A stretch of 63,329 nt of DNA, the filler included, from Nitrospirae bacterium MYbin3 (GTDB lineage: Bacteria; Nitrospirota; Thermodesulfovibrionia; Thermodesulfovibrionales; Dissulfurispiraceae): the NCBI GenBank assembly GCA_002753335.1. It is 15 parts of 15 records of this genome, joined end to end, with 100 filler letters (N's around TTAATTAATTAA, not from the genome) between each part and the next. Parts side by side here need not be neighbours in the genome. Positions count along the whole stretch, not along the records: positions 14,542 to 21,172 come from PEAD01000052.1; 14 more parts are not named here. One strand, given 5' to 3'. Shown piece after piece: positions 1 to 63,329 of the stretch. Numbering within the stretch: the first letter of the stretch is position 1; each line of letters opens with the position of its first letter. Under the pieces are notes generated by a model. That model had not been told where the DNA came from. It saw only the letters and a program-made list of their open reading frames with translations, and ran no database searches. Made by a program: the position numbers and the translations under genes.

Positions 1-360
1 TTTAAAGGTAAACTGCCTATACTCGGCGTCTGCTTGGGACATCAATCCATAGGCGCGGCTTTTGGCGGCGATATAATAAGGGCACCGAAGATCATGCACG
101 GCAAGACCTCGCTTATCCACCATGACAACAAAACAATTTTTAAGGGGCTGCCCAACCCGTTTGAGGCGACAAGGTACCACTCGCTTATCATAAAAAAAGA
201 GACGATGCCGGACTGTCTTGAGATAAGCGCACAGACAGAAGACGGCGTTATTATGGGCGTCAGGCACAAAGAGTTTCGGGTCGAAGGCGTGCAGTTTCAT
301 CCCGAATCGATACTTACCTCTGCCGGCAAAGATCTGCTCGCAAATTTTTTGAAGCTCTAA
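1..360 (+). CDS. trpG: Anthranilate synthase component II / glutamine amidotransferase (5'-partial)
   Basis: The frame is open from base 1 ([15 protein letters not shown]...ATRYHSL...GVQFHPES), giving the class I GATase Cys-His-Glu motifs; trpD lies downstream. Confidence 0.92.
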
Positions 361-374
361 AAACTTTAAAACGG

Positions 375-1613
375 ATGCAAAAAACATCCTCCGCCAAATT
401 TTACGATATTCATTGCCATGCGATGAATCTGAGCCATCCGAACCTTATCGCCTTTATCAGCAGGACCAAACTTCACAAATATCTTTTCTGGAATTCGGTG
501 CCGCTCGTGAACATGCTGTTTTCGGGTGTTCTCAGCAAAAAACTGAACAGTGTGATGAACCTTCTGTCTGTGATGGAAAATGATATGGGAACGATGTTCC
601 GGATTATGGAAGAGGACCTAAAGCCGATTTGTGATAAAGAAGGCAGGCTTGTTGTGGGCGAATATGTTTATGACCAGATAGTGTTGACCCCGCTTATGAT
701 GGATTTCGGGATTAAGGATTTCAGGCTGGTTCCGGCTATACATTACCGCAAGCCGCCGCGCAAAACTATTGTAGAGCAGGTTGTGGATTTATTCAACGGC
801 ATAAAGGATTATGGAGTACAGCGCGAAAATAGGCTTTTTGAGATTTATCCGTTCTTGGGGCTGAATACGAACAACTACCCTATGTCAGCCGGAGAAGAGG
901 GAACAACACTGCCGGATTTGTTGAACAAATATTTTGGCGGGTTCGAAAAATCGGGAACATCTGAGCGTCCGCAAAAGATTGCGGATGCAATAGGAAGGTT
1001 TGACGGCAATATCGACAACTTGGGCGAATATGCGTTTGCGGGCATAAAGCTTTATCCCCCGCTCGGCTATGACCCGTGGCCCGAGAAAAACACCGCTGCA
1101 TTTGAAAGGGTGAATTTTCTTTACTCTTTTTGTTCGGAAAAGGGAATACCCATCACTACGCATTGCAGCGACGGCGGTTTTATAACCCATCCGCAGGCAG
1201 AAGAATATGCATCGCCTAAACGCTGGCAAAAGGCGCTTGAGAGCTATGGCGAATTGAAAATAAATTTTGCGCATTTAGGCAAACAGGAAAAAATTTTTAG
1301 GGCTAAAAACTGGCGTGACACGGTGCTCGGATTTATGGCAGAGTATCCTAATATTTATGCCGATTTCTCATACTGCGCTTTTGACGCTGAGTTTTACCGG
1401 ACGCTCAGAAAGCTTCTCGACAGCCACAATCGGGCGGACAAAATCAGAGAGAGGCTGCTGTTCGGTTCTGACTTTATGATAAATCTGCTTTCGACCGATT
1501 CTTATGGTCGTTATGTAAAAGTCTTCAGGGATGCGGATGGGTTGACCGGAAAAGAAAAGAATCTTCTTTGCTCGCTGAATCCTGAGCGTTTTGTGTTTGG
1601 CAGCAACAAATAA
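375..1613 (+). CDS. Amidohydrolase superfamily (amidohydro_2-like) metal-dependent hydrolase
   Basis: N-terminal DIHCH (HxH), GIKLYPPLGY, ITTHCS, NFAHLG, YADFSY and LFGSDF motifs. Confidence 0.85.
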   Translation: MQKTSSAKFYDIHCHAMNLSHPNLIAFISRTKLHKYLFWNSVPLVNMLFSGVLSKKLNSVMNLLSVMENDMGTMFRIMEEDLKPICDKEGRLVVGEYVYDQIVLTPLMMDFGIKDFRLVPAIHYRKPPRKTIVEQVVDLFNGIKDYGVQRENRLFEIYPFLGLNTNNYPMSAGEEGTTLPDLLNKYFGGFEKSGTSERPQKIADAIGRFDGNIDNLGEYAFAGIKLYPPLGYDPWPEKNTAAFERVNFLYSFCSEKGIPITTHCSDGGFITHPQAEEYASPKRWQKALESYGELKINFAHLGKQEKIFRAKNWRDTVLGFMAEYPNIYADFSYCAFDAEFYRTLRKLLDSHNRADKIRERLLFGSDFMINLLSTDSYGRYVKVFRDADGLTGKEKNLLCSLNPERFVFGSNK

Positions 1614-1631
1614 TTTTTATGGGAGGCTAAA

Positions 1632-2642
1632 ATGATAAAAGAAGCTATTAATCTTGTAATTCAAAACATAGGTTTGTCCGAGGCTGAGATGGCCGAGACG
1701 ATGAACGAAATAATGGAAGGGAAAGCGACAGACGCTCAGATAGGCTCTTTTCTTACCGCCCTGCGTATCAAAGGCGAAACCATCGAAGAGATTACCGGCG
1801 CGGCAAGGATTATGCGCGACAAAGCCACTAAAATCAAGGCCCCGCAAGGCGTTATAGATACATGCGGCACCGGCGGAGATATGTCAGGCACTTTCAATAT
1901 ATCCACCACCACTGCGCTTGTGGTTGCAGCGGCAGGCGTGCCGGTTGCAAAGCATGGAAACCGTTCGGTTTCGAGCCAATCGGGCAGCGCGGATGTGTTA
2001 GAGGCTCTCGGAGTCAAGATAGACCTTGAACCTCAGAAGGTCGAGCAATGCCTTTTTGAAACCAACTTCGCCTTTTTGTTTGCGCCGCTTTTTCATCCCG
2101 CCATGAAATTTGCAATCGGACCTCGGCGTGAAATAGGCATAAGAACGATATTTAATATCTTGGGGCCGATAACCAATCCTGCAGGCGCGAAACGCCAGAT
2201 GCTTGGCGTGTTCTCGTCCAAACTGACCGAACCGCTTGCATCTGTTTTGGCAAATCTGGGCACAGATGATGCGATGGTTGTGCATGGCGAAGACGGGCTT
2301 GATGAGATTACGCTTTGCAATGCCACAAGAGTGTCGCGCACAAGAAACGGAAAGGTCGAATCTTTCTATATAACACCTGAAGAGTTCGGTTTTTCGATAA
2401 GGGACAGGAAAGAGCTTGCGGGTGGCGACAAGGCAGCCAACGCTGCGATAACCGTGTCGATACTTCAGGGAGAGCAGGGCGCAAAGCGAGAGACGGTGCT
2501 TATGAATGCGGCGGCGGCAATAGTGGTTTCTGGCGTTACTGATGATTTTGTTGTGGCGAGAGATATGGCGGCAGAAGCAATTGATTCAAAGAAGGCGTTC
2601 AACAAGCTCGAAGAGATTAAAAGAGTTTCGAACAAACTATAG
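1632..2642 (+). CDS. trpD: Anthranilate phosphoribosyltransferase
   Basis: IDTCGTGGD, NISTT, KHGNRSVSSQSGSADVLEALG and DGLDE motifs; GGAGG RBS. Confidence 0.97.
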   Translation: MIKEAINLVIQNIGLSEAEMAETMNEIMEGKATDAQIGSFLTALRIKGETIEEITGAARIMRDKATKIKAPQGVIDTCGTGGDMSGTFNISTTTALVVAAAGVPVAKHGNRSVSSQSGSADVLEALGVKIDLEPQKVEQCLFETNFAFLFAPLFHPAMKFAIGPRREIGIRTIFNILGPITNPAGAKRQMLGVFSSKLTEPLASVLANLGTDDAMVVHGEDGLDEITLCNATRVSRTRNGKVESFYITPEEFGFSIRDRKELAGGDKAANAAITVSILQGEQGAKRETVLMNAAAAIVVSGVTDDFVVARDMAAEAIDSKKAFNKLEEIKRVSNKL

Positions 2643-2702
2643 GTTTAGCAATTACAATAAAGAAATTGTATTTTTCGGCATAAAGGTTTCAATTCAGAAT
2701 AA

Positions 2703-3347
2703 CTATTTCTGGTTTGTGTCGAAGTCATCCATTCGTTGCGCCAGATGCCTCCACGAACATATCCTCATGGGTTTGGCTTGCGAATCAAGTTGACCGGACT
2801 TTATGGCGCTTGAACGTGCTGCGTCGTCAGTTATCCCATAGAAAGGGAGCATTATGAAGAATGCCCGGTCGCGATACTTCCGCTTTGGGGTCAATACATC
2901 CTGTCTGCGGGTATAATACGGATCTTCCCCTTCGGCACACGGCTTGTTGAATACATTGAACTGGCGGCAAGCTGCAGGACGTACCGGATGGACAGCGCAG
3001 GCATGCTCAATCAGAAATGGACATTGAGGGCCTTTGGTATGAGACAACAGCTGTTTCTTCAAAGTTTCACGGAGCAACTGTCCAATTTTCTCGATAGCGT
3101 ACCAATATATCCCAACCATTTCGAGGGGATATATCGGGATGTCGTTTTGAGCGCGGCAGCACACATCGCATCCCTTTTGGCATGCAAGTTTTGCCTTTTG
3201 TTTTTTTTCATGCTCTTTCAGCGCATCGACAATCCCCTTGTCTATAACCTCATAGGCATCTAGAAGAAGCGGCAGCCAAGGCAGTTTTTTTTCGTCGTCT
3301 GGAAAACTGAAACGTTGAGAATCTTTTGTTTTTTTCACTCGGGTCAA
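2703..3347 (-). CDS. YkgJ/FliB-like Cys-cluster (zinc/iron-chelating) protein
   Basis: CQKGCDVCC ... CPFL ... CAVHPVRPAACR pattern. Confidence 0.8.
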   Translation of the reverse strand: MTRVKKTKDSQRFSFPDDEKKLPWLPLLLDAYEVIDKGIVDALKEHEKKQKAKLACQKGCDVCCRAQNDIPIYPLEMVGIYWYAIEKIGQLLRETLKKQLLSHTKGPQCPFLIEHACAVHPVRPAACRQFNVFNKPCAEGEDPYYTRRQDVLTPKRKYRDRAFFIMLPFYGITDDAARSSAIKSGQLDSQAKPMRICSWRHLAQRMDDFDTNQK

Positions 3348-3353
3348 CTACGC

Positions 3354-4043
3354 TTAATGTTTATTGTTGTTTTTCCCGCATTCACCGTCAGGCAGTTCTA
3401 TCCCGAGCTTGGCTAGATGTTTCTTCATAATCTCGCATACTTCAGATACGTCATCAACAACATGAAAGAGCGAACAATCATTTTCGCTGATAGCGTCTTC
3501 GGTCACAAGCGTTGATTTCATCCAATCGATCAGGCCTTTCCAGTAATCGCTTCCGAAAAGTATGATCGGGAAGGTGTTTTTTATTTTTCCTGTCTGGACG
3601 AGCGTTAGTGCTTCGAACATTTCATCCATGGTTCCGAAGCCGCCGGGGAAGATAATGTATGCTATGGCGTATTTGATGAACATAAGTTTTCTGACAAAGA
3701 AATATCTGAAGTTTAGGCTGACATCCTGATAATTGTTTTGATGCTGTTCGTGCGGGAGCAGGATGTTCAACCCCACAGATTTGCCTTTGCCCAGTTTTGC
3801 ACCTTTATTTGCGGCCTCCATAATTCCGGGGCCGCCGCCGGTGATTACCGAAAAACCTGTATCGGCAAGCATTTTCCCGACACGCACAGCCTGATGATAA
3901 TAAAAAGAATCCTCTGTCATGCGCGAACCTCCGAAGATGGTTACTGCAGGACCAAGGTCATAAAGGGTTTCGAACCCTTCAACAAGCTCGGACTGAATTC
4001 TGAAAACCCTCCACGTTTCGGACTCCCTCAGATCTTCTATCAT
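3354..4043 (-). CDS. LOG-family (TIGR00730-like) Rossmann-fold nucleotide phosphoribohydrolase
   Basis: TGGGPGIMEAANKGA and PGGFGTMDE motifs. Confidence 0.9.
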   Translation of the reverse strand: MIEDLRESETWRVFRIQSELVEGFETLYDLGPAVTIFGGSRMTEDSFYYHQAVRVGKMLADTGFSVITGGGPGIMEAANKGAKLGKGKSVGLNILLPHEQHQNNYQDVSLNFRYFFVRKLMFIKYAIAYIIFPGGFGTMDEMFEALTLVQTGKIKNTFPIILFGSDYWKGLIDWMKSTLVTEDAISENDCSLFHVVDDVSEVCEIMKKHLAKLGIELPDGECGKNNNKH

Positions 4044-4056
4044 TTATTCCTCCCGC

Positions 4057-5385
4057 TTACAGTAGTGATGCGTCATCGAATTTTATTTCTGAATCTAGCG
4101 TCAGAGCCTTTTGTTTTCTAAGTTCCTCTATTTTCTTAAGCGGTCTTTCAAGCATATTGCTTCTGGTAGTTGCTATGGCGTCGTACTCTTTTTTTGCCGC
4201 ATCAAGCCTCTCGCCCATAGTCTTAAATTTGTCTTTATAAGCGCCCCATTGTTTTGAGAATTCCGAAAGAAGCATTAATATCTCTGATGCTGTCCGTTCG
4301 AGATTGAAATTTTCGATTGCTTGACGAATCACCGCGATTACCGCATAGAGAGTAAAAGGCGAGCAAAGTATGACCTTTTGCTTGAGCGATTCATCCATCA
4401 GGCCCGGGTCGGCCTCATTTATAAAACCGTAGACTTGTTCGTTAGGGATAAAAATTATTACATAATCAACAGTGTTGTCGCCAGGATTTATGTAGTCGCG
4501 GGTTGTGACCTGTTTTATCATAATGCGTGTATTTTTGAGAAGCTCGTCCCGGTAATGTTTCCTGTCGTGGTCGGATTGTGCATTTAAGTAATGCATATAG
4601 TTGTCCAGCGGGAACTTTACGTCCATGTTTATCTTCATGCTGTTTGGCAGCAAGAAAGTATAGTCAGGTCTGCCCGAAGAGCTTTCCATTGTTTTCTGTT
4701 TGATATAGTTGATTCCCTCAATCATGCCGGCGAGGCGGAGAATATCCTCTGCCATACGCTCACCCCATTCTCCGCGCTTTTTGGAACTGGCCAAAGCACG
4801 GCTTAGATGCTCGGTGGTGTCTTTTAGTTTGAAGGTGATATCTTCATGCTTTTTTATCAGGGTTGAGATTTCGGAGAATTTCTCGCCGCTCGTTTTACCG
4901 ACCTCCTCGACCCTTTTCTGCACTTCAGAAAGGGTTTTCCCGATCGCCTCGATATTTTTATCTATAAGCTCTTTTTTGCCCTCAAGCTCTTTTTTGCCCT
5001 CTGATGTCTGTGACTTAAGTTTTTCCTCCGCTAAACGCATATAGTCTTCGGCGTACTTTCTGAACTCATCCGAGTTTTTTGTCAGGGCGTCGTGAGATAG
5101 CGCCTTGAAGGTTTCGCCCAGATTTTTTTCCATAGCTTCGAGCTGCTCCAGATCTTTTTCAAGATTGCTTTTTGCTTCTTCGAGCCTCACCCTCTGCTGT
5201 TTCTCGGACGAAAGCTCAGAGCGGATAAGGTTTAGCTCTGTTTCTTTTGATGAGATTTGCTGTCTGAGTTCTTCAACTCTTGCTTCTGCTGCGCCTGCTC
5301 TGCCTTTCAGACTGAAGACTGCGATGAACCAAGCAGCCAGACCGCCTATTATCAGCCCTGCGGATAGATATATGAGTCCTGTCAC
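4057..5385 (-). CDS. rmuC: DNA recombination protein RmuC
   Basis: N-terminal TM segment, coiled coil, RGEWGE, RPD...DVKFP and FIPNE motifs. Confidence 0.92.
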   Translation of the reverse strand: MTGLIYLSAGLIIGGLAAWFIAVFSLKGRAGAAEARVEELRQQISSKETELNLIRSELSSEKQQRVRLEEAKSNLEKDLEQLEAMEKNLGETFKALSHDALTKNSDEFRKYAEDYMRLAEEKLKSQTSEGKKELEGKKELIDKNIEAIGKTLSEVQKRVEEVGKTSGEKFSEISTLIKKHEDITFKLKDTTEHLSRALASSKKRGEWGERMAEDILRLAGMIEGINYIKQKTMESSSGRPDYTFLLPNSMKINMDVKFPLDNYMHYLNAQSDHDRKHYRDELLKNTRIMIKQVTTRDYINPGDNTVDYVIIFIPNEQVYGFINEADPGLMDESLKQKVILCSPFTLYAVIAVIRQAIENFNLERTASEILMLLSEFSKQWGAYKDKFKTMGERLDAAKKEYDAIATTRSNMLERPLKKIEELRKQKALTLDSEIKFDDASLL

Positions 5386-5765
5386 GAGAGTCTTTCCTGC
5401 TCTTCGGTGAATTCGGTGCGCACAAGCGCAAGTATTGCGGATTGGGGGACTATCAGATATTTCTTGCTTTCAAATTCTATCTCGATGGCCGATTCTCTCA
5501 GGAATATCGCGTAATCGCCTTCGGCAGCCTGCAAAGGTATGTATTTTATCTCACGTTTTTTTGCGCCTGACCAAGGTTCGTCTGTTGCTCCGGAATCGGG
5601 AACAGGATATCCGGGGCCGACTTTAACGACATAGCCTCCCTGCACCTTTTCTTTTTCTCTGACGGTTGGCGGAAGGTAAAGACCTGCATTTGTTTTTTCC
5701 ATCCGCTCATCAAGGTCTATCAGGACTCTGTCGCCGACTATGATTAAATTCTTTTTTGCCTTCAT
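5382..5765 (-). CDS. Co-chaperone GroES-family protein (no adjacent groEL)
   Basis: GDRVLI...TNAGLYLP...GYVVKVGPG...AILA. Confidence 0.85.
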   Translation of the reverse strand: MKAKKNLIIVGDRVLIDLDERMEKTNAGLYLPPTVREKEKVQGGYVVKVGPGYPVPDSGATDEPWSGAKKREIKYIPLQAAEGDYAIFLRESAIEIEFESKKYLIVPQSAILALVRTEFTEEQERLS

Positions 5766-5785
5766 AAGCTTTTATTCTAAAACAT

Positions 5786-7210
5786 TCATGTCAGGTTTAA
5801 CACCATAAGTTTTAGTTCTGTCATTTCTTCAATAGCGTATTTTACACCCTCACGTCCGAAGCCTGACTGTTTTACGCCTCCGTATGGCATGCTGTCTGCC
5901 CGGAAGGAAGGAACATCGTTGATTATCACTCCGCCGGCTTCTATTGATTCGAAGGCTGCGAATGCTTTTTTGATGTTTCTTGTGAAAACACCTGCCTGAA
6001 GACCATAGATGGAATCGTTGATAGCTTCAAGGCCATCTTCAAAACTATCCACCATCGAAACTGTTACAACCGGTGCGAAAGCCTCCATGCAGCATATCTT
6101 CATAAACGGCCGTACATTCACAAGAACTGTTGGCTGATATAAATTGCCGTGCGATTCGCCTCCCGCAACGATCTTTGCGCCCTTTGCTTTTGCCTCGCTA
6201 ATCCATGCATCTATGCGTTTTTTGTTTTCGAGATCTATTATAGGGCCGATGTCTGTATTCTCATTCATCGGGTTGCTTGTTTTGAGTTTTTGGGTAAGGG
6301 CAACGAACTGCTTGAGAAAGTCGTGATAGATATTCTGGTGAAGGAATATTCTTTGAACCGAAATGCAGACCTGCCCTGCGAACGAGAATGCGCCTGTCAG
6401 ACAGCGTTTGACAGCGTAATCGATATCCGTGTCTTCATCAACGTAAACTCCGGCGTTTCCGCCGAGTTCAAGCAATACTTTCTTATAAGGCACCTTGCTT
6501 TTGAGATGCCAGCCAACATGTGCGCTGCCTGTAAAACTGACCACTTTTATCCGTCCGTCAACAACGATATTTTCTGCCAGCTTTGAATCGCACGGCAGCA
6601 CGCTTAAACAGCCATCCGGCAACCCGGCTTCTACTATGGCTTTGCCGAGGAGCAGGGCTGTCAGCGGAGTTTTTGTGGCAGGCTTGATGATAATTGGATT
6701 GCCTGCAGCAAGCGCCGGCGCAACTTTGTGCGCCACAAGGTTCAATGGGAAATTGAAAGGGGTTATTCCGAAAACAGTCCCGCACGGAAAGCGGCGTGTA
6801 AGCCCCCATCGTTTTTCGGTCAGCAGGCTTCTGTCGAGAGGCATAAATTCTCCACCGATTCTGACCGCTTCTTCTGCCGCAATCATGAAGGTCAGGGCGG
6901 CACGTTCAACTTCAATGCGGGATTCTTTTAGCGGCTTTCCTGTTTCGAGAGTTATTGTCTTTGCAAATGCATCTTTCTGCTCCAGGATATTCTCTGCAGT
7001 CGCAGTCAATATCTTTGCTCTGGCATGTGCAGGCATAGAACCAAAGCTTTTAGCCGCCTTATGTGCAGATGCCAGAGCATCTTCTATTTCTTCAGCTCCA
7101 GCTGTACAAACTGATGCGATTGTTTTGCTGTCGAAAGGGTTGGTCACTTTTATGAGTTTTTTTGTCTCGACCCACCTGCCGCCAACAAGAAGATTTTTAT
7201 GTTCTTTCAT
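5786..7210 (-). CDS. NAD(P)-dependent aldehyde dehydrogenase
   Basis: ITPFNFP, FTGS, LELGGN, GQVCIS (catalytic Cys), EAFAP and PYGGVKQSGFGREG motifs. Confidence 0.95.
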   Translation of the reverse strand: MKEHKNLLVGGRWVETKKLIKVTNPFDSKTIASVCTAGAEEIEDALASAHKAAKSFGSMPAHARAKILTATAENILEQKDAFAKTITLETGKPLKESRIEVERAALTFMIAAEEAVRIGGEFMPLDRSLLTEKRWGLTRRFPCGTVFGITPFNFPLNLVAHKVAPALAAGNPIIIKPATKTPLTALLLGKAIVEAGLPDGCLSVLPCDSKLAENIVVDGRIKVVSFTGSAHVGWHLKSKVPYKKVLLELGGNAGVYVDEDTDIDYAVKRCLTGAFSFAGQVCISVQRIFLHQNIYHDFLKQFVALTQKLKTSNPMNENTDIGPIIDLENKKRIDAWISEAKAKGAKIVAGGESHGNLYQPTVLVNVRPFMKICCMEAFAPVVTVSMVDSFEDGLEAINDSIYGLQAGVFTRNIKKAFAAFESIEAGGVIINDVPSFRADSMPYGGVKQSGFGREGVKYAIEEMTELKLMVLNLT

Positions 7211-7342
7211 CGGGACACCCCTTTAAGATTTTGGCTTTATTATATCCAACACAGAATATAAATCGTATGGACTTTTTAAGTTTTCAAACATATAATTGAA
7301 ATGTAAGGAAATATTCTGTGTCCATCTGAAGGGGGGCTAATC

Positions 7343-7536
7343 GTGAACTCAAAGGCTATGCGAAGAAATTTATTTGTTTTGATTCTCCATATCGCCTTTT
7401 TATATTCAACCACGATAGGCCCGTTATTTGCGGAAGAGCGCGCAGAATTTCCTTTGATGCAGGTTGGGGACAAGTATACCGCTACAGACAAGTACCGAAC
7501 ATGGACATGGGAAGTAAAACAGGTAAAGGATGACAA
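7343..7536 (+). CDS. Exported hypothetical protein (3'-truncated by contig end)
   Basis: Signal-peptide-like N-terminus; G-rich RBS upstream; the frame runs into the linker. Confidence 0.45.
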
Positions 7537-7636
7537 NNNNNNNNNNNNNNNNNNNNNNNNNNNNNNNNNNNNNNNNNNNNTTAATTAATTAANNNNNNNN
7601 NNNNNNNNNNNNNNNNNNNNNNNNNNNNNNNNNNNN
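7537..7636. other. Artificial contig linker (N44-TTAATTAATTAA-N44), first of 14
   Basis: The same 100-nt linker also occurs at 14442, 21173, 27524, 32101, 35735, 39332, 42676, 45933, 49026, 52060, 54989, 57820 and 60597; it puts stop codons in all six frames. Confidence 0.99.
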
Positions 7637-9715
7637 AGTGTCATCGGCATCGCCATACAGTGTGTCATTACCCGCTCCGCCGTCTATGAAATCATTTTTT
7701 CCTTCACCGATTACAGTATCATCCCCATCTCCCGCATATACTTCATCGTCGCCGCCGCCCGCATACACATAGTCGCTACCTGTGCCTGCATAGATTGTGT
7801 CATCACCTTTGAAGGTGCCTTTTTCATAGATCATTTCGTTCAGGCTGACTCCGCTCGGTGACAGCGCGGCTGTCCAGTTGCGATTAGCTCCCCAACTGTT
7901 GTCGTCTCCAAAGATTACGTCTCCTCCGCCACCGCCTATTAGAATGTCGTGTCCGCTGCCCCCGAACAAAGCATCGTTGCCATTTGAGCCTGCTATCTGG
8001 TCGTTACCGTCTATACCCGATACGAAATCTCCCTTTGCTCCTGTGCCCTGCGCAAGCTCTCCGTCAGCTATAAGTGTGTCTATTTCTCCGTAGTTTTCGC
8101 CGAACAGTCTGCTGTCGTCACTGCCGCCCATGATTACGTCGGTTCCTGTGTTTCCTTCGACTATGCCTGATGTGGTTGTTATCGCATCGCTGCCATCCCC
8201 GCCAAACAACCAATCGCTGCCACCATTCAGTCCGCCTATGATGTCGTCGTCTCCAAATCCGCCTTCGATTCTGTCGTTGACTGCAGTGTCTGCAATGCTG
8301 TCATTAAGATTCTGAGGGTCTTGATCGCCGATGATGGTGTTGTTGGTTGTTACTTCGGCTGGTTTGTCCAGCAGGCGGATGCCGAAGTCGCGGGGTTGAA
8401 AGTCTTTGTTGAGCACTGCTACCTTTGCGCCGGTTACCGCATCGTATATGACTAAATCCGTGCCTTCTATTGTTGCTTTGATTTTGCCTTCAGGGTTTTT
8501 ATAAGAGCCGTCGGCTTGTTTGATGAGAAGCCCTATTTCTTTGCCGTTGACTACGACTGTATTGCTGCCTTCTTTGTCTTCTATGGTATCTGTGCCGTCT
8601 CCGGTATTGATGTGATAGGTGTCGTTGCCGGCCCCGCCTTCAATATAGTCGTCTCCCTGTCCTCCGGTTATTTGGTCGTTGCCAATGCCGCCATAAATGA
8701 CATCGTTGCCTAACCCACCATCAATCTTATTAAGCCCCTTTACTCCAAAGAGCAGATCGTTTTTGTCTGTACCGAATATATAATCGGCAAAAGATTGCTC
8801 TTTATAAGCATAGGTGTCTAATCCTGCCCCTACATAAACTTGACCATCTATGGACTTGCCGATGTTTGTGGCGAAATTGGCGATGAGGTAGTCTTTGGCG
8901 TCTTTAAGTATATCCGCATAACCAGCGTTTGTCGGCGGGTATTTGGTTTCATACCTCTCAATTTCGTCTTGGTGCGTTGTATACATCCGCATTATCTCTT
9001 TGGCCTGCACAGTTTGCTGTTCTGAAGTCAGTGTTCCATTATCATAAAGACCGAATAAATTAGCCTCCCTGTATCTGCGTTTGGCATGAATGCCTTGAGC
9101 ATTTGAAGCGTATCGTATCTGAAACCATGCCTCGGCGCGGTTGTCATTGATGATTGCTTGTCTAAGATTTCTATTGTTAGCGACTATGCCTTCGCCGTTG
9201 TAATATAAAGACATTACAGCAATATATTCTTTCGAGTTGTGATCAAGACTGCCCGAAAGCAATGCGTCAAGCCTTGGCTGTTTGCCGGGAACAGAAATGC
9301 TGCCAACCGTTGTGCCATCTATGATTTCACGGAAAGTGATGTAACCTTGTGTCGTGTTTAGCCGAAATGAAGTAACCCCATACTGGTTGGCGACTTGATT
9401 CAGATTTGTTCTTAGCTGTGCGTTTATTTCGTCTATATTGCCAACATACGGCGTATTATTTATTGCGGTTGTAAAGGCATTTCTTATTGCATTGATTTTA
9501 GATGTCGTCATTGTATTATTCACGATGCCCATCTGCCTAAGCACAAGCAGTAAATAGTCTGTAACCTCAATGTTAAATCCATAACCTATAGTCGCTCGTG
9601 GCGGATTTGCGGTATCAAAATACGGTTCGCCGTTTCTAAATCCCTCTTCAATTCCCAGAAACCTGAATAACTCCGCAAGGTAATCCCCTATCTTATGTAA
9701 TGTCTCTGTTCTCAT
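7637..9715 (-). CDS. RTX Ca-binding secreted protein with N-terminal GH24/phage-lysozyme-like domain (3'-truncated)
   Basis: N-terminus EEG...PYFD...ATIGYGFN and later AKRRYREANLF resemble GH24 lysozymes; these are followed by many GGxGxDxIxG nonapeptide repeats. Confidence 0.75.
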
Positions 9716-9726
9716 AATAGCCCTCT

Positions 9727-10452
9727 TTATTGGGAAATATATTTATACTGGCAAATCTCAGTTGCCGTTTGGTTTGATATTTTGTAGACGGTTAATGTCC
9801 AATCATATGCGTTCCATTTATCAAAATATATTGAACCCTTGTAAGCAAATACATCATAAAGCCTGTAAATACTTTCTATTGCTTTGCTTTTAATATCGAC
9901 ATTTAGCCTATATATATTCTGCAATAACAGCTCTGTCTTTCGAACATGCATTAGTCTTTTCTTTTCATCAAGAACAAACAGCGATCGAGAATAAGGAATG
10001 TTATATGATCTGTTCCTCTCAACATCACATCGGGGTTCTCTATAAAGCATAACTACTTCTGATTTGCCATTATTGTTGATATCTACTATGGTTTTCTTTA
10101 ATGAATCATATTTCAGAATACGATTAAAATATTCTTCAAATTCTTCATCATCGTCAACTATTTTTAATTTGCCAAATTGGTCGCCAACTCCAAAAAACTT
10201 ATGTATCTTCTTAACCAATTCCTTATTCTCCCTCAAATCCAACTCCTCCCATTTCGGTCTTGTAATACCATTTATTTCCGGATAGGTCTCATCGCGTTGA
10301 CATACCATTTCATTTAATCCAAGCTCTTCTAGATTTCTTAAATGTGCTTCGCATACAGGAACACCTCTGCCTTTAACCAAGACAAGTTCGTCTGCAAAAA
10401 CTAACAATGGCAATAAAATTAAAATCAAAACTAAAATCAATTTTCTCTTCAT
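9727..10452 (-). CDS. Exported hypothetical protein, candidate immunity protein for the adjacent lysozyme-RTX toxin
   Basis: Sec-type signal peptide (MKRKLILVLILILLPLLVFA), four Cys, AT-rich, GAGGAGG RBS, ends 11 bp upstream of the toxin start. Confidence 0.6.
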   Translation of the reverse strand: MKRKLILVLILILLPLLVFADELVLVKGRGVPVCEAHLRNLEELGLNEMVCQRDETYPEINGITRPKWEELDLRENKELVKKIHKFFGVGDQFGKLKIVDDDEEFEEYFNRILKYDSLKKTIVDINNNGKSEVVMLYREPRCDVERNRSYNIPYSRSLFVLDEKKRLMHVRKTELLLQNIYRLNVDIKSKAIESIYRLYDVFAYKGSIYFDKWNAYDWTLTVYKISNQTATEICQYKYISQ

Positions 10453-10618
10453 GCCGCCCTCCTCAAAATTGTTCTATATATCCAGTTGTCATATCCGTGC
10501 TCTGCAATCGGCACTACAGAGGGGTCATTGTCTCCGCCTAAAACGTCGTTGCCGTCCCCTCCTGCGCCCACAAGCAGATCCCCGCCGTCGCTGCCCATTA
10601 TCACATCGCTACCCTGAC
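10449..10618 (-). pseudogene. RTX-repeat remnant, out of frame with the hlyB fragment
   Basis: Manual translation gives SQGSDVIMGSDGGDLLVGAGGDGNDVLGGDNDPSVVPIAEHGYDNWIYRTILRRAA*; the stop overlaps the ATG at 10452. Confidence 0.55.
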
Positions 10619-10792
10619 TATTTCGATCCCGTTCATGCCGGATGAGCCAATGGCAAAGGCGTGTTTGATTTGGGCGGCATCAGCCGCCACACCGTTGTAC
10701 TTGGCTATAAGGACAAGGCAGTGCAGTCCTGTGTCGTAATGTTCAGACTGATCAGCGCTTGCGCCGCCCCCATTTCCCCCTGTTTCGTTCAT
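10601..10792 (-). pseudogene. hlyB: Truncated N-terminus (C39-like domain) of a type I secretion permease/ATPase, HlyB-like
   Basis: DTGLHCLVLIAKYNGVAADAAQIKH matches the HlyB N-terminus; it stops after 63 aa and lies directly downstream of an RTX gene. Confidence 0.7.
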
Positions 10793-10804
10793 TCAATACT
10801 GCTT

Positions 10805-13800
10805 CTACGGCGCCCAATACTGAGCAAGCACCTGCTGCGTTTCCTGAGGTTTTTGCTGTATGGCCTCGCTCCAGCTGCTCAGGTTGTTGCTTGCTGTAAA
10901 CGTGGCCATCGCCTGTATGAGCTGGCTTACCTGTGTATTCATAAGATGGCTGCCATTTGCAGCTTTGAATGTTTCGGTCTGGTACGCTGTTCCTGAATAC
11001 CAGCTTTGTACACTAACTAGATCTGTTGTGTTATATAGTGATACATTCAGGTTATTGCCAGAAGTAGCGAAGATCAGATCCAAAGGGTTGACGTCAAACT
11101 GCACAATATCTGAATTGCCGACTGTCGAATCATTGTCGGTGATGGTGTCTTGCCCGCCGCCTTTGTTGAATATGTACGTGTCGTTGCCGGTACCACCGTT
11201 GAGAGTGTCGTTTCCTGTGCCGCCAATAAGCGTATCATTGCCTGCATTGCCTGTCAGGGTATTGTTAGCGCTGTTGCCAGTGAGTATGTTGTCAAGAGTA
11301 TTTCCTGTTCCATTGATGGCTGCAGTTCCTGTGAGCGTCAAGTTCTCTACATTGGCACCGAGAGTATAGGTTATCGAACTCTGAACCGTATCAGTACCCT
11401 CATTGGCATTCTCTGTGACTACGTCACCGGTATTGTCTACAACGTAGATGTCGTTGCCTGTACCGCCTTTCATTGTATCTGCCCCAGCTCCACCGTTAAG
11501 CGTATCGTTACCGGCATTGCCTGTAAGTGTATTGATGCCGCTGTTGCCAATCAGTATGTTATCAAGGGTATTGCCGGTTCCGTTTATGGCTGTTGTTCCA
11601 GTGAGTGTAAGGTTTTCTACGTTATTTCCAAGCGTATAGGTTATTGAGCTTTGGACAGTATCCGTTCCTTCGTTAGCGTTCTCTGTAACTACGTCACCGG
11701 TATTATCTACAACATAGGTGTCGTTGCCTGTCCCCCCGACCATGGTATCAGCGCCAGTTCCACCGCTTAGAGTGTCATTACCGGCCCCGCCTGTTAAAGT
11801 GTTTTTGGCAGTATTCCCTGTCAAAACATTATCAAGTGTATTGCCGGTTCCGTTTATGGCTGTCGTTCCGGTGAGTGTGAGGTTCTCTACATTATTTCCT
11901 AGTGTATAGGTTATCGAACTCTGAACCGTATCCGTACCTTCATTGGCGTTCTCGGTTACAACATCACCGGTGTTGTCCACAACATATATATCGTTGCCTG
12001 CTCCGCCGATCATGGTATCAGCGCCTGTTCCCCCACTTAATGTATTTGCCCCGCTGTTGCCCGTAATGACATTATTCAAAGTATTTCCTGTTCCGTTGAT
12101 GGCTGCGTTCCCTGTGAGCGTCAGGTTTTCCACGTTGGAACCGAGCGTGTAGGTGATTGAACTCTGAACAGTGTCAGTACCCTCATTGGCATTCTCTGTG
12201 ATTATGTCACCGGTATTATCTACAACGTATATGTCGTTGCCTGCTCCGCCTTTCATAGTATCCGCGCCAGCGCCACCGTCAAGCGTATCGTTACCGGCAT
12301 TGCCTGTAAGAGTGTTGATGCCGCTGTTGCCAACCAGTATGTTGTCCAGGGTGTTTCCCGTTCCATTGATGGCTGTCGTTCCAGTGAGTGTCAGGTTTTC
12401 TACATTATTGCCAAGTGTGTAGGTTATCGAACTCTGAACAGTGTCTGTGCCTTCATTAGCATTCTCTGTGATTGCATCACTTGCATTGTCCGCAACATAG
12501 ATGTCGTTGCCTGCACCGCCAATCATCGTATCTACTCCGCCGCCGCCGTTTATCGTATCATTGCCTATATTGCCGGTAAGGGTATTGTTGGCGCTGTTTC
12601 CTGTGAGTACGTTGTCAAGTGTATTGCCGGTACCGTTGATGGCCGCAGTGCCTGTAAGCGTCAGGTTCTCTACATTGGCACCAAGCGTATAAGTTACTGA
12701 GCTCTGAACGGTGTCTATTCCCTCGCTGACATTCTCTGTGATGATATCTCCGATGTTGTCAATAATGTACGTATCATCACCAAGTCCGCCAATCAGGGTG
12801 TCGGCTCCGGCTCCGCCATCCAGAATATTCATTGCAGCATTACCGGTCAGAGTGTTGTTTAAAGTGTTGCCCGTTGCGTTTATTGCAGAAGTTCCGGTAA
12901 GGATCAGATTTTCGACGTTAGAGCCAAGTGTGTAGGATACCGTGCTTTGTACTGTGTCCGTGCCTTCGTTAAGGGCTTCCGTCACAATGTCTCCGGCATT
13001 ATCTACGATATACAGGTCGTCTCCAAGGCCGCCGACCATCGTGTCAACACCAGATCCGCCGTCAAGCGTATCATTACCCGCATTTCCTGTAAGAGTGTTG
13101 TTGGCGCTGTTACCGATCAGAACATTGTTCGAGGCGTTGCCGGTGCTATTTATAGTCGAAGAGCCGGTGAGGGTAAGGTTTTCAACATTACTTCCAAGCG
13201 TATAAGTTGCAGAGGAATAAACGGTATCAGTTCCTTCATTCGTGTTTTCGATGACAGCGTCGGATGTATTGTCTACGATGTAAGTATCATTGCCTACTCC
13301 ACCGGTCATTGTATCGGCCCCGGCTCCGCCATCAAGAACATTATCAGATCCGTTGCCGGTCAAAATGTTATTCAAACTATTGCCTGTGCCATTATTTGAA
13401 GAGCTGCCCGTAAGTGTAAGATTTTCAATATTTGCCCCGAGCGCATATGAGATTGAGCTTTGAACCGTGTCCGTCCCTTCGTTTGCATTTTCTATAATCG
13501 CGTCTGATACGTTGTCCACAATGTATGTGTCATTGCCAAGTCCACCGGTCATTGTGTCGATTCCTGTGCCGCCATCAAGAAGATTGTCGTAACTATTGCC
13601 GGTTATTGTGTTGTTTAGTTCATTGCCAGTGCCGTTTATGGCGGCAGTGCCGGTCAGCGTCAGGTTCTCAATGTTAGAACCGAGGGTATAAGTTATCGAA
13701 CTTTGCACCGTATCAATACCTTCATCACTAGCTTCAGTTACGACATCTCCGACGTTGTCCACTGCATATGTGTCATCTCCCGCTCCGCCAGCCATAGTAT

Positions 13801-14441
13801 CCGCGCCGGTTCCGCCGTTTAAAATATTTGCAGCACTGTTGCCAACCAAAGTATTATTCAGGTCATTGCTGGTGCCGTTTATTGCGGAATTACCTGTCAG
13901 GGTCAAATTCTCTATGCTTGCCCCAAGCGTATAAGTGACAGAACTTTGAACGGAATCTGTGCCTTCATTTCCCCATTCGTTAATTATGTCGCCCGCGTTA
14001 TCGACAATATAGGTGTCATTTCCCCAACCTCCAGCCATCGTATCAGCGCCTGTTCCACCATCCAAAATATCATTTCCGGAGTTTCCATAAAGGTTATCAT
14101 TTCCACCGAGACCGTTAAGCACAATGCCATCCCCGTATCCTCTGAGCGTATCATCAGCTTCGGTACCGGTCACGTGTCTTGTCATATCTTCAAGAATGCT
14201 CGATGTCCATACGGTTCCATCTGCAAACCTTACCTGCTCCACTTTGCTGTTGGCCCAATCGAAGTAGCTTTGTACGGCCAGTGTATCGGTTGTCCCGTTG
14301 ATGGACAGGTTGAGATTGGAGGCATTTCTCGTTACCGTTATGTCGTTGGGTGTAATGTCCGGTGCCATCTCTATGGTGTCAGTATCCAAGAGTGTTGTGT
14401 CGTAGTCCACAATGGTGTCCTGTCCGCTGCCCCTGCCGAAC
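10805..14441 (-). CDS. Large RTX/hemolysin-type Ca-binding T1SS substrate (5'-truncated)
   Basis: Dozens of GGxGxDT repeats; C-terminal [11 protein letters not shown]...LAQYWAP secretion-type tail; the frame is open to the contig edge. Confidence 0.92.
11200..14060 (-). repeat. 11 imperfect intragenic tandem units of about 81-90 aa ([44 protein letters not shown]...)
   Basis: I counted 11 [IV]ENL[TI]LTG motifs in the translation; boundaries are approximate. Confidence 0.85.
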
Positions 14442-14542
14442 NNNNNNNNNNNNNNNNNNNNNNNNNNNNNNNNNNNNNNNNNNNNTTAATTAATTAANNN
14501 NNNNNNNNNNNNNNNNNNNNNNNNNNNNNNNNNNNNNNNNNT

Positions 14543-14737
14543 CTGCAACAGCTGCTTGAGGCTGTTTCGAAATATTCTGGAGAGGCGTCCGAAGGAGAAG
14601 AAATAAGCAGGAGAAAAGATGCGGCTGCTGCTGAATTCATCTCTCTGTTTGTCAACAACAAAGGGCTTGAAGATATGATTCAACAAGTGCAGACCAAACT
14701 GAGTGAAATAAAAGAAATGGCTGGTAAACTGTCATGA
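14543..14737 (+). CDS. Helical protein C-terminus, probable magnetosome protein Man5 (5'-truncated)
   Basis: Manual translation LQQLLEAV...QTKLSEIKEMAGKLS*; its TGA overlaps the ATG of the next gene. The Man5 name rests on position only. Confidence 0.45.
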   Translation: MQQLLEAVSKYSGEASEGEEISRRKDAAAAEFISLFVNNKGLEDMIQQVQTKLSEIKEMAGKLS

Positions 14738-15930
14738 AACAGGAACAGACGAGCTATTCAACGAGCGATATGCTCAAGCTGATCAACACCGCGGCGGGCA
14801 ACCTTGTTTTGAGAAAGAGCAAGGTTTCACTTGAGGCGCAGATTCGCAGGCAGCAGGCTGAGTGTGATTATACGAGGGAGCTGCTTACAAGGGCCCGGAA
14901 GATGGTCTCCGGACTTGATCCCGAGATAGTTGCGGCAGAAAAAAGGGCCCGTGAATCAAAAGAACGACTGATGTTGCTTAAGTCTGAGCGTGAGGCATTG
15001 GCAAAGGAGCTTGAGGGCCTCAGGGCAGTAGCAAGAAAAGTTGAAATGCTGAAACAGATAACAGGCAAGGCAGCCACCTTGCGTGAGAGCGTGGAGGCAT
15101 TGCAGAAAAGTCATGACCATGCTCTTTCGTTGCAGAAAGAGAAAAGGGTTTTAAAAGAAGAGATTTCCAGAGAGAGCAATAAAGCTGTTGCTGCGGTGCA
15201 GGAACTAAAGGGAAAAATCGGCGCTGTGCGTGCTTCTCAGGATCGGATTATCGCCCGTCTCTCGGGTTTTGATATTTCGTCCTATATCGCGAAGATTCAA
15301 AAAGATGTGGATGATATGGCAGCGCGTCTGCAGTCCAAGTCTGATGCGATGTCTGTAGAGGAGGAGATAAATCTTCTGGTTGCCTGCCTACAGCAGGCGC
15401 GCAAAACGGATGACATAAGCAGAATATTTGAAGAGACGAGCGCAGAAGAGATGAAGATGTTTGCGGATTTTGCCAAAATCAAGGAAAGCGGTGTTCTTTC
15501 GAGCATCAAGGCAGAGATAAAACGGATGATAGCCTCATTCGATTCATCTGTGCGCAAGGAGCTTTCTTCGCTTGAGGAGAGGAAGCATCTGCTTGACAGC
15601 AAACTCGAAATAACTGAAGAGAGATTGTCCGGGTTGAAGGCCGGTATGGCGCAGACAGAGCAGGAGATAAAGAGCGAGCAGGAGTTCAGGGCCCGTTCTC
15701 AAGCCACCATAAACAAGCTTGAAGAGGACAGCAAGACACAGGCAGCAGAACTCGACAGGCTGAAAAAAGAAGAGGAGCGGGTACATCTGGAGATGGAGTT
15801 CAACAAGGTGTTTATAACCTCTGTTGGCCCCTCGATCGAATATTTGAAAAACATGAACAAGAAGTTGAGCAGCGTTTTTGAGGGCTGCAAGGCAGCATCT
15901 AATAAACTGGCAGGAGCGGTTAAGAAATAG
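14734..15930 (+). CDS. man6: Long coiled-coil (SMC-like) protein, probable magnetosome protein Man6
   Basis: Heptad-rich along its length; immediately upstream of the TauE (mamO-Cter) gene, as in Nitrospirota magnetosome clusters. Confidence 0.55.
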   Translation: MKQEQTSYSTSDMLKLINTAAGNLVLRKSKVSLEAQIRRQQAECDYTRELLTRARKMVSGLDPEIVAAEKRARESKERLMLLKSEREALAKELEGLRAVARKVEMLKQITGKAATLRESVEALQKSHDHALSLQKEKRVLKEEISRESNKAVAAVQELKGKIGAVRASQDRIIARLSGFDISSYIAKIQKDVDDMAARLQSKSDAMSVEEEINLLVACLQQARKTDDISRIFEETSAEEMKMFADFAKIKESGVLSSIKAEIKRMIASFDSSVRKELSSLEERKHLLDSKLEITEERLSGLKAGMAQTEQEIKSEQEFRARSQATINKLEEDSKTQAAELDRLKKEEERVHLEMEFNKVFITSVGPSIEYLKNMNKKLSSVFEGCKAASNKLAGAVKK

Positions 15931-15935
15931 AAAGC

Positions 15936-16856
15936 ATGAAGAAAAACAAAATTTTAATTCTTGGTTTTATCTGTATCTCTCTGGCGCTGGCAACAGTGTG
16001 CGGAAACAGTGCGCATGCCGCAGTATCAGAGCCCACGCATATTCCGATTATGAGCTCCCTTGATGCTCTGATAGTGATAATAACCGGAGTTGCGATAGGT
16101 GCGATAGGCACTCTGGTTGGAGCCGGGGGCGGATTCCTGCATGTTCCGATCCTGCTTATTTTTTACGGCTTCTCGCCGCTGCATGCTATAGGCACCTCAA
16201 CCGTGGCTGTTTTCCTTAATGCCCTGTCCGGAACCTTCTCCTACATTCATCAGGAGCGGATAGATTACGAACTGGGCGTAAAGTTCGCGGTCTTTGCTGT
16301 GCCGGGTGTTTTCATGGGCTCGCTTACCGCCCAGTATTTTAACACTATCGTATTTTCGCTTCTTTTGGCTGCGGTGCTAATGGGCTTATCCTACAGCCTG
16401 CTTTTTTTAAGGCATCTCAAGCTTGTTTGCGCAAATAGTGAGGAAACTGTTCAGACCCGTGTTATAAAGGATTCGGTTGGAGGTGTGCATACATACTCTC
16501 CTGATCTGTCGATCGGGTATGGAGGAAGTTTTCTGGTCGGAATTGTTTCGGGCCTCTTCGGCATAGGCGGCGGGTTGATTCATGTGCCTATGATGAACTT
16601 TATAGGCATACCTATTCATATTGCTGCCGCAACATCACATTTTATCATCACCATCACCAGTTTTTTTGGAATACTTATTTTTATAGGACTAAAGGCGATA
16701 GATTTCGACTATGCGATATTTTTGGGCGTGGGCGTTATACTCGGCGCTTATTACGGTGCGAGGCTGTCTATGCTTGCGTCATCAGAGCTTATTAAAAAAA
16801 CAATTGCCGGTCTGCTGTTGATTGTGGCTGGCCGCTTGATAGTGGGGATTCTATAG
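15936..16856 (+). CDS. mamO: TauE/SafE-family membrane protein, probable MamO-Cter
   Basis: Two G[AI]GGG...VP TauE repeats and multiple TM helices; lies between coiled-coil and HEAT-repeat genes. Confidence 0.7.
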   Translation: MKKNKILILGFICISLALATVCGNSAHAAVSEPTHIPIMSSLDALIVIITGVAIGAIGTLVGAGGGFLHVPILLIFYGFSPLHAIGTSTVAVFLNALSGTFSYIHQERIDYELGVKFAVFAVPGVFMGSLTAQYFNTIVFSLLLAAVLMGLSYSLLFLRHLKLVCANSEETVQTRVIKDSVGGVHTYSPDLSIGYGGSFLVGIVSGLFGIGGGLIHVPMMNFIGIPIHIAAATSHFIITITSFFGILIFIGLKAIDFDYAIFLGVGVILGAYYGARLSMLASSELIKKTIAGLLLIVAGRLIVGIL

Positions 16857-16863
16857 ATATAAG

Positions 16864-16886
16864 AGGTTCTTGCAATGCAAGAACCT
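16864..16886. promoter_or_regulatory. Perfect inverted repeat AGGTTCTTGCA-A-TGCAAGAACCT (operator or RNA hairpin)
   Basis: 11-bp arms with a 1-nt centre, read directly; no U-tract follows on either strand. Confidence 0.6.
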
Positions 16887-16942
16887 TAAAAAGTAAAAAG
16901 TAAAAAGTAAAAAGTAAAAAGTAAAAAGTAAAAAGTAAAAAG
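16887..16942 (+). repeat. Simple sequence repeat (TAAAAAG)x8 running into the RBS of mad23
   Basis: Eight exact heptamers; the last supplies part of AAGGAG, which lies 8 nt before the ATG at 16954. Confidence 0.97.
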
Positions 16943-16953
16943 GAGAACACACT

Positions 16954-18462
16954 ATGGAACAAGAAACAGCGGTAGAACAGAAGAGGACCGGATTTTTGGG
17001 CGGAGTAGCATCAACTATCAATTTCGGAGGCAGAATGGTTGTAAAGACCTATGATCTGGCTTCGAGCGTTGTCGGAACAGCGGCAGACGTTGTGGGAAAG
17101 GGCGCCGGCGCAGTAACATCCACCGCCCCATGTTTCTTCGGCAAGACAAAGGACCTGCTTACCGGCGGGTTCAGGAAAATCTTTGGCAGCAACGAAAAGA
17201 GCGAGCTGAGGTCAAAGATTTCTGAGTACGAGGAAAAGATCAAGAACCTCTATTATGAAATAGGCAAAGAGGGGTCGCACGCAGAAAAAGTTGAATCAGA
17301 AAAGGTTCTGGAACTAATCGGCAAGGTCAGAGACTTTGAGCAGGAGATACAGAGACTCAACACCCAGATTGCAGAGATGAGCGAGCTTGAGGCGTTGCGC
17401 CGCGAAGAGGCAAAACAGGAAAAGGCGAAACCGGCCAAGAAGGTCAAGCTATCGGATGAGCAGGCAGCGGCAGCGGTAAAGGCAGCGATAGATAAGTCCA
17501 TAAAGCATGGTGAGTTTGATTCCGAAAGCCAGAGAGAGATATTTAAAAAGATAGCAAGCGACCTCCTCGATGATGAGATGGAGGTCAAGATATTGGCAGC
17601 CGCAGAGTTGGGCAAGATGGGCGTTAAGCCTGCGGTCGAGATTCTTTTAGAGGCTGTGAAGTTCGAAAATGTTTATTTGGATGCAGAAATAGTAAACGCG
17701 CTGACCAATATCGGCGATGCGAGGGCTATTGGGCTCTGCAAAGATATGGCAAAAAGCCCGAACCACAGGGCGCGTGTCAGCAGCCTGAGGGGCTTGTATA
17801 AGATGGGCTCTGACAGTGAAATAGCGCCTTATCTGCTTGAGGCGCTAAATGACGAGCATCCTGAAGTGCGCAAGAACGCGGCTACTTTCCTCGGATGGAA
17901 GGACATAGCCGATTCTCTGCCCGGACTTGTCCAGACCCTTCAGGACAAGGATGAGTCTGTGAGAAAGGCGGCTGTTACTGCGCTTGCGAACATCAAGGAC
18001 ATATCTTCGGTTCTCCCTCTGATGCGCACCCTTTCGGACGAAAGCATCGATATACGTCGGAAGGCGGTAGAGGCGCTGAAGACGATCACAGGCGAGGAGA
18101 TTAATTTTGATGTTGAACTGCAGGGCAGGTCGTTGACAAACGCCGTTAATAATCTGAAAGACTGGTGGCAGAGCGAGAGGATCAGCAGTATAGATGTTCA
18201 GATAGCCCCTGAGCCTGTTGCCGTATCAGAAAACACAGTGGTGGAAACGGTGTCTGAAACTGCGGCAGAAGTTGAAGCAGAAGTTGAAGATGCCGAGGCA
18301 GAAACTGATGATGAATCAGCATCGACAGAGACCTTCAGAGAGGAAGAGCTGAAACGCAAACTTAAAGGTGAGCTCATAACACTCTGTCTGAATGCGGGCC
18401 TGGAATGCGATGAAACATTAACAAAGGCAGAGTTGATACAGATGCTTTTGAGCAAAAAATAG
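16954..18462 (+). CDS. mad23: HEAT-repeat protein, probable magnetosome protein Mad23
   Basis: N-terminal coiled coil, PBS/HEAT repeats (EVRKNAATFLG, SVRKAAVTALA), acidic linker; synteny with mamO-Cter and three coiled-coil genes. Confidence 0.75.
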   Translation: MEQETAVEQKRTGFLGGVASTINFGGRMVVKTYDLASSVVGTAADVVGKGAGAVTSTAPCFFGKTKDLLTGGFRKIFGSNEKSELRSKISEYEEKIKNLYYEIGKEGSHAEKVESEKVLELIGKVRDFEQEIQRLNTQIAEMSELEALRREEAKQEKAKPAKKVKLSDEQAAAAVKAAIDKSIKHGEFDSESQREIFKKIASDLLDDEMEVKILAAAELGKMGVKPAVEILLEAVKFENVYLDAEIVNALTNIGDARAIGLCKDMAKSPNHRARVSSLRGLYKMGSDSEIAPYLLEALNDEHPEVRKNAATFLGWKDIADSLPGLVQTLQDKDESVRKAAVTALANIKDISSVLPLMRTLSDESIDIRRKAVEALKTITGEEINFDVELQGRSLTNAVNNLKDWWQSERISSIDVQIAPEPVAVSENTVVETVSETAAEVEAEVEDAEAETDDESASTETFREEELKRKLKGELITLCLNAGLECDETLTKAELIQMLLSKK

Positions 18463-18478
18463 ACAGGGGAAGAACGCA

Positions 18479-19024
18479 ATGGTGAAGAGCGCGGAAGAGC
18501 TTACGAACTACAGAGAAGCCCTGCTTGCCGAGAAGGATTCGCTTCAGAAGGATATTGCTGAGGTTGAAAACATTAACTACGAGCTTTTAAGGCAGATCAA
18601 GGAGCTCGAACTGCAGATGCTGGAGAGGAACAAGACCGCGAGGGAACTCTCTTCAACCCTGCATGAGGTTAAGAAGAGTCTTGTCAGGTTTGTTACCGAA
18701 GAGAGCAACCTTAATTCAGAAATGGATATGCTCGAGGCCGAGAAGGGCAGGATTATTGTCTCGTATAACCAGATGTCCCACGAGTGCGGTGACAATATAT
18801 CGAACCTTGGCGGCACTATCCTGAAGATAGACTTTATCAAGGGAGAGATCGAGGCTTTGAAGGCCAAGATCGGCATGACCGAGAAAGAGGCGAGCGAGGA
18901 GTTCAGCGAGCTGGACTCTATCGAAAAGAAGTTCACGTGGGCCTCGAAGTCTTTCACCGAGCTTTTTGATGAGATGAAAGATATAGAAAAAGGCATAAAG
19001 ATTAAATATTACACAAAGGAGTAA
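18479..19024 (+). CDS. mad24: Coiled-coil protein, probable Mad24
   Basis: All-helical heptad pattern; directly follows the mad23 candidate. Confidence 0.6.
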   Translation: MVKSAEELTNYREALLAEKDSLQKDIAEVENINYELLRQIKELELQMLERNKTARELSSTLHEVKKSLVRFVTEESNLNSEMDMLEAEKGRIIVSYNQMSHECGDNISNLGGTILKIDFIKGEIEALKAKIGMTEKEASEEFSELDSIEKKFTWASKSFTELFDEMKDIEKGIKIKYYTKE

Positions 19025-19026
19025 CT

Positions 19027-19752
19027 ATGGAACAGGACGGCAGACAAGTGAGCGACGATGCGTCTGAAGGAGTTGAGGTAAAAGATTGCCCGGATAAAGA
19101 GGGCGGCGATACTTCTGAAGACTGCGCTTTTGCGGCATCCGGTGATCTGGTCGTAAGGGATATTTCGGAGATGAAGGTTCTGGACAACCTGAAGACCGAA
19201 GTCGATACCCTTGACGTTGGAAAGACCATCAAAGACCTTTTTACGAGCATGCAAAACATGGATGTTCAGCTTAACAGCGTCCTTGCTATTAATGCGGCCC
19301 TTGAAAAGGACATAAAGGCCTCCAAGGATGTTATCGCGAAGTTTAAGGCAGAGAGGGATGAGCTTGAACAGACGGTCGTCACGCTCAGGGAAGAGATGCC
19401 TTCAAAGAGGGAGCTAAAGGCAGAGATAGCGCACCTGATCGATGAGCGCAATGAAGCACAAGCTTCAATACGCAGCATGAAGATAGTGGTTGACAAGACC
19501 CTGACCGAATCCAAGGATTTGAGAAACAAGGTGGCTGACCTTGAGAACGAAAAAGCTGACCTGCTGAGGGATATCAGCTATATCGAGCTTAAGCTCAATG
19601 CCGCGCTCGAGAAGCTTAATCTGTATGCAAAGGAGATTACAACTCTTCAGGGCGAGAAGGTGAGCAATCAGGAGAAGATCGATTCTCTTCGCCTGAAGTA
19701 CGACAAGTGCGTTGAAGAAAAAACTGCGCTTCTTGCCGGTAAAAATTTATAG
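19027..19752 (+). CDS. mad25: Coiled-coil protein, probable Mad25
   Basis: Acidic N-terminus then a long coiled coil (QLNSVLAINAALEKD...EMPSKRELKAE); synteny. Confidence 0.62.
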   Translation: MEQDGRQVSDDASEGVEVKDCPDKEGGDTSEDCAFAASGDLVVRDISEMKVLDNLKTEVDTLDVGKTIKDLFTSMQNMDVQLNSVLAINAALEKDIKASKDVIAKFKAERDELEQTVVTLREEMPSKRELKAEIAHLIDERNEAQASIRSMKIVVDKTLTESKDLRNKVADLENEKADLLRDISYIELKLNAALEKLNLYAKEITTLQGEKVSNQEKIDSLRLKYDKCVEEKTALLAGKNL

Positions 19753-19765
19753 GAGGATTATAGCG

Positions 19766-20107
19766 ATGAGCGATAATGGAAATACTCAGACAATGGCTGC
19801 AGAAGCAGAAGTTATTATAAAGGATGAGCCGAAGCAGCAGGATGTAAGCGCCAAGGCAACAACCGAAGCGTTGCAGGAGCCCAAAAAGGATTGGAAGAAA
19901 TCATTCGGCCATGCGGTCCATGAGACAGGAGTGGTGGCGGCCAAGACCGTTGCCGGCGTAGGCGTAGGCGCTGTTGCTGGTGTAGGCGCTGTAGTGGCGA
20001 TAGCAATCGCTGAGGTGACGCTTCCGGCGCTTATGGTATTGAAGATCTGCAGCTTTGCGGGCGGAGCCTTGGGTTTTCTGAAGGGTATAGATAAAAAGCA
20101 GAAATAG
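19766..20107 (+). CDS. Small membrane protein with Gly/Ala/Val zipper, inside the mad cluster (113 aa)
   Basis: AGGAGG RBS at 19751 favours the ATG at 19766; contains AGVGVGAVAGVGAVVAIAI and FAGGALGFL hydrophobic segments. Confidence 0.7.
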   Translation: MSDNGNTQTMAAEAEVIIKDEPKQQDVSAKATTEALQEPKKDWKKSFGHAVHETGVVAAKTVAGVGVGAVAGVGAVVAIAIAEVTLPALMVLKICSFAGGALGFLKGIDKKQK

Positions 20108-20122
20108 AGGGGCATAATAATT

Positions 20123-20719
20123 ATGGAAAAAGATAAGGAAAATAACCCTAAATCCTTCTTTTCGGCAAAGACCGAGACCGCAACAGCGCGTGAGATAAAA
20201 GAGCTGACGCATGATGTGCGGGAACTGAGGGACCGGAAATATTCTGTCGAGAATGAAAGCAAGAATCTCAGCGGCCAGCTCGAGAAGCTGAAGGCCGAGA
20301 TTGCGGGCGCGGATGTGGTTATCTCGGCCCTGAAAAATGACATACGTATTTCACGTGCCAGGATAGAGGGGTATCCTGAACTTCTAGCAGAACTTGAGTC
20401 CAAGAAGGATGCGCTTATCAGCGAGATTAACCGCTGCCAGTCGGGCATAAAGACCACGACAAAAAACATAAAAAACTTTCTGACGATGAGAGGCCACCTT
20501 GAGAGGGAGTTGATGAATATCATCAACGAGAAGGCGATCGTGATAAAGAAGCTGCGGGACATGGAAAACGGGGTCCGCATGGTCGCAAACAAGAAGTCCG
20601 AGAAGATGCCGCACCTGAAGGAGTACGATATGTTTCTCCAGCAGCTGTCAAAGGTCTTCAGAGAAGTCGAGAACCGCATGGATGTGTCCATAAAGTTTTC
20701 GACAAAAAAGATGTCCTGA
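20123..20719 (+). CDS. mad26: Coiled-coil protein, probable Mad26
   Basis: Coiled coil ending ...EVENRMDVSIKF; last of the mad23-26 block by position. Confidence 0.58.
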   Translation: MEKDKENNPKSFFSAKTETATAREIKELTHDVRELRDRKYSVENESKNLSGQLEKLKAEIAGADVVISALKNDIRISRARIEGYPELLAELESKKDALISEINRCQSGIKTTTKNIKNFLTMRGHLERELMNIINEKAIVIKKLRDMENGVRMVANKKSEKMPHLKEYDMFLQQLSKVFREVENRMDVSIKFSTKKMS

Positions 20720-20746
20720 AATTTTCGAATAAAGAGAGATTAGATT

Positions 20747-21148
20747 ATGCAATTAGGAGAGATGGAAGCGGTCAGCAATTTCTGCGCAAGGGTTTCGGCG
20801 GTGCTGTTTATTATTGCGAACGCGTATTACCCTGCGCGCGTGATTGCCAGAAAGTTCACCACATGGACAAGTGAGACAACGCTTTTTTTCAGACGCTACA
20901 TGAAAGCCCATATAACGCTTAACCTTATCGCGTTTCTCGCCTTGATTGTGCATGCGCACTGGGCAGAAGAGCGGAATTTCATCCTTACTTCCAGCGCTAT
21001 AGTAACTGTTATCCTGACCATCGAGGGAGTCCTTATGCACTTTCGTGTAATGCCGGATTCTCGTAAACATCTGCGCCTGCTTCATACTCAGCAGGCGCTT
21101 GTAATATTATGGATTGTGTTGATCGTGGCCGGACACCATATGGTATAA
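20747..21148 (+). CDS. Four-TM His-rich membrane protein, cytochrome b / ferric-reductase-TM-like
   Basis: Four hydrophobic helices; H55-x13-H69 in TM2, and H113 and H130/H131 flanking TM4. Confidence 0.55.
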   Translation: MQLGEMEAVSNFCARVSAVLFIIANAYYPARVIARKFTTWTSETTLFFRRYMKAHITLNLIAFLALIVHAHWAEERNFILTSSAIVTVILTIEGVLMHFRVMPDSRKHLRLLHTQQALVILWIVLIVAGHHMV

Positions 21149-21272
21149 AAACTTTTAACCACAGAGCACTCANNNNNNNNNNNNNNNNNNNNNNNNNNNN
21201 NNNNNNNNNNNNNNNNTTAATTAATTAANNNNNNNNNNNNNNNNNNNNNNNNNNNNNNNNNNNNNNNNNNNN

Positions 21273-21649
21273 AAGCTGGAGGAGTTCATCCCAAGTTAAT
21301 AGATTTTACTGAAGAGATACGAAGCTTTGAAGATACTGCTGGATTGATAAGCAGCCTTGACCTGATAGTGGCTGTGGATACGGCGGTGGGGCATCTGGGA
21401 GGGGCGATGGGAAAAGAGGTCTGGATGATGCTGCCGTATGTGCCTGACTGGAGATGGCTGATAGATAGAGATGACAGTCCTTGGTACCCTTCTATGCATC
21501 TATTCAGACAAACAGAGCCTTCTGACTGGAATGCGGTCATCGATAAAATCAGAGAGGCAATACGACTAAAAAGATATTTTTTTTTCTGTCACCGTAAAAT
21601 ACTATGCAGCTTCCTTAAAAAATACATCGCGCGCTTAGTTGTGGTATGA
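21273..21649 (+). CDS. C-terminus of a TPR-associated glycosyltransferase-like (GT9-like) protein (5'-truncated)
   Basis: LDLIVAVDTAVGHLGGAMGK...PDWRW...DSPWYPSMHLFRQ motif. Confidence 0.8.
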
Positions 21650-22611
21650 AAATTAAGCAAATGCTCACGGCCCGCCTCTACAATTTCATCCGATTGAATC
21701 TTTTCTTCAAGCACAGAATCTACAGCCATACGAAGCTCATCAACATTAAAAAATCTTAGTATGTGCTTGTTATCCTCAAAATCATTCGGAATAAAAAGCG
21801 GCATGCGCTGAGCAATATGAACAGCCCTGCATGCGGCATTTTCCCAGTACCTGAATGTATCAAATCCCAACCCAGGCAAATTAAGAACAATCCTGCATCG
21901 CTGCATATTTCTGTAGTAGTTGTTCCTGTCCAATCTGCCCTGAGGATTAGGGTTGTCATCAGAAGGAACAACGGTGGTTTTTAAAAGGCTGTCAGGATAA
22001 AACTCTGATATGGCTTCAATAATTTTTTTCCTACCTTCAGAATACTCGTTAAAGCTGCCTAAGAAACCTACAGAATAGAGTTTTTCCTCACTATCATAGG
22101 CGCTAATCCAATCGAATATCTCATCCGGCAGCGCCATAGGCAAAGGTATTGAGTTGTCCGTATTATCAGTTTCTCGCCTGCATACAATATATGGTCCGGC
22201 CGGAATGTCAATCGGTCCATCCCCTCCATCTAAGATAACAAGCCCTTTAGGCACAGGCAGCCCCTCATCCCGGAAAAAAGGAATAACATTCACATCGCCC
22301 TTAATATTAATCAGGAATTTTTCGGAAAGCTCCGTCCACTCACTCCATGTTAATCGAGAATCGCAAATTATGTATTTAAAAAAACCTTTCCTGACCTTTT
22401 CGGCAATATCTTCCCTATCAATAGAATCATCAGGAGGAAACCAGTTGAGATGAATTTCATTTTCAGCAGATATACCCACTAGTTCACCTGCATACAAGCT
22501 ATCCTTGCGTGGATAATCAACAACGCGAGAGCCGATCAGCTTTCTAAGCCCATGAAGCAGCAGGTCCGGTACATAGTTGGGGTAATGATGTGTAAGAAAA
22601 AGAATATTCAT
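21589..22611 (-). CDS. Glycosyltransferase (GT1-like C-terminal domain)
   Basis: PDLLLHGLRKL at the N-terminus; IVLNLPGLGFDTFRYWE in the C-terminal domain. Confidence 0.7.
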   Translation of the reverse strand: MNILFLTHHYPNYVPDLLLHGLRKLIGSRVVDYPRKDSLYAGELVGISAENEIHLNWFPPDDSIDREDIAEKVRKGFFKYIICDSRLTWSEWTELSEKFLINIKGDVNVIPFFRDEGLPVPKGLVILDGGDGPIDIPAGPYIVCRRETDNTDNSIPLPMALPDEIFDWISAYDSEEKLYSVGFLGSFNEYSEGRKKIIEAISEFYPDSLLKTTVVPSDDNPNPQGRLDRNNYYRNMQRCRIVLNLPGLGFDTFRYWENAACRAVHIAQRMPLFIPNDFEDNKHILRFFNVDELRMAVDSVLEEKIQSDEIVEAGREHLLNFHTTTKRAMYFLRKLHSILR

Positions 22612-23351
22612 TCAGACTTCGAGGCAAAAATACTGTACCATTTCTTAATAAATCTATTCCTATTTTCAAGCAGCGCTTCATCTCTGGTGATATCTCTGCC
22701 AAAGTAAGATATAGGCACCTCGGAACCTTTAGAAACCCCCCAGTGATGCTCAAAGCCAACAACAGGAACAGCATAACATGCAAGTCCTGCCTGCATTATC
22801 TGAATCCCCATATCCCATTCTTCAAAGAAGCATGGACTGAAGCGTATGTCAAACATAAGCTTCTGCCTTAAAAACCTTTCAGCATGTATTGTGAACAGAA
22901 ATCCGGACACATCGTTTGTCCTGACCGGTTCACTAAAATTGCCTTTTTCAAAATACTTCGCGACACTGAGCGTTGAAAAATCGATATAAGAACCCTGCGG
23001 CCCAACTATCACAGCATTCTCAAGACTGAACAGATAAGACTCAAGCTCATCAAATAAAGATGCCTCTACATGAAGGTCTGCATTAAGTATGGATATCGTA
23101 CTGCCTTCAGCAAGGTTTATGCCCATATTCCAAGATCTGCTTACTCCAGCATTCAGCTTGTTGTAGCAATACTTGTCTATTCTTGGATGGCTTTTAAGCT
23201 CATCATACACCTCTTTGGTGTTGAAGATGCAGATCACCTCTCCTTCCACAGCATCAAGATCATTAAGCAATGTCCTAATATTGAACTCGCTGTGAGGAGA
23301 AAAATCCAAAACAGGTATTACTAGACTTCTTTTGATTTGTTCCTGAACCAA
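22608..23351 (-). CDS. Glycosyltransferase family 2-like protein
   Basis: SLVIPV...NAGVSRSWNMG...LNAD...FEEWD. Confidence 0.75.
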   Translation of the reverse strand: MVQEQIKRSLVIPVLDFSPHSEFNIRTLLNDLDAVEGEVICIFNTKEVYDELKSHPRIDKYCYNKLNAGVSRSWNMGINLAEGSTISILNADLHVEASLFDELESYLFSLENAVIVGPQGSYIDFSTLSVAKYFEKGNFSEPVRTNDVSGFLFTIHAERFLRQKLMFDIRFSPCFFEEWDMGIQIMQAGLACYAVPVVGFEHHWGVSKGSEVPISYFGRDITRDEALLENRNRFIKKWYSIFASKSE

Positions 23352-23424
23352 GTAAACCCCATATATAAAATTATTTTCTTCTTAATATCATATCGCGCTT
23401 TAAGCAAGACTCTTTACTATTACT

Positions 23425-24408
23425 TTATGAGGCTTCCACCCTATTGCGGCCTGCTGATTTGGCCTTGTAAAGCGCCCTGTCAGCGGCAGCGATAATAGAC
23501 TCCGGAATATTATCCGTAAGAGGTTCAGCGTAAGCAACTCCCAAGCTGATGGTAACATTGGGACTTACACTCGACCCCTCATGCACAATGCCTATTGATT
23601 CCACCGCCTGCCTCATCTCTTCAGCAACTTTCAGGGCACCCGCAGCTTCCGTAGAGGGCAGGACAACCACAAATTCCTCTCCGCCGTATCTTGCTATAAA
23701 GTCGCCCGGCCTCTTAACAAGACCTTTAAGAACAGAGGCCACAAGCTTCAGGCAGTCGTCACCCGCAAGATGGCCGTATCTGTCGTTATACGCCTTAAAA
23801 TAATCCACATCTATCATAATAAGAGAAATATTTGAAGATTCTCTGACCGCCCTCTTCCATTCAATGTCAAAATGTTCGTCAAAAAAACGGCGGTTCTGAA
23901 GCCCTGTTAGTCCATCCTCCGAAGAAATCCTCATCAATATGCGGTTTACATCCTCAAGCTGTCGAGAAACCTCCATAAGCTCGTGCTCTCTTTCTTTTCG
24001 TTTGTCCATCTCAAGCTTAAGCCTTATAACAGAACGAATCCTGGAGATAAGCTCAAATTTATTTATCGGCTTCATAATATAATCAACAGCGCCCAAGGCA
24101 AAGGCTGTCTGTAATTTGTCCATATCATGACTCGCCGTAATCATGATCACAGGGATTTCCTCAAATGCGCTATGCATCTTAATCCGCCTTGCAGCCTCTA
24201 TCCCGTCTATCCCCGGCATATTAACATCCGCAATTATCATGTCCATCTTAGAGTCCGGCTCACATTCATCCTTAAGCCCCAAAATGCAGAACGCCTCTTC
24301 TGCTGAAGATGCAGTCAGGATATTCTTGTAACCCGCATCCTCCAGTATTTTTCTCAGCAATAAAAGAGAATCTTTTTCATCATCAATAACTAGTATATGC
24401 ATTTTCAC
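23425..24408 (-). CDS. Response regulator diguanylate cyclase (REC-GGDEF)
   Basis: ILVIDD...DVNMP...KP receiver domain; DYFKAYND and RPGD...ARYGGEEF (intact A-site and I-site). Confidence 0.95.
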   Translation of the reverse strand: MKMHILVIDDEKDSLLLLRKILEDAGYKNILTASSAEEAFCILGLKDECEPDSKMDMIIADVNMPGIDGIEAARRIKMHSAFEEIPVIMITASHDMDKLQTAFALGAVDYIMKPINKFELISRIRSVIRLKLEMDKRKEREHELMEVSRQLEDVNRILMRISSEDGLTGLQNRRFFDEHFDIEWKRAVRESSNISLIMIDVDYFKAYNDRYGHLAGDDCLKLVASVLKGLVKRPGDFIARYGGEEFVVVLPSTEAAGALKVAEEMRQAVESIGIVHEGSSVSPNVTISLGVAYAEPLTDNIPESIIAAADRALYKAKSAGRNRVEAS

Positions 24409-24454
24409 TTTAGATTATATTAAGAGAACCACACCAGAAAAAAATAGTAAGCAG

Positions 24455-24490
24455 AAAAAATAAAGCCTTCTCCAATTAAGGAGAAGGCTT
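24455..24490 (-). terminator. Intrinsic terminator downstream of ndk
   Basis: AAGCCTTCTCC-6 nt-GGAGAAGGCTT hairpin followed by TATTTTTT on the minus strand. Confidence 0.75.
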
Positions 24491-24508
24491 AAGGATTGAA
24501 TCTCGGGA

Positions 24509-25243
24509 TTAATCAGTATGGCTGTTTATCAGATATTTGGCCGCAACAGATTCAACTGTGCATGAAGCTGCAGCGCCCTCGAACAATAAACGCAGGGCAT
24601 CCATATCCGACTTCCAGACAACATCTCCCGGGGCCACTATACAGATACTGTCCTTTTCGTATTCTTTGTAAAGCTTCCCAGGTTTGAAATAATAATGCTC
24701 GCTACTAACTTCTGTCGGATATATACGCATAAGAGGAGGTATGTCTCCCGGCACAAACCAGAGTTTTATCTCCCGTTCAGCATCTTCCTTATTGGCCGAC
24801 GCATGTATAAGGTTGTCTATCCTATCCCCAATCGGGTTGCCCGCCGCATCTTTAAGCGGCACAATCGTACCGAGAGAGCGAATGCATCCGGGCCTCTTCT
24901 CCCTCGCAACATGAGGATTTGTAGGGCCGGATATATCCCGTATCTTCTGCACCGCATCCTCTCCCTGATACACAAGCGCGATCGTCCTGCGCTTCCAGGG
25001 TTCGTCCGGATAATGGCTTATGCCGATGATATACTCGATAAGAGGTGCATAAAAAGGCTTCCCTCTGTGCTCAGCGTAATGCTCTTCCGCAAGCATCCTG
25101 TTAACATTTACAATCTTAGCTCCGGCAAATCGCAAGCCGGTATGAAACTCCGAAAGCTGAGAAAGCACGTAACCTGTCAACGAATTATTCATAGCATCAG
25201 GTTTTATAAGCACCAGCGACTGTTCAAGCAATTTTTTGTCCAT
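24509..25243 (-). CDS. ndk: Nucleoside diphosphate kinase with C-terminal extension
   Basis: SLVLIKPDA, HYAEH.GKPFY, GPTNP, PGCIR and NLIHAS...AEREIKLWF. Confidence 0.9.
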   Translation of the reverse strand: MDKKLLEQSLVLIKPDAMNNSLTGYVLSQLSEFHTGLRFAGAKIVNVNRMLAEEHYAEHRGKPFYAPLIEYIIGISHYPDEPWKRRTIALVYQGEDAVQKIRDISGPTNPHVAREKRPGCIRSLGTIVPLKDAAGNPIGDRIDNLIHASANKEDAEREIKLWFVPGDIPPLMRIYPTEVSSEHYYFKPGKLYKEYEKDSICIVAPGDVVWKSDMDALRLLFEGAAASCTVESVAAKYLINSHTD

Positions 25244-25257
25244 TAAAAAATCTCCTA

Positions 25258-26181
25258 TTATTTTAGTTTTTCAACAAGCATCTTCACAGCAACTACAGAC
25301 TTATCCAAATCCTTCTCCTCTTCAGCATTAAGCTTCAACTCCACTATCCTTTCTATGCCTGACTCTCCAAGAACAACAGGAACCCCTGTGTAATATCCGG
25401 TAACGCCATACTCACCATTAAGATAGGCCGCGCATGGAAGCAATCTCTTTTCGTCCAGTATCACAGACTTAACCATCTGGAAAGTGGCAGCAGCAGGTGC
25501 ATAGTATGCGCTGCCGCTTTTCAGCAGTGATACGATTTCTGCGCCTCCATGCCTTGTCCTCTGTACCAGAGCATCTATCCTTTCTGCACTGAAAAGTTCG
25601 GTTATCGATACGCCTTTAACCGTTGTAAATCTCGGCATCGGAACCATCAAGTCACCGTGTCCTCCAAGAACCAAAGCCTCGACATCCTCAGGAGAAACAC
25701 CGGCTTCCCATGCAACAAATGTCCTGAATCTTGCTGAATCGAGTATTCCTCCCATCCCCATAACGCGCTCCGGACGGAAACCCGACACATCCATGCTGAC
25801 CTGCGCCATGACATCCATAGGATTAGTAACCGCGATTATTATAGAATCCGGCGAGAGCTTAGAAGTCCCGGCCACAACATCAGACACAACCTTTGCATTC
25901 GCAAAAAGAAGATCATCCCTGCTCATACCCGGCTTCCTAGGAAAGCCAGCAGTAACAACGATTATGTCGGAACCGGTTGTATCAGCAAAATCATTGGTTC
26001 CCAAAACCGACGATGAAGACTGCCACACAGGACAGGCTTCTGCAAGATCCAAAGCCTTCCCCTGAGGAATCCCCTCTGCTATATCGAACAAAACAACATC
26101 CGCTATTCCTGAATGTACAATCAACTGCGCGAGCGAGGCACCTACATTTCCTGCTCCAATTACAGAAACCTTCTTTTTCAT
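25258..26181 (-). CDS. mdh: Malate dehydrogenase (LDH-like)
   Basis: IGAGNVG, TAGFPRKPGMSRDDL and LGGHGD; the start at 26181 is supported by an RBS. Confidence 0.95.
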   Translation of the reverse strand: MKKKVSVIGAGNVGASLAQLIVHSGIADVVLFDIAEGIPQGKALDLAEACPVWQSSSSVLGTNDFADTTGSDIIVVTAGFPRKPGMSRDDLLFANAKVVSDVVAGTSKLSPDSIIIAVTNPMDVMAQVSMDVSGFRPERVMGMGGILDSARFRTFVAWEAGVSPEDVEALVLGGHGDLMVPMPRFTTVKGVSITELFSAERIDALVQRTRHGGAEIVSLLKSGSAYYAPAAATFQMVKSVILDEKRLLPCAAYLNGEYGVTGYYTGVPVVLGESGIERIVELKLNAEEEKDLDKSVVAVKMLVEKLK

Positions 26182-26207
26182 CCTGCCCTCCCCTGTTTTA
26201 ATTTCGG

Positions 26208-26438
26208 TCAGCATAAGCTAAACGGCGGCTCAATCTTAATGCTGGCAGCACCGTCTATCAACTCTTTTGAGTACATGCATCGGTGAGACTTAAGGTACAT
26301 CTCAAACTTCTTCAAATCTCCTGATTCACAATCCAGCATAACCTGTATGTCGTCATAAACCGTACATACGCCGTCAAAGGATTCAACAAATTTCTTAATA
26401 TGGTTCGGATTTCCCAACCCTCTCGCATCGATTATCAA
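26208..26438 (-). CDS. Small TusA/SirA-like protein lacking the canonical CPxP cysteine
   Basis: IIDARGLGNP resembles TusA LDxRGLxCP; 76 aa; adjacent to mdh on the same strand. Confidence 0.45.
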   Translation of the reverse strand: MIIDARGLGNPNHIKKFVESFDGVCTVYDDIQVMLDCESGDLKKFEMYLKSHRCMYSKELIDGAASIKIEPPFSLC

Positions 26439-26577
26439 CTCAAACCCTCTTCTATAAATTTATTCAAATACTTGATATTTTCGACAAGGATATCTATGTC
26501 TGTCAAGTGGCAAGATTGTAAAATATTTCTGCAATGCAATAAACTAAAAAAATATATATTACCGCTGGAGGTATTTT

Positions 26578-27420
26578 ATGGCAACGGTATTCATGTTCCC
26601 TGGACAGGGTTCGCAATCCCCCGGCATGGGAGCTAATCTATTTGAACGATATCCTGAACTGGTCGCTGAAGCTGATTCAATTCTAGGTTACTCGGTTAAG
26701 GAACTCTGTCTGACAAATCCTGACAATAAGCTCAACAGTACGGACTACACACAGCCGGCACTATACATAGTCAATGTCTTGAGCTTCATTGCTAAGGTGG
26801 AAGACGAAAAGGTTAGTCCGGATTTTGTAATCGGGCATAGCTTGGGAGAATATAATGCCCTTTATGCTGCCGGCGCCTTTGATTTTGCTGCAGGACTTAA
26901 GCTTGTCCAAAAACGCGGCGCCCTGATGAGCGCTGCTACTGGCGGAGGCATGGCCGCCATTCTGGGAATGGACGGTGATGCCGTTGCCTCGGCCCTTACC
27001 GAACTCGGTGTGCACAGTATCGATGTTGCCAATTTCAATTCTCCCGGCCAGACGGTTATCTCCGGTCCCAAGTCTGATATTGAGACATTCGCACCGCAGT
27101 TGAAGGAAAAGGGAGCCAAGCGGGCTGTTATTCTGCCGGTCAGCGGAGCTTTTCACAGTCGTTATATGAAACTGGCAGCGGAAGAGTTTGAGTCTTTTCT
27201 ATCAGGATTCAGCTTTGACAGCCTTAAAATTCCATGTATTGCCAATTGCAGTGCACAACCGTACAACAATAACTCGATCGCCTCGAATTTGGTTAAACAG
27301 ATTTACAGCAGTGTACGCTGGATCGACACGTTTAAATACCTGCGTGAACAGGGAGCAGACATCTTTGTAGAGGTCGGACCCGGCACTGTTCTGAGCGGTC
27401 TGGCACGCCAGATTAATTAA
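26578..27420 (+). CDS. fabD: Malonyl-CoA:ACP acyltransferase (FabD family; PksC/trans-AT-like)
   Basis: FPGQGSQ, TQPALY, GHSLGEY, SGAFHS and EVGPG motifs. Confidence 0.9.
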   Translation: MATVFMFPGQGSQSPGMGANLFERYPELVAEADSILGYSVKELCLTNPDNKLNSTDYTQPALYIVNVLSFIAKVEDEKVSPDFVIGHSLGEYNALYAAGAFDFAAGLKLVQKRGALMSAATGGGMAAILGMDGDAVASALTELGVHSIDVANFNSPGQTVISGPKSDIETFAPQLKEKGAKRAVILPVSGAFHSRYMKLAAEEFESFLSGFSFDSLKIPCIANCSAQPYNNNSIASNLVKQIYSSVRWIDTFKYLREQGADIFVEVGPGTVLSGLARQIN

Positions 27421-27624
27421 CAGAAGCGCGGCTCCCCGGAATTTTCTGGAATGCCGTATAATACAGAACACTTTCGCGGGGTTTTTCTGTTAAAATTAAG
27501 CGTTTTGATTATTTTTTCGGGATNNNNNNNNNNNNNNNNNNNNNNNNNNNNNNNNNNNNNNNNNNNNTTAATTAATTAANNNNNNNNNNNNNNNNNNNNN
27601 NNNNNNNNNNNNNNNNNNNNNNNT

Positions 27625-27798
27625 TTGTTTGTGCTGCCTGAGAAAGACGATAATTTTATCCTGTCGGTCGGCAACATCCCAGGTGCAAGCGTTATTAGGG
27701 TTGCGGATCTGAGTGCTTATGATGTTGCATCGCATGACCACCTTGTTATAACTGCTGATGCAATTGCTAAGCTGCAGGGTGGCGAGGAGACAGCATAA
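27625..27798 (+). CDS. rplD: 50S ribosomal protein L4 (C-terminal part)
   Basis: Manual translation ...LSVGNIPG...LSAYDV...LVITADAI; immediately precedes rplW. Confidence 0.9.
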   Translation: MFVLPEKDDNFILSVGNIPGASVIRVADLSAYDVASHDHLVITADAIAKLQGGEETA

Positions 27799-28085
27799 TG
27801 AATATTTATGAAGTAGTAAAGAAGCCGCTTTTTACAGAAAAGGGCATGGAGATTAAAGAGCGCGAAAACAAGATTCTTGTTGAGGTTAATCTTAATTCGA
27901 ACAAGCACGAAATAAAAAAAGCTGTTGAGGAGATATTTAAGGTGAAGGTTGATAAGGTGGCCACCATAATTCTGCCCGGAAAATTAAAGAGGCTCGGTAG
28001 ATCGGCAGGCAGAAGGCCTGACAAAAAGAAAGCGATAATAACTTTGAAGCAAGGCGAAAAACTTGATTTGGTAGAGGGTATATAA
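27798..28085 (+). CDS. rplW: 50S ribosomal protein L23
   Basis: KPLFTEK...KHEIKKAVEEIF; S10 operon order. Confidence 0.97.
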   Translation: MNIYEVVKKPLFTEKGMEIKERENKILVEVNLNSNKHEIKKAVEEIFKVKVDKVATIILPGKLKRLGRSAGRRPDKKKAIITLKQGEKLDLVEGI

Positions 28086-28904
28086 ATGGGCGTGAAAAAA
28101 TATAAACCGACTTCTCCTGGAAGAAGATTTCAGACGGCATCCGACTATAAGGATATAACCACCGATAAGCCGCACAAGCCTTTAACCGAGCGCAAGACAA
28201 AAACCGGAGGCCGTAATAATACCGGAAAGGTTACTGCTTGGCAGAAGGGCGGTGGAAATAAAGTCCTTTATAGGAAGATTGATTTTAAAAGAGACAAGCT
28301 CAATATTCCGGCAACCGTGAAAACGATAGAGTATGATCCTAACCGTTCGGCACGTATAGCGCTTTTAAAATATAATGATGGCGAATACAGATATATTTTA
28401 GCACCAGTAGGTCTTGTGGCGGGCGATAAAGTTATGTCCGGCATTGATGTTGAAATAAAACCTGGTAATGCTCTTTATATAAAAGACATACCGCTAGGCA
28501 CTATGATTCACAATATCGAACTAAATCCCGGCCAAGGCGCAAAGTTGGTCAGGAGCGCAGGAGTTGCAGCGCAGATAGTAGCAAAAGAGGGTGCTTATGC
28601 TCAGGTTAAGATGCCATCCGGTGAGGTAAGGCTTATAAGGATGAACTGCATGGCAACGATCGGCCAGGTAGGAAACATTGAGCATGAGAACATATCGTAC
28701 GGCAAGGCCGGAAGAACGAGATATAAAGGCGTAAGGCCTCATGTTAGAGGCGTTGCGATGAATCCGATAGACCATCCTCTTGGCGGTGGAGAGGGCAGGT
28801 CATCCGGCGGAAGGCCTCCGTGTTCACCTTGGGGCAAACCTGAGGGTGTCAAGACGAGAAGAAATAAAAGAACCAATAAATTTATAGTGAAGAGACGCAA
28901 GTAA
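28086..28904 (+). CDS. rplB: 50S ribosomal protein L2
   Basis: [12 protein letters not shown] and [17 protein letters not shown]. Confidence 0.99.
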
Positions 28905-28915
28905 AGGAGGAGCAA

Positions 28916-29197
28916 GTGCCGAGATCTTTAAAAAAAGGCCCTTTTGTGGAGCCTAAGCTCCTAAAGAAGATTGGTGACATGGAAACATCGGGCGACAAGA
29001 AACTGCTCAAGACTTGGTCGAGGCGTTCGACAATAGTTCCTGAGTTCATAGGATTCACGTTTGCTGTGCATAACGGAAGGAAGTTTATTCCTGTTTATAT
29101 CACAGAAAACATGGTTGGGCATAAACTGGGCGAATTTGCACCCACAAGGACATTTAAGGGACATGCAAAGTCCGAAAAGACAACATCGGTAAGGTAA
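28916..29197 (+). CDS. rpsS: 30S ribosomal protein S19
   Basis: PRSLKKGPF...KTWSRRS...[11 protein letters not shown]. Confidence 0.99.
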
Positions 29198-29208
29198 GGA
29201 TAAAAAAT

Positions 29209-29544
29209 ATGGAAGCAAAGGCAATACTTAAACACGCACGCATGACGCCGAGAAAGGCGAGAAGGGTAATTGATTTAATTCGTGGAAAGAGGGCTGCGGA
29301 TGCGCTTATATCGCTTCGCTTCATGCCATACAGGGCGGCAAAGAATATAGAAAAGCTGCTTAAATCCGCTATGGCAAATGCCGAGCAGAAAAATGCACAT
29401 GTTGATATAGACAAGCTTAAGGTAAAGGCTGCCCTTGTTGATCAAGGCCCTACAATGAAGAGGATGGAGCCGAGGGCAATGGGACGATCAAATGTTATCA
29501 AGAAAAGAAGCTGCCACATTACAATTATTCTTGCGGAGGAATAG
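29209..29544 (+). CDS. rplV: 50S ribosomal protein L22
   Basis: PRKARRVIDLIRG...PRAMGR. Confidence 0.98.
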   Translation: MEAKAILKHARMTPRKARRVIDLIRGKRAADALISLRFMPYRAAKNIEKLLKSAMANAEQKNAHVDIDKLKVKAALVDQGPTMKRMEPRAMGRSNVIKKRSCHITIILAEE

Positions 29545-29605
29545 CGGATGTTTATTGCGAGCTACAAATTTCAAATTTCAGATGTTTTAAGGTGGAGGTG
29601 CTGAG

Positions 29606-30259
29606 TTGGGTCAGAAGACTAACCCCATTGGCAACAGGATAGGAATAACAAGGACGTGGGAGTCCAGGTGGTATGCTAAAAGAGGTTATACCGAGCAGCT
29701 GCTGGAGGATCTGCGTGTCCGCGATCTTATAAAAAAGAAATTATCTCATGCTGGGGTTTCAAAGATAGAGATAGAGCGTCCTGGCCAAAAGATGAAGGTG
29801 ATAATATATACCGCAAGGCCCGGAATTATAATCGGCAAAAAAGGCGCTGAAGTTGAAAAACTGAAAAAAGAGATAGAGTCAATAAACGGCAAGCAGGTTG
29901 CGGTTGATATAAAGGAAATACGTAAACCTGAGGTTAATGCCCAGCTTGTGTCCGAGAATATTGCGCTTCAACTCGAAAAGCGGGTCGCATTTAGAAGAGC
30001 GCTTAAGAGGGCTGTAGCTTCAGCTATGAGATTCGGGGCTTTAGGGATAAAGGTCCAGTGTTCCGGAAGGCTTGCAGGGGCCGAAATTGCAAGAACCGAA
30101 TGGTATAGGGAGGGCAGGGTTCCTCTTAGTACTTTCAGGGCTGATATTGATTATGGTTTTACCGAAGCGAGGACTACTTACGGGAAGATAGGAATAAAAG
30201 TGTGGATTTATCATGGAGACATTCTTGCTGAGCATTCAAACTCGGCCGTAGGAGAATAA
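29606..30259 (+). CDS. rpsC: 30S ribosomal protein S3
   Basis: [10 protein letters not shown]...[10 protein letters not shown]...GRVPL. Confidence 0.99.
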
Positions 30260-30261
30260 CT

Positions 30262-30681
30262 ATGCTTGCACCTAAAAAGATAAAATTCAGAAAGATGATG
30301 AAGGGCAATATGAACGGTAAGGCATACCGTGGCTCTGAAGTTTCTTTCGGTGAGTTCGGAATAAAAGCGATGGAACCCGGATGGATTACTAGCAGACAGA
30401 TTGAGGCGGCGAGAGTTGCCATAACCAGACCGGCTAAGAAGGGGTGCAAGGTATGGATCAGGATTTTCCCTGACAAGCCGATAACACGCAAACCTGCCGA
30501 GACAAGAATGGGTAAGGGAAAAGGCAATCCTGAATTTTGGGTGGCGGTGGTAAAGCCGGGCCGTGTTATTTATGAGGTTTCGGGCATCACCGAAGAAGTG
30601 GCAAAACAGGCTTTTCTCAGAGCCTCACGCAAACTTCCGATAGCAACAAAATTTGTTAAGAGAGAGGAGGCTGTGGCATGA
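30262..30681 (+). CDS. rplP: 50S ribosomal protein L16
   Basis: RQIEAARVA...RMGKGKG. Confidence 0.99.
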
Positions 30682-30881
30682 AGCTCTCCGAAATTAGAAT
30701 GTTGACGCAAGAGGAGCTGCAGCAGAAAGAAGCAGATATGAGAAAGGAGCTTTTCAATCTCAGGTTTCAGCTCTCTAAGGGTGAATTGCAGAACAATATG
30801 AGAGTGAAAGAGGTTAGAAAGGACATAGCGCGGATTCTCACCGTAATCACCGAAAAGACGAGAGGGAAAGCAAATGCCTAA
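30678..30881 (+). CDS. rpmC: 50S ribosomal protein L29
   Basis: ELFNLRFQ...RKDIARILT. Confidence 0.97.
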
Positions 30882-31122
30882 GAAGGTTTATACCGGTAAA
30901 GTTGTAAGTGACAAAATGGATAAGACGGTGGTGGTGGCTGTTACGAGAACATTCCAGCACCCTGTTTTTAAGAAGACGATAAAGAAAATTACAAAGTTCA
31001 AAGCGCACGATGAGGAAAATAAATGCAAGACCGGAGATCAGGTCGAGATCATCGAAAGCAGACCGTTAAGCAAGGATAAGCGCTGGCAGATTATTAAAAT
31101 AGTTGAAGGCGAGGGCAGGTAA
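30874..31122 (+). CDS. rpsQ: 30S ribosomal protein S17
   Basis: [12 protein letters not shown]...RPLSKDKRW. Confidence 0.98.
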
Positions 31123-31124
31123 TC

Positions 31125-31493
31125 ATGGTACAGAATTTAAGCATCCTTGATGTGGCCGACAACTCTGGAGCTAAAAAAGTTTTATGTATAAGAGTTCTTG
31201 GCGGCTCCAACAGAAGGTATGCAAGGCTTGGAGATATTATAGTTGTCAGTGTTAAGGAGGCTATTCCGGACGGCAATATTAAAAAAGGTGCTGTTGCCAA
31301 GGCTGTTGTAGTTAGAACAAAAAAAGAAACCAGAAGGCCGGACGGCTCGTATATAAGATTTGACCAGAATGCAGTTGTGATACTTAATAACCAGATGGAG
31401 CCGGTAGGAACTAGAATCTTTGGCCCGGTAGCAAGGGAGCTGCGTTGGAGAGAATTTATGAAGATAATTTCTCTTGCTCCTGAAGTGTTATAG
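31125..31493 (+). CDS. rplN: 50S ribosomal protein L14
   Basis: VADNSGAK...[12 protein letters not shown]. Confidence 0.99.
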
Positions 31494-31516
31494 CAAAGAG
31501 GTCGCAGGAGGATAAA

Positions 31517-31834
31517 GTGGGTTTGAAAATAAAGAAAAATGATACAGTGGTGGTTTTAACCGGGAAGAACAAGGGAAAGAGCGGAAGGGTGCTTTCTGTT
31601 CATCCATCAAAAGAAAAACTTATAATTGAAGGCATTAATGTTGTTAAGAAGCATATGAAGCCTAACAAACAGTATTCACAGGGCGGCATAATTGATAAAG
31701 AGTCTCCTGTGCATATCTCAAACGCTATGCTTATCTGCCCTAAATGCAGCAAGCCTACCAGAATCGGGAATGCTCTTCTCGACGAGGGCAGAAAGGCGCG
31801 GACGTGCAAGAAGTGTAAGGAGGTTATAGACTAA
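31517..31834 (+). CDS. rplX: 50S ribosomal protein L24 (CxxC...CxxC variant)
   Basis: [12 protein letters not shown]...[12 protein letters not shown] and CKKC. Confidence 0.97.
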
Positions 31835-31836
31835 TA

Positions 31837-32100
31837 ATGGCACCCAGGCTTAAGGAAAAATACACAAAAGAAGTTTTGCCTGCCCTGATGAAGGAATTTT
31901 CTTTCAAAAATATAATGCAGGCTCCTAAGATACAGAAAATAATAGTGCATGTTACGTTAGGAGAAGCCCTGCAGAACGTAAAGGTTCTTGATGCTGCAGA
32001 AAAGGAATTAGCGGCTATCACAGGACAAAAGCCGCTTATTACAAAATCTAAAAAAGCGATTGCTGGGTTTAAGCTGAAGCAGGGTGCTCCCATTGGATGC
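31837..32100 (+). CDS. rplE: 50S ribosomal protein L5 (3'-truncated)
   Basis: RLKEKY...ITGQKP...AGFKL...IGC. Confidence 0.97.
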
Positions 32101-32200
32101 NNNNNNNNNNNNNNNNNNNNNNNNNNNNNNNNNNNNNNNNNNNNTTAATTAATTAANNNNNNNNNNNNNNNNNNNNNNNNNNNNNNNNNNNNNNNNNNNN

Positions 32201-32727
32201 GCTATCTGCTGAAGATGAATCATGTCTGACTTCGCAAAAACACTGCACCTTCCCGCGATCTTTGAGGGCCGTTTTGAGACGACCGCTAATTCGCTGAACT
32301 CCTCTATAGTCAGACGCAGGCGTTCCGCCTGCTGTTCAAGAAACGACCCGGTACCTGCAGCGCAGACTGAATTGAGAGAAAAATCCTTTATGCTGCCGTC
32401 TTCGAGAATTATAAGTTTGGAGTCTTCCCCTCCCATCTCGATTACGGTTCTTATTAAAGGATAAAGTTTTCTTAACGAATAAGACTGGGAAACAATCTCG
32501 TTAACAGGCTTTATGCCGAACGCCGAAGCGATCGCCTTGCCTGCAGAGCCGGTAATAGAAAGCGAGGAATGCGGATATTTCTTTGTTAAATCCTTCAGCT
32601 GCTCAAACGCAGCTTTTGCAGGGTGGCCGCAATGCCTTATATAACGGCCTTCAAGCTTTGCGCCTTTTTCATCGAGAACCGATAATTTTACCGATACTGA
32701 TCCGGCGTCAAGACCTAAAAAATACAT
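32201..32727 (-). CDS. CoA-substrate-specific enzyme activase (BadF/BadG/BcrA/D ATPase), 3'-truncated
   Basis: GLDAGSVSVK, EMGGEDSK, CAAGTGSFLE and RCSVFAKSD. Confidence 0.9.
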
Positions 32728-32735
32728 GCCCCCCT

Positions 32736-34124
32736 CTACTGATGCCTTTGATAAATGTCGTCGTACCTTACTATATCGTCCTCGCCAACATATTCGCCAT
32801 TCTGCACCTCTATTATCTCAAGCGAAATCTTGCCCGGATTTTCGAGCCTGTGAAGCTCAGACTTCGGCACAAAAACCGATTCATTCTCATGCACCGTTAT
32901 CTCTTTATCACCTGTTGTAACCTTTGCTGTGCCCTTTATCACAACCCAGTGCTCTGAACGGTGATAATGCTTCTGCAGGCTGAGCTTCTCTCCGGGATTT
33001 ACCGCAATTCGTTTTATCTTGTATCTCGGCCCCTCTTCCAAAACCGTGTAGCTGCCCCACGGCCGGTACACGGTGGTATGCTCTACAGCCTCTATCCTCT
33101 GCTGACTTTTTAGGGTCTCAACAATATCCTTCACCTTCTGCGCCTCGCCTTTTTTGGCTATCAAAAGCGCATCTCCCGTATCAACTATAAGACAGTCCTT
33201 CATCCCTATCGTGGCTATCAGCCTTTTATCGCCTATTATCAAAGATTCATCAGTATTTATCTTTACGGCATCCCCCAACCCGGCATTGCCGTGGTCGTCT
33301 TTTTCAAGCACCTCGAAAACCGAATCCCACGATCCAATATCGTTCCAATAAATATCAAGCGGCACAATCGCTGCCTTCGACGACTTTTCCATAACCGCAT
33401 AGTCGATAGATATGTCGGAAAGGCTTTCAAATTCTGCCGCAAACTCATCAAAACTTTTTGCCATCATAACGTCTATTTCGGGGGCATGCAGTTTCAGTTC
33501 GGCCAGCATTGTATCTATTCTGAATACAAACATGCCGGAGTTCCAATAATAGCAGCCCTCTCTTACATATCTTTCCGCAGTATCCCTGTCCGGCTTCTCT
33601 GCGAATCTCTCGACTTTGCATGCGTCAACGCCATCTAAGTTTCCGATCTTTTCGCCGGCCTTGATATAACCGTATCCAGTCTCGGGTTTATTAGGTTTTA
33701 TTCCGAATGTGACAACAAAATCTTTCTTTGCGATATCAGAAGCAATTCGAACATAGCGCGAGAAGGATTCAACAGGCTTTATCACATGGTCCGATGGCGT
33801 GACCATGATTACTTCATCCATGCCGCATCCCAATTTTTCGATGCAGTACTTTATGCCGAGAGCTATGGCCGGAGCGGTATTCCGCGCTGCAGGTTCAAGA
33901 ACAATGTGGCCTTCACCACCAAGGTCCGACTGAACATAAAACCTGTATCCGCTGTTTGTAAGCACTACGATATCATTCATAGAAAGCGTTGGGGTCAATC
34001 TCTCGACAGTTTGAGCGAGCAAAGACTTATCGCTGTTCAGCTTCAGGAATTGCTTCGGATAGTTCTTTCTCGAAAGCGGCCAAAGCCGCGTACCACTTCC
34101 TCCTGCAAGTATCAAAGCCTTCAT
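32736..34124 (-). CDS. manC: Mannose-1-phosphate guanylyltransferase / mannose-6-phosphate isomerase
   Basis: LAGGSGTRLWPLSR..PKQF, WNSGMF, RPWG and a cupin C-terminus. Confidence 0.96.
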   Translation of the reverse strand: MKALILAGGSGTRLWPLSRKNYPKQFLKLNSDKSLLAQTVERLTPTLSMNDIVVLTNSGYRFYVQSDLGGEGHIVLEPAARNTAPAIALGIKYCIEKLGCGMDEVIMVTPSDHVIKPVESFSRYVRIASDIAKKDFVVTFGIKPNKPETGYGYIKAGEKIGNLDGVDACKVERFAEKPDRDTAERYVREGCYYWNSGMFVFRIDTMLAELKLHAPEIDVMMAKSFDEFAAEFESLSDISIDYAVMEKSSKAAIVPLDIYWNDIGSWDSVFEVLEKDDHGNAGLGDAVKINTDESLIIGDKRLIATIGMKDCLIVDTGDALLIAKKGEAQKVKDIVETLKSQQRIEAVEHTTVYRPWGSYTVLEEGPRYKIKRIAVNPGEKLSLQKHYHRSEHWVVIKGTAKVTTGDKEITVHENESVFVPKSELHRLENPGKISLEIIEVQNGEYVGEDDIVRYDDIYQRHQ

Positions 34125-35548
34125 GCAGCCTCCATCGCAGATGCCAGCTCTCTTTCGAGAAATGTCCTGTAATTATTAAGACTAATTTCGTCTATCGCCT
34201 CGACCCTTATAACTATAACAGGCTGTGTATTGCTGGTCCTCACAAGCCCCCACCCTTTTTCAAAAAACACCCTGATTCCGTCTGTTGTATCTGTGGCGCT
34301 TATCCTGCAATCCGCGCTATCTGCGCCTATTAACGCCTTGAACTTATCCGCAACCTTTTCAACCACTCGTTTTTTCAGGCTGTCAGAACATTCTATCCTT
34401 ATCTCCGGAGTAAAACAAGCCTTAGGCACGCCTTCAAGGAGGCCTTTTACAGCTTTCCCTGTTTTTTTCATAATCTCGACGAGCCTCAATGTGGTGTAAA
34501 GCGCATCGTCATATCCGAAATAGCGGTCAGCAATAAATATGTGGCCGCTGAACTCCCCTGCAAGCAGCGCCTTTTCGTCTCTCATCTTCTGTTTGACCAA
34601 AGAGTGTCCTGTCTTCCACATTATAGGGTTGCCGCCGTGGGCTTTTATATCGTCAAACATGCGCTGCGAGCATTTCACATCGCCGATAATAGTCGCACCC
34701 GGCCTTTCTTTGAGCAAGGCGCGTCCGAGTATTATCATCAACTGGTCGCCCCATATGACATTGCCCTCATCATCAACAACGCCAATCCTATCGGAGTCGC
34801 CGTCATAGCCCACGCCTATGTCCGCGCCGCTCTTTTTTGTTTCTTCGATGAGATCTCTTATGTATTCCACAACCGTGGGGTCGGGATGGTGGTTGGGAAA
34901 GCTGCCGTCCGGCTCGCAATAAAGCTCTATCACATCGCAGCCTGCTGCTTTTAGTATTTCGGGGATAACAGTTCCTGCAGTTCCGTTGCCTGCATCAACA
35001 ACGACCTTCAGCCTTTTGAAATCCTGTGCGCCTAAGTAAGAAAACTGCTCAAACATATAACGCTTGTATTCCGATACCGCATCAAAGCTCTCAACGCTGC
35101 CTTTTAATGGAGCGTCCGCAGTAGCGTCGCTGAATATAATATCCTTCAACTCCTGAATATCCTTGCCATGAATAGTTTCTTTACCGATGCTTATCTTGAA
35201 GCCGTTGTATTCGGGCGGGTTGTGGCTTCCTGTAATCATCACCCCGCCGTCAAGATTCAGATGAAAAAGAGAGAAGTATTGAACCGGAGTTGGACAGACG
35301 CCTATATCAAACACATTAAGACCTGTCGAAACAATCCCTTCAATCAAACCTGAAGCAAGCTCGCCAGAGCTGTTTCTCACATCCCTGCCAACGCTCACGC
35401 GTTTGGCTTCCGTATTTCTGCGCATAAGCATAATACCGAAGGCACTGCCGATAGAGTACGCAACATCCGTGCTGAGCTCTTTGCCGACAATGCCCCTTAT
35501 GTCGTATTCCCTGAAAATATGCGGATTTATCATGCCAGAAGTTTTCAT
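34121..35548 (-). CDS. Phosphomannomutase/phosphoglucomutase (AlgC-like)
   Basis: FREYDIRG, TGSHNP, DGDSDR and GEFSGH. Confidence 0.95.
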   Translation of the reverse strand: MKTSGMINPHIFREYDIRGIVGKELSTDVAYSIGSAFGIMLMRRNTEAKRVSVGRDVRNSSGELASGLIEGIVSTGLNVFDIGVCPTPVQYFSLFHLNLDGGVMITGSHNPPEYNGFKISIGKETIHGKDIQELKDIIFSDATADAPLKGSVESFDAVSEYKRYMFEQFSYLGAQDFKRLKVVVDAGNGTAGTVIPEILKAAGCDVIELYCEPDGSFPNHHPDPTVVEYIRDLIEETKKSGADIGVGYDGDSDRIGVVDDEGNVIWGDQLMIILGRALLKERPGATIIGDVKCSQRMFDDIKAHGGNPIMWKTGHSLVKQKMRDEKALLAGEFSGHIFIADRYFGYDDALYTTLRLVEIMKKTGKAVKGLLEGVPKACFTPEIRIECSDSLKKRVVEKVADKFKALIGADSADCRISATDTTDGIRVFFEKGWGLVRTSNTQPVIVIRVEAIDEISLNNYRTFLERELASAMEAA

Positions 35549-35834
35549 GCAAGTAGTTCTAAATTTTACCAGAAATAAACAGGATTAAAAAGTTTTTTGA
35601 AAAACTGATACAGGCCAAATTCGCCCAGGGCGAACGCACTATGTGAGGTATAGGGGATAGTGTAGGCATAATAAGTGCAATAACATAGGCACTAACTTAA
35701 AGGGGGAGCCTATGTTACCGAATCCGAAGCCGTANNNNNNNNNNNNNNNNNNNNNNNNNNNNNNNNNNNNNNNNNNNNTTAATTAATTAANNNNNNNNNN
35801 NNNNNNNNNNNNNNNNNNNNNNNNNNNNNNNNNN

Positions 35835-36240
35835 TTTCTTTTGTACTTTCTTTTGAGGGTATCAATTCTGATAACGATTTATTATCATTTTCGATAACGC
35901 TCGTTATCGGTTTTGATAACGTTATCAATTTCGATAACGGCTTCCAAGTCGAAAAACTCCTGTTAATACGCCAAGTTATGGACTTTCTGTTATCAGTTTT
36001 GATAATGATTTGCATTTCGACTAAAGTCTTTAAACCCCTGATAACATTAGGTTTTTTGATTCCAGTTAATAGACAAAACTGGCTGAGTGGAATCCAATCC
36101 TCTTTTTTATTCCAACCAAAAGTTTTTCTCAGGATTACATCCAAGAGTTGCCGCGCCTCTCCATTTATACGCATCCGTGCCAGTGCCTCAAGAAGGTCAT
36201 TCGGTACTTTGGTAAAGCCCTCTTCAACCTGTGAGGTCAT
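35835..36240 (-). CDS. Phage lambda O-like replication initiator (3'-truncated)
   Basis: EEGFTKVPNDLLEAL...VILRKTFGWNKKEDWIPLSQF matches the Phage_rep_O N-terminal pattern. Confidence 0.85.
35858..36006. repeat. Five 18-bp palindromic iterons (consensus GTTATC-N6-GATAAC), probable replication origin
   Basis: Copies start at 35858, 35881, 35903, 35921 and 35989, all inside the O-like gene. Confidence 0.85.
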
Positions 36241-36325
36241 TTGCGGTCTCTATGTTGAATATTTGGGTTGCACCGTAGGTCGCTCATATCCGACACGTTG
36301 CCGCCTCTGTTACTATCTGCCATGC

Positions 36326-36514
36326 TCAAATGGATCCTGTCGTGACAATGCTTTTTGAAAGATATTCGTCGACGTCAAATTTATCGTACCGAACATGCCT
36401 ACCGACTTTGTAAAACCTAGGCCCCTTTTTCTTGTGTCTCCAGAAAGTTAAAGTCCTCATCGGTAAACCTAAAGCCGTTGCCGCTTCCTTTGGTGTCAAC
36501 AGTGATTGTGTCAT
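36326..36514 (-). CDS. AlpA/excisionase-like HTH DNA-binding protein
   Basis: LLTPKEAATALG...TLTFWR...GPRFYKVGRHVRY; a GGAGG RBS supports the start at 36514. Confidence 0.85.
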   Translation of the reverse strand: MTQSLLTPKEAATALGLPMRTLTFWRHKKKGPRFYKVGRHVRYDKFDVDEYLSKSIVTTGSI

Positions 36515-36527
36515 ACATGCCTCCATT

Positions 36528-36541
36528 GTTGCATTTGCAAC
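36528..36541. promoter_or_regulatory. Palindromic operator GTTGCATTTGCAAC
   Basis: A 13/14-identical copy lies in inverted orientation at 37154-37167. Confidence 0.55.
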
Positions 36542-36558
36542 ACTAAACTGCAAAAAAA

Positions 36559-37152
36559 CTATGAAAATAGCTTTGCAACCTCTTCTATCACCCAGCGTAA
36601 ATCTATGATGATGCCAGCAGGGTCTTTTCTGGCTTTCCTTTCTTGCCCGTCGTCTGCCTTGAAAACTATATCCCGATAATTTTCTGGCTCAAAGCGTGAA
36701 GTAATATCAGCAACTCGTACATCTTTGTGAGCAATCTTCGTCGAATTTGCCAGCCCTGTAACGATGCTGATAACAGGAAAAGTAAGCCCCTTCGATGGTT
36801 TACCTCTGTCGAGAGCAACATAATCACACCTGCGGATAGCCAACGATATTTTATCCTTGATAATCCGCTGACGTGCCTTTTCACTTCCAAAGCCCAAGTC
36901 CTCTTCGGCATAGAAGTTCGTCCACATAGTAACAAGCGCTATGTTCACATGCCGTGTCGATAAGCCCAGTTCAAGTAACAGACAGCCGATGACCATATAG
37001 CAAGCCTGATTAAACGAATATTCGACGGCGTATCCCTGTTGCTTCGGCATACCCTCGAAAACATCCGCTTCTTTCAATATTGTGGAAATATGGGTTTTTT
37101 TGAACCCCAAACTCAAGAGTTCTTTCATTCTGATGGTTTCTTTTGTCATCAT
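36559..37152 (-). CDS. Hypothetical mobile-element protein, candidate regulator
   Basis: 197-aa ORF heading the HTH/rep operon; an operator overlaps its own promoter. Confidence 0.6.
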   Translation of the reverse strand: MMTKETIRMKELLSLGFKKTHISTILKEADVFEGMPKQQGYAVEYSFNQACYMVIGCLLLELGLSTRHVNIALVTMWTNFYAEEDLGFGSEKARQRIIKDKISLAIRRCDYVALDRGKPSKGLTFPVISIVTGLANSTKIAHKDVRVADITSRFEPENYRDIVFKADDGQERKARKDPAGIIIDLRWVIEEVAKLFS

Positions 37153-37153
37153 G

Positions 37154-37189
37154 GTTGCAAATGTAACATTATGGTTTGGACTTTGTCAA
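37154..37189 (-). promoter_or_regulatory. Sigma70 promoter (TTGACA...TGtTACATT) overlapped by an operator; leaderless transcript likely
   Basis: -35 at 37189-37184; extended -10 ends about 7 nt before the ATG at 37152; no SD sequence. Confidence 0.55.
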
Positions 37190-37715
37190 GTGTTTTTTTG
37201 AAAATATTTTACTACTAAATATTTTCTTTCCAACACCAGCCGACACACGGTTGCAGGAATAGACAACTCTTGCTTGGAAATACGGACATTGCGAATATCA
37301 GATGTTGTGTTTTCTCCTTTTGCCAATGCTGCAACTGTTTCACTATTAGCAGATACCCTATACTCATTCCACCCTTCATATACCAACCACCGGCGCACCC
37401 ACCTTTTTATTTTCCTGCTTCGCCCGTAATCCAAGTAGCGCGGATGTTTAATATATCTGAAGCCCGACGTTGCCCATCTGTCCCTTCAACCTGAATTTAT
37501 CCTTAGCCAGTTCTGACATGATAATCTAATCTTAGGTGAAGTTGACTTAGAACGTTCGGCATAGGTATGATTATGCTATCAAGTGGAGATACGCTTTGAC
37601 AAATGTTCTACATCACCGGAACACATGCTCGTCTTCGCCGGATTGCACATAGGAACTGATTGTATATCAAAAAATGGCCATTTTTTAAAGGTTAAAACTG
37701 ATAGTAGGCAGAATA

Positions 37716-39331
37716 ATGAGATTAACACCATACCACGCAAAATATTATGCGTATGAGCTTACTAAGAGGTGCTCATCCGATAGCCTCAGAAAACTTGCCG
37801 TTTCACTGTCCGACGCACAGGTAGATTTGAACCCTCATCAGGTAGAAGCTGCCCTCTTTGCGTTTCGGTCTCCTTTATCGAAGGGGGCAATATTAGCAGA
37901 TGAGGTTGGATTAGGAAAGACTATTGAAGCCGGAATACTCCTTTCTCAGAAATGGGCGGAACGTAAGAAGCAAATTTTAATTATTCTGCCGTCTAATCTC
38001 CGTAAGCAGTGGAATCAGGAACTTCTCGATAAGTTTTTCCTTCCCACCATTATTCTGGAGACACAGTCCTTTAATCAGGAGATTAAGAAGGGGAATCTAA
38101 ATCCTTTCAAACAGCAAGACATAGTAATTTGCTCCTATCACTTCGCAAGAACAAAAGACGTGTTTATTAAGCAGATTAACTGGGATTTGGTTGTCATTGA
38201 TGAGGCACACCGGCTGAGAAATGTCTATAAGAACTCTAATAAGATTGCCAGTGCCGTAAAAAATGCCGTAGCGCACTGTCCTAAACTCCTGCTGACTGCA
38301 ACGCCCCTGCAAAACTCTCTCATGGAGCTTTACGGGCTGGTAAGCATTATTGATGACTATACCTTTGGAGATTTACAGAGCTTTAAGAGCCAATTTGCGC
38401 GGTTGACCAGTAACTTTGATGACTTAAAGGAGCGGCTTAAACCTATCTGTAAGCGGACACTGAGAAGGCAGGTTTTAGAGTATATCAAATATACCAACCG
38501 GATTCCGATTACTCAGGAATTTATTCCAACAGAAGCAGAACAGAAACTTTACGACTTGGTATCTGAATATCTGCAAAGCCCTAATCTGTATGCGTTACCT
38601 CCAGGGCAGAGGCAGCTTATGACCCTTATTTTACGCAAACTCCTTGCCTCTTCTACTTATGCTATCTCAGGCACATTAGAAGCATTGGCAAAGAAGTTAG
38701 GCGGTATAGTTGAAAATCAGGAGAATCTTCCCCTGATTGACAGCACTATCGCGGAAGACTTTGAGACCCTCGACGAGTTGAAGGATGAATGGACAGATGA
38801 CGACGAAGAGACAGAAGAGACCAAAGTATATACCCCTGAGGAGCTGAAATCCATAAGGGAAGAGATAGTGTCGCTTAAACAGTTCTATGCATTAGCCAAC
38901 TCTATCAGGAAAAACTCCAAAGGAGAGGTTTTAATCCAAGCGTTAAAGGCAGGGTTTGCTGAAGCTGAAAAAAGAGGGGGCAGTAAGAAGGCTCTCATCT
39001 TCACCGAATCTACAAGAACCCAGAGATATTTAGTAGATGTACTGGAAAATACCGAATATAAGGGGAAGACGGTTATCTTCAATGGTTCAAACAATGACCC
39101 AAAATCCAAAGAAATATATAAGAAATGGCTCGAAAAACATCATGGTACGGATAGAATCACCGGCTCGAAGACTGCCGATATGAGGGCAGCGATTGTAGAT
39201 TACTTTGAAAATGAAGCGGTTATTATGATTGCAACGGAGGCCGCAGGGGAAGGCATCAACTTGCAGTTCTGCTCATTGGTTGTAAATTATGACCTGCCGT
39301 GGAACCCCCAGAGGATAGAACAGCGTATTGG
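37716..39331 (+). CDS. SNF2-family helicase, N-terminal part (continues in the next contig)
   Basis: LADEVGLGKT, DEAH, LTATP and GEGINLQ...LPWNP motifs. Confidence 0.93.
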
Positions 39332-39434
39332 NNNNNNNNNNNNNNNNNNNNNNNNNNNNNNNNNNNNNNNNNNNNTTAATTAATTAANNNNNNNNNNNNN
39401 NNNNNNNNNNNNNNNNNNNNNNNNNNNNNNNCGG

Positions 39435-40803
39435 TGAAGCGGTTATTATGATTGCAACGGAGGCCGCAGGGGAAGGCATCAACTTGCAGTTCTGCTCATT
39501 GGTTGTAAATTATGACCTGCCGTGGAACCCCCAGAGGATAGAACAGCGTATTGGCCGCTGCCACCGGTATGGACAGAAGCATGATGTTGTAGTCGTTAAT
39601 TTTCTGAATAAGAAAAATGCCGCAGACCAAAGAGTTTATCAGCTCCTTGCGGAGAAATTCAGATTGTTTGACGGCGTATTTGGGGCAAGTGATGAGGTGC
39701 TTGGCAGTATTGAATCCGGTGTGGATTTTGAAAAGAGAATTGCGCAGATTTATCAGAGCTGCCGGACTGAAGAGGAGATACAAGCCTCTTTTGACGCCTT
39801 GCAGAGGGAACTTGAACCCCGGATAGATGAAACAATGAACCTTACGCGCCAAAAACTCCTTGAGAACTTCGATGAGGAAGTGCATGAAAAGCTCAGGATT
39901 AATCTGTTGCAGAGCAAGGAGTATCTGTCGAAATATGAGGGCTGGTTATGGGATATAACTAGTTACTACCTGCAACATTACGCAGACTTTTCAGAGGATG
40001 GTCAGTCATTTACTTTAAGAGAGAACCCTTTCAGCGAAGAGAAGATATATCCCGGCCCATACCGGATAGGAAAGAATGTTGATGACGCAAATATATACAG
40101 AATAGGTCATCCATTAGCACAGCGAATAGTAGGGCAGTGTAAAGCAGCTTCGTTAGAATCTCAGACTATATCTTTTCAGTATTCCGGCTCAGGCAAGAAA
40201 ATAAGCATACTGGAGTCCCTTGTGGGGAAATCCGGCTGGCTGTCACTCATCAATTTAGCAATCAATTCATTTGAAGCCGAAGACAATATCCTTTTTTGCG
40301 GTATTATCGATGACGCCGGTGAATTAGATAAAGAGCAATGCCAGAGGCTATTTTCATTACCCGCCGCAATAAACCGCCTTGAATCTGATATTACAGACGC
40401 AGAGTGGAGTCGAATTAATCAAATCGCGTATCAACAGCAAGTAGATATACTGAGGATTAACTTAGAACGTAACGCTGGTTTTTTTGATAATGAAATCTAT
40501 AAGCTGGACAAGTGGGCGGAAGATAAAAAGAACAGCCTTGAGATTGAGCTGAAGGAATTGGATAGAGAAATAAAGTTCAGGAAAACAGAAGCAAGAAAGA
40601 TTTTAAGTCTCGAAGAAAAGATTAAAACCCAACGGCAGATTAAAGAAATGGAAAAGAAGCGGAATACGTTGAGAATGAACCTGTATCAGGCGCAAGACGA
40701 TGTTGACGGCAGGAAAGAAACCCTGATAAATGATATTGAGGCGCAGTTAAAACCGAAGGTAGAATCAAAGGAGTTGTTTCTTGTAAAATGGATATTAAAA
40801 TAG
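39435..40803 (+). CDS. SNF2-family helicase, C-terminal part (same gene as 37716-39331)
   Basis: 39435-39554 is identical to 39212-39331; contains [12 protein letters not shown]; the merged ORF is 2865 nt (954 aa). Confidence 0.9.
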
Positions 40804-40816
40804 GAGGCGGGATGGG

Positions 40817-41704
40817 ATGCAAAAAGAACTCATTGTAAAACTCAATAAAACCTTTGAAGAATCGTCATATCAGGAAGATGGCATAGAGTATTGGCTGGCG
40901 CGGGACTTACAGGTTTTGCTGGATTACACTCAATGGAGAAACTTCGTTCAGGTAATCGATAAGGCGAAGATTGCCTGCATGAATGCCGGACAGGAGATTT
41001 CAGACCATTTTGCTGACGTCAGCAAAATGGTTGAACTTGGCTCTGGCAGCAAGAGAGAAGTGGAAGACATCGTGCTTGACCGCTATGCCTGCTATCTTGT
41101 CGCGCAAAACGGTGACCCGCGAAAAGAGCAAATTGCCTTCGCTCAGAGTTATTTTGCCATTCAAACACGCAAACAGGAACTTCTGGAGGAGCGCATAAAT
41201 CTTATCGAGCGCTTGAGTGCCAGAGAAAAGCTGGTTGCCACTGAAACTGAATTATCAAAGATAATCTATGAAAGAGGAGTTGACAGTCAAGGCTTTGGAA
41301 GAATAAGAAGCAAAGGGGACTCTGCCCTGTTTGGCGGGCATACTACAATGCAGATGAAAAAGAAACTTGGCATTTCTGAAAACAGGCCGTTAGCGGATTT
41401 TCTGCCGACTATCACTATAAAGGCAAAAGACCTTGCAACTGAAATCACAAATTTTAATGTCAGGAAAGAAAACTTACAAGGAGAACCGCAGATTACCAGT
41501 AAACATGTAAAAAACAATCAGGATGTTCGGTCACTATTAGGCAAAAGCGGTATAAAACCTGAAAATCTTCCACCTGAAGAAGATATTAAGAAATTGAAAC
41601 GGAGGGTAGAAGGTACAGACAAAAAGCTGTTGAGCAATATCAATAATCTCGGCAGTATCACAATAAAAGGTACAATGAAGTCCGGCAATGAGACAGAAGA
41701 TTAA
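40817..41704 (+). CDS. dinD: DNA damage-inducible protein D (Bro-N-like N-terminus)
   Basis: [40 protein letters not shown] and RPLADFLPT. Confidence 0.9.
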
Positions 41705-41712
41705 GGGATTTA

Positions 41713-42675
41713 ATGGCTAAAAACCAAAAGCTGGAACTCACATGGATAGGCAAGGAAAATCAGCCGAAACTTGAGCCGCGCATATTGATAGAGGACGCTG
41801 AAAAGTCCTATGGGGCAAGGAATACTGAAAATATGCTTATCCACGGCGATAATCTGCTGGCGTTGAAAGCCCTTGAGCAGGATTTTGCGGGGAAGATAAA
41901 GTGTATCTATATTGATCCTCCATTTAATACAGGGGCAAGGATACAAAAAGACGGTACGCCTATTGGATATGATGATGGAGTGGAGCATTCTATTTGGCTT
42001 TCTATGATGAGGGACAGAATTGAATTATTACATAAACTACTTAGAAATGACGGTGCGCTATTTGTACATATTGACGACAATGAGCAAGCTTATCTAAAAA
42101 TTATCCTTGATGAAATACTTGGTAGAGAAAACTTTAGAAATATGATTCTTACAAAAAGAATAAGAAAAAATATCAGGGAAAGAGAAAGAGTCAAAACAAT
42201 TAACACAGGGCATGACATAATATTTTTTTATGCAAAATCAGATGTGTTGCTTATTAGTCCTCCTACAATTAAAGCACCTAAAGGTGAACGTTGGCATGCT
42301 TTAGATGCTAATGGTTTAAGAAATGGTATGGATTACGACCTTTTTGGACATAGACCGCCTGCCGGTAGACATTGGGCATGGACAAAAGAAAAAGCGATGG
42401 AAGCTATTAAGAGTGGAGATTTACAGCCACACCCGAAAACGGGCAAACCACAATATAGGATTCTTGCTTCTGAAGAAGACTTAATTGATACCTTATGGAC
42501 TGACATTGGTGCATATTCATTCAAGTGGGGATTCCCAACTGGAAAAAATGAAGAACTATTGTGCAGATTATTTTCAATGTGTACGCAGTCAGGCGATTGG
42601 GTGCTTGATTCGTTTTCAGGCTCCGGTACAACCGGAGCAACAGCTCACAAAATGGGACTCAACTGGATTATGTGT
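41713..42675 (+). CDS. Type III-like adenine DNA methyltransferase Mod (3'-truncated)
   Basis: KLELTWIGK, GDNLLALKAL, IYIDPPF and VLDSFSGSGTT (beta-class motif order). Confidence 0.9.
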
Positions 42676-42775
42676 NNNNNNNNNNNNNNNNNNNNNNNNN
42701 NNNNNNNNNNNNNNNNNNNTTAATTAATTAANNNNNNNNNNNNNNNNNNNNNNNNNNNNNNNNNNNNNNNNNNNN

Positions 42776-42945
42776 GTACAAGATTTTTGCAAATGGCGGA
42801 TACGTAATCAAAGAGGGAAACAAACGCATTTTGAAGCTCTGTATGGCTATGAAAAGACGGCAATGGTTTGAGGGATTATGGGGCAAGTCTATGTCTTTTG
42901 ACCTGCCTGCACATTTCCCTTCACATCTCTAATGACAAATCTGGG
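42776..42945 (+). mobile_element. 3' end of an IS1380-family element (transposase C-terminus and right end)
   Basis: Manual translation YKIFANGGYVIKEGNKRILKLCMAMKRRQWFEGLW...* (stop at 42930-42932), followed by an end reading CCCAGA on the minus strand; family recalled from similarity. Confidence 0.6.
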
Positions 42946-43281
42946 TTTAAAAAACTTTAATGTCTGCACAAAGTCTCTGATGCACCCAAATTTTAAGAAC
43001 TTTAATGTCTGCGGACAACAACTGCGGACAAGTTTTGCTTGTAAAAAATGGCTCCCATCCCGTAACACTCAGCAAAACTCCTTCAGCTATAACTTTGCTT
43101 TTCTAATGTTTCCTGTTCAATCCCGTAATCCTAAGACAGCATATTATTTGCTTGGCGAGAATGCGGTTGCTGCCATATATTATCCGTTGGTGTTTATACA
43201 TTAAATAAGATTTGCAAGAAATACTATTTGAAGTAAATAATTTTTACACTCTCCATGTGCTGTAGTATAATGAGATAATAA

Positions 43282-45168
43282 ATGACCTTAGAAAAAATTC
43301 TAGAACAACTCAAGATAGGCGAAGACCAAGATGTTGAATTCAAGTCAGCTGAGGGTGGTCTTCCAGCGTCTATATGGGAAACCATCTCGTCATTTGGAAA
43401 CACTGAAGGCGGCTATATATTTCTTGGTGTATCACAAAAAGGTGACCAATTTGAAATCACAGGATTGCGTAAACCTGAATTCCAGATAAAAGCTTTCTGG
43501 GACGGACATAATAATCCTAAGAAACTCAGTCCTCCTATCTGCTCACATTCTGACATCACTACCATTTCCCATGACAATCGCAAGGTTGTTGTAATTCGTG
43601 TGCCTAGAGCAAGTCGCCAACAGCGTCCTGTTTTTATTAACAGCAATCCTCTCACTGGTACATTTAAACGCAACTTTGAAGGAGATTACCGTTGCACCGA
43701 AGCAGAAGTACGGCAAATGTTGCGCGATGCTTCCGACACCCCTCAGGATACAACAATACTTGCCGGGTTTGATATCACCGATCTTGACGCTGAAAGTCTT
43801 AGCGCTTTTCGTAATCGCTTTGCGTCCCGAGATCCTGGCCATCCTTTTCTTGCGCTGAATGATTTTGATTTCTTGGAACGATTAGGCGGACTGAGAAAAG
43901 ATCGTAATACTGGCGAGGAAGGGTTGACACTTGCAGGGTTACTCATGTTTGGCAGAGAGCAAAGTCTCTTGGATGCTTTGCCTCACTTTCATCTTGATTA
44001 TCAGGAGCAGCTTTCGGACGATCCTGAAGTCCGCTGGACACATCGTTTTACCATTGACGGAAAGTGGGAGCCAAATTTGTTTAATTTCTACCACCGAACA
44101 TATCCTCGCTTGGTTGCTGATTTAGATGTGCCCTTCAAATTGGACAAAGAATCTGTCCGCCTGGGTGAAACTCATGTTCATGAAGCTTTGCGAGAAGCAT
44201 TAATTAATTGCTTGATACATGCGGATCATCAATCAACGCGTCCGATTATTGTTCTTAAACGGCGAGATGTATTTGCTTTTCAGAATCCGGGAAGATTACG
44301 CATACCAAAGGACATGCTATATGAGGGAGGGATAAGCGATCCCAGAAATCCTAATATTCAGAAGATGTTTCAAATGCTGGGTCTGGGTGAAAAAGCCGGA
44401 TCAGGTTTTCAGAAAATACTCAGGGCATGGAGAGAGCAACATTGGTTAATACCTCTTGTATCGGAGAAGCCAGATTTAGAGATGACTCTGGTAACATTGC
44501 CTCTGGTAAGTTTGATTCCTGATGCTGTTGAACATGAACTCAAAGAAGTTGTTGGAGAATCCTATGCTTCACTTACTGAACTTGATCGTATTATCTTGAT
44601 ATTGGCACACAGGTTTGGAGTAGTTTGCAATTCAGATATTCAACCCTATCGCCGTGAGCATCCGAGAGAGATAGGTGAGCGACTGAAATATCTTGTTGAC
44701 CACCAATGGCTTCAACAGGCAGGCAAAGGACGGGGTACAAGATACAATTTCCCGTCAGCAGCTAGCGCTGATCTTTTTGTCGATCTACAAGAACCCCCTA
44801 GCTCCGGACATTACGTTGATAGCTCCGGACATTACGCCGATAGCTCCGGACATTACGCCGATAGCTCCGGACATTCCTTGAAAGATAGGGACCATAAGGA
44901 CGAAGAAGCTGACCGCTTTGAAATTATTGCTGCTCCTGTCCGTGAAAAAAAACGGGCTCCCAAAGAGTTAGTAGAACAGACAATAGAAGCTCTTTGTTCG
45001 GAAGACTGGCTATCCCTCCGGACATTAGCAAAATTACTCAACCGAGATTCGGAAGCTCTGCGAAAACATTATATTGGCCGAATGGTTCGGGGCGGCATAT
45101 TAGTCGCGCGTTTTCCGGGATTTCCTAACCATCCTGAACAGACTTATAAAACAAAAAAATCGGCATAA
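43282..45168 (+). CDS. Schlafen/AlbA_2 + HATPase_c_4 (RecG-C-like) + wHTH protein
   Basis: EDQDVEFK...SFGNTEGG; LREALINCLIHAD...NPG...PRNP...GEKAGSG. Confidence 0.85.
   Translation: MTLEKILEQLKIGEDQDVEFKSAEGGLPASIWETISSFGNTEGGYIFLGVSQKGDQFEITGLRKPEFQIKAFWDGHNNPKKLSPPICSHSDITTISHDNRKVVVIRVPRASRQQRPVFINSNPLTGTFKRNFEGDYRCTEAEVRQMLRDASDTPQDTTILAGFDITDLDAESLSAFRNRFASRDPGHPFLALNDFDFLERLGGLRKDRNTGEEGLTLAGLLMFGREQSLLDALPHFHLDYQEQLSDDPEVRWTHRFTIDGKWEPNLFNFYHRTYPRLVADLDVPFKLDKESVRLGETHVHEALREALINCLIHADHQSTRPIIVLKRRDVFAFQNPGRLRIPKDMLYEGGISDPRNPNIQKMFQMLGLGEKAGSGFQKILRAWREQHWLIPLVSEKPDLEMTLVTLPLVSLIPDAVEHELKEVVGESYASLTELDRIILILAHRFGVVCNSDIQPYRREHPREIGERLKYLVDHQWLQQAGKGRGTRYNFPSAASADLFVDLQEPPSSGHYVDSSGHYADSSGHYADSSGHSLKDRDHKDEEADRFEIIAAPVREKKRAPKELVEQTIEALCSEDWLSLRTLAKLLNRDSEALRKHYIGRMVRGGILVARFPGFPNHPEQTYKTKKSA
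44800..44875 (+). repeat. Intragenic 21-bp tandem repeat, about 3.6 copies (SSGHY[VA]D)
   Basis: AGCTCCGGACATTACG(TT/CC)GAT units at 44800, 44821 and 44842; partial unit at 44863. Confidence 0.95.
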
Positions 45169-45219
45169 TTCTGTGTAATTCTAAAGAAACGTCTTTTTTA
45201 GGTTTTTTTAATCTTTTTT

Positions 45220-45429
45220 TTAGTCTTCTTTCTCTAACAAATCACCAATAGAACAATTGAGAAATTTACAAAGCTTTTCCAGCACATCAAAATCTATTCT
45301 CTGAGCTTTCTCGTGGTACAACAAAGTAATAGTATTTCTGTGAACATCAATACCTCTAGCGACGTCAGCAATCTTAAGTTTCCTTGCCCCCATTAGCGTC
45401 GATAAATTGCATTTAATCATATTTGCCAT
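45220..45429 (-). CDS. Cro/C1-type (HTH_26-like) transcriptional regulator
   Basis: IKCNLSTLMG.RKLKIADVAR...RNTITLLY...LCKFLNCSIGDLLE. Confidence 0.88.
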   Translation of the reverse strand: MANMIKCNLSTLMGARKLKIADVARGIDVHRNTITLLYHEKAQRIDFDVLEKLCKFLNCSIGDLLEKED

Positions 45430-45440
45430 CCATAAGAAAT

Positions 45441-45469
45441 AATTTACACTCTTGGTAGCTATTTGTCAA
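45441..45469 (-). promoter_or_regulatory. Sigma70 promoter TTGACA-17-TAAATT for the HTH gene
   Basis: Read directly on the minus strand. Confidence 0.6.
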
Positions 45470-45507
45470 TCCCTAAAACTTAATATCATTTTGAGTGACA
45501 AAAACAC

Positions 45508-45536
45508 TTGACAAATGACCGTTCTGTATTTATAAT
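45508..45536 (+). promoter_or_regulatory. Perfect sigma70 promoter TTGACA-17-TATAAT
   Basis: Exact consensus, divergent from the HTH promoter. Confidence 0.8.
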
Positions 45537-45562
45537 GACATTATGGATGACAAATTAACATC

Positions 45563-45817
45563 TTGGATGACAAAGGAGGCAACTACATGTTTATCAAAAA
45601 AGAAGATTTCAACTACTTCGAAGGATTGTACAAGGGACTTGATGATCTGCAACAGAAGAAATTTCTTTCTGAGCTACTCAAGGCAGGCGTCAAAAGATCT
45701 GGAGAGAGTATCGCGAAAATCCAGTTGGTTGGGGATGAGATTTTTAATGAGCGCGGAATTGATCCGAGCGAAATGATTACAAGAACTATGATCAAGAAGG
45801 CCTATAAAGCCCGGTAA
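45563..45817 (+). CDS. Small hypothetical protein divergent from the HTH regulator (start probably about 45587)
   Basis: AGGAGG upstream of MFIKKEDF; downstream of a consensus promoter. Confidence 0.55.
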   Translation: MDDKGGNYMFIKKEDFNYFEGLYKGLDDLQQKKFLSELLKAGVKRSGESIAKIQLVGDEIFNERGIDPSEMITRTMIKKAYKAR

Positions 45818-46032
45818 TGTCAAAAGTTTCATGAAAAAAGAGATGCAAATATGAAAAGAGTATGCAGTAGGAATTAGACGACGTAAGTAAGTGTGATTAA
45901 GCAGGCAAACTATGTGAATGCGGACGGCTTTGNNNNNNNNNNNNNNNNNNNNNNNNNNNNNNNNNNNNNNNNNNNNTTAATTAATTAANNNNNNNNNNNN
46001 NNNNNNNNNNNNNNNNNNNNNNNNNNNNNNNN

Positions 46033-47641
46033 ACTGTTATTGGTAATTATTGGTATAATTGGTATTTATTCGGCCACCAAAATAAATGCCTCATTAAAAA
46101 CGGTATACGATGACAGGACTGTTTGTTTGGGGCAATTAGATATGATTGCAAAGGCAAATTTAAAAATTAAAAATGATCTTTTGCAGATGATTATAAAGCC
46201 AACAGATGAAGAAATGAATACTATGAATAGAAAAATAGATAAAGAAAGTGAAACAATAAGCGAACAATGGAAGACATATGTCGGAACCTATCTAACAGAT
46301 AAAGAAAAGCAGCTTGTTATGAAAATGGAACAGGACAAAGCTAAGTACAATGACGAAGGTTTAGCTCCGCTAAGAAAACTGCTCAGTGAAAAAAAACATA
46401 ACGAAGCAAATCAACTGCTCGATAAATATAATATGCTATTCGATACGGTCGATAACGATCTGAACGATTTAATAAGACTTCAAATAGACGAAGCAAAAGT
46501 AGAATTCGATAAGTCACAGAATCTTTATGTCACAATTAAAACCATTTCGATAATTTTGATTGTCTTCGGTGCGGTTTTGTCTTTGGTATCTGCATATTTG
46601 ATCATAGGCAATATAGTAAAACCGTTAAAAGACAGCGTGGAAGCATCTAAAAACATCGCATCCGGTAACCTTGCCGTAAACATAGAAATAAAAAGCAAAG
46701 ACGAAATGGGACAATTGTTAACCTCTATACATTCAATGGCCGAAAATTTAAAAGTTAGAATAAGCGAGATAAGAATATCGGCGGGCCAAGTCACCTTGGC
46801 AAGCGATGAGTTAAGTTCGAACTCTGAGCTTATGACAAAAGGCATATCTGAGCAGTCATCAAAGTCCAATCAGATAGCCACTAGCGCTGTTGAAATGTCG
46901 CAGACCGTCGTTGACATCGCCAAAAACGCTTCCGAGATATCTTCGTCTGCCGCAACAACGGTAAATAAGGCAAAGGAAGGAGAAGGCATCGTAAATAAAT
47001 CCATAACCGAGATAAAGTCTATTGCATTGACAGTCAATCATACCGCAACGCTTATCTCTTCTCTTGGCGACCGTTCGAAACAAATAGGGGATATAATCAA
47101 AGTGATTAAGGACATTGCCGACCAAACAAATCTGCTTGCTCTAAACGCTGCAATCGAAGCAGCACGCGCCGGGGAGCAGGGCAGAGGGTTTGCCGTCGTT
47201 GCAGATGAGGTCAGAAAGCTCGCCGAGAGAACCGGTACTGCCACAAACGAGATATCAGGAATGATATCTGCAATCCAAGAGGAAACCGACAAGGCCGTCT
47301 CATCGATGAGCGGTGCAACAACTATGGTAGAAACCGGCGTGGAATATGCAAGCAAAGCAGGAGATGCTTTGGGGGAAATAGTGCAAAGTATTGATCTGCT
47401 CCAAACTATGGCTCAACAAATAGCATCGTCAACCGAAGAGATGTCGACAGTTTCCGAAACGATTACATCGGACATAGAAACTGTAGCGAATATTTCCAGA
47501 GAAACATCTTTAAGTTCCGAACAAGTGTTATCGGCAGCGAACGAACTGTCAAAACTGGCTTTAACATTGCAGAAAACGGTCGATCGTTTCGTATTAGACC
47601 CTGAAAACGGCAGACATAGCAATATCAAGCACCTGACATAG
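46033..47641 (+). CDS. Methyl-accepting chemotaxis protein (4HB sensor-HAMP-MA), 5'-truncated
   Basis: [40 protein letters not shown]. Confidence 0.96.
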
Positions 47642-48180
47642 TTGATTTTTCAACATATTTTAGAAAGGAATTGGTATCACAGGCAAGAAACATAAACCTC
47701 TACCTAAAGCTATTGCCAATGCCTTGAAAAATCAACATGTTATTTCCAGCTCATCCCTGTATAGAGCCAACGGTTATAATAATAAACGTAAATATTACCA
47801 TCTATCCAGGCCAGAATGCCGGTACCGTTTGTAAACCATTGGACATAGTATGTGCCTCCTGATGTTGTCGCCACTGTAATGTCCCCAATTTTATGCCAAA
47901 AAAGCCGCTGAATACAGTTGTGTAGGCGGTAATAGCGTCAACGGCAGCCGTGTAATGCTGTTATGGCTGCCGGGGCGTTCCTAATCAGCGGGATCTTGAC
48001 TAGTGCGGCAAGCCCTATACTGCTAAAGAGGGACAGCGAGTATTTCCCCCTAGGTCTTCCATGTGGATGTGCTGCCAAATTCATTCCCATCAACAGTTCA
48101 ATATGGGAAACAAATTTCTATCCTGTGCAACTATCAGCACAAATGTGTTAAACTATTTACATCAGAGATACTTATCCGGC

Positions 48181-48582
48181 TTAAGGGGTTGGTGCCGGCG
48201 GCTTGCGATTGTCTAACTTGATAAACACCGCACATATCCGTGAATCATACTGTGCGTACTCACGCTCCCTATAACTCAGGTTCTTCATCTCCTTGTATAT
48301 CGCTGCCCTCAATATCTGTTCCACTGTCGGCTTGTCCTGCCTGCCTAAACCACCTGATTCTTTGCCCTTTGTGACGTCTTTGCTTACCATCTCTATTATC
48401 TCAGAGTGCTCGTTCAGTATCGTATCTATTAACGCCAGCTCAGGACTTAATGCCCATAACCCTTTCTCAAATTGCAGTTTCAAATCGTTCAATAGATTCA
48501 TTCTCCCCTCCTGTTTCTTGATTTCTCTGCAGTTATACCATTTCTCCTTACTTATTGAGAAGTTAGAGTTTATGGACAGACT
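48181..48582 (-). mobile_element. Truncated IS (IS5/ISNCY-like transposase N-terminus) with its left end next to the tonB stop
   Basis: GR...TVEQILRAAIYK...LSYRE N-terminal transposase motif with no DDE domain; GAGTCTGTCC end sequence. Confidence 0.6.
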
Positions 48583-49025
48583 CTAATTAAGCGACTGCCC
48601 GTGCAGTCTGTACACAAAGTGGCCTTTTACCGTAAAGGAATCCTTTCCCCATTCCTCTGGCAGCGGCCAAAACGGTGCAGCATCTTTTATCGAGCTTACT
48701 GCCGCGTCGTCAAGCGACCTCTGCCCTGATGTGCGCATCACATCTATCGCCTTCAGTGTCCCGTTTTTGTTAATCGTAAAACTTATGTTTAAATCGCCGT
48801 GTATTCCCCTTCTGGCTGCGTCTGCAGGGTACTGCCATGCGCTTTCTATCGCCTCCTTCAGGCGTCTCATGTAGGCTGCGTATCTGATGTCTGAGGTATC
48901 GAATGATATAGAATTGCCGCTGCCTTCCTTTGAGTTCGGTGAACTCCTGTCTCTGGCAATAGAGGCCATCGCGTGTTTTCCTATTATATCTTTATCGAAA
49001 AAACTCCCAATGCCGGAGAGCTTAG
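48583..49025 (-). CDS. Energy transducer TonB C-terminal domain (5'-truncated)
   Basis: W.YPADAARRGIHG...FTINKNG...SG...LDDAA...AAPFWPLP. Confidence 0.85.
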
Positions 49026-49244
49026 NNNNNNNNNNNNNNNNNNNNNNNNNNNNNNNNNNNNNNNNNNNNTTAATTAATTAANNNNNNNNNNNNNNNNNNN
49101 NNNNNNNNNNNNNNNNNNNNNNNNNTCTTGCTGGAGGAGGCTTTTCCCGGGCTGGGATGGCTGGGTGAGGCGGTCTAATGTGACATCCATTTTACCGCCT
49201 CTGCCCCAATTAGTCGGCATTGCTGCCGCTTGTAGTCCTGTTTA

Positions 49245-50345
49245 TTAATGTTTAGCTGGTTTTTTAGCAGGCTTGCCATCTGCCCTTTTGTGCAGCCAGT
49301 TGGTAATTGCCGGGGCGAGTTCCTTTTGTGACTTGCCGCCTACAAATACCCCGATGTGCCCGCCCTTAAACTCATAGAGTTCCTTGTCGGTGCTTCCAAC
49401 GAGGTCGTTTAATGGCTTTGTCGCATCGGGCGGTACGATATGGTCGCCTGAGGCAAAGATATTCAGAAGGGGCATGGTAAGATTTTTGAGATTTACTGAT
49501 TTATCTCCAATCATGAGCGTACCCTTAACAAGTTTATTGCCCTGGTACATGTCCTTAATAAACTGCCTTAAGGTCTCACCGGCCTGATCCGGGCTGTCAA
49601 ATATCCACTTCTCCATTCTCAGGAAGTTCAGGAGTTTTTCCTTGTCCTCTACCACATCAAGCATTCCGATGTACTTGCCGACATTAAGGGTTATAGGCAT
49701 AAGCATGAGGAAGCCTGAGTTAAGAAAATCACCAGGCACTATGCCGTATGCGTCAACTAAGGCGTCTGCATTCATATTTCTTGACCAGTTAAACAGCAGC
49801 CCTTTCTTGACTGAGAAATCTATCGGGGTGACCAGAGTTATCAGGTTTTTGATCTTCTCAGGGTAGATGGATGAGTATATGGTGCTGAAAGTTCCACCCT
49901 GGCAGATGCCCATCAGGTTTACTTTGTCTATGTTGGCTGATTCCCTTATAAAGTCAACGGCATCGTTCAGATATACGTTGATGTAATCATCCATGGTCAG
50001 GTATCTGTCGGCGCGGGTAGGGTAACCCCAGTCAATTATGTAGAGGTCAATGCCATGGTCAAGCAGATTCTTTACAATGCTTCTGTCAGGCTGTAAGTCA
50101 AGCATGTATTCTTTATTGACCAACGCGTACACAATCAGCACTGGAACGCTGCACGTGACCTTATCATTTTTATAGTGGTAGAGCTTCATCTTATCCTGCT
50201 GAAAGATAAGTTCCTTCTGAGAAGAGCCTACATCGATGTCTTCAATCTGCAGGATAGTCTCAGTCCCTTTGATTACTTTGGTGCTGGTGTCGCCTAATTC
50301 TTTGACCAGGCTTTTAGTATCAAATGCTACAAAAGGCGTTTTCAT
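49245..50345 (-). CDS. phaC: Class III poly(hydroxyalkanoate) synthase subunit PhaC
   Basis: PVLIVYALVN..YMLDLQ, IDWG, GICQGG (catalytic Cys), RMEKWIFD, DHIVP and GGHIG. Confidence 0.95.
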   Translation of the reverse strand: MKTPFVAFDTKSLVKELGDTSTKVIKGTETILQIEDIDVGSSQKELIFQQDKMKLYHYKNDKVTCSVPVLIVYALVNKEYMLDLQPDRSIVKNLLDHGIDLYIIDWGYPTRADRYLTMDDYINVYLNDAVDFIRESANIDKVNLMGICQGGTFSTIYSSIYPEKIKNLITLVTPIDFSVKKGLLFNWSRNMNADALVDAYGIVPGDFLNSGFLMLMPITLNVGKYIGMLDVVEDKEKLLNFLRMEKWIFDSPDQAGETLRQFIKDMYQGNKLVKGTLMIGDKSVNLKNLTMPLLNIFASGDHIVPPDATKPLNDLVGSTDKELYEFKGGHIGVFVGGKSQKELAPAITNWLHKRADGKPAKKPAKH

Positions 50346-51424
50346 TGAGCAACCTCCTTATCATTTTTTACGTTTAGTTTTTTCTCAAGTACGCGGACTT
50401 TCTTCTTCAACTCATAGAGTGTCTTATACATATCGTCTATTTCAGAACGTACCGGGATAGGGAAGTCCGAGAGATAAAGCTCCATCAGTTTATGGAAATG
50501 TTTTCTGAACTCAAGGGCTGACTCAAGGAGCGCTCCCTGTATGGAGGAGAATTCCTCTGTATTAAACAGCTCGAAGTACTCGGCTTCGTTGATTTCAGTC
50601 CACATCTTGTAGAAATCGTTGTAGCTTTTAATCTCTTCTCCGGCCTTAATTTTATTAGCAATCGCTTCGACTACCTTCTTGGATGCCTTTTCTCCGGCTA
50701 CATAGATTTTGTGCTGGAATTCTGCGTTTTTAGCGATGTATACGGTATATAGGTCAAGCGTTCTCAGCAGCAGTTCCAGTTTCTCTCTGTCTTTGCCGAC
50801 CTGAGGTGATTTAAATGCCTTTCCGAAAGTCTTCTCAAAGGCACTGTAGAAATTGTGGAAGACATTTATACCGGCGTTGGGGTCTGTTGCCGATGATACA
50901 TCGAAAAATGTGCCCATGCTTTTTTGTACGGCATCAAGCCAGGGGCTGGCAAAGTTCTGAGCGGACGCCCCCCATGTCTCAATCACCTTTGAGGAGTGAC
51001 CAAGCATTTCATTCGCAGATTCTGGATTAGTAAAGCCAAAGAGTTTATCCATGAGCCCCTTTAATTTGATGGGGTCAGCTAACTCTTTTATGTTTTCTGG
51101 GTTGAAGGCATTGTCCTGAACGGCCTTAATAACCGGCTGCCAGAATTCATAGACCTTCATGTATGAATCGAACCCCTGAAACACCTTAGATACGGTGTCC
51201 TTGCCTAAACCGGATGGGTACTTTTTCATCATTTCTTCAATCGAACCACCTACGGTTTTAGTCCATACATTGTATAACCCCATTATGTCGCCACCTGAGC
51301 TATCTTTTTGCATCCCCATCGACTGAAAATTCTTCGTTATGCCGGTTGCTGTTTGGACCCAGTTGTTTATAAATTCTTTCTGTACCTTCAACAGCGACTC
51401 GAAGAAAGATGCTGTTCCTTCCAT
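50342..51424 (-). CDS. phaE: Class III PHA synthase subunit PhaE
   Basis: Overlaps the phaC start; C-terminal PVRSEIDDMYKTLYELKKKVR motif. Confidence 0.85.
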   Translation of the reverse strand: MEGTASFFESLLKVQKEFINNWVQTATGITKNFQSMGMQKDSSGGDIMGLYNVWTKTVGGSIEEMMKKYPSGLGKDTVSKVFQGFDSYMKVYEFWQPVIKAVQDNAFNPENIKELADPIKLKGLMDKLFGFTNPESANEMLGHSSKVIETWGASAQNFASPWLDAVQKSMGTFFDVSSATDPNAGINVFHNFYSAFEKTFGKAFKSPQVGKDREKLELLLRTLDLYTVYIAKNAEFQHKIYVAGEKASKKVVEAIANKIKAGEEIKSYNDFYKMWTEINEAEYFELFNTEEFSSIQGALLESALEFRKHFHKLMELYLSDFPIPVRSEIDDMYKTLYELKKKVRVLEKKLNVKNDKEVAQ

Positions 51425-51491
51425 CGGTAAATCCTCCTCGTAAGTTTTAGATTTTATGTAAATTCTCAGGCCGCAAGCCGCCCTAGTGCAA

Positions 51492-51923
51492 CTATTTTTT
51501 TATATCCTTGAAAAGGTCAAAAAAAGTCTTTGCCATATCCTTGCTCATCTCAAGCTGTTTGGCAAGCCCCTCCTGCCATGCCTCCTGTATGCCTCTGCTG
51601 CCTTCCTCAAACATCTTGAGATTCATTTTCTGCACTACCTCTTTTAGAAATGCGTTTTCTTTTTTTAATGCCTCATTTTCTTCTATGACCTCATCGTACT
51701 TCTTTCTGGGTACACAACCAAACCCGGAGTAAAATTCAGCCATTTTTTCAAAGACATCCGGCCCCATGCCGAATAAGTCCTTTTTGGCAGGTGCCGTGTT
51801 AAAGAACTTTGCCGCTGCCTGCGCACCTTCCTGCTGCATTCTCGTAAAATAGTCCATAAACATATTCTTAACAAGAGGGTTGCTGTATAAGGCTGCCAAA
51901 TCGCTCAGAAAATTTTCGTTCAC
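51492..51923 (-). CDS. Small helical protein upstream of phaEC, possibly PHA-granule associated
   Basis: GGAGG RBS with GTG start; amphipathic/coiled-coil composition; co-oriented with phaEC. Confidence 0.5.
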   Translation of the reverse strand: MNENFLSDLAALYSNPLVKNMFMDYFTRMQQEGAQAAAKFFNTAPAKKDLFGMGPDVFEKMAEFYSGFGCVPRKKYDEVIEENEALKKENAFLKEVVQKMNLKMFEEGSRGIQEAWQEGLAKQLEMSKDMAKTFFDLFKDIKK

Positions 51924-52159
51924 GGCGTCCTCCTAATTTATGCATTGAACTGACTGATCGGGAAAAAACTGTTCCGCTGAGGAACTATACAACTATTTTA
52001 TATAATAAGTCAAGAGCATTGCGACCGCTGTCAAGCCAAAATAGAAATGTCCTATTTTTNNNNNNNNNNNNNNNNNNNNNNNNNNNNNNNNNNNNNNNNN
52101 NNNTTAATTAATTAANNNNNNNNNNNNNNNNNNNNNNNNNNNNNNNNNNNNNNNNNNNN

Positions 52160-52297
52160 CGCCAAAAGATGAATATAACAATACTTGACGGCGAGGTTAC
52201 TGACAACATGAAGGCCAAGAAGTGGGATGCACGGGTTTCTCTGGTTGAAGAGTCATTCAACATAAAGCTTATGAAGCCGTCAGAGCTTGAGAAATAA
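52160..52297 (+). CDS. Hypothetical protein C-terminus (5'-truncated)
   Basis: Open frame RQKMNITILDG...KPSELEK* ending 10 nt before the next start. Confidence 0.5.
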   Translation, partial: RQKMNITILDGEVTDNMKAKKWDARVSLVEESFNIKLMKPSELEK

Positions 52298-52307
52298 GGG
52301 GGCGGCA

Positions 52308-52769
52308 ATGTCGAAGAATTTAATATTTAAAACTCTAACGCTTGCGCTCATACTGTGTTTAGTGTCGGGGCTGAGCGTATTCGCAAAAGAAAAACCCGAG
52401 ATAACCAGACATGATGTCCAGTACCTCGATCGCAAGGTTAGTGTAACCGTTCAGTGGCAGTCTCCCAATCCTGTCACTTTTGTCAGGATAAGCGCAGGAC
52501 AGGATCAGCGGGACATAAAGGTTGACGAATATGACAACCGCAGAAATCAGGACGGGTATTCGGGAGAGGTGTCCATATCCCTTAATGTAGATCCAAGGCT
52601 TTATCAGGATTCGATACCTTATGTGATCCAGATAGAGGACGATATTCGCCAGAAGAGCGAACTGATGACAGGAAAGGTAAAGATCTTTACCGCAAAAGAA
52701 AAGGATGATGATTGGGGTCAAGCGACTTCATTTCAACAAGCCAAGCAGCAACCATATCCCGGCTCATAG
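52308..52769 (+). CDS. Exported beta-rich hypothetical protein (3' end possibly chimeric)
   Basis: Signal peptide MSKNLIFKTLTLALILCLVSGLSVFA; overlaps a convergent gene by 83 nt. Confidence 0.6.
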   Translation: MSKNLIFKTLTLALILCLVSGLSVFAKEKPEITRHDVQYLDRKVSVTVQWQSPNPVTFVRISAGQDQRDIKVDEYDNRRNQDGYSGEVSISLNVDPRLYQDSIPYVIQIEDDIRQKSELMTGKVKIFTAKEKDDDWGQATSFQQAKQQPYPGS

Positions 52770-53580
52770 CATCGGCACGGACACAGGCCCATAGTAGGTT
52801 TCTCGGAAGAGACTTGCTTGCGCCCGGCTCTATAACATGAAGTCTCGCCTTTACAACCATATTGGCCTGAGAGAAATCGATGTTCTTTTCGAGTTCCAAC
52901 GGCTTATTGCCCGAGTCCTGCTTTGAGTAGCTGCCCATATCAATTGTATGAAGCTTATAAGCAACAACAAGGCCTTCTCCTTCTGTGCCCCTTCTTGCCT
53001 GTGCTCCGGTCTCAACGGTGGCTGTTCCGGTGCCCACAACATTGCCTGCGGAAACGTTTAATCCGGCCTTGGCAGACTTCTCATCCTTAATCTTGAAGTT
53101 GGCCAGCCTTAAAGCCTCGGTGATATAAGGAACCTTAGGCTCAAACGGTATATCTGCCAGACTGACCGCGCTTATTATCTCTACGCCTTCAAGCTTTGCC
53201 TTTTCTATGCTGCCGCCCTGCACGCCAACTTCGCCCTGCGGCCCTGCAATAAGCTGTCCGCCAAGCGCAATGCCTCTATTAAAAGCATAATCCTGCTGAA
53301 CATTATTAAGAGACCTTTCCTTTTTTGTTCTTATATCTCCAATGGTAGGGTCTTCTACTGGGCCGAACTGCTTGGACCATGCTGCGCCGATGTAATGCCT
53401 GTCAACAGGCTTTTTCGGAACCATGTATTCATCCTCTGTTATGGTCTCCATGCCTTTTTTGTGGCTCTCCATAGCGGTGCCGGTCGTGGTTACGCAGCCG
53501 CTCATCGCAAGAACACCCATAATTAACAAAGCAACTGATAACAAAATCCAAAATGCTTTAAATCCTAATCTACCTTTCAT
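52687..53580 (-). CDS. Lipoprotein of unknown function (3' end possibly chimeric)
   Basis: Lipobox-like AMSG-C; GAGG RBS. Confidence 0.65.
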   Translation of the reverse strand: MKGRLGFKAFWILLSVALLIMGVLAMSGCVTTTGTAMESHKKGMETITEDEYMVPKKPVDRHYIGAAWSKQFGPVEDPTIGDIRTKKERSLNNVQQDYAFNRGIALGGQLIAGPQGEVGVQGGSIEKAKLEGVEIISAVSLADIPFEPKVPYITEALRLANFKIKDEKSAKAGLNVSAGNVVGTGTATVETGAQARRGTEGEGLVVAYKLHTIDMGSYSKQDSGNKPLELEKNIDFSQANMVVKARLHVIEPGASKSLPRNLLWACVRADAMSRDMVAAWLVEMKSLDPNHHPFLLR

Positions 53581-53682
53581 ATAACCCCTCCTAAAATGTT
53601 TTCAAAAATATTTATGATTGCATAAAGATAACATCTCATCCATCAATTGTAAAGGTACTTTTCACATTCCGTTTTTATTATT

Positions 53683-54702
53683 CTACTTCCCCATCTGTTC
53701 TTTAAGATTCTTCTGCTTCTGTATGGATTCTCTCACCCTGCTCATTGCAGCGGTTATCATGTCATCTGGCCTGCCTATGGCCCTGTCAGCGCTGTTGTAA
53801 AGCTCAAGCGCCTTTTGCGGATCGCCTGTAACTTCGGAGCAGATGCCCAAGTTGTAAAGCACCGAAGGCGCGTTCGGCGAGGCTATACGAGCCTCACCCC
53901 ACAACTCGCAAGCCCTGTCGAGCCTGCTTGCCCTTGCGTATTCCATGCCCTGCTCTAACTTTCTTGCCGCATCGGGCGTTGTGCCGTCGGTGGATTCCAT
54001 AAGCCTGAGCTGAAGCGTCAGGTAGTAAGGCGAAACATCCTGCCTGAGCTGCACAAGGGCTGTCTTTTTTGCCTGATCTATAAGTTCGGCCGGTGTCTTC
54101 AGCGGAGTAGTGCTGTCCTGACATCCCTGTGCTGCTGCGGTAGCCGAAAGGTTGTTGGCATAAACCACTTTGCTAGTCTCTACCTCTATCAGTTTAGGCG
54201 TGAAAGAAAATGTTGCGGTTCTCTTGGTGCAGTTCACATTCTTCTTATTCCATCTTATACATTCAGAAAACAATTTTTTAGGATCTTTCTTTTCTGCGCA
54301 TTCTGAGCGCTCTTCAGTATAGTTTTGATCAACGCTCCTAGCCTCTGTTATCACACCGCTGTATATGCCCTTTGCTCCAACCATCTTTCCTATATTCGCG
54401 GCCTTGTCAGCATCCACAAGCCCGCTCTGTGAGAACTTCATCTCATTCAGCACCTGATCAAGCCTTGTCCTATCAACGATCGTAAAATACTGCTTGTCAG
54501 CTATATTCACGCCTGCCAGAACTCCTTCGAGCTCTGCCGCAAACTCCTTGCCGTATCTGCCGTCAAAAGGAAGCACCGTAACCTCTTTCAACTGCGAAGC
54601 TTCATGAAACTTGGCAGGGGCAAGCACCGTCGTCTTGACCGCAGGAGGGGCGCAGGAAATAAGCACTGAAAAAGCAACAAACAACACTATTTTTTTCATC
54701 AC
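53683..54702 (-). CDS. CsgG/HfaB-like lipoprotein with C-terminal TPR
   Basis: LIS-C lipobox; FTIVDRTRLDQVLNE...GLVD...IGKMVGA; YNLG TPR motif. Confidence 0.75.
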   Translation of the reverse strand: MMKKIVLFVAFSVLISCAPPAVKTTVLAPAKFHEASQLKEVTVLPFDGRYGKEFAAELEGVLAGVNIADKQYFTIVDRTRLDQVLNEMKFSQSGLVDADKAANIGKMVGAKGIYSGVITEARSVDQNYTEERSECAEKKDPKKLFSECIRWNKKNVNCTKRTATFSFTPKLIEVETSKVVYANNLSATAAAQGCQDSTTPLKTPAELIDQAKKTALVQLRQDVSPYYLTLQLRLMESTDGTTPDAARKLEQGMEYARASRLDRACELWGEARIASPNAPSVLYNLGICSEVTGDPQKALELYNSADRAIGRPDDMITAAMSRVRESIQKQKNLKEQMGK

Positions 54703-54717
54703 ATAAACCTCCGGAAT

Positions 54718-54988
54718 TTATTGCTTAAGATATCTTGCGGTTATAGAAGTTGAACTGAAATTGATTATCTGCAGGTTACCTTTCTGCCCCATGCTGTTGG
54801 CCAGATACACAATATTTTCGGGATAGCTTACATTAAACTCGCCAAGCCCTTTCTCTTCAACGCTTGCAACCCACGCAATATTCTGCAAGGCATCCTTTAC
54901 CTCAAAGTTGGTGTTCAGGTCCGGCACGTCGCTTATCTTCACAACCACTTTCTTAGCGATGCCTTTTATGTACTGAGACAGCTTATCA
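54718..54988 (-). CDS. Hypothetical protein C-terminus (5'-truncated), same operon as the CsgG-like gene
   Basis: The frame is open to the contig edge and co-oriented. Confidence 0.5.
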
Positions 54989-55088
54989 NNNNNNNNNNNN
55001 NNNNNNNNNNNNNNNNNNNNNNNNNNNNNNNNTTAATTAATTAANNNNNNNNNNNNNNNNNNNNNNNNNNNNNNNNNNNNNNNNNNNN

Positions 55089-55365
55089 CAAGCGCCTGGA
55101 GGCCTTTATCGTCCTCAGCGGCAAGCCCCGGGCGGTGGGTGCTGCCAAAGGCCGCGATAACTGCGGTCTTGAGGCGCATTGCTTTGATTTGTTTGAAGTA
55201 TTCAGCGTCCTTAGGGTTTGAGGCTGGCATCCCGCCTTCGATAAAGTGAATGCCGAATGCGTCGAGTTTTTCAGTTATCATGAGTTTATCTTCAAGCGTG
55301 AGGGATACGTCCTCAGCCTGAGTGCCGTCTCTTAGGGTTGTGTCGTATATCTCAATAGTCTTCAT
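55089..55365 (-). CDS. cimA: Citramalate synthase (3'-truncated)
   Basis: IEIYDTTLRDGTQAE...EGG.P.SNPKD...AAFGST. Confidence 0.85.
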
Positions 55366-55408
55366 GGGGGTTATAGTATCACATTAGCTGGTGCGGCGTC
55401 TATAATAT

Positions 55409-55486
55409 GGGGTCAGGCATGGTAATAACATAATTTATAATATTGCATTTTCATACCATATTTATGTCATTGCAAGACCTGACCTT
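55409..55486. repeat. REP/REPIN-like imperfect inverted pair (consensus GGGGTCAGGTCTTGCAATGACATAA)
   Basis: Degenerate arm at 55409-55433; inverted arm at 55462-55484. Confidence 0.55.
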
Positions 55487-55637
55487 ATCCCCTTGTCTTA
55501 TTAATGAATGTTTAGCTTGACAATGACCCCGAATTGTGATAGACTTATATATATCTGAAGTATAGCGTAGCTCTGGTTTTGCATGGAAAAAAGGTTTTCT
55601 GCATTAGATGGGAATAAGTTATCAGACGGGAGGTTGA

Positions 55638-56678
55638 ATGCTAACAAATCACTCAGAGCATACAATATCTGAAATAGTAGAAAGATTCGATAAAGATATC
55701 AAAATTAATCGTGATTATCAGAGGAGTGGCGGATTATGGCCGGATACTGCAAAAGTCTATTTTATTGATACGATTTTGGAAAAATACCCATTTCCAAAAC
55801 TTTATTTTCATCTGATATATGATAGGCACAAAAAGAAACCCATGTATGAAATCGTGGATGGGCAACAACGGGTACTTACAATTGTTGATTTTTTAAATAA
55901 TGAGCTGCGCCTATCAAATGCATCACAAAAATATAGCGGCTGTTATTTTAAAGACATGCCTGAGGAAACTCAGGATGATTTCCGTATGGTCCGCATTCAA
56001 GTTGATGTAATAGTGTCATCTGACAAGTATGAAATTCTTGAAATGTTTCGGAGGATAAATGCCTATACTGCACCACTGAACCCAGCAGAGAAGAGACATG
56101 CAAAATTTCAGGGCAAATTCAAATGGTTTGCTATCAAGCTTGCAGATAAAATAGGGGCGATAATAGAGCAATTTGGGATACTCTCACCAAAGCAAATTAT
56201 AAGAATGGACGATGTGGAATTTATTGCAGATCTTGCCATAGTTCTTGATGAGGGAATAGTTAATAAGTCTGCAAAATCTACGGATGATATTTATAAAAAA
56301 TTTGAAAAGGAATTTCCAGACGAAGATCATTACCGCGACATTATAATATCTTTCTTCGATACTCTTTCCTCCAATTTTAGCGAACTACGCGGCACCAATC
56401 TTATGAAAACATATGCTGTACATTCGTTCTTTTGTGCTTTTGCGCATATTAAATATGGAATTCCGAATGGTGAGAAATCTATTGGTTTTCCGACACCCAT
56501 GAGCGACATAAAATGTGATAAGAAGACTATCGAACAGTTGTTGGCGTTATCAGATGCTCATGAAACAAAAGATTTAGAAGGCAAGTTTGCAGAATATGTT
56601 AAAGCTTCCATAAGCACAACAACCAAGTCCGCTCAACGTATGACCAGAACAAAAACAATAGCACAGATTATTAGATAG
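55638..56678 (+). CDS. DUF262 (GmrS/ParB-like) domain protein
   Basis: DYQR...W, FIDTIL..YPFP, VDGQQR and FRRIN motifs. Confidence 0.9.
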   Translation: MLTNHSEHTISEIVERFDKDIKINRDYQRSGGLWPDTAKVYFIDTILEKYPFPKLYFHLIYDRHKKKPMYEIVDGQQRVLTIVDFLNNELRLSNASQKYSGCYFKDMPEETQDDFRMVRIQVDVIVSSDKYEILEMFRRINAYTAPLNPAEKRHAKFQGKFKWFAIKLADKIGAIIEQFGILSPKQIIRMDDVEFIADLAIVLDEGIVNKSAKSTDDIYKKFEKEFPDEDHYRDIIISFFDTLSSNFSELRGTNLMKTYAVHSFFCAFAHIKYGIPNGEKSIGFPTPMSDIKCDKKTIEQLLALSDAHETKDLEGKFAEYVKASISTTTKSAQRMTRTKTIAQIIR

Positions 56679-56680
56679 TA

Positions 56681-57328
56681 ATGACACTATTGCATCAGTG
56701 GTTTTCTAACGAAATGAGTGGCTTGCGTAATTTGATCGTCCAAATAATAGATGTTCCTGAATCTCATCGGGATTGGAGGTTTAAATATGCTTCTGTTAGT
56801 TTAATCTCGGAGCTATGGCAGGTCTGGTGCGATTTCTGCCGTGAAATAATTATCTTGTCCTGTAATGGTACGTATAACAGGGATGGCTCTCCTGTAACGG
56901 GACGTTCAGGAGATAATACTTTGCAAAGGATTGCTTATGAGTTTAAAGAGTATGCACAGAATAGAATACCCAAACCTAGTAAAGTCACTACTTTCAGTTG
57001 GCAGCAGCCTACATGGGGGGATATAGACAAGTTCCTCATTGTAATTCGTTCTTTGGGTATAGCTAACGTTGTTACTTTAACTGACGCTTTCGGTTCTTCT
57101 CTACAGGCACCCAGACATCTCCAGATTGTCCGCAACGCTTGTCAACATCTAAATACGGACAATTTCAACAAAGTGAAAGGCTTACTTCCTTTTTATTTAG
57201 CATCCCCAATAAATCATCCGTTTGAGCTAATTTGGCTCTCGTATCCCACGTCACAAAGTGCAGCTATTTTTGACTGGATAGACGAACTTGAATGGATAGC
57301 AGACTTCGCCACATCCCCAACAATATAA
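56681..57328 (+). CDS. Putative HEPN-domain protein
   Basis: Helical protein with an upstream W-x2-F-x-R-E helix and RNACQH (Rx4H); starts 2 nt after the DUF262 stop. Confidence 0.6.
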   Translation: MTLLHQWFSNEMSGLRNLIVQIIDVPESHRDWRFKYASVSLISELWQVWCDFCREIIILSCNGTYNRDGSPVTGRSGDNTLQRIAYEFKEYAQNRIPKPSKVTTFSWQQPTWGDIDKFLIVIRSLGIANVVTLTDAFGSSLQAPRHLQIVRNACQHLNTDNFNKVKGLLPFYLASPINHPFELIWLSYPTSQSAAIFDWIDELEWIADFATSPTI

Positions 57329-57370
57329 TATTGTCTTTGACGCAGGTCAGATTAATCGTGGTCATATAAG

Positions 57371-57394
57371 GGGGCGGGCCTTGCAATGACATAA
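57371..57394. repeat. REP-like copy whose 15-bp core is an exact inverse of 55462-55476
   Basis: CTTGCAATGACATAA (57380-57394) versus TTATGTCATTGCAAG. Confidence 0.7.
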
Positions 57395-57624
57395 TTATTA
57401 TAATTCTAATTGTGTCATTCATTGTAGGCCGCTGCCATATGGCAGGCAATGATGAATAAAGAAATACATAGTGCGTTTGCCCTGTGGTTGTCAGGAATTT
57501 ACGAGCCAGTAGGCCACCCGTGAAAATTATGTTTACATTTTTTATCATATAATGCTACTTTTTACGAAGTGGGGCTGCGAAGCCTCTCTGTTCAAAATAA
57601 TTATAACTTGTTGGGAGCAGTATT

Positions 57625-57819
57625 ATGAGAAAAGTAGTACTAGCGTATTCCGGTGGACTTGATACATCGGTTGCCATTAAGTGGGTTAAAGAAACTTATG
57701 ACATAGAAGTCATCGCGTTTTGCGCCGACCTTGGGCAGGGTGAAGAGCTCGACAATGTGCGCGAGAAGGCCCTCATGACCGGAGCTTCAAAGGTATATGT
57801 AGAAGACGTAAGGGAGGAA
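57625..57819 (+). CDS. argG: Argininosuccinate synthase (3'-truncated)
   Basis: [13 protein letters not shown]...ADLGQ. Confidence 0.95.
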
Positions 57820-57919
57820 NNNNNNNNNNNNNNNNNNNNNNNNNNNNNNNNNNNNNNNNNNNNTTAATTAATTAANNNNNNNNNNNNNNNNNNNNNNNNN
57901 NNNNNNNNNNNNNNNNNNN

Positions 57920-58084
57920 AGAGGCGACGAGGCCGTGTTTAAGAAGTTAAAGCAGTATGTGAGATATGGTAAGTATATAAATGAATTACACAGCTTAAAC
58001 CCTACATATAAGCCGATAATAATAGAAGATGATAAGTCGTTCAGGCTGATAGGCAAGATGTTTGCGAAGTATGTGAAGTATTAA
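57920..58084 (+). CDS. C-terminus of an S24 peptidase (phage CI/LexA-like repressor), 5'-truncated
   Basis: Manual translation DEAVFKKL...LHSLNPTYKPI...RLIGK; not in the ORF track. Confidence 0.75.
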   Translation, partial: RGDEAVFKKLKQYVRYGKYINELHSLNPTYKPIIIEDDKSFRLIGKMFAKYVKY

Positions 58085-58098
58085 GAGGAGGATACAAT

Positions 58099-59043
58099 AT
58101 GGGCATTGCTTGGAATTCAACAGAACACAGCGATAGCGAAAATTTACAATGGTGTTGGTTGCGTGCATCTGAGTGGGGATGTTGGCCGGTGTTTCTGAGT
58201 ATACCAATTGTGCCAATATTTTTGATTTTTACTAAGTGGTGGATAGTTATAGGGAGTGTTGCTATTCTATCAATACTCTGGTCGCCAATAAGGGATATTA
58301 TTGGTAATAATATAAGTATAGCCGCAGTCTCAATCGGTGCATATTTAGTTGTTCTGAAATGGATTACTTGTCCATTAGCAGCTTTTATTCTTATTTTACA
58401 TCATAAATATATCTTAGCGATAATTGCACTATTATGGCCGGTCATAGCTGGTTTTTTCCAGATTTTCTGCGGGCGAGTTCAAATAGGAATATATCAAAAT
58501 ATCTTGATGGCAAGAATAGGATGTGATTATAGTGAACCATTTAATAAAAAACATGATTTGCCATGGATTAAAAGAGATAGTGCAGAGAATGTGAATCTTG
58601 AATTTACAGTGGACGAACAGCATGAAATTCAAAAATCTTTTAATTATTTCTTGTCTGATGGTCAGCTTTATACTCCGAAAGAATGCGTTGACGAAGTGCA
58701 AAAGGCAATAGCGGCAAGAGGTTTGTCCAATTATGCTGAAGACCAAGCTTCAAATGCCAGTTTTGTCTCAGACAACAAAAAACAAGAGGAGCATATGAAT
58801 AAAGCCATCGCTGCAATTTGGAAAGCGTATAGTTTGTTCCCTTTGCCAATATATATTTATGACGCAGCTTGTTTTATTGGGATGAGCTGCAAATATGATG
58901 CCGCTGTAGCTGCTATGAAGGATTTTTTGAAACTTCAAGAAACATTTAAGCCAAATCAAGTTCACGAACTATTTCTCTCCCAAAGAGATATTAATTCTGC
59001 GATTAATGATGCCAAAGAGAAAATCCGACTATATAACAGGTAG
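58099..59043 (+). CDS. Membrane protein (about four N-terminal TM helices) with a helical/TPR-like C-terminal domain
   Basis: GAGGAGG RBS; hydrophobic residues about 25-125; AT-rich. Confidence 0.7.
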   Translation: MGIAWNSTEHSDSENLQWCWLRASEWGCWPVFLSIPIVPIFLIFTKWWIVIGSVAILSILWSPIRDIIGNNISIAAVSIGAYLVVLKWITCPLAAFILILHHKYILAIIALLWPVIAGFFQIFCGRVQIGIYQNILMARIGCDYSEPFNKKHDLPWIKRDSAENVNLEFTVDEQHEIQKSFNYFLSDGQLYTPKECVDEVQKAIAARGLSNYAEDQASNASFVSDNKKQEEHMNKAIAAIWKAYSLFPLPIYIYDAACFIGMSCKYDAAVAAMKDFLKLQETFKPNQVHELFLSQRDINSAINDAKEKIRLYNR

Positions 59044-59151
59044 GCAAATACCATTAATGGGTTTTCTTTCCCTACTTTTAAGCACATTATAATTTAATAT
59101 CCTTTAAAGTCAACAACTTATATTAGGCACAGTTTTTGCAATGTTTACTAT

Positions 59152-59670
59152 ATGCGTAAATTTGTGTTCATATTGATAATATTTATTTATGTTTTTACTG
59201 GTGAGGCCGCTGACCTCGTATTAAACAATGCCCCTGTAACGGTTTGTTTTAGTCCACAGGATGGCTGTACGAAGGCTATTGTGCAGGCAATTGGCAATGC
59301 ACGCAATGAGATATTTGTTCAGGCGTATGGTTTTACCAGCAAGCCGATAGCAGCAGCGCTAGCTAAGGCAAAACAAAACGGTGTGATTATCACCATTATC
59401 CTTGACAAGAGTAATCGAAAGGCCAAGCGCTCTGCTGGTAATTTCATGACAACTATTGGAATATCGACATTTATTGACTCGAAGCCTGCCAAAGCACACA
59501 ACAAGATTATGATTATCGATCAAGAGACTGTGATTACTGGCAGCTTTAACTTTACAAAAGCCGCAGAGTATTCCAATGCTGAGAATTTACTAATACTGAA
59601 ATCAAAGCCACTGGCCGCCTTGTATATCGAGAACTTTAAATCACACTTGCATCTTTCAGAGAAATATTAG
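59152..59670 (+). CDS. Nuc-like phospholipase D family nuclease with signal peptide
   Basis: FSP..GC, AYGFTS and AHNKIMIIDQETVITGSFNFT...NAEN (single HKD motif). Confidence 0.92.
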   Translation: MRKFVFILIIFIYVFTGEAADLVLNNAPVTVCFSPQDGCTKAIVQAIGNARNEIFVQAYGFTSKPIAAALAKAKQNGVIITIILDKSNRKAKRSAGNFMTTIGISTFIDSKPAKAHNKIMIIDQETVITGSFNFTKAAEYSNAENLLILKSKPLAALYIENFKSHLHLSEKY

Positions 59671-59723
59671 GGATGTTGGATATGATGACTTCTTGCTTCC
59701 CCCGCCCAAGCGTAGCGGCAGGG

Positions 59724-59903
59724 CTATTTTCGAAACAAGCGCATCATGACCAAGATTAATGCTTGCGTACAAAACAATATGAACCCCCATTTAAGAATAT
59801 CGTTCTTGAGATTGGCTATGTCATCTTTAGTCGCAACCCGGGGACAGACTGCGCTCTTAAATAAGTTATCAATTTCTTCTAAAGATAAGGTTTTGTTTAC
59901 CAT
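59724..59903 (-). CDS. 59-aa DUF1640/CCDC90-like tail-anchored protein, missed by the ORF track
   Basis: Manual translation ...VATKDDIANLKNDILKWGFILFCTQALILVMM...; starts 1 nt after the upstream stop. Confidence 0.55.
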   Translation of the reverse strand: MVNKTLSLEEIDNLFKSAVCPRVATKDDIANLKNDILKWGFILFCTQALILVMMRLFRK

Positions 59904-59904
59904 A

Positions 59905-60252
59905 TTATTTAACCAGCCCTAACAGTTTAGATAAAAGCTCTATGGCCTTCGGGTTAGTCAACAAAAACAGCAATGCCAGCAGCATAAAATATAACTTCAG
60001 CTTACCTTCCAATCGAGTTTCGACCAACACTATGTCTGATTTAACTCCTGCAATGTCCGATTTTGTGGCAAGCCTCAGGTTTTCAATATCCGCCTTAACG
60101 GCAGCAATATCGACTTTCGTGGCAAGACCTTCAACATTAGCTATTTGTGTTACCTTTAGAGCCTCAGACAAACCCTTAGCTTGTTCCTCTGAAAAACCAG
60201 ATGCTTTCAGAGATTCTACTACCTTTAATGTGTCAAACAACAGAGCTGCCAT
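59905..60252 (-). CDS. DUF1640/CCDC90-like coiled-coil membrane-anchored protein
   Basis: FDTLKVVESLKASGFSEEQA...LATK.DI repeats and a C-terminal TM helix. Confidence 0.85.
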   Translation of the reverse strand: MAALLFDTLKVVESLKASGFSEEQAKGLSEALKVTQIANVEGLATKVDIAAVKADIENLRLATKSDIAGVKSDIVLVETRLEGKLKLYFMLLALLFLLTNPKAIELLSKLLGLVK

Positions 60253-60273
60253 AGCCTAACCCTCCATACCCTT

Positions 60274-60302
60274 ATTATACCCCAAGCCGCCCAGTCTGTC
60301 AA
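60274..60302 (-). promoter_or_regulatory. Perfect sigma70 promoter TTGACA-17-TATAAT driving the DUF1640 genes
   Basis: Exact consensus; GGAGG RBS downstream. Confidence 0.8.
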
Positions 60303-60345
60303 CGGAGTCCCGCGAATTATTTTTTTGGGGTTTACCAAAATAGTT

Positions 60346-60384
60346 CTTGACAATAATTTCCTACTATGGTAAACTATTGTCAAG
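60346..60384 (+). promoter_or_regulatory. Promoter TTGACA-17-TAAACT within a 10-bp inverted repeat, with an internal near-palindromic operator
   Basis: CTTGACAATA...TATTGTCAAG flanking TTTCCTACTATGGTAAA. Confidence 0.65.
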
Positions 60385-60405
60385 CACTAAGCAAAGGAGG
60401 TCAGA

Positions 60406-60596
60406 ATGGAAAGCAGAGCGAGGCAGAAGAGAAGAGTAGGAAATAAATGGGAAGTGGGCGAGACCGTGAAGGTCGGGTTTTTGCAGTTGCGGGTAATATC
60501 GGAATCGAAGGGCGATGTGTATGATAAGAACTGTACCATCTACCGGCTGGAATCATTAGACGGCAAAAAGCAATATGAATTTACACCCTATGTAGG
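60406..60596 (+). CDS. Small phage-like hypothetical protein (3'-truncated)
   Basis: AGGAGG RBS; WEVGETVKVGFL...YEFTPY. Confidence 0.6.
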
Positions 60597-60696
60597 NNNN
60601 NNNNNNNNNNNNNNNNNNNNNNNNNNNNNNNNNNNNNNNNTTAATTAATTAANNNNNNNNNNNNNNNNNNNNNNNNNNNNNNNNNNNNNNNNNNNN

Positions 60697-63329
60697 CACA
60701 AGGGTATCTGAATTTCTCAAGGATTTCCTGAGAAATTCGGCAATCTTTTTTATGCATATGTTGGCCCTGTGTATGCCGTGGTATTTGATGTAATCGGTAA
60801 AGTTGTCGAGATCTATCATCACCAGAGTAAAAACATCTTTATATCTGGCGGCCTTTCCCACTTCTTGCGCAAGCCTTATCTGGAAATAGGAATGGTCGAA
60901 CAGTCCGCTGACCTCATCGAGAAGGCCTGCCCTTGTGGGATAGGTGACTTCAAGGTCTTTTATATGCATCAAGAGATCATCTTTTGTAAAATGGCTTTTC
61001 TGTATGAAGCTTTCGATCTTGCCCGCAAGCCGCATCTTGTCGTCAACGGTCAAGTCCTTTGCTGTAAGCACAAGGATCGGGATGTCAACTGTGCCGGGGT
61101 GGTTTTTGAGAGTCTGGGCCACCTCGAACCCGTCAACCTCGGGCATCATAAGGTCAAGTATAATTATGTCAGGCTTGAAGGCTATCGCTTTTTCGAGTCC
61201 CTGTTTGCCTGATGTCGCGGTGATAATGCTGTAGTCGGCAGTTTCTAGTATCGACACAAGCAGTTCCAGCGCCTGTTCGTTGTCGTCAATGCAGAGTATT
61301 GTTGTGGAAGTTCCTCGCTTGCGCTTGCTCAGGTCTTTTATCCTTGAGAGAAGCGTATTCTTTTCGACCGGCTTTACAAGATAATCTGCTGCGCCGAGTG
61401 CAAAGCCTAAATCCTTATTGTCAACAACGGATGAGATGATAACAGGTATATCTTTGAGTTCATGGTCTAGCTTCAGCTCCTGAATAACCTCCCAACCGTC
61501 CTTTTCGGGCAGCATAACATCAAGAATAATCGCAAACGGTTTAAGATCTCTTACCTTGCTTATAACTTCCATTCCGGTATATGCATGCGCTACCCTGTAG
61601 CCTTCCCTTACAAGACTGAGCGTTATAATCTCTGAGGTGGCGCGGTCGTCTTCAGCCACCAGTATCAGAGGGTATTCGCTTCTGCGCGCAGTCTCTGGCT
61701 CCCCTTCATAATTGAGCTCATCCGCAACAGGCAGCGATTGAATTTCGCTATTGACACTTGAAACATCAAAGGGCGGGATGATAACCGTAAACGTGCTTCC
61801 TTTGCCCTCTTCGCTTTCAACAAAGATTGCTCCACCATGGAGTTCCACCAGCTTCTTGGTCAGAGCCAGCCCCAGGCCGGTGCCTTCATATTTCCTCGAA
61901 TGGCTGCTGTCAACCTGTTCGAACTCAGAAAACACTCTTTCCTGATCCTCCTCGCGTATGCCGATGCCTGTGTCGGTAACCGAAATTTTCAGGCATTTTT
62001 CAGGGCCTAGGTATGAATGGACTTTTTCGGGTATGGCAGCAGGGTTGTTGGTGTCCAGCATTTCTGCAGACACGGTTATTTCTCCGCCTTCGGGCGTGAA
62101 CTTAACTCCGTTTGAGAGTATGTTGTACAAGATCTGCTTGAACTTAATCTTGTCCGCCTTGATTATAGAAACATCACCCCCGATTTTTATAGTAATTTTC
62201 TGCGCCTTCTTGTCGGCAAGACTTTTTATGACAGTCTGCACCTCAGAAATCGACTGGGCCACAGAAAAAGCCTCGTAGCTGAGCTCCATCTTTCCGGATT
62301 CGATCTTCGCTATATCAAGCACGTTGTTTATGAGCTGCAGAAGATGGCTGCCTGAATTGTAAATATTGCCCACATAACGCTTCTGCTTTTCGTTTAGCGG
62401 ACCAAACACCTCGTCAACCAACAGCTCCGAAAATCCGAGTATCGAGTTTAGCGGTGTCCTGAGTTCATGGCTCATCGTTGCTATGAACTGGCTTTTCAGT
62501 TTGTTTGAACGTTCGAGCTCTCTGTTGGCGCGCTCAAGCTCTCTTGTCCTTTCTAGCACCTTTTCTTCGAGTCTTTCGTTCAGGTCCTGAAGTTCGAGGC
62601 TTCTTTCGTGTATCGCAAGCTCCAAGCGCTTCTTTTCGGTTATATCCTTGGATATGCCGACGGTGCCTATAATTTCTCCGGCTGCATTTTTAATAAACGA
62701 AAGCGTAAGACTTACATCTATAAGCTTGCCCTCTTTTGTCTTAAGCCGTGTTTCATAATTCAAAATGCTGCCGCTTGCTTCTATAGCCTTCATTATCCTG
62801 CGCCTGTCTTCGGGCTTTTCCCACAGGGTTTCTACAGGTGTGCCTATGATCTCTTCCCTTAAATATCCGAGCAGTTTTGATGCGCCCTTGTTGAACTCCA
62901 CCACCACGCCCGCCTGATCCGTGGTTATGATCATGTCTGCAGAGTTGTCCAGAACATTTTTAAGGTAGTTTTGAGTTTCGGATATTCTTTCTATAAGGCT
63001 GAACTTTTCTATGGCATAGGCTGCCTGAATTCCAAGCAGTGTCAAAAAATCTATTTCGCGCTGCGTCCAGGACCTCGTCTTGAAATCGTCGATATAAAGT
63101 ATCCCGATTATGTTTTCGCTAGCTATGAGGGGGACGCATACAAGGCTCTTTATCCCTTCGTTTAGAAGAACTTCGTTGTCCACAAAACTGTATTTTTGTA
63201 TATCAGGAATTACGGTCGGAATTTTTTTCTGAAGTATATGGTCTGTCATTCCACCAGGCCGTTTTCTCCATTGTGTAACCTTCGAAAGATTAGACGAAAA
63301 GCCTTGGGACGCTTTAAGCGTTAAGGTTT
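60697..63329 (-). CDS. Hybrid sensor kinase GAF-PAS-HisKA-HATPase-REC-REC-GGDEF (truncated at both ends)
   Basis: MSHELRTPLN, N..KFT, DTGIG and GTGLGL; two receiver domains; GGDEF N-terminus (SGLFD...MIDLDNF); the frame is open to the window end. Confidence 0.93.

Follow-up and report, generated by a model that had tools for sequence, protein, structure and literature searches.

Positions 14,542 to 21,172 of the window (i.e. the whole stretch of 63,329 nucleotides that was analysed) match exactly, in their coordinates, one entire contig, C4, of the genome under study, G000 (14542-21172 = G000:C4:1-6631; PEAD01000052.1). Because the window consists of contigs concatenated with N spacers, the genes that flank C4 in it are not its genomic neighbours. 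Nine ORFs, all on the + strand, are present on this contig in the order man5 (3' end)-man6-mamO-Cter-mad23-mad24-mad25-Mad8-family-mad26-mad2, and the initial annotation had described these co-oriented and tightly packed ORFs correctly in both their order and their character. The gaps between the ORFs range from -4 to 27 nt, with the exception of 97 nt ahead of the HEAT gene mad23. The features of the contig are as follows.

14543..14737, + strand: man5, last 64 codons, a 5'-open helical piece of 64 aa, placed by profile
14734..15930, + strand: man6, 398-aa coiled coil; reciprocal best hit in the genome of the named Man6 of Ca. Magnetominusculus xianensis HCH-1
15511..15567, - strand: a 57-nt stretch of man6; contig C20 ends in an identical, inverted copy of it
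15936..16856, + strand: mamO-Cter, predicted 306-aa stand-alone TauE-family membrane transporter (Pfam PF01925, E 3e-45)
16864..16886, no strand: 10-bp perfect hairpin, predicted from the sequence, in the sole long spacer (mamO-Cter to mad23)
16954..18462, + strand: mad23, 502-aa HEAT-repeat and coiled-coil protein (Pfam PF13646, E 4e-25), matching named Mad23
18479..19024, + strand: mad24, 181-aa coiled coil; named Mad24, 44% over 174 aa, reciprocal best hit
19027..19752, + strand: mad25, 241-aa coiled coil; named Mad25, 43% over 219 aa, reciprocal best hit
19766..20107, + strand: Mad8-family protein, 113 aa, whose own profile leads to a Desulfobacterota family including Mad8
20123..20719, + strand: mad26, 198-aa coiled coil; named Mad26, 34% over 164 aa, E 4e-34, reciprocal best hit
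20747..21148, + strand: mad2, membrane protein of 133 aa, 8 of them His; matches named Mad2 from both HCH-1 and Ca. Magnetobacterium casense

Scans for promoters and terminators gave results at chance level, with 5 terminator-like sites found versus 6.4 expected. Six of the ORFs (viz. Man6, Mad23, Mad24, Mad25, Mad26 and Mad2) are reciprocal best hits of database-named proteins, with 25-48% identity, and the matches to named Man6, Mad23, Mad24, Mad25 and Mad26 bear out the initial proposal that C4 represents the far end of a magnetosome cluster of the Nitrospirota type. The match of man6 to Man6 of HCH-1 extends over 404 aa (25% identity, E 6e-22), whereas that to Man6 of Ca. Magnetobacterium casense is limited to 119 aa. 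The mamO-Cter ORF, whose name is assigned by position (PMC8353452), is weakly similar to the C-terminal end of NCBIfam MamO and 59% identical to the TauE gene located between man6 and mad23 in HCH-1. Mad23 is 48% identical to the named Mad23 of HCH-1 over 547 aa (E 7e-167) and 43% identical to Mad23 of a Desulfovibrionales genome; loci with related proteins were retrieved by an alignment query but not by a single-protein query. In Pfam and NCBIfam, C4 yields matches only to TauE, HEAT and coiled-coil/SMC-arm families, and these matches by themselves would fit a generic coiled-coil/HEAT/sulfite-exporter operon that resembles a magnetosome locus by composition only. However, the full-length matches to named magnetosome proteins (E 1e-19 to 1e-145) are the best in the genome, the gene order is conserved in named loci of magnetotactic bacteria (MTB) and the mam core is present on C20, and we regard this explanation, of vanishingly small probability, as already refuted. 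An SMC-like ATPase role has been proposed for Man6, Mad25 and Mad26 (PMC9840458). Such an identity is not supported for the C4 coiled coils, as the Walker A motif [GA]x4GK[ST] is absent from Man6, Mad24, Mad25 and Mad26 and no ATPase head is matched, the NCBIfam SMC matches covering mid-profile positions only and falling far below cut-off.

A search of the rest of the assembly for core mam genes, as suggested in the initial annotation, located all of them (mamA, B, E, I, K, M, P and Q) on contig C20, which carries feoAB, mad28, man1-4, mamK, P, M, B, A, I, E and Q. The scores of MamK (464 bits) and MamM (425.5) exceed the NCBIfam cut-offs of 400 and 350. MamB, A, I, P and Q have the corresponding NCBIfam family as their best match, yet score below cut-off, and for the protein in the MamE position the DegP/HtrA protease scores first and MamE second; the core Mam proteins below cut-off are 50-69% identical to their HCH-1 orthologues, and MamP contains a magnetochrome domain. 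It had been anticipated that the cluster would be hidden from automated annotation, and this is true of C4 taken alone. However, it does not hold genome-wide, since MamK and MamM pass curated NCBIfam cut-offs and whole-genome annotation would thus flag the organism. The man1-man6 set is complete in the genome: Man1 (41% identical to the named protein), Man2 (48%), Man3 (51%) and Man4 (21%) are on C20, Man6 is on C4, and Man5 is recognised by profile only. Of the tail man4-man5-man6-...-mad26 proposed at first, man5 to mad26 are indeed on C4, but man4 lies on C20, outside the window. It is also observed that Man4, Man5 and Man6 show little identity to the named proteins (21-25%, or recognition by profile alone) and that composition alone can match coiled coils.

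The two contigs probably meet inside man5. C20 stops within this gene, its end providing the first ~304 codons, and C4 resumes in register when aligned to the related locus L011. A profile from 4 same-position proteins matches the C20 piece at positions 1-304 (E 1.5e-55), the C4 piece at positions 303-365 (E 2.5e-17) and the named Man5 of HCH-1 (E 2.9e-13), and it is related to the Magnetobacteriaceae set with an HHalign probability of 98.6%; direct BLAST of the C4 piece against named Man5 gave no match at E 0.01. From these results we infer a join of C20 to C4 within man5. The inverted copy of man6 at the end of C20 is likely a chimeric assembly tip, as similar inverted tips (74 and 103 nt) open two unrelated contigs, C5 and C8, a pattern that suggests an artefact of assembly or amplification.

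The host belongs to the family of the published Dissulfurispiraceae magnetotactic genomes and not to Magnetobacteriaceae. The initial suggestion of a magnetotactic Nitrospirota is supported by the genes, but its comparison with Magnetobacterium is not borne out at the level of family. C4 could conceivably be a binning contaminant from another magnetotactic organism, with the binned host itself not magnetotactic, as it is short (6.6 kb), carries no host marker gene and, in the tetranucleotide comparison that had been recommended, ranks no higher than the 9th percentile among 412 windows of the genome; further, the sister species G067 (99% complete) shows no match to Mad23, MamK, Mad2 or the Mad8-family gene. 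However, the windows of C20 lie at the 32nd-70th percentile versus the 0-4th for seven foreign loci, and positions 1-2043 of C20 (rarA, nagA) are 82% identical to G067, with an order that also agrees with contig C54. As C20 thus begins with housekeeping genes common to the sister species and is in register with C4 inside man5, contamination is unlikely; bin contamination is 0.18%, and in a quick, midpoint-rooted, single-gene tree the closest Mad23 relatives of G000 come from its own family. We therefore consider a foreign origin of C4 highly improbable. Contig C9, where the gene at 35262 is one that follows nagA in G067, was considered as the other end of the island and rejected; since G067 matches C9 at 76-86% over most of its length, it represents a rearrangement point.

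Within the family, an identical set of 7 out of 68 genomes has matches to Mad23, Mad2 and the Mad8-family gene; MamK occurs in these 7 and in one more. G000 is assigned to genus g1 and the other carriers to g5 and g11, and the only congener of G000 lacks the cluster. Given this patchiness and the absence from G067, gain or loss of the island as one block is likely. A patchy distribution could also be expected if the island were real but a decaying relic by which magnetosomes are no longer made, and a genuine inverted tip on C20 would mean a broken man5. However, none of the eight complete ORFs of C4 or of the mam genes on C20 is interrupted or shortened in comparison with its orthologues, and the tips on C5 and C8 suggest that such structures are artefacts, so that decay, too, is very improbable. 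The host is likely magnetotactic.

In comparison with the Nitrospirota man1-mad26 cluster of Ca. Magnetobacterium casense, HCH-1 and LBB01 (PMC8353452, PMC9376291), all 23 of the 23 listed genes are matched in G000, with mad10 and mad31 named by position only. The order from man1 to mad26 is kept apart from mad2, and the distal run man5-man6-mamO-Cter-mad23-mad24-mad25-mad26 is retained with one additional gene between mad25 and mad26. The known cluster is one region of about 19-22 kb; its counterpart in G000 lies on two contigs, C20 and C4, that are in register inside man5. In G000 feoAB and mad28 share a contig with the main cluster. In the Nitrospirota layout mad2 is between mamB and mamA, whose spacing on C20 is 14 nt, but in G000 it is found after mad26, i.e. 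it is reordered and not lost. Among the 20 fetched loci showing mad2, it directly precedes mamA in 16 and follows mad26 in the other 4. Both departures (the position of mad2 and the Mad8-family gene) are common to six genomes of one clade, and no description of either was found in the literature consulted. The Dissulfurispiraceae-group loci L011, L012, L013, L020 and L031 (group described in PMC9376291) show the gene order of G000 with both departures included, and they have feoAB near the main region as in G000; however, the feoB-man1 interval holds nine genes in G000 versus up to four in these loci. Their Mad23 proteins are 55-68% identical to that of G000 and form one clade with it (100% SH-aLRT in a quick single-gene tree), which is nested among Magnetobacteriaceae-type sequences.

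The small membrane ORF and the His-rich ORF were seen initially but left unnamed; they correspond to the Mad8-family gene and the relocated mad2, respectively. The 113-aa protein has a charged N-terminus followed by a glycine-rich two-helix membrane hairpin, and its profile leads to a Desulfobacterota gene family in which the member in L059 carries the name Mad8. Profile homology holds in both directions: HHalign gives 96.8% over 60 columns against Mad8, in a search of 1.84 billion proteins a Mad8 orthologue is matched at E 4.8e-5, and the reverse Mad8 profile has this ORF as its top match in the genome (E 1.2e-6; runner-up 2.9). The two families share the glycine-rich hairpin and the motifs K-x3-G-x-G-x-G, A-x-A-E-V and G-G-A-x-G, and in the genomes examined both are always inside magnetosome clusters. 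However, identity to Desulfobacterota Mad8 is 21-26%, with the likeness covering about 60 residues only, many intermediate subfamilies separate the two, and mad8 stands before feoB in Desulfobacterota instead of between mad25 and mad26. Mad8 is the sole named relative found, though unnamed subfamilies score higher, and the ORF is best taken as a family member and candidate Mad8 orthologue. The gene was not found in 10 out of 10 other Nitrospirota MTB genomes tested, and an Atlas search with it gave nothing usable (best 0.78). Two other identities were ruled out, viz. a moved man3, as man3 sits on C20, and a closer relationship to the gene upstream of mad8 (HHalign 3.8% vs 96.8%).

Mad2 of G000 is the single match in the genome and is 44% identical to Mad2 of HCH-1 and 34% to that of Ca. 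M. casense. Its top Atlas match is 'Mad2 family' (0.96), followed by 'putative ferric oxidoreductase domain' (0.92). Four of its histidines are conserved (His55 in 42/42, His69 in 37/42, His113 in 34/42 and His130 in 36/42 sequences). In the helices of di-heme cytochromes b, histidines are usually spaced by 13-14 residues, and of the spacings in Mad2, 14 is within this range and 17 is outside it. Based on the four histidines, Mad2 may be considered a candidate di-heme cytochrome b, but the profile tests were negative: Pfam Ferric_reduct and cytochrome b561 gave nothing near cut-off for 25 + 10 proteins, HHalign against 3 Ferric_reduct domains gave 0.4%, not above the controls and with just 3 template sequences, and a search of PDB gave no match. 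Work on Desulfovibrio magneticus RS-1 describes Mad2 as essential for magnetism and without a characterised homologue, and reports two missense alleles, H101Y and G162S; Mad2 of RS-1 itself was absent from a set of 35 loci that was examined. A bolder and rather doubtful proposal is that Mad2 could be a four-helix bis-histidine di-heme cytochrome that balances Fe2+ against Fe3+ across the magnetosome membrane in deep-branching MTB. In it H101Y and G162S would strike a heme ligand and a glycine beside another, and in this clade its gene would have been relocated to the far side of mad26 along with a Mad8-family gene for which other reports come from Desulfobacterota alone, on an island with its own vWA-phosphatase-kinase signalling module.

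The identity and order of the genes, the presence of a full core set on C20 and the connection of that contig with housekeeping genes of the host were observed directly. It is very probable that C4 forms the far end of a magnetosome cluster of the Nitrospirota type with its core mam genes on C20, and C4 likely encodes the chain scaffold and two crystal-forming membrane proteins of MTB. According to studies on RS-1 mutants (PMC12748827, PMC4287615), Mad23 joins the crystals to form subchains, Mad25 and Mad26 interact with one another as well as with Mad23 and hold the subchains straight, these three proteins act with MamK, Mad28 and Mad10, and TauE/MamO-Cter and Mad2 have an early role, during the formation of magnetite; Mad24 is not mentioned in PMC12748827. 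Of the RS-1 chain module described there (Mad20/23/25/26 with MamK, Mad28 and Mad10), G000 has Mad23, Mad25, Mad26, MamK and likely Mad28 and Mad10, but man5 and man6 precede mad23 in place of Desulfobacterota genes and mamO-Cter, unlike in the RS-1 module, is inside the mad run. Further, the RS-1 module is known from mutants, whereas for the Nitrospirota proteins no experiments were found in the literature consulted. By analogy with these orthologues from another phylum, the host Mad23 would link crystals into subchains, Mad25 and Mad26 would bind each other and Mad23 and keep the subchains straight, all three would work with MamK, Mad28 and Mad10, each encoded on C20, and MamO-Cter and Mad2 would serve early in magnetite formation. 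More tentatively, Man5, Man6 and Mad24 might be coiled-coil proteins with a structural place in this scaffold and not ATPases, the hairpin protein of the Mad8 family might belong to the magnetosome membrane, and Mad2 may hold heme and pass electrons across the membrane.

The cluster type is already published, as are magnetotactic genomes from this family, and we do not claim a newly recognised magnetotactic organism. The significance of the results lies in the presence of a near-complete island in a genus with a single further sampled species, which is without one, and such patchiness within the family bears on the debate between horizontal transfer and repeated loss of magnetotaxis. The new position of mad2 and the Mad8-family gene provide simple markers that distinguish the cluster of this clade from that of Magnetobacteriaceae, and the apparent absence of the latter gene from the proposed donor group needs explanation under the published transfer model. 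In addition, the histidine pattern of Mad2 offers a cheap and direct test for an essential gene without an assigned activity.

In the window, which strings contigs together with N spacers in between, the nine co-oriented ORFs of the initial annotation occupy exactly contig C4 (6631 nt) of the G000 assembly (66 contigs, 93.7% complete, 0.18% contamination), and the ORF listing contains all of them on the + strand, as described. The expectation that annotation would miss a magnetosome cluster here also holds, as Pfam and NCBIfam give only TauE (E 3e-45), HEAT repeats (E 4e-25) and coiled coils, the latter all under cut-off. With the HEAT protein (ORF4) as query, 195 proteins were returned; about 113 of them are relatives over nearly their whole length (33-75% identity), and several carry the database name Mad23. 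From genome contigs with an alignment of these relatives 65 loci were pulled, many belonging to genomes titled as Magneto- taxa or handled as magnetotactic bacteria (MTB) in the cited papers. Protein names were obtained by exact look-up for Ca. Magnetominusculus xianensis HCH-1 (L021; 8 of 10 sequences found) and Ca. Magnetobacterium casense (L047; 7 of 10). The casense mad23 (L047:10001-11651) is split into two frames of 203 and 321 aa, its cluster-mates having 549 aa, due to either a sequencing error or a real frameshift. The genes of C4 (window 14542-21172, + strand) are as follows:

ORF1, 3' end of man5, assigned by profiles (E 2.9e-13; HHalign 98.6%) plus position
ORF2, man6; 25% identity (E 6e-22) to a named protein, which in reverse picks out this ORF as its best match in G000
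ORF3, TauE gene, mamO-Cter of the literature; 59% identity to the same-position HCH-1 gene
ORF4, mad23; 48% to a named protein, again as its best match when searched in reverse
ORF5, mad24; 44%, likewise best in the reverse search
ORF6, mad25; 43%, likewise best in the reverse search
ORF7, Mad8-family gene of 113 aa, its start set by an exact database match
ORF8, mad26; 34%, likewise best in the reverse search
ORF9, mad2; 44% and 34% to named Mad2 proteins

Named matches were thus found for all five of Man6 and Mad23-26; at E 0.01, neither named Man5 nor the casense Man6 had a match in the reverse search of the genome. The core genes sought elsewhere in the assembly (viz. mamK, P, M, B, A, I, E and Q) are on contig C20, in the order feoAB, an actin-like gene, a MinD-like gene, man1, mamK, man2, a likely mad10, man3, mamP, mamM, a likely mad31, mamQ-2, mamB, mamA, mamI, mamE, mamQ and man4, followed as last gene by the first part of man5. 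Together with the named matches, these bear out the claim that C4 is the end of a magnetosome cluster. MamK and MamM exceed the NCBIfam cut-offs and the remaining Mam proteins stay below them; the actin-like gene matches Pfam Volactin and is taken as mad28. The names mad10, mad28, mad29 and mad31 were given by position, without a named match, following the available text of PMC9376291 and PMC8353452. Upstream of man1, C20:21217-22377 (L010:4718-5878) encodes a 386-aa coiled-coil plus membrane-anchor protein with no Pfam match, 31% identical to the product of a gene that locus L087 has in this region; it is a candidate unnamed magnetosome gene.

When Man5 is aligned to that of the Dissulfurispiraceae-group cluster L011, the C20 part runs up to residue 319, where the C4 part takes over, and therefore C20 and C4 probably abut. 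The final 57 nt of C20 are an exact inverted copy of man6 (window 15511-15567). Inverted tips are linked to DNA amplification, and because two unrelated contigs, C5 (74 nt) and C8 (103 nt), start with similar inverted copies of nearby sequence, the C20 tip is read as an amplification or assembly chimera; all three tips probably stem from chimeric reads that the assembly incorporated. Contig C2 carries on the - strand (window 10805-14410) a 1201-aa RTX-like protein with glycine/aspartate calcium-binding repeats; this ORF is cut by the contig end and the cluster is not its genomic neighbour.

C20 opens with rarA and nagA, which show 82% identity to the congeneric sister species G067, in the same order with C54; in the DNA comparison of C20:1-17500 the similarity ends directly after nagA. 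In tetranucleotide fit, proposed earlier as a check, five C20 windows lie at the 32nd-70th percentile among 412 genome windows; C4 lies at the 9th, above seven foreign loci (0-4th). Based on the rarA-nagA start and the tetranucleotide fit, the island, of at least about 38 kb, is joined to host genes. The host family f1 contains the source genomes of five related clusters (L011, L012, L013, L020 and L031), the named ones among which are placed in the Dissulfurispiraceae group in the available text of PMC9376291, and RpsC is 78-86% identical in the three of the five where it was found. In a quick single-gene tree of Mad23 (66 rows), the G000 protein groups with those five (100% SH-aLRT) inside Magnetobacteriaceae-type sequences, a placement that agrees with the transfer model of the literature and should not be interpreted as a test of it.

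Two features of the layout differ from the usual arrangement. Among the 65 loci, 20 show mad2; in 16 of these the gene directly precedes mamA, and in the other 4, as well as in a further locus (L098), it follows mad26. This move is common to all six genomes of the G000 clade; in G036, of the same family, mad2 is at its usual place between mamB and mamA. The second feature is ORF7. With a profile of its 15 close relatives, all unnamed, a small gene preceding feoB is detected in 13 Desulfobacterota loci, and in one of these the gene bears the name Mad8. The link is also seen in the reverse search and database-wide (E 4.8e-5); the similarity is limited to a 60-residue glycine-rich hairpin, with unnamed subfamilies closer. 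The Mad8-family gene is present in 7 of 68 family genomes, the same 7 as Mad23, and in 8 of 390 genomes of the class, within a magnetosome locus wherever checked, and in none of 10 other Nitrospirota MTB genomes, whose completeness is not given. According to the available text of PMC9840458, Desulfobacterota have mad1-9 and the Nitrospirota cluster only mad2, 10, 23-26 and 31; that of PMC8353452 describes the gene order as conserved, with one exception. The word 'mad8' is absent from the main text of PMC9376291, PMC8353452 and PMC12748827, the figures or supplements of which may show both features.

In Desulfovibrio magneticus RS-1, according to the available text of PMC12748827, deletion of mad23 leads to scattered crystals, and without mad25 or mad26 the subchains cluster or form rings; two-hybrid assays show strong binding of Mad25 to Mad23 and Mad26; the spacing and position of the chain depend on MamK and Mad28; tauE mutants have no particles and mad2 mutants rare, misshapen ones (PMC4287615, available text). 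By orthology with the RS-1 proteins, C4 would encode a coiled-coil scaffold stringing crystals into chains, and also two early biomineralisation membrane proteins. Man6, Mad25 and Mad26 have been proposed as ATPases (PMC9840458, available text). This role is not supported here, because these three proteins of G000 lack a Walker A motif; Walker A-type matches occur once in HCH-1 Mad25 and once in G000 Mad23 (residue 58).

In a 42-row Mad2 alignment from several phyla, some rows of which are cut by contig ends, His55 is invariant, and His69 is present in 37, His113 in 34, His130 in 36 and Gly129 in 40 rows. The non-magnetic RS-1 alleles H101Y and G162S are 61 residues apart, as are the His69 and Gly129 equivalents in all four Desulfobacterota Mad2 proteins compared, one of which has them at 102 and 163, and we infer that H101 and G162 probably correspond to these residues. 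The second Atlas match for Mad2 is a 'putative ferric oxidoreductase domain' cluster (0.92). Heme-ligand histidine pairs are usually spaced 13-14 residues, and the second pair of Mad2, being 17 apart, counts against a heme role; comparisons of Mad2 by Pfam, PDB and HHalign were all negative, a simple hydropathy scan called only two helices, and among the papers searched none was found that connects mad2 to a ferric reductase or a cytochrome b. A paper mentioning heme describes Mad2 as without obvious homologue. The histidine pattern is offered as a hypothetical lead towards a ferric reductase or heme role. Close Mad2 relatives are also seen in Nitrospinota, Acidobacteriota and Geobacteraceae records (L112, L113, L114, L126, L131, L132, L134, L138 and L142), most adjoining other magnetosome-type genes, e.g. 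mamI, mamP, mad23 or feoAB.

The island further carries (C20:4666-8364, in L009, - strand; Pfam) a vWA, PP2C phosphatase, Ser/Thr kinase and FGE-domain block of TerY-P-like layout; PADLOC gives a weak TerY match. Its kinase is present in exactly the six genomes of the cluster clade and in 0 of 62 other family genomes; of five other MTB genomes one has it, with mamK on another contig. The block may serve signalling or defence in connection with the island. Around the magnetosome genes (L009:2109-12184 and L010:1304-4161) the island also has, named by eye, HDOD proteins, PAS histidine kinases and response regulators, as well as a likely PIN toxin-antitoxin pair.

Counted over non-independent kin and many incomplete genomes, Mad23 is present in 7 of the family's 68 genomes (3 of the 48 that are of high quality) and MamK in 8 of 68; G067 (99% complete) has neither. 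In G036 (L090, L091) the cluster order differs from that of the G000 clade, with the Mad8-family gene directly before mamK and feoAB right after mad23, and its Mad23 forms a long branch outside that clade, which suggests that the family acquired a cluster a second time, independently. In G066, the MamK of L092 (C61) is above the NCBIfam cut-off, yet only 45% identical; this genome has no Mad23, Mad2 or Mad8-family match, and the locus is perhaps another cluster type. The L012 genome (L108, L087, L100) has just upstream of man1 a second, partial cluster copy with mamA, mamI, mamE, mad2, a MamP-like gene with three CxxCH and a Mad8-family gene. The cluster belongs to a published type, and magnetotactic members of the host family were known before. 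Of note are the two departures in layout, the patchy occurrence within the family and the hypothesis on Mad2.
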